Assembly: GCA_965195345.1 (NCBI GenBank)
Contig: OZ239628.1
Location: forward strand, 704,001 to 768,000
Length of the DNA stretch: 64,000 nucleotides
DNA from: an uncultured Thiomicrospira sp.
GTDB lineage: Bacteria > Pseudomonadota > Gammaproteobacteria > CAKMZV01
Reading direction: 5' to 3'
The first letter of the stretch is position 1; every line of letters begins with the position of its first letter. A program made the position numbers and the translations under genes. Shown here one piece after another: positions 1 through 64,000 of the stretch. The notes under the pieces were generated by a model. That model saw only the letters and a list, made by a program, of their open reading frames with translations. It was not told the DNA's origin and ran no database searches.

Positions 1-197
1 GCTGCACCAATTGATATGCCAGTTATTTCAACCGCATTTCCAGCTTCTTTCAATCGAATCGCCTCTTCTACGGCGTTTTCATCAGGGGGGTTCATAGACA
101 TCTTGACATTGTCCATCTCTACGCCACTGCCATCAGACTTGACCCGCACATGCACGTTGTAGTCAACGACTCTTTTTATTGCAACCAATACTTTCAT
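1..197 (-). CDS. etfB: Electron transfer flavoprotein beta subunit (5' part, runs off window)
   Basis: Hand translation from ATG at 197: [51 protein letters not shown], a typical EtfB N-terminus. GAGGAG RBS upstream; directly downstream of the dehydrogenase. Confidence 0.93.
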
Positions 198-207
198 CAG
201 TACTCCT

Positions 208-2643
208 CTAAGCTTTCAGTTTTTCATTTTTTGGATCGTAAGGACTTTCTTCAACAATCTCTGCATTATATAATTTTCCAAGGATATCAATTTGGAAACG
301 ATTGCCGACAGCAGCATGATCGCAATCAACCATTGCTAATGCCAGAGACATATTGAGACGAAATCCATAATTGCCACTTGTAGCGCGTCCTACAACTTTT
401 CCATTTTTGTAAAGAGGATTGTTGCCCAACGCATCTGCATCATCAACATTTTCTACTTTAAGCGTGACAAAGGTGTTTTTACAACCTTTTTCTTGCCAAG
501 CCAGTAATCGTTCTCGTCCAAAAAAGTCGCCTTTATCGGTATTGACAAAACGGTCAATTCCTGATTCAAAAGCGGCGTACTCAATGGATAATTCTGTGCC
601 GACTAACCTATAAGATTTTTCAACACGCATGCTATCCATGGCGCGAATTCCAAAAGGCTTAATGCCAAGGTCTTCTCCATGTTTAAATAAAGTGTCAAAA
701 ATGTGATTTTGATACTCTATAGGGTGATGAATTTCCCAACCAAGCTCTCCTACAAAATTTACTCTTGCTGTCCAAGTAGGTGCCCACCCAATGTTGACAT
801 GCTGAGTTGCTAACCATGGGAAACTGGCATTGTCAAAATTATTTCTTGATACCCGTTGCATTAATTCCCGTGATTTGGGTCCTGCAACGACCAGCACACC
901 AATAGAATTGGTTAAATTTTCAAAAATAACTGAATTGTCACGCGGCATATGTTTATGAATCCAATCGTGGTCTAAGCGTTGATACGCACCAGCGGAAACG
1001 AGATAAAAACTGTTAGAAGATTCTCGAGTGATGGTGAATTCAGAATGAACGCCACCACCTAAGCTTAAAGCATGACAAAGTTTCACACTGCCTATTTTTT
1101 TAGGCAAAGTATTGGCCACTAAATAATCAAGGAATTTTTCTGCTCCTGGTCCTCTGATACGGCATTTTGCAAAAGCAGACATATCGAGCACTCCGACATT
1201 ATTCTGCACATTGACGCATTCGTTGCCTACATGTTCAAACCATTTTGAGCGACGAAACGACCAATCGTCTTGCTGTTCGACTCCTTCGGGAGCAAACCAA
1301 TTTGCTCGTTCCCAACCAAATTTTTGTCCGAATACAGCACCCCGTGCTTTTAAACGATCATAACAAGGTGCTTGACGTAGTGGGCGAGCATCCCCACGCT
1401 CCTCGTCGGGATAGTGGATAACAAATACATTGCGATAGGCTTCTTCGTTTTTAGTGATTAAAAATGATTCGCTCGTATAACTACCAAAACGACGAGGATC
1501 AACACCAAGCATGTCGATCGTAGGCTCACCATCAACAATCCACTCCGCTAATTGCCAACCAGCGCCTCCAGCAGCAGTGATACCGAAACTATGCCCTTCA
1601 TTGAGCCACAAGTTGTTACGACCCCAAGCAGGGCCTATGATTGGACTACCATCAGGTGTGTAGCAGATAGCACCATTGTATACCTTGCTTACGCCTACTT
1701 CACCAAAAATGGGCACTCGATTAATTGCTGACTCAATATGTGGTTCAAGCCGTTCGAGATCTTCTTGAAAAAGTTCGTATTTAGCATGTGCATCGGGTCC
1801 ATCTATATAGCAAGCTGGTGCCCCATTTTCATAAGGACCAAGAATAAGTCCGCCGTTTTCTTCGCGCATATACCATGAACCGTCTGATTCACGTAAAACA
1901 CCCATTTCGGGTAATCCATCTTTGTGGCGTTGTTGAATAGCAGGATGTGGTTCGCTAACGATGAATTGATGCTCTACTGGTATGACGGGAATATTTAAAT
2001 CAAGCATTTTTCCTGTTTGACGGACAAAATTTCCTGTCGCAGTAATCAGATGTTCGCAATGAATTTCACCTTTATCAGTGGTGACAATCCAAGAGTCATC
2101 ATCTTTTTGGGTTAGGGCAGTGACTGTTGTTTCGCGATAGATTTCAGCGCCCATTTTACGAGCGCCTGTCGCTAGGGCTTGTGTTAAATCGGCAGGCTGA
2201 ATGTATCCATCACCGGGGTGTTGAATAGCTCCAACTAACCCTTCCGTATTACACAATGGCCAAGCTTCTTTAACTTCGTCTGGTGTTAAAAAATTAACAT
2301 CAACTCCAATCGTCTGCGCTACGCCTGCATACTGTCGGTATTCGTCCATGCGCGCTTGATTGGTCGCTAAACGAATATTACTAACCGTACGTAATCCACA
2401 ATCCATACCTGTTTCTTCTTGTAGACGGCTATACAAATCAACAGAATATTTATGAATTTGACCTACGGAATAACTCATGTTAAATAGTGGTAACAAACCT
2501 GCCGCATGCCAAGTTGATCCTGAGGTCAGCTCATTGCGCTCAATTAATGCCACATCGGTCCAGCCTTTCTTTGCTAAATGGTAGAGAGTGGAAACGCCAA
2601 CAACGCCACCTCCTATAACAACTGCTTTAGTGCTTGATTTCAT
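208..2643 (-). CDS. GcvT-family FAD-dependent oxidoreductase (dimethylglycine/sarcosine dehydrogenase-like)
   Basis: N-terminal GGGVVG FAD motif, [10 protein letters not shown]-terminal GcvT folate-binding domain ([17 protein letters not shown]); co-oriented with etfB. Confidence 0.9.
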
Positions 2644-2706
2644 TTCTCAACTCCTGATATTTTTTCAATTCTTAACGTACGCCCTTAGAGCGATGCTTAA
2701 AAAACC

Positions 2707-2800
2707 ATTGCATTAGCTAACGAGACAAAGCACAAAGAAGCGAACATTTCTTTTGCACATCGTGCTTAAAGGTGTTATTTTTATAATGAGCTAATGCAAT
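2707..2800. repeat. 12-bp perfect inverted repeat (ATTGCATTAGCT ... AGCTAATGCAAT) with 70-bp spacer
   Basis: Arms at 2707-2718 and 2789-2800 in the intergenic region. Confidence 0.6.
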
Positions 2801-2875
2801 AATCCTAGGAGCGCACACTATACAAAGTTTAAAAGAAACTTGCAAAATAAAATGCGGTGAGTTCCTCAATGTTTT

Positions 2876-3991
2876 TTACTGGTTAGAATGAATTTTTTCG
2901 ATATTTGGAGTATTTGTATTTACTTCACCGCATTGTGCTCTATTTCTTAAAAGGTGGTCCATCAATACGAGCGCTGTCATAGCTTCTACTATTGGTGTTG
3001 CTCGAATACCGACGCAGGGGTCATGTCTTCCTTTTGTCACGATTTGAGTATCTATGCCTTGTTGATTAATAGTATTTCCAATTAAAGCAATGCTGGAAGT
3101 TGGTTTCAAAGCCACTGTGGCAAGGATATTTTGTCCTGAACTTATCCCTCCAACAATACCACCTGCATGATTGCTTTTAAATCCTTGACTGCTCAACTCA
3201 TCACGATGCTCACTTCCGTGTTGTGTTATGACATTAAATCCATCACCAATAGCAACGCCCTTAACTGCATTAATGCTCATCAATGCATGCGCGATTTCAG
3301 CATCCAAACGATCAAACACTGGCTCTCCCAGCCCTGTTGGAACACCTTTTACAATAACAGTTATTTCTGCTCCTATGGAATTATGTTGCTTTTTCAATTC
3401 TGTCATAAAATGCTCAATATCTGCAATACGATCAGAGTTGGGACAGAAAAAAGGGTTACTATTGATTGATTCAAACTCTATGTTGTCTTGTTCCCAATCA
3501 ATTTCAATTGGGCCGATTTGGGACAAAAAACCAATGATCTCCATTCCGTGTAGTTTAAGATATTTTTTTGCAATTGCACCTGCTGCGACACGCATGGCTG
3601 TTTCTCGTGCAGACGAGCGTCCACCACCACGATAGTCGCGAATTCCATATTTATGTTCGTAAGTATAGTCAGCATGAGCGGGTCGAAATACATTTTTAAT
3701 CTGACTGTAATCTTGAGAGCGTTGATCTGTGTTGTGAATAATCAATGCAATAGGAGTTCCAGTGGTTTTCCCCTCAAAAACACCTGATAAAATAGACACT
3801 TCATCATCCTCTCGACGAGGGGTTTCATAACGGTTTTTCCCTGGTTTGCGTCGATTGAGATCGGTTTGTATATCGTCTTCGTTTAATGGCATATTAGGTG
3901 GACAACCATCAACAATGGCAACCAATGCTTTGCCATGACTTTCTCCAGCTGTAGTTACTCGGAAACACTGTCCAAACGTATTTGCACTCAT
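2876..3991 (-). CDS. aroC: Chorismate synthase
   Basis: [22 protein letters not shown] and RHDPCV signature motifs. Confidence 0.98.
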
Positions 3992-4918
3992 TTATTTAAC
4001 TCGTTTAATATTTTGTGGTCTTGATGAAGTTTGTTGTTGAAGATTGGGCAACTCATTTTTATACACAATAAAAACACCAACAGCATCACTGTTTTTCAAA
4101 GAAATTTCTACAAAAGGTATATTCGGGAAGTTGTCTAATAGAGCCTGTCCAGCTTCGCCTACTTCAAGAATCAATGCACCATTGTCATTTAAGACTCTAT
4201 CGATTTTATTCATTAGTGGGCGCACAAAATCAAGTCCATCTGTTCCCGCAGTCAATGCCAATTTAGGTTCATATTGTAACTCTAAAGGTAATGCGTGCAT
4301 TGATTCGTCATCAACATAAGGGGGGTTGCAGATAATTAAATCAAAGCGTTGGTCAATATCTTCAACGCCATCGCTTTGAACAATGTTAATTTGGTTTTCC
4401 AATCGGTGTTTACTTAGATTAATCGCTGCGACTTCAAGTGCGTCTTTGCTAATGTCGGCAATGACAACTTCAGCAAAGGGCATAGCAATTTTACAAGCAA
4501 TACCAATACAACCTGAACCGCAGCATAGATCAAGAACGCTCTTTGGTTGGTGATTTATCCATGGTTGAAAGTCATCCTCAATGAGTTCATAAATCGGGGA
4601 GCGGGGTATTAAAACACGCTCATCAACATAAAAATCCAAACCTAAAAAACGAGCGTTATTGGTTAGATATGGCATGGGTATGCGCTGATTGATACGTTTT
4701 TCAGCTAAAGTGATAATGCGATCTTTTTCTATTTCTGTTAATCGTGCTTGCCAAAATATATCTGGCAAGTCATGCGTCATGTTAGTGACGTGCAATATTA
4801 GGTCAATTGCTTCATCTATGGCAGTTTCGCGCCCCTGAGCAAAACAAAGATCAGTTGCATTGAAACGACTTGCAGCCCAACGTGCCATGTCTAACAGGGT
4901 ATTGAATTCTTTTGTCAT
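3992..4918 (-). CDS. prmB: 50S ribosomal protein L3 N5-glutamine methyltransferase
   Basis: FYVDERVLIPRSPI, DLCCGSGCIG, NPPY; conserved prmB-aroC order. Confidence 0.93.
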   Translation of the reverse strand: MTKEFNTLLDMARWAASRFNATDLCFAQGRETAIDEAIDLILHVTNMTHDLPDIFWQARLTEIEKDRIITLAEKRINQRIPMPYLTNNARFLGLDFYVDERVLIPRSPIYELIEDDFQPWINHQPKSVLDLCCGSGCIGIACKIAMPFAEVVIADISKDALEVAAINLSKHRLENQINIVQSDGVEDIDQRFDLIICNPPYVDDESMHALPLELQYEPKLALTAGTDGLDFVRPLMNKIDRVLNDNGALILEVGEAGQALLDNFPNIPFVEISLKNSDAVGVFIVYKNELPNLQQQTSSRPQNIKRVK

Positions 4919-4993
4919 GAGGGTATTTTATGGTTTTTTAGCCTATAATCTAAGCTTTTTTCATACTCAATCAAACTTTAGTGAATCCAAAAT

Positions 4994-6019
4994 ATGTCGG
5001 ATAAAAAAATAACGCATAAACCACGCATCCTTAGCGGTATTCAACCAACTGGTCAATTGATGATTGGCAATCACCTTGGTGCGTTGCGTCAGTGGGTTTA
5101 TTTGCAAGAATCACACGATTGTTTCTATACCTTGGTTGATTTGCATGCCATTACTGTGCGTCAAAATCCAGAAGTATTTAATGAACGCTGTTACAGCTTC
5201 GTAGCACAATATATTGCTTGTGGGATAGATCCTAAGCAGAGCACACTTTTTATTCAATCGCATGTTCACGAGCATAGCGAACTCATGTGGTTACTCAATT
5301 GCTTCACTTACATGGGTGAATTAAATCGCATGACTCAGTTCAAAGATAAGTCAAACAAACATGCGGAAAATATCAATGCAGGGTTACTCAGTTATCCAGT
5401 ACTCATGGCGGCTGATATTTTGTTATATCAAGCAAACTTAGTGCCTGTGGGTGAGGACCAGAAGCAACATTTGGAGCTTTGTAGAGACTTGGTGAATCGT
5501 TTTAATGAAGCATACAGCTCGAAACTTTTTAGCATGCCAGAACCTTTTATTCCTCCTAAGCAGGATGGAGGGCGCATCATGGCTTTGCAAGAACCCAGTA
5601 ATAAGATGTCAAAATCTGACGATAACGAACAAAATGTTATTGGATTATTGGATTCACCTAAACAAATAGAGAAAAAAATCAAACGCGCTGTCACCGATAG
5701 TGAAGATCACATTGCTTATGATTGGGAAAGGAAACCCGGCATTTCTAATTTATTGACACTGTATAGTGCGACAACACATACTAGTATAGAGGATGCTGTG
5801 AAGCATTTTGATGGGAAGATGTATGGTCATCTTAAAATTGAATTGGCTCAGGCGTTGATTGATTTTCTTGATCCAATCCAGCAAGAGTATCATCGTTTGA
5901 TGCATGATAAAGGCGAGTTGCAGAGCATTCTTAAAGATGGAGCAGACAAAGCATCTGCTGTTGCCGGCAACACACTAGACGCGGTGAAAAAAGCCATTGG
6001 ATTTGTTCCTAGATATTGA
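4994..6019 (+). CDS. trpS: Tryptophan--tRNA ligase
   Basis: SGIQPTG, YPVLMAADIL, VPVGEDQKQH and KMSKS motifs. Confidence 0.98.
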   Translation: MSDKKITHKPRILSGIQPTGQLMIGNHLGALRQWVYLQESHDCFYTLVDLHAITVRQNPEVFNERCYSFVAQYIACGIDPKQSTLFIQSHVHEHSELMWLLNCFTYMGELNRMTQFKDKSNKHAENINAGLLSYPVLMAADILLYQANLVPVGEDQKQHLELCRDLVNRFNEAYSSKLFSMPEPFIPPKQDGGRIMALQEPSNKMSKSDDNEQNVIGLLDSPKQIEKKIKRAVTDSEDHIAYDWERKPGISNLLTLYSATTHTSIEDAVKHFDGKMYGHLKIELAQALIDFLDPIQQEYHRLMHDKGELQSILKDGADKASAVAGNTLDAVKKAIGFVPRY

Positions 6020-6125
6020 GTTTCATTAGGAAAGAGGTTTTTATTTTTTAGGCTTCTTATATTTAGAAAAATTGAACGTTAATATTATGAGAAGCGCAAT
6101 GTCTTTGTGCAAAAAGACCATATAA

Positions 6126-6380
6126 ATGAAGCACAATTTAGAACTGAATCAAAAAAAAACTGTATTTCACTGCGCCGTCTACTTTAGGAGAACCTGCCAA
6201 AGCAGTTAATGACGTATATTGATTTTATTACATTCAATACAATTTGTTAGTCGATGATGAGAAGCTCGTTTTCGTTGAGTATTTTGACGAGACGGCAATG
6301 GAAAAATTGTTGAACATTGGTATTCGATTCAAGAGGTGTCCATTGCGTCGAAAAATGATAATTACTATGTGTTGAAGAAT
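6126..6380 (+). pseudogene. Decayed SnoaL-like/NTF2-family (ester cyclase-like) gene
   Basis: Frameshifted fragments MKHNLELNQKK..., GEPAKAVNDVY*FYYIQYNLLVDDEKLVFVEYFD and DGNGKIVEHWYSIQEVSIASKNDN match the family pattern YIQHNP...DGK..F..YF / DENGKIVEHWD. The middle appears deleted; the end coordinate is approximate. Confidence 0.6.
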
Positions 6381-6438
6381 CCTTCTGCTTTAAGAAATGC
6401 TATTTCGACGGGCAGCAAGGCTGTCTGACAGGTAGCCG

Positions 6439-7386
6439 CTATTGTTTTCTTAGGATGTTGCGCAACTGCTCTGTATCTGTGTGAAATCGGCGTATGCCAT
6501 CGGCTAATTTTTCGCTCGCCATTACGTCTTCATTAACCAGCCAACGAAAATTTCCTTCAGTAACATTTTGGGGCAGCTGATGAACGTCAAAGTTTGCAGT
6601 ATTAATTTTTGATGTTACAACATTATCTTTCGCTCGTAATTCATTCATCAATGCAGGAGATATTGTCAATTTGTCACAACCTGCTAATTCAAGTACTTCG
6701 CCGACGTTTCTAAAGGAAGCTGCCATAATGATAGTTGAATAGTTGCGTGCCTTGAAGCAATGATAAATATTTTTTACCGATAATACTCCTGGATCTTCTT
6801 CCGCTGTAAAATCACGCCCTACGTGGTTTTTGTGCCAATCTAAAATTCGACCAACAAAGGGGGAAATCAGCGTTGCTCCTGCTTCGGCGCAGGCGATTGC
6901 TTGAGTGATGTTGAAAATAAGGGTCATATTACAACGAATCCCTTTTTTCTCAAGGATTTGAGCCGCAAGAATACCTTCCCATGTTGCAGCAATTTTAATC
7001 AAAATCCGTTCTTTAGCAATTCCTCTATCTGAGTAAAGTTTAATGATACGTAGCGCGCGTTCTACAGTAGCAGTTGTATCGAATGAAAGTGCAGCATCCA
7101 CTTCAGATGAAACCAAGCCCGGAATCATCTTGCTGATGGAACTGCCAAACTCCACTACCAAATGATCGATACAAGCGTCAACCCATTCGATATCATTGTT
7201 GTTCTCATTCTTTGCGGCGCGCACCGCTTGTTCAATGAGTGCTTGACAAGACTCATCGCGTGCAGCGTTCAGTATAAGACTGGGATTGGTTGTGCAATCC
7301 AGAGGTTTAAATTTCTTGATTTCTTCGAGATTGCCAGAATCAATGACGACATCCGAATAGTTTGCTAATTGTTCTAATGCATTCAT
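6439..7386 (-). CDS. tal: Transaldolase
   Basis: DCTTNPSLIL, ILIKIAATWEG, ISPFVGRI, AASFR motifs. Confidence 0.97.
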   Translation of the reverse strand: MNALEQLANYSDVVIDSGNLEEIKKFKPLDCTTNPSLILNAARDESCQALIEQAVRAAKNENNNDIEWVDACIDHLVVEFGSSISKMIPGLVSSEVDAALSFDTTATVERALRIIKLYSDRGIAKERILIKIAATWEGILAAQILEKKGIRCNMTLIFNITQAIACAEAGATLISPFVGRILDWHKNHVGRDFTAEEDPGVLSVKNIYHCFKARNYSTIIMAASFRNVGEVLELAGCDKLTISPALMNELRAKDNVVTSKINTANFDVHQLPQNVTEGNFRWLVNEDVMASEKLADGIRRFHTDTEQLRNILRKQ

Positions 7387-7904
7387 CTTTTTACTATTAT
7401 GTATATTTAAAGGTTAATCTTTGTGATCTTTTTCGGTCATGAATTTGGCATAGCTTCTGATGACGTTTTTGTCCGTTGCTTTATTCGAGAGGTTTAAAGA
7501 TAATTTATCGAACGTTCAACTTATTTATTCGACTAACCACTCGACTTTTGAAGAAATTGTCATATAGAAGAAGTGAGTATTCTTAGGTTATATCAATCGT
7601 CTAAGAAATCTTTTATATGGGCTAAGGTGTCGTTTTGCGTTTTGCAAATAAGTAACTCATTACGATATTTTTAAAGCTGTGAATTTTCTTGCACCTCTTG
7701 GTTTGCCAAATGATTTGAATGCATTTTAGCACGTGATTTCATGTTATGTGTGCTATTGCGTTAGAAGTGCTAACAGTATTTTTTATTGTGCTCTCTTGCG
7801 ATATTCATTCGTTTTTTGAGTACTCGAAATTGACCTTTTTTACGCTCTCCAGTTAAAAAGTTGAAAATTATGCTCGACATACGACTTAAAAATCTTATCG
7901 ATAA

Positions 7905-9137
7905 CTAATCAACATTCTGCCAGCGGCATGTGCCGTTCTCACCGAATAAAGACTCGGTAAGCTGATTACCAGCAAGCTCTACTTTGGCGAAGCCGTTTAA
8001 TACTCGCAAAGGAGTATCTGGATCATTAGCAGATTGGGTTTCATACCACGTAATCTGGGGTTTCCCTTTCAACTCGCTGGCATTTCCGTAGGGGAGAGAA
8101 CCATGTCCAATGCAACGGCTGCGTATTGGCACGTTATTATCCAACTGATCTGCATAGACCACCGCATTATGCTCATGCCCCCAATACCAATATACGTTTT
8201 GATAACGAAGTTTATTATCGGAATTTGAAAGATTGCTCATTACTTGTTCGTATAGCTGAGTCTTGTTTTCTCCTTTAAGCTCATAGCCGGTATGATGAGA
8301 AAGTATAATAATGCCGTTTTTCGCAGGCAGTGATTTCAACCATTTTTGTTGTGCCTCACCCAGCTCTCCATCCATATACAATTGCCACTTATCTGAATAA
8401 TACGCGCTATCCAGCCCGATGATCAACCAATTATCATTTTCTAAGGCAAAATAACTGCACTTAGCTTGTAAAGGAAATTCTTGTTCCAAAGCATAAAAAT
8501 ACGATTTTGCACCACAATACATTTCATGATTGGAATTCAGAGTAAACGCGCCTTTTGAACCCTTTGGCCAAATATCAATCAGATTATTCTTTTCCTGATC
8601 CATCGTACCAGCATAATACACATCACCCAGATGTACGGTGTAATCGACCTTTTCCTTTTGAATGACATGAGCTATTTTTTCAGCTGGAGATAAAGGAGAT
8701 TTTCTCCAAAAACCAGTTCCCCAGTCCCCAACAATACAAAACGACGCATCATTCGCAATCGGTACAGTCACTGGATTTGTGTTGAATGTTGCTTGATCGT
8801 CAATGTGTTCCAGCCAGCATGTGAGAGCCTCTAGCCAACCAAAGTCAAGTAGTTCCCATTTCCCGGATCCAAATAAAGAACCATCAGGTCTAACTAACGT
8901 ATCATAATCAGTTTTGCTTCTGGGTAAATCTTTGGCATCCTCAGGGAATAAAACAGACATTGCATGTGCAATTTCAGTATGATGCGGAGCAGAAGATTTA
9001 TTCCCCTCAATAATTTCCCAAGCTTTACGATGTGCATCTTCCAACAATTTCTTCAATGCATCTTGTTCGCTGTCACTGGCCTTACGTTTAAATTCACTAT
9101 GCGCCTTTACCAGTCTTTGTTCCAAATCATTCATCAT
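7905..9137 (-). CDS. Calcineurin-like metallophosphoesterase
   Basis: GDWG, HLGDVYY, SNHEMY, SHH and WGHEH metal-binding motifs; helical N-terminal extension. Confidence 0.85.
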   Translation of the reverse strand: MMNDLEQRLVKAHSEFKRKASDSEQDALKKLLEDAHRKAWEIIEGNKSSAPHHTEIAHAMSVLFPEDAKDLPRSKTDYDTLVRPDGSLFGSGKWELLDFGWLEALTCWLEHIDDQATFNTNPVTVPIANDASFCIVGDWGTGFWRKSPLSPAEKIAHVIQKEKVDYTVHLGDVYYAGTMDQEKNNLIDIWPKGSKGAFTLNSNHEMYCGAKSYFYALEQEFPLQAKCSYFALENDNWLIIGLDSAYYSDKWQLYMDGELGEAQQKWLKSLPAKNGIIILSHHTGYELKGENKTQLYEQVMSNLSNSDNKLRYQNVYWYWGHEHNAVVYADQLDNNVPIRSRCIGHGSLPYGNASELKGKPQITWYETQSANDPDTPLRVLNGFAKVELAGNQLTESLFGENGTCRWQNVD

Positions 9138-9554
9138 TTCTCCAATTGATCATGTATAAGTGTTATCAAGTGTTAGATTCATCCAACTAAGTATTTCTTT
9201 GATGAGCCGTTTTCTCTCGATGTTTCAGCATTATCGAACAAACATCCTTATGAGTTTGGTAACCAAATAATAAGTGGTGGTTTCTCACCCTCCACATGCC
9301 TATTTTTTACTCGCTGCTCATTTAAGTACAGACATGCTCACTTGGCCTCTTCGCTTTTATAGACCATGATAACAGCAATCTTGTTTTGTTTAATATCAGT
9401 CCGCAACTTTTTTACGGCGCTTGTTCTATATTATCCGCGCTAAAGTCACCATCACACAAAGTCTCTAAGCAATACGTCTAAATAGAGTATTATATTGTTA
9501 TTATTCCTCAAATTTCTCATAACAGACAGTAATACATACTGAACAAGTCAGCTA

Positions 9555-9719
9555 ATGACTGATTAAACTTTGACCTTAAAAAAGATCACCCATTATCTAA
9601 AAATTACTGATAAAACTGCTTATCGTTTAGCTGTAGAAGGTACATTGGCAGATTTTAAGGCTGGAGGTAGTTGGCGTTTTAAACGAGAATATATAGAATG
9701 CCGGATTGTTGAACAATAA
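9555..9719 (+). pseudogene. Excisionase-like helix-turn-helix (HTH_17) regulator with in-frame stop at codon 4
   Basis: MTD*TLTLKKITHYLKITDKTAYRLAVEGTLADFKAGGSWRFKREYIE matches the LTLKEVAEYLK..KTAYRLA..G.IPGFKVGGSWRF pattern. A TTG at 9570 could rescue a shorter product. Confidence 0.75.
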
Positions 9720-9758
9720 AGCAACCAATAAAGCAACCAATAAAGCAACCAATAAAGC
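9714..9758 (+). repeat. 12-bp tandem repeat (CAATAAAGCAAC) x3.75
   Basis: Units start at 9714, 9726, 9738 and 9750 (partial); ends 23 bp before the hsdM1 start. Confidence 0.95.
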
Positions 9759-9781
9759 GCAGCCATGAGACAAGAAAGCAG

Positions 9782-11266
9782 ATGACAACTGAAAAAATAA
9801 CGCTCTCGCAGTTAGAGCAATACTTATCAAAAGCAGCATGGATATTAAAAGGCCCTATTGATGCTTCTGATTTTAAAGTTTACATATTCCCGTTACTATT
9901 CTTTAAACGAATTTCTGATGTGTATGATGAAGAATATCGTGTAGCATTAGAAGAGTCTGATGGTGATGAAGAGTATGCAGCATTACCAGAAATGCATCGT
10001 TTTGAAATCTCTGAAGACTGTCACTGGCAAGATGTCCGTGAAACCACCACAAACGTAGGTGCTGCGATTGAGAACGCCTTGCGTGGTATAGAGCAAGCTA
10101 ACCAAGAATTCCTTTATGGCATCTTTGGTGATGCGCAGTGGAGCAACAAGAACAAACTGTCTGATGCTTTACTCATCAATTTAATAGAACACTTCTCTCA
10201 ATATACTCTGGGTAATCAAAAAGTTGACCCTGACATGCTCGGTAATGCTTACGAGTACTTAATCAAACATTTTGCTGATTTAACCAATAAAAAAGCCGGT
10301 GAATTTTATACGCCTCGTTCGGTGGTGCATTTGTTAGGGCTGATTTTAGACCCCCATGAAGGACAAACCATTTACGATCCAGCCTGCGGTACCGGTGGAA
10401 TGCTGCTTGAGTGTGTTGATCACTTAAAAGACAATAAAGAAGATTATCGAACGCTGAAAATATACGGTCAAGAAAAGAACCTAACATCCAGCTCAATTGC
10501 CCGTATGAACATGTTTTTACATGGCATTGAAGACTTTGAAATATTGCGTGGCGATACCTTACGTCATCCTGCATTTTTTGAAGCCGATGGGCTGAAAACC
10601 TTTGATTGTGTGATAGCAAACCCACCATTTTCCTTAAAAGACTGGGGTGCAGAAAATTGGGCTAATGACCCTTATGGCAGAAATATAGCCGGTGTGCCAC
10701 CAAAAGGCAATGGTGATATGGCTTGGGTGCAGCACATGGTTAAGTCCATGAATAGCACTGGACGTATGACCGTTGTATTGCCGCATGGCGCACTTTTTAG
10801 AAAGGCTGCCGAAGGAAAGATACGTAAACAGCTATTAGAACAAGACATGCTTGAAGCCGTTATCGGTTTAGGTCCTAATGTGTTCTACGGTACACAGTTA
10901 GCCGCTTGTGTCATGGTGTTCAAACAAAACAAATCAGCCGACAAAAAAGGCAAAGTATTGTTTATTGATGCATCAGATCAAATCCGCGTTGGTCGAGCAC
11001 AAAACTTCTTAGAGCCAAACCACATTCAACAAATTTATGACTGGTACCACAACTATCAAGATGTAGAAAACTACGTAAAAGTCGCTTCAATGGACGAATT
11101 AAAAGAAAACGACTTTAACTTAAATATTCCACTGTACGTTGAAAAGATCATTGAAAATAACTTGCCTTCTGTTAAAGAAGCTATGAGCGGTTTAAAACAA
11201 GCATGGCAATCAAGCCTTGATGCCGAAGAAAAATTTAAAAATATACTAAAAGGATTTATACAATGA
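9782..11266 (+). CDS. hsdM: Type I R-M methyltransferase subunit M1 (NPPF motif IV)
   Basis: HsdM N-terminus (YIFPLLFFKRISD), GEFYTP, YDPACGTGG, NPPF. Confidence 0.95.
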   Translation: MTTEKITLSQLEQYLSKAAWILKGPIDASDFKVYIFPLLFFKRISDVYDEEYRVALEESDGDEEYAALPEMHRFEISEDCHWQDVRETTTNVGAAIENALRGIEQANQEFLYGIFGDAQWSNKNKLSDALLINLIEHFSQYTLGNQKVDPDMLGNAYEYLIKHFADLTNKKAGEFYTPRSVVHLLGLILDPHEGQTIYDPACGTGGMLLECVDHLKDNKEDYRTLKIYGQEKNLTSSSIARMNMFLHGIEDFEILRGDTLRHPAFFEADGLKTFDCVIANPPFSLKDWGAENWANDPYGRNIAGVPPKGNGDMAWVQHMVKSMNSTGRMTVVLPHGALFRKAAEGKIRKQLLEQDMLEAVIGLGPNVFYGTQLAACVMVFKQNKSADKKGKVLFIDASDQIRVGRAQNFLEPNHIQQIYDWYHNYQDVENYVKVASMDELKENDFNLNIPLYVEKIIENNLPSVKEAMSGLKQAWQSSLDAEEKFKNILKGFIQ

Positions 11267-13593
11267 GCACATTTGACAGTACAAAACGCCCTTTACGTGA
11301 CATTATTCAAGCTATTAAAAAAGGTGAATACCAATTACCAGATTTTCAAAGGGGATGGGTTTGGGATGATGAACACGTTCGCTCACTTTTAGTAAGTATT
11401 TCTCGTTCATTTCCTATTGGTGCTGTTATGACACTTGAAACTGGCGGTGATGTGAGCTTTCAAGTTAGACCTATTGAAAATGTAAAATTAGATACGCCAG
11501 TTGAACCCGAGAAGTTAATTTTAGATGGGCAACAAAGACTTACTTCATTAACTCAAGTACTCGGGTTAACTGGTCCAGTAAAAACATTCGATCATAAAAA
11601 ATCTGAAGTAGAACGTTATTATTACATCGACATACCTAAAATCCTTGTTGGTGGAGATGTCGATGAAGCATTTTATTCTGTCGGAAAAGAAAAACGTAAA
11701 ACTTCAAATTTTGGTAGAGATATTGAATTGGACCTTTCTACTCCTGAAAAAGAAGTAGAGCAACTTCAATTTCCTTGTAACAAAATCCTCGATTACGATG
11801 ACTGGCAGGACAACTGCTACGAAGCTGATAAATTTCAAGAATTTAAAGCTTTCAAAAAACTCGTTCTTGAACCATTTAGAGATTACAACGTACCTATTAT
11901 TGCTTTGAATAAACATACATCTAAAGAGGCTGTATGCTTGGTTTTCGAAAAAGTGAATACAGGGGGAGTTTCTCTGACCGCATTTGAACTTATCACCGCA
12001 ACATTTGCGGCCGATGGTTATAAATTACGTGAAGATTGGTACGGTGATCCGCAAACCAACGCAGTCGGTCGTTTAGAAAGGCTAAAAGAAAGTAAACTGC
12101 TTAAAGGACTACAACCCACAGATTTCATTCAAGCCATTACGTTATTGCATACATACGAACTAAATAGACTAGCTAAAAGCAAAGGTAAATCTGGTAATCA
12201 ACTTCCAGGCATTAGTTGTAAACGTAAAACCATGCTTAATTTACAGTTGTCCGACTATAAAAAATGGGCTGACAAACTTGAAAATTCATTCCATCTAGCA
12301 GCTAAGTTCTTAAATAAAGAATGTTTTTTTTCTAATAGAGACTTACCTTATCGTACTCAATTAGTGCCTCTTGCAGCTATTATGACTCATTTAGGAGAAA
12401 CATGGTTAGAACCTAAAGTTAACCAGCGTTTAAGCCAATGGTTTTGGTGTGGTGTAATGGGGGAACTCTACGGAAGTGCCATTGAAAATAGATTTGCTAA
12501 TGATTTAGAAGATTTTTTAATCTGGAATACTGATGAAACAAAAATACCTCGTACCGTATTTGATGCTTCATTTCATCCAAACAGGTTGGAAACACTAAGA
12601 ACTAGAAATAGTGCAGCTTATAAAGGTTTACACATATTAACACTACGAAATGGTGCTCAAGACTTCCTTTGGAGAGCAGGGGTTCAAGAACTCGATAATA
12701 TGGGGGAGAGTTTAGATATACATCATTTATTTCCTAAAAAGTGGTGCATCAAGAAAAATATTTCTCGAAGTATTTATGACTCAGCAGTTAATAAGAGCCC
12801 TATATCTTACAAAGCAAATCGTAAAATTGGGGGAGATGCACCTTCAAAATATCTTAATAAAATTCAAAATGACGTCAATGTAGAGTTATCAAATCTAGAA
12901 ATGGATTCCATTTTGGAAACTCATTTAGTTGACCCAGGCGCTTTCAGAAGCGACGACTTCATTAAATTTATTCATCTACGGTCAATAAAGTTAACCGAGT
13001 TAATTTATACCGCTATGGGTAAATTAGATTCATTACCCGAAGATATTAGTTTATTTGCATCTGGCTCAGCTGAACAAGAAAGCCAAATATTAAATAACAA
13101 ACTCAGCCGTGGTGAATCGGAAATGTTAGAGTTTAAATCTTCCATGCGTTGGAATATCAGTGCAAACCAGCAAGATAAGAAAATGGAGGATATTATTTTA
13201 AAAAACATCGCGGCTTTTAGTAATGGTTACGGCGGAACATTGATGATCGGTATAAATGATGATGGAGATGTTTTGGGTTTAAATGCAGATTATTCTACGT
13301 TAAAAGAACCTAATAAAGACCATTTTGAACTTCACCTACGTAATCTGGTTAATTCAAACCTTGGTAAAGATTTCGCTACAGCAAATTTAAATATTAGCTT
13401 TCCGCTTAAAGACGATACTGAATTTTGTCAAATTGAGATTAAACGAGGTAATGAACCTAAGTACCTTGAAATTCCTGATCAAAATGGTCAGAAAATAGAA
13501 AAATTTTATGTGAGGAGTGGTAACTCTTCACAAGAATTATCAATTAATGAAGCCGCAAAATATATTAACTTGCGTTTTAAGGGGGCACGATGA
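11263..13593 (+). CDS. GmrSD-like protein (DUF262 + HNH/DUF1524-like) fused to a C-terminal Schlafen AlbA_2 domain
   Basis: LPDFQRGWVW, LDGQQRLT, FEKVNTGG (DUF262); DIHHLFP...N...N (HNH-like); ESEMLEFKSS, AAFSNGYGGTLMIGIND, YVRSGNSS (AlbA_2, from about 13100). Confidence 0.85.
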   Translation: MSTFDSTKRPLRDIIQAIKKGEYQLPDFQRGWVWDDEHVRSLLVSISRSFPIGAVMTLETGGDVSFQVRPIENVKLDTPVEPEKLILDGQQRLTSLTQVLGLTGPVKTFDHKKSEVERYYYIDIPKILVGGDVDEAFYSVGKEKRKTSNFGRDIELDLSTPEKEVEQLQFPCNKILDYDDWQDNCYEADKFQEFKAFKKLVLEPFRDYNVPIIALNKHTSKEAVCLVFEKVNTGGVSLTAFELITATFAADGYKLREDWYGDPQTNAVGRLERLKESKLLKGLQPTDFIQAITLLHTYELNRLAKSKGKSGNQLPGISCKRKTMLNLQLSDYKKWADKLENSFHLAAKFLNKECFFSNRDLPYRTQLVPLAAIMTHLGETWLEPKVNQRLSQWFWCGVMGELYGSAIENRFANDLEDFLIWNTDETKIPRTVFDASFHPNRLETLRTRNSAAYKGLHILTLRNGAQDFLWRAGVQELDNMGESLDIHHLFPKKWCIKKNISRSIYDSAVNKSPISYKANRKIGGDAPSKYLNKIQNDVNVELSNLEMDSILETHLVDPGAFRSDDFIKFIHLRSIKLTELIYTAMGKLDSLPEDISLFASGSAEQESQILNNKLSRGESEMLEFKSSMRWNISANQQDKKMEDIILKNIAAFSNGYGGTLMIGINDDGDVLGLNADYSTLKEPNKDHFELHLRNLVNSNLGKDFATANLNISFPLKDDTEFCQIEIKRGNEPKYLEIPDQNGQKIEKFYVRSGNSSQELSINEAAKYINLRFKGAR

Positions 13594-15065
13594 CCCAACC
13601 TTCTTTTGATCAAAAAGCCTTAGAAAAATATCTATGGGAAGCCGCTGTTATCCTTAGGGGCACCATAGATGCGGGGGATTACAAGCAATACATTTTTCCG
13701 CTCATGTTCTTTAAACGGCTCTCTGATGTGTACGATGAAGAGTTTAACAATGCCTTGCGCGATAGTGATGAGGATTTAGAATACGCCGCGTTTACTGAAA
13801 ATCATCACTTTCAAATACCGGACGGTGCGCACTGGAAAGATGTGCGTGAAACCACTACCAACATTGGTTTGGCACTACAAAACGCGATGCGTGCCATTGA
13901 AAAGGCAAACCCAGACACCCTTGAAGGTATTTTTGGTGATGCTAGTTGGACCAATAAAGACCGCCTAACTGACGCCATGCTCACCAACTTAATTGAGCAT
14001 TATTCACAGCACACACTTGATTTAAAAAATGTGCCAGATGACAAGTTAGGTAATGCTTACGAGTACTTAATCAAAGAGTTTGCTGACGATAGTGGCCACA
14101 CCGCCGCAGAGTTTTACACCAACCGTACTGTGGTTAAATTAATGACCATGATAATGGACCCACAACCGGGTGAGTCCGTGTATGACCCTACTTGTGGCTC
14201 GGGTGGTTTATTACTTAACTGTGCTTTGCATCTTAAAGATGAAGGCAAAGAATACCGCACGCTTAAATTATACGGACAAGAGATTAACCTATTAACCTCA
14301 GCCATTGCCCGTATGAACATGTTTATGCACGGCATTGAAGAGTTCGATATTGTCCGTGGTAATACCTTGAGTAATCCAGCTTTGCTTGAAAACGATGAGC
14401 TGAAAAAATTCAACGTGATTCTCGCCAACCCGCCTTATTCAATTAAATCATGGGATAGAAAGAGCTTTGAAAGCGATCCATATGGCCGTAATGTATGGGG
14501 CACACCACCGCAAGGTTGTGCGGATTATGCCTTTCAACAACATATTCAAAAAAGTCTTAATTTAGATAATGGCCGTTCAATTTCATTATGGCCACACGGC
14601 ATTTTGTTCCGTGATGCAGAAGCCGAAATACGTAAAAAAATGATTGAACAAGACCAAGTTGAATGTGTCATTGGTCTTGGTCCAAATCTATTTTATAACT
14701 CGCCTATGGAAGCATGTCTGTTAATTACTAAAACAAGCAAAGACGAAAATAAAAAAGGCAAAGTACTGATCATTAATGCGGTGAAAGAAGTTAAGCAAGA
14801 TAAGAATATCGCCTACCTTGAACAAAGCCATATTAAACGTATTTACAATGCTTATAAAAATTATGCTGATGAAGATGGTTTTAGCAAAGTCGTTACCATA
14901 GACGAAGTTCTCAAGTTTAAAGCCAGCTTAAACATGGCGCTTTATGTTAGTAATGTTGATAACAGTAAAACACAAATACCATTAGATGATGCACTCGCTA
15001 ACTGGCAAACATCATCAAAGCAGTTATCAAGTAGTATGGAACAGTTATTTAAGGAATTAGGTTAA
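13590..15065 (+). CDS. hsdM: Type I R-M methyltransferase subunit M2 (NPPY motif IV)
   Basis: YIFPLMFFKRLSD, AEFYTN, YDPTCGSGG, NPPY; clear paralogue of M1. Confidence 0.95.
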   Translation: MTQPSFDQKALEKYLWEAAVILRGTIDAGDYKQYIFPLMFFKRLSDVYDEEFNNALRDSDEDLEYAAFTENHHFQIPDGAHWKDVRETTTNIGLALQNAMRAIEKANPDTLEGIFGDASWTNKDRLTDAMLTNLIEHYSQHTLDLKNVPDDKLGNAYEYLIKEFADDSGHTAAEFYTNRTVVKLMTMIMDPQPGESVYDPTCGSGGLLLNCALHLKDEGKEYRTLKLYGQEINLLTSAIARMNMFMHGIEEFDIVRGNTLSNPALLENDELKKFNVILANPPYSIKSWDRKSFESDPYGRNVWGTPPQGCADYAFQQHIQKSLNLDNGRSISLWPHGILFRDAEAEIRKKMIEQDQVECVIGLGPNLFYNSPMEACLLITKTSKDENKKGKVLIINAVKEVKQDKNIAYLEQSHIKRIYNAYKNYADEDGFSKVVTIDEVLKFKASLNMALYVSNVDNSKTQIPLDDALANWQTSSKQLSSSMEQLFKELG

Positions 15066-16223
15066 ATGTCAAAAGTTAAGACAGATTTAAAAATTGACCT
15101 AAATAATTTGAATAAATCCAGCTGGAAAACTTACCGCTTTGATGAAATTGCTCAAAACATTTCAGAGCGAGTTGATCCTAATAATACCGATTTAAAAGTA
15201 TATATTGGCCTTGAACATATTGACTCTGAATCCTTACACATAAAGCGACACGGCACCTCTGATGATGTAAATGGTCAGAAATTAAAGTTTTATAAAGGTG
15301 ATGTTATTTTTGGTCGTCGCCGTGCGTATCAGCGTAAAGCAGGAATTGCTACTTGGGATGGTTTTTGTTCAGCACACGCTTTAGTGCTTAGGGCTAATCC
15401 TGATGTAATTGACCCAGAGTTATTTCCATTTTTTATGCATTCAGATTTGTTCATGAATCGTGCTATTGACATCTCAGTGGGTTCCTTATCACCAACGATT
15501 AATTGGGGGACACTCAAGCATCAAGAATTTTTGCTTCCACCGAAGGAAATTCAGGCAAACGTCATAAAGTTATTATCTACGATGGACTGCGTTATTCAAA
15601 AAAATAAAAATACTATATCGGCATTGAAGACTGCAAAGAAATCAAAGTTAAAATCATATTTTTCAAATGAAATTGAATATAAACAAATCAGAGATATTGG
15701 TGAAATTGTCACAGGTTCAACGCCTTCAACTAAAAAAGAAGAATATTGGGGGGAAGATTTTCAGTTTGTAACACCTGCGGATATTTCAGATGATACTTTT
15801 TCTGTGTTTGATACAGAAAGGAAGATTACAAGCGAAGGCTTATCTGTTTCGAGAGAAATTCCTGCCGATAGTTTAATGGTAGTTTGCATTGCATCTATTG
15901 GAAAATTAGCAATATCACAAGAAAAGTGTGGAACAAATCAACAAATCAACACAATTATTCCTAATGATGGAATAGAGGTTAAATATTTATACGAGGTGTT
16001 AGAACTTTTCAACGAGTTAATTACATCTAAAGCAGCAAAATCAGTTGTTCCAATTTTAAACAAAGGTGATTTTGGATTAATAAAAATACCAATTCTTAAT
16101 CCTGATTTAAGAAGTCAGTTATTAAATGAATCTGAATATTTTGATAATGCTATTCAAAACTCGACAGTAAATATAAAAAATAGCGAACAACTACATATAA
16201 GTATTATAAATAAGGTGTTTTAG
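15066..16223 (+). CDS. hsdS: Type I R-M specificity subunit
   Basis: Two-TRD layout with conserved spacers (LPPKEIQ, IVTGSTPST, NQQIN, IKIPI); lies between hsdM and hsdR. Confidence 0.9.
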   Translation: MSKVKTDLKIDLNNLNKSSWKTYRFDEIAQNISERVDPNNTDLKVYIGLEHIDSESLHIKRHGTSDDVNGQKLKFYKGDVIFGRRRAYQRKAGIATWDGFCSAHALVLRANPDVIDPELFPFFMHSDLFMNRAIDISVGSLSPTINWGTLKHQEFLLPPKEIQANVIKLLSTMDCVIQKNKNTISALKTAKKSKLKSYFSNEIEYKQIRDIGEIVTGSTPSTKKEEYWGEDFQFVTPADISDDTFSVFDTERKITSEGLSVSREIPADSLMVVCIASIGKLAISQEKCGTNQQINTIIPNDGIEVKYLYEVLELFNELITSKAAKSVVPILNKGDFGLIKIPILNPDLRSQLLNESEYFDNAIQNSTVNIKNSEQLHISIINKVF

Positions 16224-16225
16224 GT

Positions 16226-19207
16226 ATGGGATTTACTGAATTAAATAGTGTGGAGCACTACATCATCCATCAAATGAGTGGCGTTAACTTAAACGCTTCT
16301 CAAGAGAGTAACCAAATTAGCGAACCTCATGGCCAATACGGTTTGCAATGGCAATTCCAATCGGCTGAGCAGATTGGGCAGCTTGACCGTGGTGTTAACG
16401 AGGTTTTAGTTGAGTCTGTATTGGTTAGGGCATTAATTCGTCTTAACCCTGAGATTGAAGCTAATCCTAATTTAGCAGATGAAGTAATACATAAACTCCG
16501 TGCTATTCTAATTTCGGTCAATCAAGTGGGCTTAGTGATGGCCAATGAAGAATTTTTTGCTTGGATGACAGGCGAAAAAACCATGCCGTTTGGTGAAAAT
16601 AACCGCCATGTGCCTGTAAAGCTAATCGACTTTGATGATTTAACCCGCAACGATTATGTCGTGACGAATCAGTTTCGCATTCATCACAAAGAAACAAAAA
16701 TACCTGATGTAGTATTAATGATTAATGGTATTCCGGTGGTGGTCGGTGAAGCTAAAACACCAATTCGCCCATCAGTAACGTGGTTAGACGGCGCGCATGA
16801 AATACACAACATTTATGAAAATGCTGTACCACAATTGTTTGTGCCTAATATTTTATCGTTTGCTACCGAAGGCAAAGAATTGTTTTATGGTGCCATAAAA
16901 TGCCCGTTAGAGTTTTGGGCACCTTGGCGTGTTGAGGATGATCAACTAAGCCGCTCTGTTGGTTTATCGAGTGTTGGCGCAGAGCTGACCAATTTATTAA
17001 GCCCAGTGCGCTTGCTTGATATTATGCGTAATTTCTCATTGTTTACAACGAATAAAAAGAAACACCGCACTAAGATAATACCTCGTTTTCAGCAATACGA
17101 AGGGGCTAATAAAATTGTTGAGCGTGTGATTGACGGTAGGATTAAAAAAGGTTTAATTTGGCATTTTCAAGGCTCAGGTAAATCATTGTTAATGGTGTTT
17201 GCTGCACAAAAACTTCGCCGTGCTGCACAGCTTAAAAGCCCAACCGTCATTGTGTTGGTCGATAGAACCGATTTAGATACCCAAATTAGCAGCACATTTA
17301 ATGCCGCCGATATCGCTAATGTGGAGTCAACCGATAGCATTAAAGAATTACAACAAATGCTTGAGCGTGATACCCGTAAGATTATTATCTCAATGATTCA
17401 CAAATTCCGTGATGCTAAACCTAATATGAATGAACGTGAGAATATCATTGTATTAGTGGACGAGGCGCATCGCACCCAAGAAGGTGATTTAGGTCGTCAA
17501 ATGCGTGCCGCTTTACCCAATGCTTTCTTATTTGGTTTAACTGGGACGCCCGTAAACAAAGCGGATAAAAATACTTTTTGGGCATTTGGTGCCGAAGAAG
17601 ATAAAGGCGGTTATATGTCACGTTACACCTTCCATGACTCCATTCGTGATGATGCCACATTGCCATTACACTTTGAGCCACGTTTAGTTGATGTGCATGT
17701 GGATACCCAAGCTCTTGACCAAGCATTTGCTGAATTTAAAGAAAGCGCGGCATTAAACGATGAAGAAGCCGATGCGCTCAATAAAAAATCAGCCAGTATG
17801 GCAACCTTTTTAAAATCACCTGAACGTATTGCCAAAATAGCGAAAGACATAGCTGAACACTTTAAAAACAAATTAGCACCACAGGGCTTTAAGGCTATGA
17901 TAGTCACGCCAGACAGGCATGCCTGTGTGCAGTATAAAGAAGCGTTAGATAACTACTTCTCAACAGAGGCCAGTAAAGTGGTTATTTCAACCACCGCGAA
18001 TGATGACTTTGAATTTAAGGAAAAGTGGGGAATAGACAAGAGCCAACAAGAAAAAATTGTTGATGAGTTTAACGCTGTGGATTCTGACCTTAAATTTATT
18101 ATTGTTACTGCTAAATTGTTAACGGGTTTTGATGCACCGATTTGTCAAACAATATACTTAGACAAATCATTAAAAGATCATACCTTGTTGCAGGCAATAT
18201 GTCGTACCAACCGTTTATATCCGAATAAGGCGTTTGGCTGTATTGTTGATTACTTTGGTGTTTTTGACGATGCCACAAAAGCATTAGCGTTTGATGAAGA
18301 GAGCATCAAGCAGGTTATTACTAACTTAAGTGAATTACGCTCTCGTTTACCACAAGCAATGGCTGACTCATTAAAACACTTTGATGGCGTAGATAGAACG
18401 CTTGATGGGTTTGAGGGCTTAGAAGCTGCACAAAATGCTATTGGTACTGACGACAAAAAAGATGCCTTTGCAAAAGATTTCAAGTACCTGTCAAAGCTAT
18501 GGGAATCATTATCACCAGATAATATTTTAGACCTATATAACCAAGACTATAAATGGTTAGCGCAAGTATTTGAATCAGTAAAACCAGCTTCAGATAATGT
18601 AGGTAAGATGCTGTGGTTAGCACTTGGTGCACAAACCACTCAGCTAATACATGAAAACATTCATGTAGGTGAAGTACATACCTTGGATGAGTTTGTACTT
18701 GATGCGGATGTGATTGAAAATATATTCAACAATCCAGAGCCAAAAAAGATCAAGCAACTCGAAAAAGACTTAATCCAACGCTTTAAAAATCACGGTGGCA
18801 GTGCCGAATTTAAAAAGCTCAGTAAACGTTTAGAAGAACTGCGCGATAAAGCAGAAAAAGGTTTAATTACCTCAATAGAATTCGTTAAAGAGCTGTGCGC
18901 AATTGCCAAAGAGACGATATCCGCCGAAAAAGAATTACAGCAAGAAGCACAAGAAAAATCACCTAAAGCCGCATTGACAGAGCTGTTTTTAGAGTTAAAG
19001 ACTGAGAAAACACCAGCTGTAGTTGAGCGTATTGTTACCGACATTGATGCCATTGTTCGAGTTGTGAAATTCCCTGGTTGGCAAAACACCACAGGCGGAG
19101 AACGCGAAGTACAAAAATCACTGCGCAAAGCATTACTTAAATACAAATTACATACTGATCAAATTTTGTTTGATAGAGCTTATGCCTATATCAAAGAGTA
19201 TTATTAA
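16226..19207 (+). CDS. hsdR: Type I R-M restriction subunit
   Basis: PD-(x)-EAK nuclease motif, QGSGKS Walker A, DEAHR, LTGTP, LLTGFDAP, QAICRTNR helicase motifs. Confidence 0.96.
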   Translation: MGFTELNSVEHYIIHQMSGVNLNASQESNQISEPHGQYGLQWQFQSAEQIGQLDRGVNEVLVESVLVRALIRLNPEIEANPNLADEVIHKLRAILISVNQVGLVMANEEFFAWMTGEKTMPFGENNRHVPVKLIDFDDLTRNDYVVTNQFRIHHKETKIPDVVLMINGIPVVVGEAKTPIRPSVTWLDGAHEIHNIYENAVPQLFVPNILSFATEGKELFYGAIKCPLEFWAPWRVEDDQLSRSVGLSSVGAELTNLLSPVRLLDIMRNFSLFTTNKKKHRTKIIPRFQQYEGANKIVERVIDGRIKKGLIWHFQGSGKSLLMVFAAQKLRRAAQLKSPTVIVLVDRTDLDTQISSTFNAADIANVESTDSIKELQQMLERDTRKIIISMIHKFRDAKPNMNERENIIVLVDEAHRTQEGDLGRQMRAALPNAFLFGLTGTPVNKADKNTFWAFGAEEDKGGYMSRYTFHDSIRDDATLPLHFEPRLVDVHVDTQALDQAFAEFKESAALNDEEADALNKKSASMATFLKSPERIAKIAKDIAEHFKNKLAPQGFKAMIVTPDRHACVQYKEALDNYFSTEASKVVISTTANDDFEFKEKWGIDKSQQEKIVDEFNAVDSDLKFIIVTAKLLTGFDAPICQTIYLDKSLKDHTLLQAICRTNRLYPNKAFGCIVDYFGVFDDATKALAFDEESIKQVITNLSELRSRLPQAMADSLKHFDGVDRTLDGFEGLEAAQNAIGTDDKKDAFAKDFKYLSKLWESLSPDNILDLYNQDYKWLAQVFESVKPASDNVGKMLWLALGAQTTQLIHENIHVGEVHTLDEFVLDADVIENIFNNPEPKKIKQLEKDLIQRFKNHGGSAEFKKLSKRLEELRDKAEKGLITSIEFVKELCAIAKETISAEKELQQEAQEKSPKAALTELFLELKTEKTPAVVERIVTDIDAIVRVVKFPGWQNTTGGEREVQKSLRKALLKYKLHTDQILFDRAYAYIKEYY

Positions 19208-19504
19208 GGTGTTCTGGATAGTTAGATTTCCTTGTTAATTACCTTATTTTAAAATCATTCATCCTATGCTTAGTAAGTCTAGTATCTACAGAGTTTAGGG
19301 GACTATTTTTTGAAAAGCATCGCTTTAAATCACTGTAATTTTTTTATCGCTGTATTTTGACGATTATTAGTAATCTTGATTTTGTTTGAGCATTGCCAAT
19401 ATTTGACTGTTTGAATGTCTTTATTTACGCATAGAAAACTAATCTATTCCTCAAAAACCGCATCATGAGATGGATGATATTTCCGATAATCCTAAAAGGT
19501 CTCA

Positions 19505-19588
19505 ATGAAAAGAAGATACAGCCAAGAACAAATAATCAAGGCAATCAAACGCCATGAATCAGGGTTAAAATTTGAAAAAGCAGCGTGA
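19505..19588 (+). mobile_element. IS3-family transposase OrfA N-terminal remnant
   Basis: MKRRYSQEQIIKAIKRHESGLK resembles IS3/IS407-group OrfA starts. A KPHS...LGGNTP fragment like an OrfB C-terminus follows. No intact transposase. Confidence 0.5.
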
Positions 19589-19775
19589 AATGATTAAACC
19601 GCATTCAAATACTGGTGCTTATTTGGGGGGCAATACACCCATCCAGTAACAGACTACTTAAAATCAAATTTTGAAAAAAAATAGCTCATAAAGTTCAGCA
19701 TCAACAGTCAAAAAAACGCACAGTGGTTTATCGACCTGTCTGCATACTATTGATATGAAATTTCTTTATTTATTA

Positions 19776-20864
19776 CTACTGTGACACAATTTTCAAGAGA
19801 TGAGTGAATGATAATATTGCTGAGGTTCTACCACTTGCAGGGCGTAGTTCATCTATGATGCCGGCTTGCTTTAATTCACGAATATACTGCGCAGCACGTT
19901 GCCGTTGAATTCTTAGTATTTTGTGTGCATCAGTTGCTCGAAAAATCGGTGTATTGAATAACATATCTAATAAGAATATTGATTGATCCGAGCGAATCAC
20001 ATCTAGCATCTCCTTCTTTTTATAATCATAAAGCTCAATGATTTTTCTAACTAGTATCAGATTTTTTTCAGATTGTTCAACTACAGCGTTTAGAAAAAAA
20101 TCAACCCACCCTAGCCAATCATTTTGACGAGAAATATTTTCTAGTTTTTGATAGTAAGTATCTCGATTAGATTCGAAATATTCACTGAGATAGAAGGACG
20201 GACTGACAACGCTACCCTTTCTAGCAAGAAACAACGGAATCAAGATGCGTCCAATTCGGCCATTACCATCATCGAATGGGTGAATTAACTCAAATTGTGC
20301 ATGTATGAGTGCTGCCTGAATAATTGGGTCTAGAGTATCGTCGTTCAAGTTAACGAAACCAATAAATTGCTCTAAAAGATCCTGCAAAATATAAGGTGCA
20401 GGAGGTACGTAAGTGGCTTGCTCAATCGTACATCCTCGCGGTCCAATCCAGTTTTGGGTCGCACGGAATCGCCCTGGATTTTTATCTTCTCCACGAACTC
20501 CTTGCATGAGGTTTTCATGCATTTGTCTTAGCATGTGGAGTGTCAGTGGCTTGTCTTTTAACTCAGATCCAGCTATTCTGAGAGTGCTCCTATAATTTAT
20601 GATTTCTTGTATATCGGCACTCTTTTCAGGATCAAATTTTTCTCCAGCCTGTTGCTGATACACCTCGTTCGCAGTGGCGATAGTCCCTTCTATCCTTGAT
20701 GATAGTTCTGCTTCCTTCATTATTAACGGTGAAAGTAGTACATCTGGATTTACAAGGCTTTCTAATAGACCATCATAACGGGATATACAAGCATTTGCCC
20801 TACCGACCAAGGCGATGCTATTGCTTAAGTCCAACTTTTTTGGCGGGAAGTAGTTGAGGTTCAT
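19776..20864 (-). CDS. Fic family protein (Fic_N + Fic + C-terminal HTH-like region)
   Basis: EAELSSRIEG and the canonical HPFDDGNGRIGR motif. Start chosen at ATG 20864; the ORF track extends to 20927. Confidence 0.92.
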   Translation of the reverse strand: MNLNYFPPKKLDLSNSIALVGRANACISRYDGLLESLVNPDVLLSPLIMKEAELSSRIEGTIATANEVYQQQAGEKFDPEKSADIQEIINYRSTLRIAGSELKDKPLTLHMLRQMHENLMQGVRGEDKNPGRFRATQNWIGPRGCTIEQATYVPPAPYILQDLLEQFIGFVNLNDDTLDPIIQAALIHAQFELIHPFDDGNGRIGRILIPLFLARKGSVVSPSFYLSEYFESNRDTYYQKLENISRQNDWLGWVDFFLNAVVEQSEKNLILVRKIIELYDYKKKEMLDVIRSDQSIFLLDMLFNTPIFRATDAHKILRIQRQRAAQYIRELKQAGIIDELRPASGRTSAILSFTHLLKIVSQ

Positions 20865-20881
20865 TTCTGTATGATAGAAGA

Positions 20882-20941
20882 TACACAAAGTGGTTTGTGT
20901 AACATGAATTGACATTATAACATACACAAAAGACTTTGTGT
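20882..20941 (-). promoter_or_regulatory. Extended -10 promoter (TGnTATAAT) flanked by two ACACAAA-N4-TTTGTGT palindromic operators
   Basis: Palindromes at 20883-20900 and 20924-20941; minus-strand TATAAT at 20919-20914 preceded by TGT. Confidence 0.7.
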
Positions 20942-21135
20942 CCGGTACAACAACTACTAATAGAGAGATCAGAGGTGGAAGAGTGCGATCAGGTGATCAA
21001 AAATCAGTTCAAGCTAATTGAGGTTTGAATTTAGAGCGCACAAACAACTCCAAGATTCTCTTAGTAGAACAAATAATTACAGCAACGAGAATACTAATAC
21101 AAGATGGTGCATTCTCTGCACTGATCACGATCGCT

Positions 21136-21489
21136 CTATGTCTCTTGGACGAACATCACGGTGTTCCCAGCTGGATCGCTGACTTGAGCAAGTTTTATAA
21201 ATCCTAAGTCCTGCGTTTCGCTAGGGGTTACACCAGCGTTTTCACAAACTGCCCTCTGTACTTCGATATCGTGGACACTACAAACTACAAATGATTTACC
21301 TGCAAGGCTTGAGTCAGGAGCAACCGAAACCTGAATCCAAGCATTTTCTACCAGCTTCCATTCGGCGATTCCCTCATCAGGCGTAACATCAGGCTCGCGC
21401 CCAAGCCATTTGGCGTACCATTCGACAGCTTCAGCGAAATCATTCACGTGAAGAACGGAGACTACACTCGTGAAATTATTATTGGGCAT
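21136..21489 (-). CDS. VOC/glyoxalase/bleomycin-resistance family protein
   Basis: V.DFAEAVEWYAKWLGR...AEW...DPAGNTV pattern; AAGGA RBS. Confidence 0.85.
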   Translation of the reverse strand: MPNNNFTSVVSVLHVNDFAEAVEWYAKWLGREPDVTPDEGIAEWKLVENAWIQVSVAPDSSLAGKSFVVCSVHDIEVQRAVCENAGVTPSETQDLGFIKLAQVSDPAGNTVMFVQET

Positions 21490-21698
21490 ATTTAGTTTCC
21501 TTAATAGTTAGTTTTCAGTAAAACACCAGCAATCGTGATTTTATTTTTCTATAATTATTTCTGACATGGTCATTTTTCCTACACATGTATATGATTCAAA
21601 TGTCGCCAGAAAAAAGCACACCGTTAACTTACCACAAAGCAAGTGGTAATGGATTAGCTTGGAGAAGTTTTTTTCGTTTTTAGTGTGTGAAATAAATG

Positions 21699-22235
21699 CT
21701 ATTGGTAGGTAACTTGCACGCCAATTTCTTCTAACATTGTTGGAAGGGTTATGCAACGTATTCTCTCATGTGAGCATATTTTTGGCATTTTCAAAAACAT
21801 TTTACTGTCATTATCCTCTGATGATTCTTCTGTCACCACAGAGACATCAGACCCTTTCAGCTCCAATGCATATAGGATCAATTGAAAATCTGCACCATCA
21901 ATTGCCGCTTCCCTCTCTTTCTCGTACTCCTCAGAGGCTAATTCTTTTTGGTTTTTAATGCGCTTATTGCACCAATTATTATCAATACGTCTGTGGGTTT
22001 TTCCCTTTTCAACTTCGACCTTTTTTTGAGTTTTAACGCTTTTTAAAAAACCCAGTTTTTCAATTACCAGACCTTTTGATACACTGCCAATCTCTTCTTT
22101 TACAGAATCCAATAAAATTATTTGTTTTTCCGAAAAACTTGATTTGATTTTATTGAACAAGATATCTTCGTCATCAAAAGGTTGATAATAACGCACAAAA
22201 GATAATAAAGAAGACGTATCTATTACAAATTTCAA
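21699..22235 (-). CDS. PIN-domain protein (DUF4411-like)
   Basis: FVIDTSSL, V.EE, ADFQLILYA, VVTEE, KMPKIC; 4-bp overlap with the upstream peptidase gene. Confidence 0.8.
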   Translation of the reverse strand: MKFVIDTSSLLSFVRYYQPFDDEDILFNKIKSSFSEKQIILLDSVKEEIGSVSKGLVIEKLGFLKSVKTQKKVEVEKGKTHRRIDNNWCNKRIKNQKELASEEYEKEREAAIDGADFQLILYALELKGSDVSVVTEESSEDNDSKMFLKMPKICSHERIRCITLPTMLEEIGVQVTYQ

Positions 22236-23440
22236 AAGTCATCCCCGTAAAGAAATGTATCTATATATCCCTTCTTGACTTGCTTAATATTTGGCTTAAA
22301 GCGTTTAATGATATCCATTTCTTCAATAGTCCCTTCAAAAAAAGCATAGTGATATACTCTTTTTTCTAAATTTGAATGAATTGGCTTTGGTTGTGAGAAA
22401 AATTGGATTTTCCCTTGTCTTGTGTCCTCTTCCCTTTTTTCTGCATCTCTGAGCATTTTCTCGTTATGTTCATCTTTTAAAGACAGTCTAAGACTTTCGT
22501 ATGCCCTCCAAGTAATTTTTTGTTCATTGAGGAAGTGTGCATAGATAGCTAATCTGCTGATATGAATATCCTTTGATAATTTTTTTATTTCAGCATTATG
22601 TATATCAGGTTGATCATCAAATTTTTTATACATTTCTTCAGTGGTTGTTTTCTCATTTAAAATAAATGCAAATGCAAATGCATTACACCAATTCTCTATA
22701 TCTTTCAAGCTTTCTTCGCGGGCTTTTTTAAATGGAGATTGATCAATCTCTTCAGAGTCAAGAAGATAATGACCAAGTTCATGAGCTAATGTAAATATCT
22801 CTCTTTTAAATGCATTTTGTTGACGTTTAATGGCAATAGTATTTGGTTTTAAAAACACTCCCTCCCAAGATATTGCTTTGTCAGGTTTTGTGTGGTTTCT
22901 GTCAATAAATTCATAGACTATGATTCCTAAATTAGCAAATGTTTGAATCATTAAGTTCAAATATTTTCGATCATCTCTACAATTATTTAACTTTGTGAAA
23001 TCAACTTGATCTCTAATTTTTTGCGCAACTATTTGAGGGTTGGTTCGCACATCGTAAGTTTTTAATTGCCGTTTTGGAAGTTTATATCCCGAAAGTTTTA
23101 CAACAGCGCTTAGTCCTTGCGAAGAAGATTCAATTTCGCTTATTTTCATACGATCGCGAAACTCTAATGGACTATTAAATGATTCTTTACGAAAGAATAA
23201 AGATGTGTCTCCTGATCTTGGAATATCTTGAGGATTAGTGTAGAAAGATAACCCTTTTTTGAAAAAAGCTTTATCAAGTGCCTTCAATGCATTTAACAGA
23301 ATGTTTGAACAAAAAACATTAGATTCGCTGAATTCTCTCTTGCGTTTTGCATTGATTTTTTCCAATATATCATGCTTATTAACATCGTACAATTCCATCA
23401 GATGTTCAAGCCTTTTATAGTTTATTTCTATTGTGCTCAT
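22232..23440 (-). CDS. ImmA/IrrE family metallo-endopeptidase
   Basis: REIFTLAHELGH (HExxH), E.WCNAFA, IS..A motifs; degenerate HTH-like N-terminus. Confidence 0.85.
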   Translation of the reverse strand: MSTIEINYKRLEHLMELYDVNKHDILEKINAKRKREFSESNVFCSNILLNALKALDKAFFKKGLSFYTNPQDIPRSGDTSLFFRKESFNSPLEFRDRMKISEIESSSQGLSAVVKLSGYKLPKRQLKTYDVRTNPQIVAQKIRDQVDFTKLNNCRDDRKYLNLMIQTFANLGIIVYEFIDRNHTKPDKAISWEGVFLKPNTIAIKRQQNAFKREIFTLAHELGHYLLDSEEIDQSPFKKAREESLKDIENWCNAFAFAFILNEKTTTEEMYKKFDDQPDIHNAEIKKLSKDIHISRLAIYAHFLNEQKITWRAYESLRLSLKDEHNEKMLRDAEKREEDTRQGKIQFFSQPKPIHSNLEKRVYHYAFFEGTIEEMDIIKRFKPNIKQVKKGYIDTFLYGDDF

Positions 23441-23912
23441 AAAATCTAAATTATGTGGAATATTTCAGTGCAGTGAATTTTTGAACAATCATTTTAACTG
23501 AATTAGCAGATGTTATTCAATCCATTTAACTTGAAGCATTTTCTCCGAAAGTCTAATTTTGCAGATTTGCAGATAAGAGAAGCGCGATGCGCGGTAAAAT
23601 GTCGTTGCTCTGTGGGGTTACGTTTCCTCGGTCATAGTAGTCTAATTCCCACTGTGCCAAGGCAAGTTTAGCTGAGTCTGCGCGTGAGCGCTTTAAAAAA
23701 GCAGCAACAGGAGATGTGGTTGTAATCAACTGAAGTGTGGTTTACTTTTCGTAATTTATACTGAAAAGTGCCACTAAACAAGTATTTTTCAATTAAACCG
23801 GCGTTATTTTATTGAATGTGATTAATGACGGAATTTTTATTAAAACCATCATTTAAAAGCAGCACCTTATTAAGGTAAAACCATTTTTTCTAAAAGTTGA
23901 GGCGTTTTTGTC

Positions 23913-23948
23913 CTGCAAGAACGCATGCGAAATAATATAATGCGCGCC
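23913..23948 (+). promoter_or_regulatory. Probable sigma70 promoter of the atp operon
   Basis: TATAAT at 23936-23941 followed by GC-rich discriminator GCGCGCC; weak -35 (CTGCAA) 17 bp upstream. Confidence 0.45.
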
Positions 23949-23952
23949 GCAC

Positions 23953-24195
23953 ATGAAGAAGCCATCGCAATCAGTAAACTTTTTGTTATCAGGAATGGGT
24001 ACTATGTTTGCGGCAATGGTTATAGTGGGTTTTGGGTTGGGTTATCTGCTAGATTCCATTTTTGATACGCGACCATGGTTGATGATAGGAACAGGACTGC
24101 TTGGGTTGATTGGTGGCTTTTTTCGAATGAATGAGATGCTAAAACAAGTTTCAGAGCTTCAAGAAAAAATATTGAAGGAAAAAGAAGAACAGTGA
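23953..24195 (+). CDS. AtpZ/AtpI-family small membrane protein
   Basis: GFGLGYLLDSIFDTRPW motif; first gene of the atp operon. Confidence 0.85.
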   Translation: MKKPSQSVNFLLSGMGTMFAAMVIVGFGLGYLLDSIFDTRPWLMIGTGLLGLIGGFFRMNEMLKQVSELQEKILKEKEEQ

Positions 24196-24572
24196 ATACG
24201 AAACCATCTTCCCAGAAAAAAAAGGCATTTTTAATTCAAATGGTTGTGGCAGTTTTAGTAGCTCTAATGTATGCGATTTTGAACCCCACGACTGTGTATG
24301 CCCTGGTTTACAGTGTTTTTGTGGGGATGGTTTACGCAATGATATTGATGCTGAGTTCAAAGTTATCAGATACGGCATCTGAGCGCGATCCAAGGCAAGG
24401 CATGATGGTTCTTTATGCTGGCGCGGTTATTCGCTTTTTATTGGTTGGTGCTTTGCTTGCGATAGGGATAAGAAATTGGGTAGAAACGCCACTTCCAGTG
24501 GTTTTACCGTTTATGATAATGCTGTTTGCACCAATGCTTTTATTGATCAATAAAAAGCGCTTGACAGACTAG
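24192..24572 (+). CDS. atpI: ATP synthase protein I
   Basis: Four hydrophobic segments; immediately before atpB. Confidence 0.75.
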   Translation: MNTKPSSQKKKAFLIQMVVAVLVALMYAILNPTTVYALVYSVFVGMVYAMILMLSSKLSDTASERDPRQGMMVLYAGAVIRFLLVGALLAIGIRNWVETPLPVVLPFMIMLFAPMLLLINKKRLTD

Positions 24573-24595
24573 TAGAAATAATTTTGAGAGATTGA

Positions 24596-25456
<861 letters not shown>

Positions 25457-25490
25457 TCATTTTCAAATTTAAAAAAATAGGAGTACTCTA

Positions 25491-25736
25491 ATGGAAGCAA
25501 TTATTTCATCGACAGCTATAGCGGTGGGCATGATGTTGGCAGCAGCGGGATTGGGTTCAGCCATTGGTTGGGGTTTAATTTGTGCAAAAACTCTTGAAGG
25601 GATTGCACGTCAACCTGAAATGCGTCCTGTATTGATGACAAATACATTTATTTTTGCCGGACTTATGGAGTCATTTCCATTTATCATTTTGGCGTTTGCT
25701 ATGTGGTTTACATTTGCAAATCCATTTTTGGGTTAA
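25491..25736 (+). CDS. atpE: ATP synthase F0 subunit c
   Basis: ARQPE loop, two TM helices, carboxylate in GLMESFP. Confidence 0.97.
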   Translation: MEAIISSTAIAVGMMLAAAGLGSAIGWGLICAKTLEGIARQPEMRPVLMTNTFIFAGLMESFPFIILAFAMWFTFANPFLG

Positions 25737-25771
25737 ATCCATCCTTCACAACCCACTAAACGGAGAAGACC

Positions 25772-26248
25772 GTGGAAATTAATATTACACTGTTTATTCA
25801 AGTTGTCGCCTTTTTGGTGTTGATTTACTTTGTGCGCAAAGTATTGTGGGGACCTATGGTTTCTGCAATGGAAGCGCGTCAAAAGAAAATTGAAGATGGT
25901 CTTGAGGCTGCTAATGAAGGACGAAATCAGCTTGAAAAGGCTGAAGAAAATGCACGTGATATTTTAGCTGAAGCCAAAAAAGAAGCATCTAGTATGTTGG
26001 ATGACACGCACAAACGCGAAGCTGAGATTATTGAAGCGGCAAAAGAGGCTGCTATTGAAGAGGCGAATAAAATTCGTCTTGCTAATGATGCAGCTGTTGA
26101 GCAACAAATTTCCAGCGCACGCGAAGCTTTGCGTGAGGAAGTGGGCTCTTTGGTTATTGAGGCAGCTAAAAAAGTTATTATGCGCGAATTGGACGATAAA
26201 AAACATGCGGATATCATTCAAGATGCAACCAATAAATTAGCATCATGA
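25772..26248 (+). CDS. atpF: ATP synthase F0 subunit b
   Basis: N-terminal TM (INITLFIQ), coiled coil RQKKIEDGL; operon position. Confidence 0.95.
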   Translation: MEINITLFIQVVAFLVLIYFVRKVLWGPMVSAMEARQKKIEDGLEAANEGRNQLEKAEENARDILAEAKKEASSMLDDTHKREAEIIEAAKEAAIEEANKIRLANDAAVEQQISSAREALREEVGSLVIEAAKKVIMRELDDKKHADIIQDATNKLAS

Positions 26249-26784
26249 GTTCACAAGCAGCTATAGCAAGACCCTATGCCAAAGCTATTTTTGAAATGGC
26301 CGTGGATGGTGATTCTGGAGAGAATTGGCGTGAATCGTTAACTGTATTGAGCAAAGCATTGGAAGATGAAAAACTCTCCAAATTGATCAACGACCCACGT
26401 GTTGAAAAAAGTATTTTGAGTGATGTTTTAAGTCAGGTTCTGGCAAAAAATGGCTTTAATGAGAGTCAAGTGAATTTGGTTCAGCTTTTGACAGAGAACA
26501 AACGTTTGAGTATGTTCAATGAGGTGAGAGATGCTTTTAATAAATTACTTGATGAGTATCAACAAAAAAAGCATTGCAAAGTCCTATCTGCAGTAGTGTT
26601 GAATAGCGAGCAACAAAATAACGTTAGAAAATCTTTGAGTAAAAGATTTGGTGGTGAGATTGACGTTCTTTATGAGGTTGATGCTTCTGTAATAGGTGGT
26701 TTGCGTATAGAAATGAACGACAGAGTTATTGATGAGACTCTGTTAAGGCGTATTAAACAGTTAGAAAGTGACATTCTGCAGTGA
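26245..26784 (+). CDS. atpH: ATP synthase F1 subunit delta
   Basis: IARPYAKAIF, ENKRL, IGGL; operon position. Confidence 0.95.
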   Translation: MSSQAAIARPYAKAIFEMAVDGDSGENWRESLTVLSKALEDEKLSKLINDPRVEKSILSDVLSQVLAKNGFNESQVNLVQLLTENKRLSMFNEVRDAFNKLLDEYQQKKHCKVLSAVVLNSEQQNNVRKSLSKRFGGEIDVLYEVDASVIGGLRIEMNDRVIDETLLRRIKQLESDILQ

Positions 26785-26792
26785 GGTAACAC

Positions 26793-28331
26793 ATGCAACT
26801 TAACCCTTCTGAAATTAGTGATTTAATTAAAAAACGTATTGACGCTTCCGATGTCAGTGCGCAAGAAACAAATGAAGGCAGTATTATTACGATTGCCGAT
26901 GGTATCGCCCTTATATATGGGCTTTCCGATGTGCAGTACGGTGAGATGGTACAACTGGATGAGACAACGTTTGGATTGGCTCTTAACTTAGAAGAAGACT
27001 CTGTCGGTGTGGCAGTGTTGGGCGCTTACGAACATTTGTCGGAAGGAGATAAAGTCAAATGTACAGGGCGTATTCTTGATGTGCCAGTTGGCGAAGCGTT
27101 GCTTGGACGTGTTGTTGACGCTTTGGGTCGACCCATTGACGGCAAAGGTGAAATAAAATCCACTGAACGTAGTCCAGTAGAACGTATTGCTCCTGGTGTT
27201 ATTGCACGTCAAAGTGTATCTCAAGCAATGCAAACAGGCATTACTTCGATTGACGCTATGGTACCTATTGGTCGTGGTCAACGTGAACTAATTATTGGTG
27301 ATCGCCAAACTGGGAAAACTGCCATTGCGATTGACGCGATTATTAATCAAAAGCATACAGGCGTTAAATGTGTTTACGTTGCCATTGGTCAAAAGGCTTC
27401 CTCAGTTCGTTCAATCATAACGAGACTTGAAGAAGCAGGGGCGATGAGTTATACAACGGTTGTGGCTGCTAATGCTTCTGATGCGTCTGCTCTGCAATTT
27501 TTAGCACCGTATTCAGGGTGCTCAATGGGCGAATATTTTCGTGACCGAGGCGAAGATTCGTTGATTATCTATGATGATTTGACAAAACAAGCTTGGGCAT
27601 ATCGTCAAATATCCCTATTGTTGCGCCGTCCTCCTGGTCGTGAAGCTTACCCAGGTGACGTTTTCTATTTGCATTCGCGTTTGCTTGAAAGAGCCTCTCG
27701 AGTGAATGTCGAATATGTTGAAAAGCATACAAACGGTAAAGTAACAGGAAAAACGGGATCGTTGACGGCATTGCCTATCATTGAAACACAAGCGGGTGAC
27801 GTATCAGCATTTGTTCCAACCAATGTTATTTCAATTACAGATGGACAAATATTCCTTGAAACGAGTTTGTTTGCACAAGGTGTTCGTCCTGCTATAAATG
27901 CTGGATTGTCTGTTTCTCGAGTTGGTGGGGCGGCTCAGACTAAGATTATTAAAAAACTTGGTGGGGGCGTTCGTCTTGACCTTGCTCAATATCGTGAGTT
28001 ACAAGCCTTTTCACAGTTTGCTTCAGATTTAGATGACGCTACTCGTGCACAACTTGAACGCGGTCAACGTGTTACCGAGTTAATGAAACAGCCACAATAC
28101 TCTCCACGATCATTAGCTGAAATGGGAATCTCCTTATACGCAGCGAATAATGGTTATTTGGATGATATTGATGTTTCTCGAATAGTCGAGTTTGAAAAAG
28201 GTTTGCATCAGAACCTTAATTCGACGGCTAAAAAATTAGTCGAGAAGATAAACGAAGCAGGTGATTTCAATGAGGAAATTGAAGCTGAATTGAAAGAGAC
28301 ACTTGTGGGTTATAAAAAAACATTTGTATAA
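26793..28331 (+). CDS. atpA: ATP synthase F1 subunit alpha
   Basis: [28 protein letters not shown]. Confidence 0.99.
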
Positions 28332-28344
28332 AGCGGAGTAAGTA

Positions 28345-30611
<2,267 letters not shown>

Positions 30612-30640
30612 GATTGATCATCGCATAAAGGGAATAAATA

Positions 30641-31072
30641 GTGTCTGTAATAAATGTTGATATAGTAAGTGCTGAAGAGTCTATTTTTTCTGGGCAAGCT
30701 GAAATGGTTTTTGCTCCAGCTGAGGGCGGTGAAGTAGGTATTCTTCCAAAACACACGCCAATGCTTGCACAGCTAAAGCCGGGTGAAGTTTGTATACGTA
30801 ATGATGCCAATGATCAGTACTTCCTCATATCAGGTGGTTTCATCGAAATTCAACCTGATCAAGTCGTGATTTTGGCTGATACTGCTGTTCGTGCAAAGGA
30901 TATTGACGAAGCAAAAATTATGGAAGCTAAGAAAAAAGCAGAAGAAGCGATGGAAAATGCAAAAAGTGATTTTGACGTTGCTAAAGCGGAATCAGAATTA
31001 GTTAATCTTAACGCACAAATGCAAGCACTGTCTAAATTGCGTAGCAAACTGAAAACACAAGGGCACTCGTAG
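30641..31072 (+). CDS. atpC: ATP synthase F1 subunit epsilon
   Basis: DIVSAE, GEVGILPKH, SGGFIEI. Confidence 0.97.
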   Translation: MSVINVDIVSAEESIFSGQAEMVFAPAEGGEVGILPKHTPMLAQLKPGEVCIRNDANDQYFLISGGFIEIQPDQVVILADTAVRAKDIDEAKIMEAKKKAEEAMENAKSDFDVAKAESELVNLNAQMQALSKLRSKLKTQGHS

Positions 31073-31406
31073 TACATAATAGTAGTATGCTCTCTTAGGG
31101 CGATTTTAGTATCATCGCTGAATCCATTATAAAGAGTCGATTTTCGACTTTCAGTCTCTGGATACTGGACGTTTAGTATTTAAAAATATTCATCGTTCTT
31201 ATTCTCATCAAAGTCTGGCATATAGAATATTCTGTACCGTTATTTTTTGGCATACGGTGACCAAGAAGTAATTGAGAGTTCAATGCCCGTTTAATTTTAG
31301 GTATGTTCCATAAATACACATATTGGTTTAGAGGAATCAATATAATTGCAGATATGGAATAAGTACCTATAAGATTTTTAATGAATTTCAAAAAAAGGAA
31401 AATTAA

Positions 31407-31691
31407 ATGAAAATTACCAAACAAGTTGTTTTTATTGCAAAAGATGGTTGTGTAGAAGAATTGAAGCGTTTGTTATCCACCATGGTTTTACCGTCCAAAG
31501 CGTCAAATGGCTGTGAGTTGTATGACATTTTCCAAGCACGTGATGAGTCAAATAAATTTATAGTTGTTGAGTCATGGCGTGATGAAAAAGCTTTGGATGG
31601 GCATAAGTCATCTGCTCATTATGCGCATTATAAGTCCAATTTTGAGCAATATTGTGCTGACAAATATGTCATAGATTTAGACTTTATTTGA
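31407..31691 (+). CDS. ABM-domain protein (putative quinol monooxygenase/LsrG-like)
   Basis: GCELYD...FIVVESW...ALDGHKSSAHY ABM pattern; co-oriented with lsrK. Confidence 0.75.
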   Translation: MKITKQVVFIAKDGCVEELKRLLSTMVLPSKASNGCELYDIFQARDESNKFIVVESWRDEKALDGHKSSAHYAHYKSNFEQYCADKYVIDLDFI

Positions 31692-31710
31692 CCTTCATCA
31701 ATTTTTAAAG

Positions 31711-32886
31711 ATGAAAAATTTATGGTCCGAAGAAATAGCGAGTAGCTTTACAGGTGATGTAGCTAAGCGCGTTTACACATCAAACCTTATTGGTCAAGAT
31801 GATCGTTTAGTCTTGCATGGGGGAGGAAACACGTCAGTCAAATCTACTGTAGATATGGAAGAAATTCTATTTGTTAAAGGTAGTGGATGGGATTTAATTA
31901 CCATTAAAGAAGAAGGTTTTTCTCCAGTTCGAATGCATACGTTGTTGGAATTGGCTCAATTGGAGCACTTAACTGACAGTGATATGGTTGTGCGACAAAA
32001 AGCTGCAATGCTTGATTTATCTGCGCCTAATCCATCGGTAGAAGCTATTCTGCACGCTTTAATTCCATTCAAATACGTAGATCATTCGCATGCAGACGTT
32101 GTTGTTACTATTTCTAACTCTGTGCAGGGAAAGGAGTTGATTGCTGACTTATATGGCGATTATCTTATCGTTCCTTATGTTATGCCAGGATTTTTATTGG
32201 CACAAAAAATTTATAGTATGACACGCAACTTTGATTGGGGAAAGTGTGCTGGTATCATACTGCACAATCACGGAATTTTTACTTTCGATGATGATGCAAA
32301 AATCAGCTATGAAAAAATGATTGATGGCGTAAACAAAGCAGAGGAGTATTTATTGAAAAATACATCTCTACAAGATAGTGGGGAAGTTGCTGAGGATTTC
32401 GATTTTGAAACACTGAAGAAATTGATTAGCCAAGCTAAAAATTTTGATGCACACCTTCATGTTAATCAATCACAGTTAGCCCTTAACTACGCTTCACAAC
32501 CTAATCTTAATGCCTTTGCAACACGTGGAATGCTAACGCCTGAACACATTATTCGTACTAAAAGATGCCCATTAGTATTGAATAAGGGACAGGATGTAGC
32601 TGGCACAATTGAAGAATATAAGCATGATTATTCTAATTATTTTGATGCATTTTCTCATGGCGAGTTATGTCTTAATGCAGCACCAAACTATGCCGTTATT
32701 GCTGGAGTAGGGGTTGTTAGCTTTGGGAAAAATGAAAAAGAATCGAGTATTATCAACGACATTGTTGAACACACTATGGAGGCAGTGTTGCGTGCGGATC
32801 AATTGGGTGGGTATCAAAGTATTGGACTAAAAGATAGTTTTGATATGGAGTATTGGGAATTAGAACAAGCAAAATTAAAAAAATAG
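31711..32886 (+). CDS. Class II aldolase/adducin family protein (RhaD-like domain without the SDR half)
   Basis: GGNTSVK, KGSG, PSVEAILH, HSH, NHG; ends at YWELEQAKL. Confidence 0.85.
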   Translation: MKNLWSEEIASSFTGDVAKRVYTSNLIGQDDRLVLHGGGNTSVKSTVDMEEILFVKGSGWDLITIKEEGFSPVRMHTLLELAQLEHLTDSDMVVRQKAAMLDLSAPNPSVEAILHALIPFKYVDHSHADVVVTISNSVQGKELIADLYGDYLIVPYVMPGFLLAQKIYSMTRNFDWGKCAGIILHNHGIFTFDDDAKISYEKMIDGVNKAEEYLLKNTSLQDSGEVAEDFDFETLKKLISQAKNFDAHLHVNQSQLALNYASQPNLNAFATRGMLTPEHIIRTKRCPLVLNKGQDVAGTIEEYKHDYSNYFDAFSHGELCLNAAPNYAVIAGVGVVSFGKNEKESSIINDIVEHTMEAVLRADQLGGYQSIGLKDSFDMEYWELEQAKLKK

Positions 32887-32895
32887 TCGTTCATC

Positions 32896-34464
32896 ATGGG
32901 AAAATATTTAATGGCAATAGATGCGGGTACAGGCAGTGTCAGATCCGTCATTTTTGATTTGAAGGGACAACAAGTTGCCATGGCGCAACAAGAGTGGCAT
33001 CATTTGGAGGAAGACGGGGTTGCCAGTAGCATGACTTTTGACTATAGTTCCAATTGGAACTTGGTCGTCGCTTGTATTAAAAAATCTTTGACTGAAAGTG
33101 GTTTACAAGGCACGGATATTGCCGCAGTAAGCGCTACCAGTATGCGCGAGGGGATACTTGCTTACGATGCTAAAGGCGATGCTGTTTGGGGAGTCGCCAA
33201 TGTGGATGCTCGTGCTAGTCAAGAGGTTGCTTATTTAAAATCAACATTTCCAAATGTTGAAGAGGAGTTCTACCAGCAATCAGGACAAACCTTTGCCTTA
33301 GGAGCCTTACCTCGATTGCTTTGGTTAAAAAGGCATCGAAAAAATATATATGACAAAGTTGCCAAAATTTCCATGATAAGTGATTGGGTTTTAGCGCGAT
33401 TGAGTGGAGTTATCGCTACTGACCCGAGTAACGCTGGCACTACAGGTATATTTGATTTAAAAACCCGAAACTGGTTGCCTGAAATGGCAGAAAAAATCGG
33501 AATAAAAGAAAGTATCTTTCCTGAAGTTTTAGAGTCAGGAACAGTGATGGGTAAGGTGCGCTCAAAAGTCGCTTGTGAGACGGGTCTTTCAACGGACACA
33601 CTGGTTGTGATGGGAGGAGGAGATGTTCAATTAGGCGCTGCTGGTTTAGGAGTGGTTCGTACATCGCAAGTCGCGATACTAGGCGGTTCATTTTGGCAAC
33701 AAGTTGTCAATATTGATGCCCAAACGCCACCTCCAGCTGATATGGGGATACGAGTTAATCCACATGTTATAAAAGGACAGTCCCAAGCAGAAGGAATTAC
33801 TTTTTTTAGCGGTTTAATCATGCGTTGGTTTCGCGATGTGTTTTGCTCAGAAGAAGTACGCAGAGCACAAGAAGAGGGTGTTGATGCTTATGCTTTATTA
33901 GAAGAACAAGCAAGCATGGTACCGATTGGATCACACGGTATTTTGCCAATTTTTTCCGATTCAATGAAGTATGGTAAATGGCAGCATGCAGCCCCTTCAT
34001 TTGTGAATTTATCTATTGATTCAACAATGTGCAACAAAGGATCTCTATTTCGATCTTTACAAGAAAATGCGTGCATTGTGTCCGCTATCAATTTAAATAA
34101 AATTAAACATTTCACAGGAATAGAGTTCGATGAAATAGTTTTTGCAGGTGGTGCAAGTAAAGGATTCTTATGGCCTCAAATATTAGCCGATGTTTGTGGT
34201 TGTACAGTGAAAATTCCAAAAGTGACTGAAGCAACTGCTTTGGGAGTGGCAATAACTGCAGGCGTTGGAGCAGGTATTTATTCTTCGATTGAGAATGCTG
34301 CGGAAAGCCTTGTTTCTTGGGATCGTTTTTTTCACCCAAATCATGAGAATTTCAAACAATATATCGAGATACGACAACAATGGCAAAAAGTTTACGAGAA
34401 ACAAATGCAATTAGTCGATGAAGGGCTAACGAAATCGATGTGGAAAGCACCAGGCATTTTATAA
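32896..34464 (+). CDS. lsrK: Autoinducer-2 kinase (FGGY family)
   Basis: YLMAIDAGTGS, TSMREG, NVDARA, SGQTFALGALPRL, DPSNAGT, GGSFWQQ, MWKAPG are typical of LsrK. Confidence 0.88.
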   Translation: MGKYLMAIDAGTGSVRSVIFDLKGQQVAMAQQEWHHLEEDGVASSMTFDYSSNWNLVVACIKKSLTESGLQGTDIAAVSATSMREGILAYDAKGDAVWGVANVDARASQEVAYLKSTFPNVEEEFYQQSGQTFALGALPRLLWLKRHRKNIYDKVAKISMISDWVLARLSGVIATDPSNAGTTGIFDLKTRNWLPEMAEKIGIKESIFPEVLESGTVMGKVRSKVACETGLSTDTLVVMGGGDVQLGAAGLGVVRTSQVAILGGSFWQQVVNIDAQTPPPADMGIRVNPHVIKGQSQAEGITFFSGLIMRWFRDVFCSEEVRRAQEEGVDAYALLEEQASMVPIGSHGILPIFSDSMKYGKWQHAAPSFVNLSIDSTMCNKGSLFRSLQENACIVSAINLNKIKHFTGIEFDEIVFAGGASKGFLWPQILADVCGCTVKIPKVTEATALGVAITAGVGAGIYSSIENAAESLVSWDRFFHPNHENFKQYIEIRQQWQKVYEKQMQLVDEGLTKSMWKAPGIL

Positions 34465-34854
34465 ATTGGCTGATTTATTAAATAGTATCATCTTTTTTGA
34501 GCCATTTTCTATACTTTAATTTGTGTTCAAAGAAATATCCAATAGTATCTGAAACGTTCTTGTTTATCTTGAACGGTGCTGCTACCAATAAACGAGCCTG
34601 TTCGATCAAATCTTTATTAGCTCTGATGATTTTTCTATAAAGGAATCTGCAAGAACATATATGTTTCTTGAAATTGATATGAAGAGCAAAGGGGATTGTA
34701 AAAATGAGGTGAAAATTTTTTAACAATATCTGGTATATGTCTTAAATGATATATATAATATATTGTTTTAAGTTGGTTGGTTTATGCGATTGATTCATTT
34801 TGTTGAGATTATTAAAAAAAGTTGAATTCATCAGATTGCATTAATTGAATTGTA

Positions 34855-35772
34855 ATGAAAAAAGTATTTGATATTCCCTCTATTAGCGCCTTGATTGCTT
34901 TTGAAAGTGCCGCTCGCTTAGAAAACTTCTCACACGCCGCGTTAGAGCGGAATACTTCTCAGTCAGCGATCAGTCGACACATAATTGATATCGAATCGCA
35001 GCTTGGCATTAAATTGTTTGATCGCTTAGGCAAGAGAGTTGTTTTAACCGATCAGGGCAAATCCTTTTATAAAGCAATCGCTTTTAGCCTTAACAGCATA
35101 CAAAATGCGATGAATGTGCTAAAAGAAAAGGAAACAGAAAAACAAGTTACGATTACATGTTCGCATGAAATTTCTCATTTATATTTGATGCCAAAATTTG
35201 AAATGTTGCGCTCAAAGCTTGGAGATAATGTTAATATCCGTGTGATGACTTATCAGTCTGGCGATATAGAGAAAAGTTTAGACACTACCAAAACAGACAT
35301 TGTTTTGGGTTATCAAATACACAATACGCCAGAACAGAATCAAGCGGTTCTATTCAAAGAAGCGGTTTGCCCAGTTTGTTCTCCAGCATTTTCTCGAAAA
35401 TTTGGTCTAATACTCAATCAGAAAAACACACTTCACCGCCTGCCCTTGTTGGAACTTCAAGGAAAGGGAATGGGGAAGTTAACTTGGTTGGATTATTTTG
35501 CTCATCATGGATTAGCACCTGAAAAGTTAGACGTGTCCAGTTATCATAGCTATGTTTATTTGCTTGAAGCAGCGATGTCTGGAAAAGGAGTTGCTTTGGC
35601 TTGGCGAGGTTGCATTGAACGCTATTTAGAAAATAAAGGACTGGTTATGGTTGATAAAGAGTACATGGTTAGTGAAAATTACTTACATGCGATGTTAACC
35701 AGTGCTGGTAGTAGGAATGAAATAGCTTGGAGATGCTTTGATTTTTTTAAATCGTTGTCTTCTCGGCAATAA
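34855..35772 (+). CDS. LysR family transcriptional regulator (GcvA-like)
   Basis: AFESAARLENFSHAALE..SQSAISRHI HTH; YLLEAAMSGKGVAL. Confidence 0.92.
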   Translation: MKKVFDIPSISALIAFESAARLENFSHAALERNTSQSAISRHIIDIESQLGIKLFDRLGKRVVLTDQGKSFYKAIAFSLNSIQNAMNVLKEKETEKQVTITCSHEISHLYLMPKFEMLRSKLGDNVNIRVMTYQSGDIEKSLDTTKTDIVLGYQIHNTPEQNQAVLFKEAVCPVCSPAFSRKFGLILNQKNTLHRLPLLELQGKGMGKLTWLDYFAHHGLAPEKLDVSSYHSYVYLLEAAMSGKGVALAWRGCIERYLENKGLVMVDKEYMVSENYLHAMLTSAGSRNEIAWRCFDFFKSLSSRQ

Positions 35773-35937
35773 TTGGCATGCAACAGATTTGTGTATCAGT
35801 CAATATAAAGTAGCTTTTTCTTATTGGTTCATATTCTTCGATATGAGATAAATTATTTTAATCGAAAGCGCTCTGAATTCTGTTATAGTAGCGCGTTCGT
35901 TTTTAATTGTTAGAGCAGAGGCTCAAAAGGAGAATAT

Positions 35938-36906
35938 ATGAAAAAAAGCATATCAATGTTAATAATGGCATTTACTGCATTCTCGTTTGCATCGATAGCA
36001 AACGCAAAAGATTGTGGAGAAGTAACCATCACTGAAATGAACTGGGCGTCATCGCAAGTTATTACAGAAGTATCCAAATTCCTAATGGAACAGGGATATG
36101 GGTGTACGGTTAAAAAGGTACCCTCGGCGACAGTCCCTGCGGTTACATCTCTTGTTGAAACTGGAGAACCAAATATTGTGACAGAATTATGGGTTCTATC
36201 AACTCCCATTTACAATGAATTAGAAGCTGAGGGCAAAGTGCATACTACAGCTGAAGTTTTATCTGATGGCGGTGTTGAAGGCTGGTGGATTCCAAAATAT
36301 TTGGCTGAGAAGCATCCTGAATTAACAACTATTGATGGTCTTTTAGCAAATGCTGATAAGATTGGTAATCGATTCCATACTTGTCCTTCAGGATGGGCTT
36401 GTGAAAAAACCAATGCTAATCTTGCAAAAGCGTATGACCTTGAAGGTAACGGCATTGAAGTATTCCAACATGGATCTGGGCAAACGCTTGCCGCTTCAAT
36501 CGCTTCAGCTTACTCTTCTAAAGAACCTTGGTTTGGCTATTACTGGGCTCCAACAGCAATTCTTGGTAAATATGAAATGGTTTCAGTAGATATTGGTCCT
36601 CATAATGCTGCTGGATGGAGTTGTAATACGGATGCTGCATGTGACAATCCAGTTAAGTCTTCTTACCCTGTTTCACGAGTTATAACCACCGTTACCGATG
36701 ATTTAGCAAGAGACAAACCAGACGTTAAGAACTTGATGTCTAAAGTATCTTTTCCTAACGCAGTTATGGGTGAGATTCTTGCATGGAAAGAAGATAATAA
36801 TGCTTCTGCTGAGGAAGCAGCTGTTTACTTCTTAACTAAATATAAGTCAACTTGGAAAAATTGGTTAAACGACTCTGCGCGTAAAAAACTAAGTCGTTTA
36901 CTTTAA
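35938..36906 (+). CDS. Glycine betaine-family ABC transporter substrate-binding protein
   Basis: Signal peptide, ITEMNWAS, CPSGWAC, GYYWAP motifs. Confidence 0.88.
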   Translation: MKKSISMLIMAFTAFSFASIANAKDCGEVTITEMNWASSQVITEVSKFLMEQGYGCTVKKVPSATVPAVTSLVETGEPNIVTELWVLSTPIYNELEAEGKVHTTAEVLSDGGVEGWWIPKYLAEKHPELTTIDGLLANADKIGNRFHTCPSGWACEKTNANLAKAYDLEGNGIEVFQHGSGQTLAASIASAYSSKEPWFGYYWAPTAILGKYEMVSVDIGPHNAAGWSCNTDAACDNPVKSSYPVSRVITTVTDDLARDKPDVKNLMSKVSFPNAVMGEILAWKEDNNASAEEAAVYFLTKYKSTWKNWLNDSARKKLSRLL

Positions 36907-36937
36907 TCTGAGTACTTTCTTAAACCTTTTAGGTTTC

Positions 36938-36967
36938 AATACCCTGCCAAGCGCAGGGTATTTTTTT
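36938..36967 (+). terminator. Rho-independent terminator
   Basis: AATACCCTGC-CAAGC-GCAGGGTATT hairpin followed by a T-tract. Confidence 0.85.
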
Positions 36968-37034
36968 GTGGGTTAATGATATTTTATATCCTCTATTAAG
37001 AGGCTCTTAGGGTAGAATACCACTCGATGAAAAT

Positions 37035-37110
37035 GGGTGCTTAGCTCAGTTGGGAGAGCATCGCCCTTACAAGGCGAGGGTCGCAGGTTCAAGCCCTGCA
37101 GCACCCACCA
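37035..37110 (+). tRNA. tRNA-Val(TAC)
   Basis: Cloverleaf with acceptor GGGTGCT/AGCACCC, anticodon loop CTTACAA, GTTCAA T-loop, CCA end. Confidence 0.97.
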
Positions 37111-37113
37111 TGC

Positions 37114-37191
37114 GCAGCGGTAGTTCAGTTTGGTTAGAATACCGGCCTGTCACGCCGGGGGTCGCGGGTTCGAGCCCCGTCCGCTGCGCCA
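37114..37191 (+). tRNA. tRNA-Asp(GTC)
   Basis: Acceptor GCAGCGG/CCGCTGC, anticodon loop CTGTCAC, GTTCGA, CCA end. Confidence 0.97.
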
Positions 37192-37227
37192 CTTTACCAT
37201 TTGACGGATATATCGTGTCACCTCTAA

Positions 37228-37926
37228 ATGACAAAAAACCTGCAACAATTACAAAGCCGAATCGGTTATCAATTTAACAATTGTTCAATGCTGGAGCGTG
37301 CGCTGACTCATCGCAGCGCTAGCAGAGATAATAATGAGCGCTTAGAATTTCTTGGCGATAGTATTTTAGAGTTCGTTATAGCGGATAGCTTGTATCAAAA
37401 ATATCCTAATTTGCGCGAAGGAAAACTCAGCCGTTTGCGCTCGAATTTAGTAAGAGGAGATACGTTAGTCGTTTTAGCAAATCGATTTGAAATTGGAAAC
37501 AGTTTATTACTCGGACAAGGAGAGCGAAGTAATGGAGGGGCTCTTCGAGAATCTATTCTTTCTGACGCATTTGAAGCAATTGTAGGAGCGGTTTATCTTG
37601 ATGCTGGTTTGGATAAATGTCAAGAGCTCATATTGATTTGGTTTGAAGATTTTTTTGAAAAACTAAATCCAGACGATATCAATAAAGATCCGAAGACTGA
37701 ATTACAAGAATGGTTGCAGGCGCGTAAATTTACTTTACCTGAGTACAATATTGTAAAAACAACAGGCGATGAACACAGCCGTGAATTTACTGTTAGCTGT
37801 AGTGTAAGTGCTTTAGATGAACTCATTATTGCAATAGGGAAAAGTCGCCGCAAAGGCGAACAGCAGGCAGCAACAAATGCTCTAAAAATACTTAAAAAAG
37901 GTCAGTATGACACAAGCTGCGTTTAA
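37228..37926 (+). CDS. rnc: Ribonuclease III
   Basis: NERLEFLGDS signature; dsRBD KDPKTELQE. Confidence 0.98.
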   Translation: MTKNLQQLQSRIGYQFNNCSMLERALTHRSASRDNNERLEFLGDSILEFVIADSLYQKYPNLREGKLSRLRSNLVRGDTLVVLANRFEIGNSLLLGQGERSNGGALRESILSDAFEAIVGAVYLDAGLDKCQELILIWFEDFFEKLNPDDINKDPKTELQEWLQARKFTLPEYNIVKTTGDEHSREFTVSCSVSALDELIIAIGKSRRKGEQQAATNALKILKKGQYDTSCV

Positions 37927-38806
37927 AAGCGGCATGGTTTCAGTTATAGGAAGGCCGAATGTTGGCAAGTCAACGTTGGTTAATATCTTGGTTGGACAAA
38001 AAATAAGTATTACTTCACAAAAGGTTCAAACCACTCGGCATAGAATTCATGGCATTAAAACATCCAATAGCATGCAGATGGTATTGGTGGATACACCTGG
38101 AATACACAGCGGCACACATAAAAAGGCACTTAACAGACAATTAAACCGTACTGCTAAAACTGCTCTTGATGGTATTGATTGTATTTTGTTATTGGTTGAA
38201 GTTATGCGTTGGACGCAAGATGAGGACACAATTGTTAAATTGCTTCAAGGCATTTCAATACCTCTGGTGGTAGTAATTAATAAAATTGATTTATTATCGG
38301 CTAAGGAAATGGCACTGCCGTTTTTTCAAAAAATCGAACAACATTTACCCGAAAATATCGCAATAGTTCCCATTTCTGCATTGCGCAATGATGGACTTAA
38401 CCATCTTGAAGCTGTTATTGAAAAAGTTTTGCCAGTAGGAGATTTAATTTTCCCAGAAGATTATGTGACGGATAAAAGTGTACGTTTTTTGGTTGCTGAA
38501 ATTGTGCGAGAGAAATTGACGTGGCGATTGAATCAAGAGATTCCTTATGGGATTGCTGTTGATGTTGAACGCTTTGAAGAAGGAAAAACACTTACTAAAA
38601 TAGATGCGGTGATATACGTTGAACGCAAGGTTCATAAGGCGATTGTTGTTGGCAAACAAGGTGAACTTCTAAAGTGGGTCGGGACACAAGCTAGAATAGA
38701 CATTGAAAAACTCATTAATACCAAATTGTATTTAAAACTTTGGGTTAAAGTGCGCAGCAATTGGTCAGATGATGAAGCAGCCATCCATGCTTTGGGTTAT
38801 GAATAG
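37907..38806 (+). CDS. era: GTPase Era
   Basis: GRPNVGKST, QTTR, DTPG, NKID, KH domain. Confidence 0.98.
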   Translation: MTQAAFKSGMVSVIGRPNVGKSTLVNILVGQKISITSQKVQTTRHRIHGIKTSNSMQMVLVDTPGIHSGTHKKALNRQLNRTAKTALDGIDCILLLVEVMRWTQDEDTIVKLLQGISIPLVVVINKIDLLSAKEMALPFFQKIEQHLPENIAIVPISALRNDGLNHLEAVIEKVLPVGDLIFPEDYVTDKSVRFLVAEIVREKLTWRLNQEIPYGIAVDVERFEEGKTLTKIDAVIYVERKVHKAIVVGKQGELLKWVGTQARIDIEKLINTKLYLKLWVKVRSNWSDDEAAIHALGYE

Positions 38807-38809
38807 CGT

Positions 38810-39529
38810 ATGTCTGAAAAACGTTTTTTTGAAGATGAAGGCTTTTTATTACAGCCTGTTAACCGATGGAGAGAATACGATGGTAGGCTTATTTGGTTCG
38901 GGGGAAAAGCAGGTTGTATCGATTTAAATATTTTTGGGGTTTTTGGAAAGAGCAGGCGACGAGCTGCAATTCTTCAATTATTTCATCGTTTAAATATTCA
39001 TTGGGAGCATCGAGGCGATTATCCAGTTGGGGTAGTGAAGTCAGTCGATTTATTGACGAGTCATAAATTAGAAACGCCTTTAAAATTAGCATGTGGAAGT
39101 TACATTAATGAACTGGTAAGGAGGTGCTATAAAGGGGTTGAAGAATGCCATTGGGAGGCGTTGGTTGAGCAAATGAATAGTATCTTTGCAACATTCTTTC
39201 AAATTGAAACGGCAGTGCAAGCGGAGAAGCCTATCCGTCAATTTGAAGCCAACTTACTTTCAATGCAAGGTTATACTGTATACGAAGATTTTCCTACTGC
39301 AGAAGGACGCTATAGGTACAGTCTTGAAGGGGAGTGGATTAGAGATGAACAAGGTTTGAGTCGCAACGAGTTAAAAGGACTTCAAAAAAGTCAATGCGAT
39401 TTATGGCAGACGCCTTGGGATGATGATTTTCGTTTGCGTATTAAACGTATGCATCGACTTATTTTATCTGAACTTTTTGGTAACCAACCGATGCAGGTTA
39501 GAGAGTTTTTTGGAAAAGGAGCGCAATGA
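38810..39529 (+). CDS. recO: DNA repair protein RecO (divergent)
   Basis: Lies between era and pdxJ; remnant motifs GFLL..WRE, LQLF, YINEL, RQFE..LL..GY. Confidence 0.7.
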   Translation: MSEKRFFEDEGFLLQPVNRWREYDGRLIWFGGKAGCIDLNIFGVFGKSRRRAAILQLFHRLNIHWEHRGDYPVGVVKSVDLLTSHKLETPLKLACGSYINELVRRCYKGVEECHWEALVEQMNSIFATFFQIETAVQAEKPIRQFEANLLSMQGYTVYEDFPTAEGRYRYSLEGEWIRDEQGLSRNELKGLQKSQCDLWQTPWDDDFRLRIKRMHRLILSELFGNQPMQVREFFGKGAQ

Positions 39530-40260
39530 CTTTTAAGGCAAGAAAATTGCTCGGAATCAATGTTGATCATGTGGCAACACTTCGACAAGCGCGATTAACT
39601 TCGTATCCCGACCCTGTTGAAGCAGGAATAATTGCTTTAGAAAATGGAGCGGATGCAATTACGATTCACTTAAGAGAGGATCGTCGTCATATTCAAGAAA
39701 AAGACGTTGAACGTTTTTGTTCTCTTAAGGATGTGCGTGTTAATTTGGAAATGGCAAATACCGATGAAATGATTGAGATGGCATTACGTTATCGTCCTCA
39801 AGATGTGTGTATCGTTCCTGAAAAAAGAGAGGAGTTGACTACCGAGGGCGGTTTAGATGTCATTCGACATAAATCAGAATTAAAGGAAAATATTAGTAAG
39901 CTACAAGCAGTTGGCATTCGGGTTTCGCTATTCGTTGAGGCTAATGAAGGTCAAATCAATGCAGCAGCATCAGTAAACGCTAACTTGATAGAACTGCATA
40001 CTGGGCACTATGCCAATTTAGAGTCAATGTCAGAGGAGCAAAAAATAGAGCTGGCAAATTTAGAGCGTATCAGTATTTACGCTCATTCTTTGGGGCTTGG
40101 GGTTAATGCAGGGCATGGATTGAATCGATTAAACGTTAATGCAGTTGCTAAAATCGATCACATAGAAGAATTAAACATTGGGCATTCAATCATAGCAGAT
40201 GCTGTTTTAGTCGGTATAGGACGGGCTACTGCGGATATGCGTCAAGCCATTGATGCTTGA
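39526..40260 (+). CDS. pdxJ: Pyridoxine 5'-phosphate synthase
   Basis: LGINVDHVATLRQAR, HLREDRRHI, TTEGG, NAGHGL. Confidence 0.98.
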   Translation: MTFKARKLLGINVDHVATLRQARLTSYPDPVEAGIIALENGADAITIHLREDRRHIQEKDVERFCSLKDVRVNLEMANTDEMIEMALRYRPQDVCIVPEKREELTTEGGLDVIRHKSELKENISKLQAVGIRVSLFVEANEGQINAAASVNANLIELHTGHYANLESMSEEQKIELANLERISIYAHSLGLGVNAGHGLNRLNVNAVAKIDHIEELNIGHSIIADAVLVGIGRATADMRQAIDA

Positions 40261-40271
40261 GGTATAGAGTA

Positions 40272-40652
40272 ATGACACTTGCTGTTGGCATTGATATAGT
40301 AGAAATTGAAAGGATTTCTAAACTGCTCAAAAGTCAAAATATACGGTTTGTTAAACGCGTATTGAATGAGAAAGAACAAACGCTATTTCATGCAGTCAGT
40401 GCGGTGAATAAAGATGCGTGGTTAGCAAAACGTTTTGCTGCTAAAGAAGCAGTGTTCAAAGCGCTTGGATGTGGGTTGGCACAGGGAGTAACTTTCCACG
40501 ATATTAATGTTTCTAATGATGCCATGGGGAAACCAGAAGTCTCACTACACAAAGAAGCACTCAACAAATTAGCATTGATGGGTGGAGAAAAAGTCCTCGT
40601 AAGTCTTAGTGATGAACGACGCTACGCAATAGCTATTGCGAATATAATTTAA
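40272..40652 (+). CDS. acpS: Holo-ACP synthase
   Basis: GIDIVEI, AKRFAAKEA, SLSDE. ATG 40272 preferred over TTG 40257. Confidence 0.96.
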   Translation: MTLAVGIDIVEIERISKLLKSQNIRFVKRVLNEKEQTLFHAVSAVNKDAWLAKRFAAKEAVFKALGCGLAQGVTFHDINVSNDAMGKPEVSLHKEALNKLALMGGEKVLVSLSDERRYAIAIANII

Positions 40653-40796
40653 ATTACTAGTGTAATTGTGTTTTTGAGGCGTTATTATTGAGGTGCACGT
40701 GACTACTTTGGGTAAAATGTATTGCCTGCAAAGAGATCCTTTGTTAAAAGACCAAATCTTTAATTACTGAACGATAATAAATTTAACGAGTATAGC

Positions 40797-41339
40797 GTGC
40801 AAGAAACTTGGAATGTGATCAAACAGTTACAAATAACGTACGATGCCGAAGCTGATCGGTTATTGTTGGTCTTTGAAGGAGAGGAAATTCAAAAAGCTTG
40901 GGTAACACGGCGACTAATGTTGCTTGTTTGGCCAAAACTTTTGGATTTAATTGAGCAACGATTTGACAAGAACGCATGGGCAATGATTGATTTGCCAAAA
41001 CAAGCCGTTAGTAAAGACTATCGCATTGAACATTCAGCAAAAACACCTCCGTTGATGCAATTGGCTGAAGGAGGGTGTATGGACTCTTTTTTATCGCATC
41101 GACTAACAATGAATTTTGGGGATAATGAAGCAATTGTTTTTCATTTTCTTGATAAAAATGATATGGGAATTTTGATACACTTGTCGAATGAGATGCTCTC
41201 AGTTTTTATAAAGATACTGATGCAATCCTTACAAACTGCTGGCTGGGACTTACCCATGGATAAATTTAAAGAAATTGATCAGTCTCATGTTGCTGTATCA
41301 ATTCCTTATGAAAGTGGTGAAGAGAAAAAACTGCACTAG
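40797..41339 (+). CDS. Hypothetical protein
   Basis: 180-aa ORF co-oriented with neighbours; Y...DRLL...W.TRR and ..AGW.L pattern; no function recognised. Confidence 0.7.
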   Translation: MQETWNVIKQLQITYDAEADRLLLVFEGEEIQKAWVTRRLMLLVWPKLLDLIEQRFDKNAWAMIDLPKQAVSKDYRIEHSAKTPPLMQLAEGGCMDSFLSHRLTMNFGDNEAIVFHFLDKNDMGILIHLSNEMLSVFIKILMQSLQTAGWDLPMDKFKEIDQSHVAVSIPYESGEEKKLH

Positions 41340-41346
41340 GTATTAA

Positions 41347-41526
41347 ATGATGAAACTTCTGTTATTATTGGCATTACTCGGGACGGGCTTTTATTTTTGG
41401 CAAGACGTGTCTCCTTATGCGCATTCTGTTATTCAGTTTTTAGACGAGAAATCTCAATCTTCAAAAGAGACTATTGATAAAGCGAAAGATATTTTTAAAG
41501 ATGTCTCCGAGAAAGAATCTGAATGA
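41347..41526 (+). CDS. Small membrane-anchored hypothetical protein (59 aa, not in ORF track)
   Basis: MMKLLLLLALLGTGFYFWQD...; fills the gap and has an ATGA overlap with the M23 gene. Confidence 0.65.
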   Translation: MMKLLLLLALLGTGFYFWQDVSPYAHSVIQFLDEKSQSSKETIDKAKDIFKDVSEKESE

Positions 41527-42374
41527 ATCTGAAAGCATTACTAGCGATAGGCTTATTTTTTGTAGTCTCTGTGGCTGCAAGCAACAATCTATCTAAATCG
41601 GTTGTATTTGAAGGAGAGTGGACGCAAGGAGGATTGATACGCGGAAAAGCAGATCCAAATTTCCAATTGACTTTGATACAAAATGGCGAGGAGATACCCA
41701 TAGAAATCCATAAAAGCGGTGCTTTTGTATTTGGTTTTGGGCGGGATTCGGCGCTTTCAGGGAAAATTAAAATCAAGCATGATCAAATAATTGAGTATAA
41801 GCATTTTAACCTTTCAAAGCGAACATACAAAATACAACGCATTAATGGCTTACCCCCATCCAAAGTTGATGTGTCGGAAAAAGACTTAAAGCGCATTCGA
41901 TCTGAAGCAAAAGCAATTGGTATAGCTCGAAAGACAAAACATGATGTGGATTATTTCACTCAAAATTTTATCTTACCTCTGCAGGGGATAGTTACAGGGG
42001 TGTACGGATCTCAACGAATTCTTAACGGCAAACCTCGCCGACCGCATTTTGGAATTGATATAGCAAGTCCTACTGGAACCCCAATTAAAGCGCCTGCCTC
42101 TGGTATTGTCACTTACATCAATGATGATATGTTTTTTAGTGGGGGAACGATAGTGCTTGATCATGGTTTCGGACTAAGTAGTAGTTTTTTACATCTTAGT
42201 AAAATTTTGACGAAGATTGGTTCAACGGTACATCAGGGAGAGGTATTTGCCGAAGTAGGGGCAACTGGGCGCGTAACTGGTGCACATTTAGATTGGCGTT
42301 CTAATTGGAAAAATAGACGAGTTGACCCATTTTTGATGCTTGATGATTCAATAAAAAGCACTTTAAAAAATTAA
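41523..42374 (+). CDS. M23 family metallopeptidase
   Basis: HFGID, DHG, HL, TGAHLDW zinc motifs; signal peptide. Confidence 0.92.
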   Translation: MNLKALLAIGLFFVVSVAASNNLSKSVVFEGEWTQGGLIRGKADPNFQLTLIQNGEEIPIEIHKSGAFVFGFGRDSALSGKIKIKHDQIIEYKHFNLSKRTYKIQRINGLPPSKVDVSEKDLKRIRSEAKAIGIARKTKHDVDYFTQNFILPLQGIVTGVYGSQRILNGKPRRPHFGIDIASPTGTPIKAPASGIVTYINDDMFFSGGTIVLDHGFGLSSSFLHLSKILTKIGSTVHQGEVFAEVGATGRVTGAHLDWRSNWKNRRVDPFLMLDDSIKSTLKN

Positions 42375-42385
42375 AAGGATACAGC

Positions 42386-43450
42386 ATGCAATCAGATTTT
42401 AAAAGGCTGTTGGAAACGATAATAATTGATGATCTTGAACAAGATATTATCACCAGTGGAGTTGTGTCACGTTGTGAAGAAAATAGCGATGGGGTCGTAG
42501 AAATAGTACTTAATTTTGTATACCCTAACCAGAGTGAGCATGCGCATATTTCTCAAGACATTATTGATGCTTTTGCAACTTTGGGGAAAGAAGTTAAAGT
42601 AACGATTCATAGTAAAGTTGCAGCGCATAAAGTACAAGAGGGTGTAAAAGCATTTTCGAATATTAAAAATATCATAGTTGTTGCGTCCGCTAAAGGTGGT
42701 GTAGGTAAATCAACAGTTAGTGTCAATCTTGCCTGCGCTTTGGCACAAGAAGGCGCAAGTGTCGGCTTGCTTGATGCAGACATTTATGGACCCAGTATTC
42801 CTACTATGGTTGGCGTAAAGGACAAGCCAACTACCTTGGACGGTAAAACGATGGAACCAATAGAGGCGCACGGCATAAAAACAATGTCAATTGGTTATCT
42901 TATTGAAGCAAATTCCGCAATGATATGGCGTGGTCCTATTTTGACACAGACATTGACTCAATTATTGAATGAGACTAATTGGGGAGATATTGATTATTTA
43001 ATTATGGATTTGCCACCAGGAACAGGGGATACACAGTTAACAATAGCTCAGCAAATTCCTGTAAGCGGTGCTTTAGTCGTTACTACTCCACAAGAAGTTG
43101 CTCTTGCCGATGCACGAAAAGGGTTGGCAATGTTTGAAAAAGTACGTATATCGGTGCTTGGAATTGTTGAGAATATGAGCGGTTATATGTGTCCATGCTG
43201 TGGCAACGAGGAAGCAATTTTCTCTAGTGGAGGTGGTGAGCAATTGGCGCGCCAGTATGACAGCAAATTACTGGGTACTTTGCCCGTACATATGGATATA
43301 CGTAAAGCAGGCGATCAAGGAATTCCTATTGTCATAAAGGAACAGCCTATTAGTGATCGCTATCGTGCTATTGCAAGAAGTGTGGCAGCGACGTTGTCAC
43401 TGAAACAAAAAGAATATTCAGGGAAGTTTCCCAAAATTGTTATTGAATAA
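42386..43450 (+). CDS. apbC: Iron-sulfur cluster carrier protein ApbC/Mrp
   Basis: [32 protein letters not shown]. Confidence 0.95.
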
Positions 43451-43464
43451 ACGATCGATATAAT

Positions 43465-44034
43465 ATGAGTATAAAGTCAGATAGATGGATACGAGAAATG
43501 GCGCATAGCAGTGCGATGATTGAGCCTTTTACCAATGACCAAATTAAATACAATGATGGTGGTCAACGCATTGTTTCTTATGGCACTTCAAGCTACGGGT
43601 ATGATGTGCGTTGCGCTGATGAATTTAAGATATTTACTAATATCAAATCAGCCACTGTTGACCCAAAAGCTTTTAGCAGTGAAAGCTTTGTTGATCATCA
43701 AGGTTCTGAATGCATCATTCCTCCAAATTCTTTTGCCTTAGCGCGCACGATTGAATATTTTCGTATACCTCGAGATGTATTAGTTATTTGTTTGGGAAAG
43801 TCCACTTATGCACGATGTGGGATTATCGTAAACGTAACGCCATTAGAACCCGAATGGGAAGGGCATGTTACACTTGAATTTTCGAATACGACGACACTTC
43901 CTGCAAAAATTTATGCTAATGAAGGTGTGGCGCAATTTTTGTTTTTTCAATCGGATGAAATCTGTGAAACTTCTTATGCTGATCGAGCTGGGAAATACAT
44001 GGGACAAAAGGGCGTGACATTACCTAAGGCTTAA
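43465..44034 (+). CDS. dcd: dCTP deaminase
   Basis: [23 protein letters not shown]; conserved apbC-dcd order. Confidence 0.97.
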
Positions 44035-44079
44035 TATGAAGTTTTTTTTGCCCCAATCGACTTTGGCGCATTAAAGCGG

Positions 44080-45312
44080 ATGAAAACGCACAGTAAACGC
44101 ATTGGTATTATAGGGGCTGGTATTGCTGGTGTGAGTAGTGCTTGGACCTTGGCGCAACAAGGGCATTCAATTCATCTGTTTGAGCGTCACGATAAAGTTG
44201 CTCTTGAGTGTTCTTATGCAAACGGTGGGCAGATTTCTACATGTAATAGTGAAGTTTGGTATACATGGGGAAATGTTCTTAAAGGTTTAAAAGGGTTGTT
44301 TGACGAAAGCGCTCCTTTGCGAATCAACCCAAAACCATCAGCAGCTAAGTTGCAGTGGTTAATGCACTTTATGCGCCATACTTTGCGCGGTGATTATGAA
44401 AAAAACACTCGGAAATTAATTGAACTAACCGTAGAGTCCAGAGTGCTGTGTGAGGATTTAATCAATAATCAATCCATTGATTGTGATCGCAATGCTCAGA
44501 AAGGAGTATTGCATTTTTATCGTAGTCAGAAAGCGTTTGATGAAGCACAAAAAATTTGTGAAAAATTCTCAGATACAAATTGGGGAAGAACCATTGTTAA
44601 CGCCGAAAAAACCATTGAAATAGAACCGCTCTTAGAAAGTGCTAAAGTCGTTGGAGGTTGTTATACAGCAGATGATTTCACGGCAGATATTCATCTTTTT
44701 TGCGTTCATTTGATTCAGTTGTGCAAGCAGCAATATGCCGTTGATACCCGTTTATCTTTTGCTGTTGAAAACATCGTTAAACAGGGAAAAGAATTTATTG
44801 TCAAAAGCGAACATGGTGAGGAATTACAGTTTGATAATATCGTTATTTCGACGGGAGCAAACACGGATGCTCTGTTATATCCTTTGACTGGTAAAAGGAG
44901 CAGAATTTATCCAGTCAAAGGGTATTCTCTAACGTTTTTTTTGGATGAGGAAGATTCAAGACCAAGAATTGCACTTCTTGATGATGAGAAGAAAATAGTT
45001 TCTGCTTCTTTTGAAAATCGCTTGCGCGTTTCTGGAACAGCGGAATTGAATGATTGGAATTATTCAATAGATAGGAAACGCTTGCTTCCGATGACTGATT
45101 GGGTTCAAGAGTTTATGCCTCATTTAGAAAAGAAAATCAAGGATGAAGCGTATGATTCGTGGGCGTGTTTACGTCCGATGAGTAGCGATATGTTGCCTGT
45201 ATGTGAGCAGGTTGCAGATGGAGTGTTCATTAACAGTGGTATGGGGCACCTTGGTTGGACATTGGGCATGATTCAAGCAGTGCATTTGGCACAATTGGTG
45301 CAATACCAATAG
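44080..45312 (+). CDS. D-amino acid dehydrogenase (DadA family) FAD-dependent oxidoreductase
   Basis: GAGIAG, SYANGGQIS, IYPVKGYS, WACLRP, GHLGWT. Confidence 0.88.
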   Translation: MKTHSKRIGIIGAGIAGVSSAWTLAQQGHSIHLFERHDKVALECSYANGGQISTCNSEVWYTWGNVLKGLKGLFDESAPLRINPKPSAAKLQWLMHFMRHTLRGDYEKNTRKLIELTVESRVLCEDLINNQSIDCDRNAQKGVLHFYRSQKAFDEAQKICEKFSDTNWGRTIVNAEKTIEIEPLLESAKVVGGCYTADDFTADIHLFCVHLIQLCKQQYAVDTRLSFAVENIVKQGKEFIVKSEHGEELQFDNIVISTGANTDALLYPLTGKRSRIYPVKGYSLTFFLDEEDSRPRIALLDDEKKIVSASFENRLRVSGTAELNDWNYSIDRKRLLPMTDWVQEFMPHLEKKIKDEAYDSWACLRPMSSDMLPVCEQVADGVFINSGMGHLGWTLGMIQAVHLAQLVQYQ

Positions 45313-45381
45313 GTTACAACCTAAAAGTGATTCCGTAGATAAGATTATTTAGTGCCGTTTGTAAAAAAGTGGTAAATCAAC

Positions 45382-45939
45382 TTAGTGTCGAATTGGATCC
45401 TCTGGTGGATTTGTTTCTTCAAGAAGATTGCGGCAATTAATAATACCGTCATTACAAAACTCAATTAAATTTCTAAAATCTTCTAAGGATAGTTCAATTT
45501 CTTTTTTTTCAAGTTCTTCTTTTTTAATTTGTTGTAGGCTGCTTCCTAAGCGTATGAGGTCCAAGATGACTTGAAGAAAATTGGTGACGATCGTATTTTG
45601 TAACAGCTCATGCGGATAGGAAGCGCAGAATCCCATAATGAACCCGTCGCCCCATTCTGAAAAACGTATCAAGTCTTCGTGTAAATTTTCTGGTGTACTG
45701 TCGAAACAAATAAATTGACCAGTGGTTTCAAAGTATTCAATGATGGCTTTTGTACGTTCTTCAAGAGCATCGCTTTCTGTTTTCGATATGTGGGGGTCTT
45801 CATCTAAAACGCTGATGAACCAATCGTTGTAGTCGCTATTTTCGAAACATACTGTTTTAGCACAAAGGAATCCTTCTAACCAATCGTTTTTGCTGATGAA
45901 AGATGTGCGATTGATCAGATTCTCTATAACTGTGCTCAA
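45382..45939 (-). CDS. Hypothetical protein, possibly divergent UPF0149 (YgfB/YecA-like)
   Basis: LEGFLCA and FSEWGDGFIMGF resemble UPF0149 motifs; TTG start. Confidence 0.55.
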   Translation of the reverse strand: MSTVIENLINRTSFISKNDWLEGFLCAKTVCFENSDYNDWFISVLDEDPHISKTESDALEERTKAIIEYFETTGQFICFDSTPENLHEDLIRFSEWGDGFIMGFCASYPHELLQNTIVTNFLQVILDLIRLGSSLQQIKKEELEKKEIELSLEDFRNLIEFCNDGIINCRNLLEETNPPEDPIRH

Positions 45940-46120
45940 ACGGATGTCCTTTTTATGGTTGATACGTAAGGTGATGATTTTAACAGTTCAAACACTATTT
46001 TAACCCGAAGACTGTGTATTTTAAGTTGAGATGGTTAATTGTTGAGCGTACATTTTAGGAAGTGTTTTTCTTTAAATATGAGATCATCAAGTCAAGCTAT
46101 AGGGAAAGTGGATTTTTTTC

Positions 46121-46149
46121 TTGACCTTACAAGGCAGAGAAACGATAAT
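46121..46149 (+). promoter_or_regulatory. Sigma70 promoter of tRNA-Gln-prs
   Basis: TTGACC-17 bp-GATAAT, 15 bp before the tRNA. Confidence 0.7.
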
Positions 46150-46163
46150 TACGCCCATTCAAA

Positions 46164-46238
46164 TGGGCTGTAGCCAAGCGGTAAGGCAGCGGGTTTTGAT
46201 CCCGTCATGCGTAGGTTCGAATCCTACCAGCCCAGCCA
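46164..46238 (+). tRNA. tRNA-Gln(TTG)
   Basis: Acceptor TGGGCTG/CAGCCCA, anticodon loop TTTTGAT, GTTCGAA, CCA end; usual position before prs. Confidence 0.96.
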
Positions 46239-46257
46239 ACTTCCTGTACCATAAATT

Positions 46258-47217
46258 ATGTCTGATTATTCAATTGCACTGTTCACTGGTAATGCTAATC
46301 CAGAGTTTGCTAAAAAAGTTGCTGATTTACTTGACACTGAGTTGGCAGATGCGACGGTGGGAAGGTTTAGTGATGGGGAAGTAATGACAGAAATAAGTGA
46401 TTCTGTAAGAGGGCGTGACGTTTTTGTTATGCAGTCCACTTGCTCTCCTAACCCTTCTGACAATCTAATGGAAGTGCTTGTCATGATTGATGCACTTAAG
46501 AGGTCTTCTGCTAAACGCATCAACGCAGTCCTACCATATTATGGTTTTAGTCGGCAAGATCGCAGACCGTGGTCAGCAAGGGTTCCAATTACTGCCAAAT
46601 TAGTTGCCGATATGCTACAGGTTGCAGGCGCGCATCGTGTGCTCACTGTTGACATACACGCGGACCAGATACAAGGATTTTTTGATATACCGATGGATAA
46701 TATTTATGCTTCACCAATATTTGGTGAAGACATAGCTAAGATTATTAAGCATCCGACAGTAGTGTCTCCAGATGTTGGTGGTGTTCTACGCGCTCGTGCT
46801 TTGGCGAAGCAAGTAAATGCTGATTTAGCAATTATCGACAAACGCCGTCCTAAAGCAAATATTGCTGAGGTCATGCATATTATTGGTGATATTGTTGATT
46901 GTGACTGTATTATTGTTGATGATATGGTTGATACAGCGGGTACGCTATGCAAGGCGAGCAAAGCTTTAATGGACAATGGCGCAAAGTCAGTGCGCGCCTA
47001 CTGTACACACCCCGTATTATCAGGCAATGCTGCTGAAAATCTGGCGAATTCTGATTTAACGGAATTAGTAGTAACGGATACGATTCCTTTGACAGATTCA
47101 ATAAAGCAATTGGGTTCAAAAGTGCGTGTCTTATCCATTGCGCATATGGTTGCTGAGTCTATTCAACGCATTCATCAAGAAGACTCTGTGCGTGAAGTAT
47201 ATGCAAAATCATTATAA
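46258..47217 (+). CDS. prs: Ribose-phosphate pyrophosphokinase
   Basis: [25 protein letters not shown]. Confidence 0.98.
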
Positions 47218-47261
47218 ATATTTAACATTGAATTTGCCAAAATTTTTATATTTTTCATACA

Positions 47262-47453
47262 ATGATTAGTTTAGCGCGCTATTGGATATTAGTTGTTGCA
47301 ATTAGCGTTGTCTTATGGATGATTCTTAAGATAAGTAAACGTGAAATCCCTTTTTACTGGGTGTTTCTTTGGGTACTGTTGGGCGTTATGTGTGCGCTGG
47401 GTGCACTGTGGGTACTCTCTTTACTTACAGGCAATAGTCTAATGCTCTTCTAA
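47262..47453 (+). CDS. Small two-TM membrane protein, hypothetical
   Basis: 63-aa hydrophobic ORF ending 2 bp before argS. Confidence 0.6.
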   Translation: MISLARYWILVVAISVVLWMILKISKREIPFYWVFLWVLLGVMCALGALWVLSLLTGNSLMLF

Positions 47454-47455
47454 GC

Positions 47456-49189
47456 ATGCAAGAAATCATTCGACAGTGGCTACAAAAAGAAGTTTCTAAC
47501 TGGTTATTTAAACAAGGCAATTATGAGCTTGGCTCTTTTGTCGTAGAGAAAACTCGAACTCCTGAACATGGCGATTGGGCAACGAACATCGCGATGGTAC
47601 TTGCGAAATCACTCAAACAAAACCCCTTAAACATTGCAACATCATTGCGTGAGCATTTGCTTGAAAACAAGATCAAGTCAATTAGCGCTATTGAAGCAGT
47701 TGCCCCTGGATTTGTTAATATTTATCTCAATAATGATATGCGGTATGCTGCTTTAGAAAAAGCACTTTCTGAAGGCAATGATTATGGGCTAAAGAAAGTC
47801 GGCAGCTCTGGGCGGATTCTGATCGAATTTGTATCTGCCAATCCCACTGGACCGCTTCACGTGGGGCATGGACGCGGTGCAGCGTTTGGGGCTTCATTAG
47901 CAAATGTATTGCGCGCAGGGGGGTATGAGGTTGACTGTGAATACTATGTGAACGATGCTGGACGTCAAATGGCTATTTTAGCTGTGTCGGTTTGGTTGCG
48001 TTATTTGGATTTTGATTCATTCCCGATCAATGGTTATAAAGGGGATTATATTCATGAAATTTCTAAACAATTATTCAATAAATATGGAGATCGATTTGTT
48101 GTTAACGATGCAGTAGTTGACGCAACTGTTTGTCCTGATGAGTCTGAAGGAGGCGACAAAGAAGCGCATATTGATGATTTAATCCGCCGTGCGCGAGAAT
48201 TGTTAGGAAGTGATTTTGAAGTCATTAAAAAGTTTACATTAGACGATGTTCTTTCTGGGATTTGTGAGGATTTAAAAGAGTTTGGTGTTCATTTTCAACG
48301 GTGGTTCAGTGAACAATCTTTGTTTGACGACAAGCAAGTGGATGTGATTTTTGCCGAATTAAATAAAAGAGGCTATATTTACGAAAAAGATGGTGCTCAA
48401 TGGTTTGCTTCAAGTCGTTTTGATGATGAAAAGGATAGGGTGGTTGTTCGAGAAAATGGTGAGAAAACGTATTTTGCATCTGATATAGCATATCATACTG
48501 ATAAGCTTGGTCGAGGTTACGATCAGATTATCAATTTATGGGGTGCCGATCATCACGGGTACATTAAAAGAATGCGTGCTGCTATGGAAGCTCTGGGACA
48601 AAACAATGAACAATTGAAAATCATATTGATCCAATTTGCAGCGTTGTACCGAGGTGAAGAAAAAATCCCAATGACGACGCGTGGCGGACAATTCGTTACG
48701 TTATGTGAACTAAGAGAAGAAGTTGGTACGGAAGCCGCACGCTTTTTTTATGTTACCCTAAAACCAGAGCAACACCTGAATTTTGATTTAAAATTGGCTG
48801 TTGAAAAGTCGTATGATAATCCTATTTTTTATGTGCTATACGCATATGCACGTATTTGTGCATTGCAGCGGAAAAGTGTAGACAAAAATCATGACGAATT
48901 TTTATGTAATTGGGATTTGCTTGTATCTAATCAAGAAAGGGATTTACTCAATAGCATAGAATATTTCCCAAGTCGTATTGAGAAATGTGCGAGCCAATTT
49001 GATGTACACTTATTGGTGCATTATTTGCGCGATTTAGCTGCAAATCTTCACAGCTATTATGGAACGACGGTTATATTAACCGATGATTTGGCTTTGCGCA
49101 CTACACGCTTGACTTTGCTTAAAGGAGTGCAGCAAGTATTGCGAAATGGGTTACATATTTTGGGAATTTCTGCACGTGAATCTATGTGA
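47456..49189 (+). CDS. argS: Arginine--tRNA ligase
   Basis: EFVSANPTGPLHVGH, YYVNDAG, WGADHHGY, YAYARI. Confidence 0.98.
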   Translation: MQEIIRQWLQKEVSNWLFKQGNYELGSFVVEKTRTPEHGDWATNIAMVLAKSLKQNPLNIATSLREHLLENKIKSISAIEAVAPGFVNIYLNNDMRYAALEKALSEGNDYGLKKVGSSGRILIEFVSANPTGPLHVGHGRGAAFGASLANVLRAGGYEVDCEYYVNDAGRQMAILAVSVWLRYLDFDSFPINGYKGDYIHEISKQLFNKYGDRFVVNDAVVDATVCPDESEGGDKEAHIDDLIRRARELLGSDFEVIKKFTLDDVLSGICEDLKEFGVHFQRWFSEQSLFDDKQVDVIFAELNKRGYIYEKDGAQWFASSRFDDEKDRVVVRENGEKTYFASDIAYHTDKLGRGYDQIINLWGADHHGYIKRMRAAMEALGQNNEQLKIILIQFAALYRGEEKIPMTTRGGQFVTLCELREEVGTEAARFFYVTLKPEQHLNFDLKLAVEKSYDNPIFYVLYAYARICALQRKSVDKNHDEFLCNWDLLVSNQERDLLNSIEYFPSRIEKCASQFDVHLLVHYLRDLAANLHSYYGTTVILTDDLALRTTRLTLLKGVQQVLRNGLHILGISARESM

Positions 49190-49217
49190 AAGATAGATTT
49201 AGTATAATGAAATATGT

Positions 49218-49730
49218 ATGAATAATTCAATTGATCCAGAGAAAAATAATTTTTGGCAAATACTATCTCGTCATGAATTGCCGTTCGTATTTCATTTTGC
49301 AGCTTGGCCAATGTGGGTGTTGTTGTTTGGACTGTGCATTTTAATTTCTATACAGGTGCTTATTGGAAAGAATAAGAAAGACGAAGTCACAACGAAAATT
49401 ACTCAAGTTGGTGATTTTGCTTTCTATGAAGGGGTGAAAAATCAATCGATTGACTTAGAAATTGAAGAGAAATCTATTAAAAATTATCGTTACCGCATTC
49501 GAGTTGCATCGTTTAAAACGATTGGAAAAGCAATGCAAGAAGTACAAAATTTAAAGTCACTTCATCCATTTAATATTGAAAGGCACAACACTAGTTACGG
49601 AGTGCGGTATCGCATATACAGTAATTGGTTTGAGTCAAAGCGATCAATGAACTTGTTTCGTTCAAAATTGGTTAATCGAGGACTTGATACGTTAGTGCAT
49701 AAGCAGCTTATAACCATTGATGAGTCTTGA
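49218..49730 (+). CDS. SPOR-domain membrane protein (FtsN-like position)
   Basis: N-terminal TM; C-terminal Y.I.VASF...YRI pattern; follows argS. Confidence 0.6.
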   Translation: MNNSIDPEKNNFWQILSRHELPFVFHFAAWPMWVLLFGLCILISIQVLIGKNKKDEVTTKITQVGDFAFYEGVKNQSIDLEIEEKSIKNYRYRIRVASFKTIGKAMQEVQNLKSLHPFNIERHNTSYGVRYRIYSNWFESKRSMNLFRSKLVNRGLDTLVHKQLITIDES

Positions 49731-50129
49731 GTGTCTAATATGTTTTTTGTCCACAATGAGCAGACTAAAGAAGTTTTCACCATTGATTTTTTTCTTGATC
49801 AATTGCAATTTAATGATCAAGGGCTTATCCCCGTAGTGGTTCAAGACCACATGAGCTATAGCGTTTTGATGATGGCTTGGATGAATAAAGAATCCATCAT
49901 TAAGACGCTTAAAGAAAAGCAAATGTGTTATTGGTCTCGGTCGCGTCAAAAACTATGGGTTAAAGGAGAGCAGAGCGGTCATTTTCAACAGCTTATTGCT
50001 CTGCATGCCGATTGCGATGGTGATGCTTTACTTGCAAAGGTTGAGCAGCAAGGCGTGGCGTGCCATACTTTAAGACCCTCTTGTTTTTATTGGAATATTA
50101 ATTCTGACAGTGCAAAGATTGATGAATAG
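49731..50129 (+). CDS. hisI: Phosphoribosyl-AMP cyclohydrolase
   Basis: YWSRSRQKLWVKGE, DCDGD, ACH....CF. Confidence 0.95.
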   Translation: MSNMFFVHNEQTKEVFTIDFFLDQLQFNDQGLIPVVVQDHMSYSVLMMAWMNKESIIKTLKEKQMCYWSRSRQKLWVKGEQSGHFQQLIALHADCDGDALLAKVEQQGVACHTLRPSCFYWNINSDSAKIDE

Positions 50130-51456
50130 TTACCATTTACGCAATGCAACCATCGTTAATGAAAACCGCATTATTGAAGGTGATTTGCTTATAGAAAAAG
50201 GACGTATAAAAGGAATCAATCAATCATCAACTATAGCCAAAGACATTGATTGTTCTGGATCAATTGTGCTCCCAGGGCTAATAGACGATCAAGTCCATTT
50301 TAGAGAACCTGGATTGACTCATAAAGCTGATATATATCATGAGTCTCAGGCTGCAGTGGCAGGTGGCGTTACTTCCTTTATGGAAATGCCCAACACAGTA
50401 CCAGCAACACTCAATAAACAAAAATTAGAAGAGAAATACGCCATAGCCCAGAAAAATTCGTGTGCTAACTACAGCTTTTATTTTGGGGCATCTAATGACA
50501 ATATAGAGGATGTTAAGAATCTCGCTGTTGGGGAAGCCGCTGGGGTGAAAGTGTTTATGGGTTCTTCTACGGGAAATATGCTGGTTGATGAGCCCAGTGT
50601 GCTTAATGCAATATTTGCTAATGCACCTACTTTAATTGCAACGCATTGTGAGAATAGTCCTAGAATTGCACGGCGGGAGGCACAATGGCGTAAGCAATAC
50701 GGTGAAGAGGAAGTGCTTTTTTCAATGCATCCTACCATTCGTGATAGGGAGGCATGCATTATGTCTTCTACATTGGCGATTGAACTAGCAAAAAAACATC
50801 ATGCACCATTGCATGTACTGCACATAACTACTGCGGAAGAATGCGCTTTGTTTTGTGAAGGGAGTATTGATAGTAAACTCATTACAGCCGAGGCTTGTGT
50901 TCATCATTTGACTTTTTGCAGTGACGATTATGAGAAATTAGGAGGGTTAATCAAATGCAATCCTGCTATTAAAGAGGCGAGTGACCGAAGCGCCATTAGA
51001 CAAGCTCTTATTGACAATCGTATTGATGTAGTTGCAACAGATCATGCACCACATACTTGGGAAGAAAAACAGGGCGGCTACTTTTCAGTACCATCTGGGC
51101 TGCCTTTGTTGCAAGAAACATTACCACTGTTGCTTGAGCTTTATTTAGATGGCGTGATTAGCATCCCTCAAATTGTTGAAAAATCATCCCATGCTGTTGC
51201 TAAACGGTTCAAAATTAAAGAGCGAGGGTATTTGCGTGAAGGATATTGGGGCGATGTCGCGGTAGTACGCTGTGATGATGCTTATGTAGTAGAAAATGAC
51301 AAGGCATATAGCAAATGTGGATGGAGCCCTTTTCATGGGCGTACACTACGCAGTAAAGTGCAGCACACCCTTGTCAATGGTCAGTTGGCGTATTCCAATG
51401 GCAATATAGATTCAACAGTACGAGGTAAGCGTCTGTCTTTCGGACGCCAACGATGA
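50122..51456 (+). CDS. pyrC: Dihydroorotase
   Basis: PGLIDDQVHFREPG, EMPNT, KCNPAIK, ATDHAPH. ATG 50122 preferred over GTG 50110. Confidence 0.92.
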   Translation: MNSYHLRNATIVNENRIIEGDLLIEKGRIKGINQSSTIAKDIDCSGSIVLPGLIDDQVHFREPGLTHKADIYHESQAAVAGGVTSFMEMPNTVPATLNKQKLEEKYAIAQKNSCANYSFYFGASNDNIEDVKNLAVGEAAGVKVFMGSSTGNMLVDEPSVLNAIFANAPTLIATHCENSPRIARREAQWRKQYGEEEVLFSMHPTIRDREACIMSSTLAIELAKKHHAPLHVLHITTAEECALFCEGSIDSKLITAEACVHHLTFCSDDYEKLGGLIKCNPAIKEASDRSAIRQALIDNRIDVVATDHAPHTWEEKQGGYFSVPSGLPLLQETLPLLLELYLDGVISIPQIVEKSSHAVAKRFKIKERGYLREGYWGDVAVVRCDDAYVVENDKAYSKCGWSPFHGRTLRSKVQHTLVNGQLAYSNGNIDSTVRGKRLSFGRQR

Positions 51457-51500
51457 TAAGCAGTTAATCTGCAAAATACCAACATTCAATAATTAATAAA

Positions 51501-52889
51501 GTGACATTGCATCTTTACAATTCTAAAACTCGAAAAATCGAAGAATTCAAACCAATACATCCAGAAATGGTTTTAATGTACGTTTGTGGACCAACGGTCT
51601 ATAATCATATTCACGTAGGAAATGCCCGTCCCGCAGTAGTATTCGATGTATTATTTAAATTGTTAAAGAGGCATTTTAAACAAGTAAAATTCGCAAGAAA
51701 CATAACGGATATCGACGATAAGATTATGGCCCATGCGGTTGCAGAAGAAACAACCATTGATAAAATCGCGACGCTTTACACTCAAGAATACCACAAGGAT
51801 TTAAAAGAATTAGGCGTTGAGCCACCTACTTTCGAACCCAAAGCAACCGACTATATACAATCTATGGTTGAACTGGTTGAACAATTGTTGGAAAAACGTT
51901 ATGCCTATGAATCAGAAGGTCATGTTTTATTCGATGTGAATAAGATGTCTGACTACGGTGCATTGTCTGGTCGTAATATTAATGAAATGATGGCAGGAGA
52001 ACGGGTTGAAGTGGCTTCTTATAAAAAGTTTCCTTTGGATTTCATTTTATGGAAGCCCAGTAGCAGTGAACAGCCTGGTTGGGAAAGTCCTTGGGGCAGA
52101 GGCCGTCCAGGTTGGCATCTTGAGTGTTCAGCAATGATTCATGCTTTATTAGGAACACGTATTGACATTCATGGCGGCGGACAAGATTTGCAATTTCCTC
52201 ATCATGAAAATGAAAGAGCGCAAAGCTGTTGTGCCAGTGGCGAAAAAGAATTTGCTAATTACTGGGTACATAACGGGTACATAACCATGAGTGGAGAAAA
52301 AATGTCCAAATCTTTGGGAAATGTTTTCACAGTATCCGAACTATTACAGCACTATGACGGTGAGGTGCTGCGTTTTGTTTTGCTTGGAACCCACTATCGT
52401 AAACCACTCGATTGGACGGAAAATGCCTTGCAGCGTGCAAAATCATCTTTGGATGGGTTGTATCAAGTTTTGCTTGATCATGATCATACCCACGAAACTG
52501 AGGAGCATTGTGATGATTATTTATTGCAAGTATTTGAAGGTTATCTATTGCATGACCTCAACACTCCGCAAGCAATTGCTTATCTGTATGAGCTGGCGGT
52601 AAAAATACGTCAAAGTAACGATAAAAAGCAAACAGCAGTTTTATTAGTGACACTTTGCACCTGTGCTCAACGTTTAGGGCTGTTACAAAAAGAAGCACAA
52701 GAATGGTTCCAACAAACACTAAATACCCAGCAATTAGACAATGATGCGATTGAAGCGTTGATTATTGAAAGAAAGACTGCTAAGGCACGAAAAGATTTCG
52801 TACGTTCTGATGAGATACGAAATGAGCTTCAAAAAAAGGGTGTGATTCTTAAGGATACTTTAAGTGGTACCGTCTGGCAACGTCAGTAA
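51501..52889 (+). CDS. cysS: Cysteine--tRNA ligase
   Basis: YVCGPTVY, HVGN, GRPGWHLECS, KMSKS. Confidence 0.98.
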   Translation: MTLHLYNSKTRKIEEFKPIHPEMVLMYVCGPTVYNHIHVGNARPAVVFDVLFKLLKRHFKQVKFARNITDIDDKIMAHAVAEETTIDKIATLYTQEYHKDLKELGVEPPTFEPKATDYIQSMVELVEQLLEKRYAYESEGHVLFDVNKMSDYGALSGRNINEMMAGERVEVASYKKFPLDFILWKPSSSEQPGWESPWGRGRPGWHLECSAMIHALLGTRIDIHGGGQDLQFPHHENERAQSCCASGEKEFANYWVHNGYITMSGEKMSKSLGNVFTVSELLQHYDGEVLRFVLLGTHYRKPLDWTENALQRAKSSLDGLYQVLLDHDHTHETEEHCDDYLLQVFEGYLLHDLNTPQAIAYLYELAVKIRQSNDKKQTAVLLVTLCTCAQRLGLLQKEAQEWFQQTLNTQQLDNDAIEALIIERKTAKARKDFVRSDEIRNELQKKGVILKDTLSGTVWQRQ

Positions 52890-53211
52890 ACTTTTTTAGT
52901 GATTAAGTTGGGTAGGTCGTCAACGCACATCAATCTTATATCTACGTCTATTATTTAGCTCAGTAGTAAATTAACTATTATTGCGATTCCAGTTAGAGTT
53001 GACTTAGAACTCAGATTTTTTCCCATTTAATTTAACCTTGTTTAAATAGAACGTGCTGCTTTCTTTAAAGTGTTGAAGTGGTCTTATAGCACTATATAGG
53101 TTGCATTTATTCTAAGTAAGAAGTAATGCGAAGTGTATAAGTAGTCAGGAAACTAAACACTGCAAAGAATTGGTAGATGAGATGAGTCAGGTTTAGAGGG
53201 AAAAACTAAGT

Positions 53212-53240
53212 AAAAAAAACGGGCGCAAGCGCCCGTTTTT
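53212..53240 (-). terminator. Rho-independent terminator of the porin gene (likely bidirectional)
   Basis: A8-CGGGCGC-AA-GCGCCCG-T5 hairpin between convergent cysS and porin genes. Confidence 0.9.
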
Positions 53241-53256
53241 GTTAAATCCAGTTGGA

Positions 53257-54411
53257 TTACATGACAGACAATGTGCCTTGTTGGAAGTCAACACCGAACT
53301 GTACACGAACACCTAAGCCAAGAGTAGTAACAGAATCTGGATCATTTCCAGATGCTACTTCTCCAGAGTCGCTACGGAAATAAGCATACGTTTGAGCGTT
53401 AGCTGATTTAATATCATAGCGTATTTGAGCTCCAAATGCTGAAAAGTTTGTACCATCTACACCACCTGCATTAGTACTTTGACTAAAGTAAGCACCATAA
53501 GCCGTTCTACTTGTTTGAAATTCAACACGAAAATATGCGTTGGCTTCAGTTTCAGAGTCTGCACCTAATGTATTTGCACCAAATGTACGTTGTGAAACCG
53601 CGGCATCAAGCAATATTGGTCCAAAATCATATGCACCATTTACAAGAATAATACTTTCTGCGCCTACACCTACTGCTGCAGTAACATCACCTAATTGAAC
53701 AACGTTGGTCCCTATAGTAGCTGTAGTAGCACCTCCAACAGATGCCTGTTGAGCTTCTCCAGCAGTCACGAATGCACCATTTGCAGTCCAAGAGTTACCG
53801 CTTGCTCTTGCAGAAATCCCGATTTGATTAGCTCTTACACCGTCTTCATCCGGATTTCCTCTTTCAGGTGCGAAAGAGACATGGAAGCTAATGATATCAG
53901 CGAGTTTTGGAGAGTCATAGCGAATAACGTGATCTCTGTAAGCACCGAAAAAGAATCCAGCTTGAGAAGGAGAGGCGCCACGAGCTGGACCATCAGCAAG
54001 CCATGTGCGTGCCCAGTAGCTTTCTTCCAATCCTGCTACAGCCGTCTCAGATTGACCTGCTATAACTTGACCCCAGTCGCCACCTACAGAAACATAACCT
54101 TGTCTTACTCGGAATGTTCCATCGCGTCCTTCACCTACTTCACGTGCAAAGTTATAGCCTGCTTCGATACGTACACCGAAAGTTGTTCCGTTTTCATTCG
54201 TAGTAGAACCAGTAAATCCAAAGCGTGAAGGGGAAGAACCACCATCTACTAGTTGCAGTTGAGACGCATCTCCATCATTTCCACCGCCTGTGCTGATGCT
54301 TTGGAGATTAACGTGCATGTGTCCGTAAAAACCCGATGCTGCCATTGCAGAGGTGGCAGCAAAGGAACCTGCGACAATCGCAGATAATGCTAAAGTTTTA
54401 GCTAATTTCAT
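53257..54411 (-). CDS. Gram-negative porin
   Basis: Signal peptide (AMA), FYG, SRFGFTG, RQGYVSVGGDWG.V..G, IRYDSP; amphipathic beta strands. Confidence 0.85.
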   Translation of the reverse strand: MKLAKTLALSAIVAGSFAATSAMAASGFYGHMHVNLQSISTGGGNDGDASQLQLVDGGSSPSRFGFTGSTTNENGTTFGVRIEAGYNFAREVGEGRDGTFRVRQGYVSVGGDWGQVIAGQSETAVAGLEESYWARTWLADGPARGASPSQAGFFFGAYRDHVIRYDSPKLADIISFHVSFAPERGNPDEDGVRANQIGISARASGNSWTANGAFVTAGEAQQASVGGATTATIGTNVVQLGDVTAAVGVGAESIILVNGAYDFGPILLDAAVSQRTFGANTLGADSETEANAYFRVEFQTSRTAYGAYFSQSTNAGGVDGTNFSAFGAQIRYDIKSANAQTYAYFRSDSGEVASGNDPDSVTTLGLGVRVQFGVDFQQGTLSVM

Positions 54412-54504
54412 AGTCTTACCTCGTGGTTATATTAAAGTATTTAATTATTTAATTTTTTAATTTTTCTTACCCCCGAAAAATTCAGAGGCATTTCTTTAGG
54501 TGCG

Positions 54505-54534
54505 AATTTACGCTTATTTTTCTAAGAAAGTCAA
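54505..54534 (-). promoter_or_regulatory. Probable sigma70 promoter of the porin gene
   Basis: Minus strand TTGACT-18 bp-TAAATT with A/T tracts upstream. Confidence 0.5.
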
Positions 54535-55059
54535 CCTTTTATTGAAAAAAAAGCGTTTTTTTTGTTTTTTTACACTATGTTATCCCTCAAAACAAGGAAT
54601 TTCCTTAATCAAACGCTCTTTAAATTATTTTACATCATGTGAAACGTTATTGTGTGATGCATACATCTAATTGTGCTTTGTAGTTATAAAATAAATGTGC
54701 TATATGCTTTTGGAGACCCATCGTCGTTCTGTAGACTCATCGTCGTTTGTGTTTCTCTTTATAGCTTCTTCTCAGCACCATGATTCATTGTTTTTAAGCA
54801 GTAAATTAAGATTCTCATAAACCATATTGAACGGATGCTTAAGTGGAAATGGCATGATATCTCCTCTATATATTATTAATACGTCTTTTTCTCACTAAAC
54901 TTTATTTGAGCATAATTGCTTCTTTGCTCTTCTATCATGAAAAGATGAGATTGCCAAAAATGTCATTTGTGTATTTTTAAGCGCACCTCTATTATTAAAA
55001 ATAATGGACAATGCGCTTTAATAAAATAAACCAACCAGATAATGCTGATAGGAGTTGCG

Positions 55060-56520
55060 ATGTTAAACGAGAATTTTGGAAGTAATCATGAATTTAAAAA
55101 TTATATTAATGGGGAGTGGGTTGGTGGAGGCAGTGCGTTTGAAAATATCAATCCGTCAGACTTGAGTGATAAGATAGGATTGATTTCTGCAGCAACGTCA
55201 CAACAAATTAATGATGCACTTGTAGGTGCAAAAAATGCACAAAAAGAATGGGCGGCAACAGGCATTGAAAAACGTGCTGGATTATTGCAAAAAATTGGCG
55301 ATACTTTAATTGCTCGTTCTGCAACGGTTGGTGAATTGTTGGCGCGCGAGGAAGGTAAAACGCGTGCTGAAGGAATAGGTGAGGTATATCGATCGGGGCA
55401 ATTTTTTCAATATTATGCAGCACAATCATTGCGCTTAATGGGCGATTTTTGTGATTCAGTGCGCCCAGGTGTTGAAGTGGAAGTTTTGCGTGATCCAGTG
55501 GGGACGGTATTGATTGTTGCGCCTTGGAACTTTCCTGTTGCAGTACCTGCGTGGAAAATGGCTCCTGCTTTAGCGTTTGGTAACAGCGTCGTTCTGAAAC
55601 CAGCACAATTGACATCAGGCAGCGCGTGTGCGTTATTTGAAATTATTGAAGAAGTTGGTATGCCTCCTGGTTTATGTCAACTACTGTTAGGGAAGGGGAG
55701 TGTGGTTGGAGATCAGTTGATTAAGCACGATGGGTTTGATGCGGTTAGTTTCACTGGTTCTTTGAATACTGGACGTTTAATCGCGCAAGAATCAGCAAGC
55801 CGACTACGGCGTTTCCAATTAGAAATGGGCAGTAAAAATGCTTTAGTTGTGGTAGATGATGCTGATTTGGATGTTGCAGTAGCATGTGCAGTCAATGGTG
55901 CGTTTTTTGGCACTGGGCAGAAATGTACCGCTTCCTCACGTATTATCGTAACCGATAAAATACACGATGCTTTTCTTGAAAAATTTGTAGAAGCGACCAA
56001 AGTGTTAAAAGTTGGGCATGCTTTGCATCCAGATTCGCAGATTGGTCCTTGTGTCAATGCGGAGGAATTGGCTTCGAATCAACATTATGTTGCTGTGGCT
56101 AAAAAAGAAGGAGCGGGTGTGGCGTGGGAAGGGACGGTTGGGCAACAAGAAACCGAAGGACATTATTTTGCCCCAGTTATTTTTTATAATACAAAGAACG
56201 ACATGACAATTAATCGTGAAGAGGTATTTGGTCCAGTTACTTGCTTAATAAAAGCCAATGATTATGAAGAAGCATTACACATGTCCAATGATACGGATTA
56301 TGGGTTAACTTCTGGCATCATTACAACCTCATTGAAAACGGCCAATCATTTTAAACGGCATGCACAATCAGGATGCGTCATGGTGAATTTGCCGACGGCT
56401 GGTACGGATTATCATGTGCCTTTTGGAGGGAATAAGCTTTCTTCATTTGGTCCGCGTGAACAAGGGAGTTACGCTGCTGAATTTTATACGCGCGTAAAAA
56501 CAGCATACATTAAACCGTGA
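55060..56520 (+). CDS. Aldehyde dehydrogenase family protein (alpha-ketoglutaric semialdehyde dehydrogenase-like)
   Basis: PWNFP, FTGS, LEMGSK, GQKC, EEVFGP, PFGG. GGAG RBS supports ATG 55060. Confidence 0.9.
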   Translation: MLNENFGSNHEFKNYINGEWVGGGSAFENINPSDLSDKIGLISAATSQQINDALVGAKNAQKEWAATGIEKRAGLLQKIGDTLIARSATVGELLAREEGKTRAEGIGEVYRSGQFFQYYAAQSLRLMGDFCDSVRPGVEVEVLRDPVGTVLIVAPWNFPVAVPAWKMAPALAFGNSVVLKPAQLTSGSACALFEIIEEVGMPPGLCQLLLGKGSVVGDQLIKHDGFDAVSFTGSLNTGRLIAQESASRLRRFQLEMGSKNALVVVDDADLDVAVACAVNGAFFGTGQKCTASSRIIVTDKIHDAFLEKFVEATKVLKVGHALHPDSQIGPCVNAEELASNQHYVAVAKKEGAGVAWEGTVGQQETEGHYFAPVIFYNTKNDMTINREEVFGPVTCLIKANDYEEALHMSNDTDYGLTSGIITTSLKTANHFKRHAQSGCVMVNLPTAGTDYHVPFGGNKLSSFGPREQGSYAAEFYTRVKTAYIKP

Positions 56521-56779
56521 TCGACTTGATTGTCAATATGGAAGGCATAAATTGAAATGGGAAGATTTTTTTCTGATTTATCCATGCTGAGTACACATGT
56601 TTTTGCTTAATATCTATTGCTCTTATTTTTGATAAATACTGCTTGTTGACTCACAGTTTAATTTATAATAATTTGAGTATTCGTATCACAGGACGTGTCT
56701 TTACATCATTAGAATGCTGGCTTTTATCGCGCGCGCAAACTGTGGTGGTAATTTAGTACATACAAAAGTTGGGGCTATA

Positions 56780-59700
56780 ATGTTATTTGATATGCATAAT
56801 ATAAAACGGTGGTTGTTTTTGTCTTTGTTTGTTTTTCTGTCTGCCTGCGGTGGCGGTGGCGGTGGTGGTACAACACCTCCATCTACTAATACAGCACCAA
56901 GCTTAAGCCTCTCTGTCAATGCCGTAACGCTTGATGAAGATTTTGGCACCTTTATCATCAACACCACTGCAACCGATGCAGAAGATGGCGATCTTCCCAC
57001 TGCAGTGACTGGACAAGATGCCAGTCTATTCGCCGTAACCACTTCTACTAATCAGATAATACTCACCTCCGTAGCTAATGCCAACGGCATAGCTACGCTT
57101 ACAGTAAGCATTGTTGATAGCGGAAATCTCTCTGCTTCCACCGAAGTGGTTGTCACCATCAACGCCATCAATGATACGCCCACACTTACCTTTTCAACCA
57201 CTCAATTTAGTCTAAATCCAAATTTCATGCCTCAGACAATAGCAACAGCAACAGACGTTGATGATGCTTCCTTGCTCCTAACCTTTGCACTATCTGCAAC
57301 CGATGTAGTACAAATAACGACAGTTGCTAATCGGTTTATATTAAATCCTATCACTAATGCTTTTGGCGAGACAACCATCACTCTAACAGCAACTGATAAC
57401 AGCGGTAATCAGTCATCTCAAATTTTCACAGTGCGCGTTAACGGATTCCCTACATTAGCCTTATCAACGCAGCGTATCACTTTAGATGAAGACTTTGGCA
57501 CCTTTATCATCAACACCACTGCCACCGATGTAGAAGATGGCGTGCTTCCCGTTGCAGTGACTGGACAAGATGCCAGTTTATTCGCCGTAACCACTTCTAC
57601 CAATCAGATTATGCTTACCTCCGTTGCTAATGCCAACGGCACAGCTACACTTACAGTAAGCATTGTTGATAGTGGAAATCTCTCCGCTTCCACCGAAGTG
57701 GTGGTGATTGTCAACGCCGTCAATGATACGCCCACACTTACTTTTTCAACCACTCAACTTAGTCTAAATGCAAATTTCATGCCTCAGACAATAGCAACAG
57801 CAACAGACGTTGATGATGCTTCCTTGCTCCTAATCTCTACACCATCTGCAACCGATGTAGTACAAATAACGACTGTTGCTAATCAGTTTATATTAAATCC
57901 TATCACTAATGCTTTTGGCGACACAACTATCACCCTAGCAGTATCTGATGATGATGGTGCACGCTCTTCTTCTCAAATTTTCACAGTGCGCGTTAACGCA
58001 CCCATTGCATCGACAACGCCTACATTAGCTTTATCAACGCAGAACATCACTTTAGATGAAGACTTTGGTACTTTTATTATCAACACTACTGCAAGTGATG
58101 CAGAAGATGGGACGTTGTTAGTGAGAGTATCTTCTGGACAGGCTGGCTTATTAACCACTAATGCTACTACTGATCAAATTACGCTCACTTCCGTTGCCAA
58201 TGCTACTGGAACAGTTACGCTCAACGTACTTGCTATTGACAGTGGTGGTCTTGCAGCCTCCACCGAAGTGGTAGTTGTTATCAATGACGTCAATGATACT
58301 CCGACATTGACTCTTTCTACAACAAATATTACCATCGTTGAAAATGCCACTGCTCGTCAAACCATTTCCATTACTGATGTGGCAGATGTTGAGGGAAGCA
58401 CACTTACTTTTTCAGTCATTGCCTCCACTTCTGTGTTTAGTAGTAATCCTACATCTGTAGTCTCTTTTTCAGACACAAGAATGATAACCTTTAGTAGACA
58501 AAGTACTACTGCTCAACTCTATTACACTCTACGACCTGACAGCACAGGCACGGGCTTCATTCAAATTGCTCTAACAGATGGCATAGACACACAGTTTACA
58601 ACTGTTACTGTGACTGTGACAGAAGCTAAAAACCCGCCCCAAATCACTCAAGACTTTAGAACACATCGCTTCTTTGATGCACGTGCAACACGTGTGGGTG
58701 CTGTTGGAGGTGTCTTATTTGCAGCACGAGGTACATTCACTGGATCGCTTGTAACAACCTCTACAGATGGTACAGGGAATTTTGGCAGTCAATTAAACTT
58801 TGCTCGTTCCTTAGGGGGGAGTTTAGCAGAACTGTACACTGAGGAAACATACAACGCTTTATTGGGTTCTGTTTTAGTTTCCAATGGCACTGCAACATCA
58901 GGGTTTGGGGATGATCGTTTTTGGCTTGGATTGACCAATATGCCTGACTCTTTTGGAGTCACCGTAGCAGATCAATCTTCAACAGATAATCGCTACTTTT
59001 GGTTATCTGGTCAACGGGTATCGCAAGGATCAGGTGGTGCTCGTATAGACGTCCCAGGAGTATACATAGGCTGGGGGGCAGCTTCTCCGGGTAATCAGGG
59101 TTGTGCTGATCTGATTCTTGGTGAAGAAGTGCCTGTAGGGTTCAGACCTTGGGCAAGTGATGGGTGCAATGAGTCATCATTTGCTCTCTTCGGTATGCTA
59201 AAAGCGTTGATGCAGTTCCCAAATGGCTTACCTACTACCTCCTCAATGATCGTTCAAGCGAGGTCTCCGATCACCCGTATTCGTTTAAGTGGTTATGATC
59301 TTGATGGTTCAGATAATACATTGTCTTGGCAAGTCACCAGTGCATCTGGCGGTAGTATCACCACTTCCACAGTCTATAGCAGTACTGGCGCACAAACCTT
59401 AGAGATTTCTTACACCCCTGTGAGCGGCTTTTCAGACACTGCAACCCTTGTTGTAAGTTTAGATGATGGTGATAGTGCTACACAAAATAGTACTGCCCGT
59501 GTATTGGTGGTTAATAACACACCAACTTTAATACTCTCAACCAATACTATCAGCTTAGATGAAGACTTTACCAGCTTCGTCATTAACACCACTGCAACCG
59601 ATGCAGCAGGGGTAACCGACTTTAGTGTTAGCACAGGAAATGGTATTGTTCTTGTAACCACCTCTGCTGATGCAATTACACTGCAATCACTTGCGAATAT

Positions 59701-62386
59701 AAGTGGTGCTGTAACCTTAACAGTCGTTGTGGATAGTGGTCTTTTGGCAAATGTACAGACGATTAGCGTTGTGGTTAATCCAGTTAACGACACCCCCACG
59801 CTGTCTTTATCTGTGACGCAAAGGGTGCTTGCTCAAAACTTTGGCACTTTCGTCATCAACACCACTGCAACCGATGTGGAATCAGGCACATTGGGCTTTA
59901 GTGTCAGTACAGGTAATGGCATTGTTGATGTAACAACCTCTGTCAATACGATTACTCTGCAATCACTCGCCAATGTCATAGGCGATGTGACGTTAACGGT
60001 TAGCGTAAGCGATGGACTATTGACGGCCACACAGTCCATTTTTATATCCGTTAGTAGCGTTCCGACGTTTGAGTTGTCCACAAACACTATCGTTTTAGAT
60101 GAAGATTTTACTACCTTTACCATCAACACCACTGCAACGGCTGCAGATGGGGCTATATTACCTACTTCAGTATTGCAGAGCACGCCTAATCTACTTACGT
60201 TTAGCACCACAACTGGGCGCATTACCCTCTCATCTATTGCGAATGTGAATGGAGTAACGACCCTTACCGTCAGTGCAACCAATCAAGGTGGATTAACGAA
60301 TACGACAGAAGTAGCCATTACCATTAATTCCATTAATGATACTCCCACGCTCAGTTTATCAAGTACAAACTTAACCTTGGCACCTAATAGCACTGGTTTG
60401 ATAACTGCCTTTGGTGCAGATGTGGAAACAAGCAGTGCCTCATTGGTCTATTCTGTACAACAAAATCCATCTTTGTTGCAGGTGAGTACACAAGGCAATG
60501 TCATCGTACTGAGATCGACTACTACTGCAGGCTCGACCACTTTAGTGATAACCGTTACTGATGGCGGTAACTTAAGTGCTTCAGCAACCGCTCGAGTTAC
60601 TGTTCTCTCTGGCGTTTTGAATATTGCTTTGAATGTTAAACGCATTAACTTTTCTTGGAATACATCTCCTACAGCAAATCATTACCGCATGCTTAGCAAT
60701 GTCGATTTGAATGCTGGTGGTGGTTTTGTTGATGCCAGTAGCGCAAGCTTAGTTTTTATACCGAATAGCACGAATATTATCAATACTACAGTCTCTGCAA
60801 CAGTGGATGTAGCAGGCTATCTTTCTACGGCTGATGGACCACAGTATCTGCTAGAAGCTTGTAGTAGTGTGGATAATTCAGCCTGTTCTATTCATGCACA
60901 ACAATCCCTGAGCAATGCTCAGTTAGAGGGATTGATTGGTTACTTCAAAGCATCTAATACAGATGCTAATGATATGTTTGGTCGTAATGTAGCAATAAGC
61001 GGTGATGGTAACACACTTGTGGTCAGTGCACAATTTGAAGACAGCACCGCCACTGGCATTAACGGTGATCAAACAAACAATGGTGCGGGTGATTCTGGTG
61101 CAGTCTATGTTTTTGTACGCAACAGTGCAGGCACATGGAGTCAACAAGCATACATTAAAGCCTCTAATGCAGAAGCCAATGATCAGTTTGGTACAGCTAT
61201 ATCGATAAGCGATAATGGTAATACGCTAATTGTTGGTGCATTTGGGGAGGACAGCACCGCCACTGGCGTTAACGGTGATCAAACAAACAATGGTGCGGGT
61301 GATTCTGGTGCAGCCTATGTTTTTGTGCGCAGTAGTACGGCGGGCACATGGAGTCAACAAGCCTATCTCAAAGCATCTAATACAGAAGCTGGGGATGAGT
61401 TTAGCCGAGAAGGCGTTTCAATTAGTGGTGATGGTAATACTCTAATTGTCAGTGCACTTGGTGAAGACAGCAGTGCCACTGGTGTGGGCGGCGATGAAAC
61501 AAGCGGTGGTGCTGCTGATTCTGGTGCAGCCTATGTTTTTGTGCGCAGTAGTACAGATTCATCATGGAGCCAACAAGCTTATATCAAAGCTTCTAATCCA
61601 AATAGCACTGATCGATTTGGCGAAGCTGTATCGATGGATGATGATGGTAATACTCTAGTTATTGGTGCACCTTTTGAAGACAGCACTGCCACGGGCATCA
61701 ACGGCAATGAAACAAGTAATGGAGCACTTGGCGCAGGCGCAGCCTATGTTTTTGTGCGTAGTACTACGGGTACATGGAGTCAACAAGCTTACATCAAAGC
61801 CTCTAATACGGATTCTTTGGATAACTTTGGTACAACCGTACCAATAAGCGATGATGGTAATACCATCGTCATCGGTGCCGCTTTTGAAGACAGTAATGCT
61901 ACGGGTATCAACGGTGATGAAGTAAACAATAATTCAACTAACACTGGTGCAGCCTATGTTTTTGTGCGCAGTAGTACGGGCAGCTGGAGTCAGCAAGCCT
62001 ACATAAAAGCCTCAAATGCAGAGGATAGTGATCTATTTGGTCTCGATGCAGGGATAAGCGGTGATGGTAATACGCTTGTAGTCGGTGCATTTGGGGAGGA
62101 CAGCGCTGCTACTGGTATCAACGGCGATGAAACAGTAAATAGTGCAACTAATGCTGGTGCAGCCTATCTTTTTGTTCGTAGCAGCACGGGCACGTGGAGT
62201 CAACAAGCCTACATCAAAGCCTCTAACACAGAAGCAAATGATCAATTTGGTTCAGCTCTCTCAATAAGCGACGATGGTAGAACACTCGCTATTGGTTCAA
62301 ATGCTGAAGAGAGCGATGCCACCGGCATTAATGGCGATCAAGCAGACAATAGTCAAGATAACGCTGGTGCAGTGTATTTATATTAG
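56780..62386 (+). CDS. Giant surface lipoprotein/adhesin: Ig/cadherin-like repeats, C-type-lectin-like domain, seven FG-GAP repeats
   Basis: Lipobox LSAC + poly-Gly; repeated LDED...ATD.ED...NDTP modules; FWLGL...W...W...C...W...C segment; seven YxKASN...FG...GA.Y repeats. Start at 56780 or 56792. Confidence 0.88.
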   Translation: MLFDMHNIKRWLFLSLFVFLSACGGGGGGGTTPPSTNTAPSLSLSVNAVTLDEDFGTFIINTTATDAEDGDLPTAVTGQDASLFAVTTSTNQIILTSVANANGIATLTVSIVDSGNLSASTEVVVTINAINDTPTLTFSTTQFSLNPNFMPQTIATATDVDDASLLLTFALSATDVVQITTVANRFILNPITNAFGETTITLTATDNSGNQSSQIFTVRVNGFPTLALSTQRITLDEDFGTFIINTTATDVEDGVLPVAVTGQDASLFAVTTSTNQIMLTSVANANGTATLTVSIVDSGNLSASTEVVVIVNAVNDTPTLTFSTTQLSLNANFMPQTIATATDVDDASLLLISTPSATDVVQITTVANQFILNPITNAFGDTTITLAVSDDDGARSSSQIFTVRVNAPIASTTPTLALSTQNITLDEDFGTFIINTTASDAEDGTLLVRVSSGQAGLLTTNATTDQITLTSVANATGTVTLNVLAIDSGGLAASTEVVVVINDVNDTPTLTLSTTNITIVENATARQTISITDVADVEGSTLTFSVIASTSVFSSNPTSVVSFSDTRMITFSRQSTTAQLYYTLRPDSTGTGFIQIALTDGIDTQFTTVTVTVTEAKNPPQITQDFRTHRFFDARATRVGAVGGVLFAARGTFTGSLVTTSTDGTGNFGSQLNFARSLGGSLAELYTEETYNALLGSVLVSNGTATSGFGDDRFWLGLTNMPDSFGVTVADQSSTDNRYFWLSGQRVSQGSGGARIDVPGVYIGWGAASPGNQGCADLILGEEVPVGFRPWASDGCNESSFALFGMLKALMQFPNGLPTTSSMIVQARSPITRIRLSGYDLDGSDNTLSWQVTSASGGSITTSTVYSSTGAQTLEISYTPVSGFSDTATLVVSLDDGDSATQNSTARVLVVNNTPTLILSTNTISLDEDFTSFVINTTATDAAGVTDFSVSTGNGIVLVTTSADAITLQSLANISGAVTLTVVVDSGLLANVQTISVVVNPVNDTPTLSLSVTQRVLAQNFGTFVINTTATDVESGTLGFSVSTGNGIVDVTTSVNTITLQSLANVIGDVTLTVSVSDGLLTATQSIFISVSSVPTFELSTNTIVLDEDFTTFTINTTATAADGAILPTSVLQSTPNLLTFSTTTGRITLSSIANVNGVTTLTVSATNQGGLTNTTEVAITINSINDTPTLSLSSTNLTLAPNSTGLITAFGADVETSSASLVYSVQQNPSLLQVSTQGNVIVLRSTTTAGSTTLVITVTDGGNLSASATARVTVLSGVLNIALNVKRINFSWNTSPTANHYRMLSNVDLNAGGGFVDASSASLVFIPNSTNIINTTVSATVDVAGYLSTADGPQYLLEACSSVDNSACSIHAQQSLSNAQLEGLIGYFKASNTDANDMFGRNVAISGDGNTLVVSAQFEDSTATGINGDQTNNGAGDSGAVYVFVRNSAGTWSQQAYIKASNAEANDQFGTAISISDNGNTLIVGAFGEDSTATGVNGDQTNNGAGDSGAAYVFVRSSTAGTWSQQAYLKASNTEAGDEFSREGVSISGDGNTLIVSALGEDSSATGVGGDETSGGAADSGAAYVFVRSSTDSSWSQQAYIKASNPNSTDRFGEAVSMDDDGNTLVIGAPFEDSTATGINGNETSNGALGAGAAYVFVRSTTGTWSQQAYIKASNTDSLDNFGTTVPISDDGNTIVIGAAFEDSNATGINGDEVNNNSTNTGAAYVFVRSSTGSWSQQAYIKASNAEDSDLFGLDAGISGDGNTLVVGAFGEDSAATGINGDETVNSATNAGAAYLFVRSSTGTWSQQAYIKASNTEANDQFGSALSISDDGRTLAIGSNAEESDATGINGDQADNSQDNAGAVYLY
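56933..58054 (+). repeat. Intragenic tandem repeat, 552-570-bp units (two Ig-like domains each)
   Basis: GATGAAGA(T/C)TTTGG anchors at 56933, 57485 and 58055; units near-identical at nucleotide level. Confidence 0.92.
60941..62386 (+). repeat. Seven FG-GAP/integrin-alpha-like repeats of about 70 aa
   Basis: YFKASN, YIKASN x5 and YLKASN repeat starts; recurring WSQQA linker. Confidence 0.9.
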
Positions 62387-62625
62387 AATTTAGATAGCTA
62401 AAAGGCAACTAAAGTTGCTTGATTAATCCACCTTTATGTATTCATCGGGAAGGCAGGCATACAGCTTTTCTGCTTACCGCTTATTGCTTTAAATGTTATA
62501 AACTGCTTGCATTTTTTTTCATGCTTTAATTTATAATAAATCAAGTGTCACAGTGCAAAATATGAGCTTTTATCACGCGCATAAACTGTGGTGGTAATTT
62601 AATACATACAATAGTTGGGGCTATA

Positions 62626-64000
62626 ATGTTATTTGATATGCATAATATAAAACGGTGGTTGTTTTTGTCTTTGTTTGTTTTTCTATCTGCCTGCGGTGGT
62701 GGCGGTAGCGGTGATGGTGGCGACACAACACCTCCATCTACTAATACAGCACCAAGTTTAAGTCTCTCTGCCAACGCCGTAACGCTTGATGAAGATTTTG
62801 GCACCTTTATCATCAACACCACTGCCACCGATGCAGAAGATGGCGTGCTTCCCGTTGCAGTGACTGGACAAGATGCCAGTTTATTCGCCGTAACCACTTC
62901 TACCGATCAGATAATACTTACCTCCGTTGCTAATGCCAACGGCATAGCCACACTTACAGTAAGCATTGTTGATAGTGGAAATCTCTCCGCTTCCACCGAA
63001 GTGGTGGTGGTTGTCAACGCCGTCAATGATACGCCCACACTTACCTTTTCAACCACTCAACTTAGTCTAAATCCAAATTTCATGCCTCAGACAATAGCAA
63101 CAGCAACAGACGTTGATGATGCTTCCTTGCTCCTAACCTTTGCACTATCTGCAACCGATGTAGTACAAATAACGACAGTTGCTAATCGGTTTATATTAAA
63201 TCCTATCACTAATGCTTTTGGCGAGACAACCATCACTCTAACAGCAACTGATAACAGCGGTAATCAGTCATCTCAAATTTTCACAGTGCGCGTTAACGGA
63301 TTCCCTACATTAGCCTTATCAGCGCAGCGTATCACTTTAGATGAAGATTTTGGCACCTTTATCATCAACACCACTGCCACCGATGCAGAAGATGGCGTGC
63401 TTCCCGTTGCAGTGACTGGACAAGATGCCAGTTTATTCGCCGTAACCACTTCTACCGATCAGATAATACTTACCTCCGTTGCTAATGCCAACGGCATAGC
63501 CACACTTACAGTAAGCATTGTTGATAGTGGAAATCTCTCCGCTTCCACCGAAGTGGTGGTGGTTGTCAACGCCGTCAATGATACGCCCACACTTACCTTT
63601 TCAACCACTCAACTTAGTCTAAATGCAAATTTCATGCCTCAGACAATAGCAACAGCAACAGACGTTGATGATGCTTCCTTGCTCCTAACCTTTGCACTAT
63701 CTGCAACCGATGTAGTACAAATAACGACAGTTGCTAATCGGTTTATATTAAATCCTATCACTAATGCTTTTGGCGAGACAACCATCACTCTAACAGCAAC
63801 TGATAACAGCGGTAATCAGTCATCTCAAATTTTCACAGTGCGCGTTAACGGATTCCCTACATTAGCCTTATCAGCGCAGCGTATCACTTTAGATGAAGAC
63901 TTTGGCACCTTTATCATCAACACCACTGCCACCGATGTAGAAGATGGCGTGCTTCCCGTTGCAGTGACTGGACAAGATGCCAGTTTATTCGCCGTAACCA
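62626..64000 (+). CDS. Second giant lipoprotein/adhesin paralogue (5' part, runs off window)
   Basis: MLFDMHNIKRWLFLSLFVFLSACGGGSGDGG..., near-identical to the 56780 gene; no stop seen before the window end. Confidence 0.9.
   Translation, partial: MLFDMHNIKRWLFLSLFVFLSACGGGGSGDGGDTTPPSTNTAPSLSLSANAVTLDEDFGTFIINTTATDAEDGVLPVAVTGQDASLFAVTTSTDQIILTSVANANGIATLTVSIVDSGNLSASTEVVVVVNAVNDTPTLTFSTTQLSLNPNFMPQTIATATDVDDASLLLTFALSATDVVQITTVANRFILNPITNAFGETTITLTATDNSGNQSSQIFTVRVNGFPTLALSAQRITLDEDFGTFIINTTATDAEDGVLPVAVTGQDASLFAVTTSTDQIILTSVANANGIATLTVSIVDSGNLSASTEVVVVVNAVNDTPTLTFSTTQLSLNANFMPQTIATATDVDDASLLLTFALSATDVVQITTVANRFILNPITNAFGETTITLTATDNSGNQSSQIFTVRVNGFPTLALSAQRITLDEDFGTFIINTTATDVEDGVLPVAVTGQDASLFAVT
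62788..64000 (+). repeat. Intragenic 552-bp tandem repeat (two full units plus start of a third)
   Basis: Anchors at 62788, 63340 and 63892, exactly 552 bp apart. Confidence 0.93.

Follow-up and report, generated by a model that had tools for sequence, protein, structure and literature searches.

A GmrSD-Schlafen fusion gene between the two methylase genes of a type I restriction-modification operon

Among type I restriction-modification (R-M) systems, a class with two different methylases, one forming m6A and the other m4C, has been described, in which the NPPF type of methylase is assigned to m6A and, in the available text, extra ORFs separate the M1 and M2 genes in six of ten characterized systems (PMC5100572). 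GmrSD-like genes residing within type I loci are also known, as exemplified by TgvAB and RloF (PMC11411939; PMC4619093; bioRxiv 2024.01.29.577857), and in V. cholerae the embedded TgvAB is reported to defend without HsdR (PMC11411939). Extra domains on GmrSD-type proteins have been noted as well (PMC4619093), and for DUF262-HNH-HEPN fusions the union of a DNase and a suicidal RNase in a single protein has already been predicted (PMC3710099). T-even phages are reported to inject specific GmrSD inhibitors, Ip1-3 (PMC12373910).

Fusions of DUF262 to Schlafen domains have been catalogued as pSlfn7, a group of 109 members, one of which, EcoSlfn7, has been shown to defend, most strongly against T7 with 538-fold protection (PMC13056530). 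The accessible parts of that report and its supplement include at least seven long forms like the protein described below (seven among 30 supplement rows), neither of the two tested proteins being among them. Phage-triggered, Mn-dependent tRNA cleavage by a prokaryotic Schlafen is shown there for RorSlfn5 only, and how these domains are switched by their fused partners is a question that the report leaves (PMC13056530).

A five-gene operon and its insert

The window analyzed here is a stretch of 64,000 nucleotides from an uncultured Thiomicrospira sp. (contig OZ239628.1, positions 704,001 to 768,000). It carries the following features.

9555..9719, + strand: small, broken gene for an HTH regulator preceding hsdM1, with a stop at codon 4 in translation
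9782..11266, + strand: hsdM1, 494 aa; Pfam HsdM_N and N6_Mtase; motif IV NPPF at aa 280-283
11263..13593, + strand: GmrSD-Schlafen fusion (the insert), 776 aa; Pfam and AlphaFold2 model
11293..12006, + strand: DUF262 (GmrS) domain of the insert; PF03235 (GmrSD_N), aa 11-248, E 2.8e-31
12583..13032, + strand: HNH / His-Me finger nuclease domain of the insert; H487-H488...N510...N519
13069..13587, + strand: Schlafen/AlbA_2 domain of the insert; PF04326 (SLFN_AlbA_2), aa 618-759, E 1.6e-16
13590..15065, + strand: hsdM2, 491 aa; HsdM_N and N6_Mtase; NPPY at 280-283, NSPME loop at 370-374
15066..16223, + strand: hsdS, 385 aa; Pfam Methylase_S
16226..19207, + strand: hsdR, 993 aa; TIGR00348 at 546 bits (cut-off 285); Pfam HSDR_N, SWI2_SNF2 and ResIII

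An earlier note on this DNA had proposed the order hsdM1-insert-hsdM2-hsdS-hsdR with ATGA overlaps on both sides of the insert and a DUF262-HNH-AlbA_2 domain composition, and all of this agrees with what we find. The five ORFs lie on the same strand, the overlaps are present at 11263-11266 and 13590-13593, hsdM2 and hsdS abut (TAAATG) and hsdS and hsdR are separated by 2 bp. Neither frameshifts nor internal stops occur in any of the five operon genes, and hsdR matches its families. The broken HTH gene, which is presumably of the excisionase type, ends in a 12-bp tandem repeat (9714-9758; 3.8 copies, 100%), and a frameshifted counterpart also lies ahead of M1 at locus L175. Scans for promoters (34 versus 35.9) and terminators (6 versus 7.8) stayed near chance level, and the boundaries of the island cannot be fixed, as tal and atpB are non-adjacent in two genomes of the same genus.

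By comparison with characterized relatives, the scaffold is a PacII-like member of the known m6A/m4C class, and both m4C/m6A methylation and restriction are predicted for it. M1 and M2 share 54% identity over 457 aa. The best PDB match of hsdM2 is 7vru_B (603 bits, versus 430 for 7vru_A), which has the sequence N375-S-P-M-E379, a numbering that is the one given for M2.PacII in the available text (PMC5100572). M2 groups with the C-MTases that carry the NSPME loop, and it is assigned to the m4C type. The hsdS product matches 7vru_C (E 5.6e-63); its TRD1 falls in the cytosine-recognizing family (82 identities among the 140 positions of aa 19-158, counted by hand from the HMMER midline) and predicts a half-site of the CCC/GCC/TCY type, whereas the identity of TRD2 to 7vru_C is far below that of TRD1.

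The insert consists of a DUF262/ParB-like NTPase domain (aa 1-250), a helical region, an HNH domain (~441-590), a linker and a Schlafen/AlbA_2 domain (~603-775). The DUF262 motifs QR (29-30), DGQQR (88-92) and FxxxN (228-232), the HNH residues, and the Schlafen catalytic motif E618-x4-E623-x-K625 (13114-13137) are each invariant in 40 of 40 homologues, and across 101 wider relatives the conservation of the HNH residues is 90% or more. The DUF262 and AlbA_2 assignments come from Pfam; no Pfam model matched the HNH part (DUF1524 was not among the models scored), which is recognized by its motif and by fold. Mean identity among the 40 homologues is 0.70 for the HNH region and 0.59 for the Schlafen tail, whose pN/pS is 0.29-0.36 with pS saturated. 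The AlphaFold2 model (pLDDT 94.8, pTM 0.87) replaced a fold from a 40-row alignment that was poor in DUF262 (pTM 0.58). Its top fold match is BrxU (Z 19.8, 489 aligned, rmsd 19.8 with the domains rearranged; 14-16% identity by structural alignment), and its HH...N...N residues align with DHIYP...N...N of BrxU in a weak stretch of 9.9 bits (whole-sequence E 3.7e-18). Residues 449-567 align with Cas9 HNH domains (Z 5.2-6.2), and the tail aligns with the AlbA_2 domain of DIP2311 (Z 13.1, rmsd 3.3 over 141) and with the tRNase domain of SAMD9 (Z 11.5-12.1). A homodimer prediction for residues 430-776 scored 0.02, which is uninformative either way. The GC content of the insert is 35.3% (GC3 0.25), versus 39.6-40.0% (0.34-0.38) for M1, M2 and R. 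No NCBIfam model covers it, and PADLOC returned only partial DUF262 matches.

The M1-M2 gap and the relatives of the insert

Comparison of related loci indicates that the gap between M1 and M2 is a swappable cargo slot. Among 21 M1-M2 loci that methylase queries retrieved, 11 hold other genes in the gap and ten hold nothing. The locus with the nearest M1 (L175, 89%) carries as cargo a different GmrSD, 23% identical to the insert, and an independent sediment run (X5) contains a contig in which M1 is joined to M2 across ~1700 other letters. Runs X1-X4 belong to one study, from which the window may itself derive, and are not counted as independent support; an opposite-strand joint (11019/11358) in a single X2 contig of depth 3 was set aside. 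The R-M system thus does not need the GmrSD-Schlafen insert, because the slot is empty or otherwise filled elsewhere and a close relative swaps its cargo. The suggestion that the ATGA overlaps imply a special translational coupling of the insert to both methylases does not hold: 16 of 24 loci have an N-TGA overlap at the M1 stop, irrespective of whether and with what the slot is filled, and of three fused relatives only one shows it.

The fused form recurs between paired hsdM genes, in three of three other fused loci with context (L001, L003 and L004), which with the window makes four of four across three phyla. The count of four comes from readable contigs only, and the contigs of P0002-P0040 lie outside it. 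The M1 genes at these loci form one methylase clade (SH-aLRT 100). At L004, a Fic gene separates the insert from M2, and for a 75%-identical fragment whose tail is outside view (L089), no hsdM1 end is present in the 148 bp available upstream. Further contexts of the fused clade were found neither in 80 metagenome loci, where the search patterns fell in the core, nor in three viral loci, 74 plasmid records, 60 relatives, 133 genomes around L004 and 250 around L003. Relatives without a tail lie between M1 and M2 in none of 77 loci; 29 of these are with type I systems, ten with type III-like and five with DISARM-like systems, and 33 with none of these. The tail-less core is a complete gene that occurs in varied contexts, and the core therefore needs no particular R-M partner. 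A blastn search with L071 gave no match to the core in E. coli.

C-terminal tails occur in 26 of 110 full-core representatives (six Schlafen, five kinase, and others), the remaining 84 being tail-less. Enzyme tails comprise NERD, kinase, TOPRIM and a HEPN-like motif; others are the binding-like or unknown domains DUF4357, DUF5655, DUF4268 and DUF6416. Within the insert's own clade, NERD takes the place of Schlafen in P0041, and Ex4(E/D)xK is kept in all five other Schlafen-bearing full-core representatives. A single origin of GmrSD-Schlafen fusions is rejected by AU tests (p 2.8e-5 and 4.7e-57; 32 and 31 rows, hand-picked from ~120 after a first tree, with P0267 left out of the second). Schlafen-bearing cores are on this evidence polyphyletic, with tails gained repeatedly.

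Candidate modes of action

The anatomy of the insert, its conserved and intact motifs, the behavior of the slot and the repeated gain of tails are observed here; the activities, the trigger and the DNA modification recognized are proposed by analogy. The explanation that we prefer, and hold to be probable by a slight degree, is that of a type IV enzyme acting on its own, backed up by a Schlafen tRNase and occupying the cargo slot of an R-M operon, such that the layers travel together and work separately. In a first layer, whose families are established, M1 (m6A), M2 (m4C) and S would mark a split host site, and HsdR would cut unmarked DNA. The second layer would be the insert, acting autonomously as a single-gene type IV restriction protein that the slot allows to be co-transcribed with the operon. 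Its DUF262 domain would bind and hydrolyze NTP and gate the HNH domain, which by analogy with BrxU, GmrSD and TgvAB would cut modified-base phage DNA that escapes HsdR. The Schlafen tail may be a metal-dependent tRNase kept quiet in cis and released when modified DNA engages the core or when a phage GmrSD inhibitor jams it; by analogy with RorSlfn5, and in view of the repeated acquisition of tails, its release could cause growth arrest as a back-up.

Specificity for modified DNA is an assumption of this proposal, because the open-access literature yielded no tested member of the insert's branch and the similarity of the insert to BrxU is low. BrxU cuts methylcytosine DNA broadly. The host genome carries an apparently intact C5-cytosine methylase gene and m4C is expected, so BrxU-like broad cutting would be self-toxic and the specificity of the insert must differ or be narrower. 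T7 is a phage with unmodified DNA, and since the tested DUF262-Schlafen protein is strongest against it, the sensing of modified DNA is not a necessary trait of such fusions.

The T7 result, obtained with a protein without an HNH motif, together with the description, in the accessible text, of prokaryotic Schlafens as effectors fused to sensors (PMC13056530), points to a reading that we consider unlikely, namely an abortive sensor-effector system whose GmrSD core mainly senses a change in NTP/dNTP, a DNA mimic or a phage protein, with the Schlafen tRNase as main effector and HNH as secondary. However, the HNH residues are invariant and their region is better conserved than the tail, and most relatives of the core have no tail. 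Still less probable, in our judgment, is a PrrC-like guard, in which the M1M2S/R complex would bind the fusion and keep Schlafen latent until an anti-restriction protein of the phage strikes that complex and thereby releases it. An effector dependent on the R-M system would predict the slot position of all four fused loci, which counts against the autonomous reading, and the single M1 clade, the absence of tail-less relatives from the slot and the PrrC precedent agree with a guard. Yet n is four, and transfer of whole operons explains the linkage equally well; cargo is swapped within the same M1 clade (L175; the X5 contig), the Fic gene of L004 and the upstream region of L089 fit poorly, the overlaps at the M1 stop are generic, and independent fusions such as L177 adjoin a single-M type I locus.

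Retention of Ex4(E/D)xK in all 40 homologues and in the other Schlafen-bearing cores, and the enzymatic nature of other tails, speak against a tail that, in place of a suicide RNase, would be an accessory contributing nucleic-acid binding or specificity to an otherwise ordinary type IV enzyme; although many tails are binding-like or unknown, and the AlbA_2 domain of SAMD9 was solved with DNA (7ksp), we regard this as very improbable. A wider proposal, speculative and rather doubtful, is that of a self-guarding enzyme that would cut modified phage DNA and whose Schlafen domain would be freed when an inhibitor blocks its own nuclease or the m4C/m6A complex. The core would then be a chassis repeatedly gaining fail-safe tails (Schlafen, NERD, HEPN-like, kinase, TOPRIM), with the M1-M2 slot as a trading place. 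As a bacterial counter-move to Ip1-3, a GmrSD whose Schlafen tail is catalytically intact is a direct candidate. With the insert, the question of Schlafen switching can also be tested through a single gene, and the gap between M1 and M2 in m4C type I operons is a practical hotspot in which to look for defense genes.

Comparison with known systems

The locus had been put forward as a candidate new system, a claim that is not supported, as the two-methylase class, embedded GmrSD-like genes and DUF262-Schlafen fusions have all been described. The insert is made of known parts, and its two-nuclease DUF262-HNH-Schlafen form lies outside the tested set. The open-access literature yielded no characterized DUF262-HNH-Schlafen protein, no link of one to two-methylase loci and no experimentally tested member of the insert's GmrSD branch. 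Genes for dnd/ssp modification, which would suggest a link to SspE/DndI, are absent among the ORFs scanned at 7905-23440, and a search of the genome, which is 99.7% complete, found no member of the DndB family.

With the PacII class (PMC5100572; PDB 7VRU), at least in the text available, the operon shares the order M1(NPPF)-M2(NPPY)-S-R, the NSPME loop, a PacII-like TRD1, an M1/M2 identity of 54% (45-55% in that report) and an extra ORF between M1 and M2. It differs in TRD2 and is known from sequence alone, and the interspersed ORFs are given no names in that text, whereas the one here is a GmrSD-Schlafen fusion. PrrC of EcoprrI likewise is an NTPase-linked RNase (here predicted) encoded within a type I locus; in the descriptions available it is an ABC ATPase-HEPN protein dependent on its R-M partner, unlike the ParB-like NTPase and Schlafen pairing of the insert.

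The insert resembles BrxU/GmrSD (PDB 7P9K), TgvAB and RloF in its DUF262 domain with QR, DGQQR and FxxxN, its HNH domain and its BrxU-like top fold, and TgvAB and RloF also in being embedded in a methylation-based system. In contrast to all of these, it adds a Schlafen domain and sits in a predicted m4C-making system; it belongs to a branch separate from BrxU, with HH in place of DH, and, unlike TgvAB, it is a single gene.

By Pfam architecture the insert falls in pSlfn7, with an N-terminal DUF262 domain and a C-terminal Schlafen domain carrying Ex4(E/D)xK (PMC13056530). The tested members described in the accessible text are short, at 589 and 591 aa versus 776 aa, and EcoSlfn7 (E. coli UC4224) has no HNH motif and lies in a P2-like prophage. 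Identity with EcoSlfn7 (589 aa) was rejected, given the trace local similarity and the different length and middle domain; the best stretch against the profile of the insert's clade scores 4.8 bits. EcoSlfn7 is shorter, barely related and without an HNH motif, and the tests therefore leave the two-nuclease form uncovered. The published pSlfn7 group, as far as its available text extends, thus lumps two barely related proteins, of which the short HNH-less form is the sole one tested.

The operon and its two-methylase scaffold

The earlier note's description of the five genes, their positions and the two ATGA overlaps is confirmed, every frame is intact, and Pfam agrees with the note's domain calls by placing GmrSD_N at residues 11-248 and SLFN_AlbA_2 at residues 618-759 of the 776-aa insert. 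The operon and its flanks in the window are as follows.

7905-9137 (-): calcineurin-like metallophosphoesterase of 410 aa that has an additional N-terminal region and is oriented divergently from the operon
9555-9758 (+): disrupted gene for a small HTH regulator, and 3.8 perfect tandem copies of a 12-bp unit, directly upstream of hsdM1
9782-19207 (+): hsdM1 (M1), insert, hsdM2 (M2), hsdS, hsdR
11263-13593 (+): the insert, a GmrSD-Schlafen fusion
19776-23440 (-): continuation of the island, stopping before the ATP synthase operon; includes a Fic gene of SoFic type (E 2e-107 for PADLOC SoFic), one gene of the glyoxalase family, and two overlapping genes for DUF4411 (presumably PIN-like) and Peptidase_M78, a pair resembling RmrA/CapP-type modules

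M1 and M2 (54% identical) each consist of HsdM_N and N6_Mtase, the hsdS product is a Methylase_S protein, and the hsdR product carries HsdR domains (all by Pfam) and scores above the TIGR00348 cut-off. Motif IV reads NPPF in M1 and NPPY in M2, which also has the NSPME loop. Morgan et al., 2016 (PMC5100572) define the order M1 (NPPF, m6A)-M2 (NPPY, m4C)-S-R, count more than 300 such systems, report additional ORFs separating both methylases in six of ten characterised M1-M2 systems, and give for M2.PacII the residues found as N375-SPM-E379 in PDB 7vru_B. M2 matches 7vru_B at 603 bits and chain A at 430 bits, and TRD1 of HsdS is ~59% identical to 7vru_C (82/140, manual count), a likeness that TRD2 does not share. 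The scaffold belongs to this already described class, with a predicted activity and a putative site. GC content is 35.3% in the insert (GC3 0.25) versus 39.6-40.0% (0.34-0.38) in M1, M2 and R.

The M1-M2 gap as a cargo slot

Among the best 80 of 200 GTDB loci, three carry full fusions (Leucothrix, Geopsychrobacter and an Akkermansiaceae MAG), and all three place the fusion between an NPPF M1 (75-87%) and an M2 (74-78%), one with an added Fic gene. The recurrence between paired hsdM genes anticipated earlier is therefore observed. The 77 tail-less loci adjoin single-M type I (29), type III-like (10) or DISARM-like (5) genes, or have none of these in readable DNA, which is short on some contigs (33); none of the 77 occupies an M1-M2 gap. 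One 75%-identical fragment whose tail is not visible (L089) counts against strict linkage, as its 148 upstream bases hold no hsdM1 end. Metagenome, viral, plasmid and relative searches, and the genomes around two of the fused loci (L003 and L004), yielded no additional fused locus, and the linkage thus rests on four loci.

Genomes, plasmids and viral contigs in sets of 400, 401, 301, 107 and 3 were searched with methylase queries, which yielded 21 further loci with both methylase genes readable. Not counted are plasmid match H28, three cut loci (L176, L184, L202), two single-M loci (L200, L201) and the genomes on which the searches around fused loci L001 and L003 were centred. The gap holds no ORF of at least 60 aa in ten and one or more in eleven; the GmrSD-Schlafen fusion is absent from all 21.

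Cargo of the M1-M2 gap in the eleven occupied loci
Other GmrSD-type proteins: 2 loci (L175, L195)
AlbA_2-HATPase proteins: 2 loci (L173, L197)
DUF4062-HATPase: 1 locus
PDDEXK_3: 1 locus
Y1 transposase, weak match: 1 locus
Small unknowns: 4 loci

The gap is a cargo slot. In the M1 tree, the window, L001, L003, L004, L175 and L184 form a single clade (SH-aLRT 100), and L175 has the M1 nearest to that of the window (89%); its cargo is an unrelated GmrSD protein (23%). In an independent sediment run, a 1959-base contig links the M1 end (11241) to the M2 start (13590) over ~1700 different letters, and a separate contig matches the insert at 96%. An N-TGA overlap at the M1 stop occurs in 16 of 24 loci regardless of the downstream gene; it marks the slot rather than a special partnership, and the earlier reading of the overlaps as translational coupling of the insert to both methyltransferases is not upheld. 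L175 has its own, separately broken counterpart of the small HTH regulator gene. At L195:4032-8914, the slot encodes a DUF262-HNH protein with a HEPN-like end, and M2 and S are fused (884 aa).

Recurrent tails on the GmrSD core

The best 120 of 7989 matches to the insert comprise 40 full-length fusions including the query (62-85% identity), 77 tail-less and two N-truncated homologues, and P0041, a cluster of two that is 78% identical over the core and carries NERD instead of Schlafen. The NERD nuclease tail of both P0041 members is attached at the same linker as the window protein's Schlafen. DGQQR, FxxxN, H487-H488/N510/N519 and the Schlafen E618-x4-E623-x-K625 are unchanged in 40/40 fusions, and pN/pS against two relatives is 0.18-0.36 across all domains, with synonymous sites saturated.

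A model of the insert built from a 101-row alignment (pLDDT 94.8, pTM 0.87) has BrxU as its top structural match (Z 19.8, 489 aligned), the rmsd of 19.8 indicating that the domains are placed differently. The HH motif lines up with DHIYP of BrxU, residues 449-567 match Cas9 HNH domains (Z ~6), and the tail matches AlbA_2 and SAMD9 tRNase domains (Z 11.5-13.1, rmsd 3.3-4.1).

Tail gain recurs on this core. The best 150 cluster representatives of a profile search include 110 with the full core; the full-length profile used favours Schlafen-bearing matches. Of the 110, 26 carry a tail: Schlafen (6), protein kinase (5), DUF5655 (2), DUF4357 (2), TOPRIM (1), DUF6416 (1) or unannotated (9). The RNxxxH motif, typical of HEPN RNases, ends both P0122 and the L195 cargo. 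A 32-row core tree requires seven changes of Schlafen label, at least six forced by strong branches, and these may be gains or losses. P0267 joins a 55%-identical Schlafen to a core that is only very distantly related, a pairing suggestive of shuffling.

AU tests on hand-picked rows rejected a single clade of Schlafen-bearing cores (p 2.8e-5), and did so again (p 4.7e-57) on a set that takes in NERD but leaves out P0267. Five representatives (P0160, P0174, P0186, P0205 and P0214) join GmrSD to a C-terminal Ser/Thr protein kinase and group together in the first core tree; we found no description of such fusions in the literature cited here.

Possible roles and known systems

We lean modestly towards a type IV enzyme that acts autonomously and has a tRNase back-up in cis, and whose position in the slot would bring about co-expression; all of these activities are predicted. 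That the GmrSD core acts as sensor and the Schlafen domain as main effector seems improbable, and a PrrC-like guard of the R-M complex somewhat more so. We consider a non-catalytic tail the least probable of these readings. Because the host genome carries, besides this operon, a C5-methylase gene and two further type I systems, the DNA modification that the favoured type IV enzyme would recognise cannot be just any methylcytosine. The C5-cytosine methylase (G000:C1:1289825-1298807 in the host genome) has a HATPase-like partner and adjoins a divergent three-gene set whose sequences resemble Zorya type II; the second type I system (G000:C1:246190-253656) has a 516-aa P-loop ATPase gene between hsdS and hsdR.

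Type I loci often hold or adjoin GmrSD-like genes (PMC4619093; bioRxiv 2024.01.29.577857), TgvAB within the VPI-2 type I operon is an independent defence against modified phages (PMC11411939), and a 2013 paper (PMC3710099) put forward both DUF262-HNH-HEPN fusions and the notion that a suicidal RNase backs up a DNase. The open-access literature searched yielded no study of a DUF262-HNH-Schlafen protein. PMC13056530 describes pSlfn7, a group of 109 DUF262-Schlafen fusions in which EcoSlfn7 lowered T7 plating 538-fold and a second tested member gave no protection, and works out a mechanism for RorSlfn5 only; 7 of 30 rows of its supplement are long forms resembling the window insert. We traced EcoSlfn7 to WP_028985442.1 (589 aa, P2-like prophage) by a by-eye match to the published insert end. 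It lacks any [DEH]HxxP motif and shows no more than trace similarity to the window clade.

The operon is real, intact and made of known parts in a known hotspot, its M1-M2-S-R order is described already (PMC5100572), and the earlier note's suggestion of a new system is not supported. The interesting remainder is the predicted two-nuclease architecture and its repeated origin.
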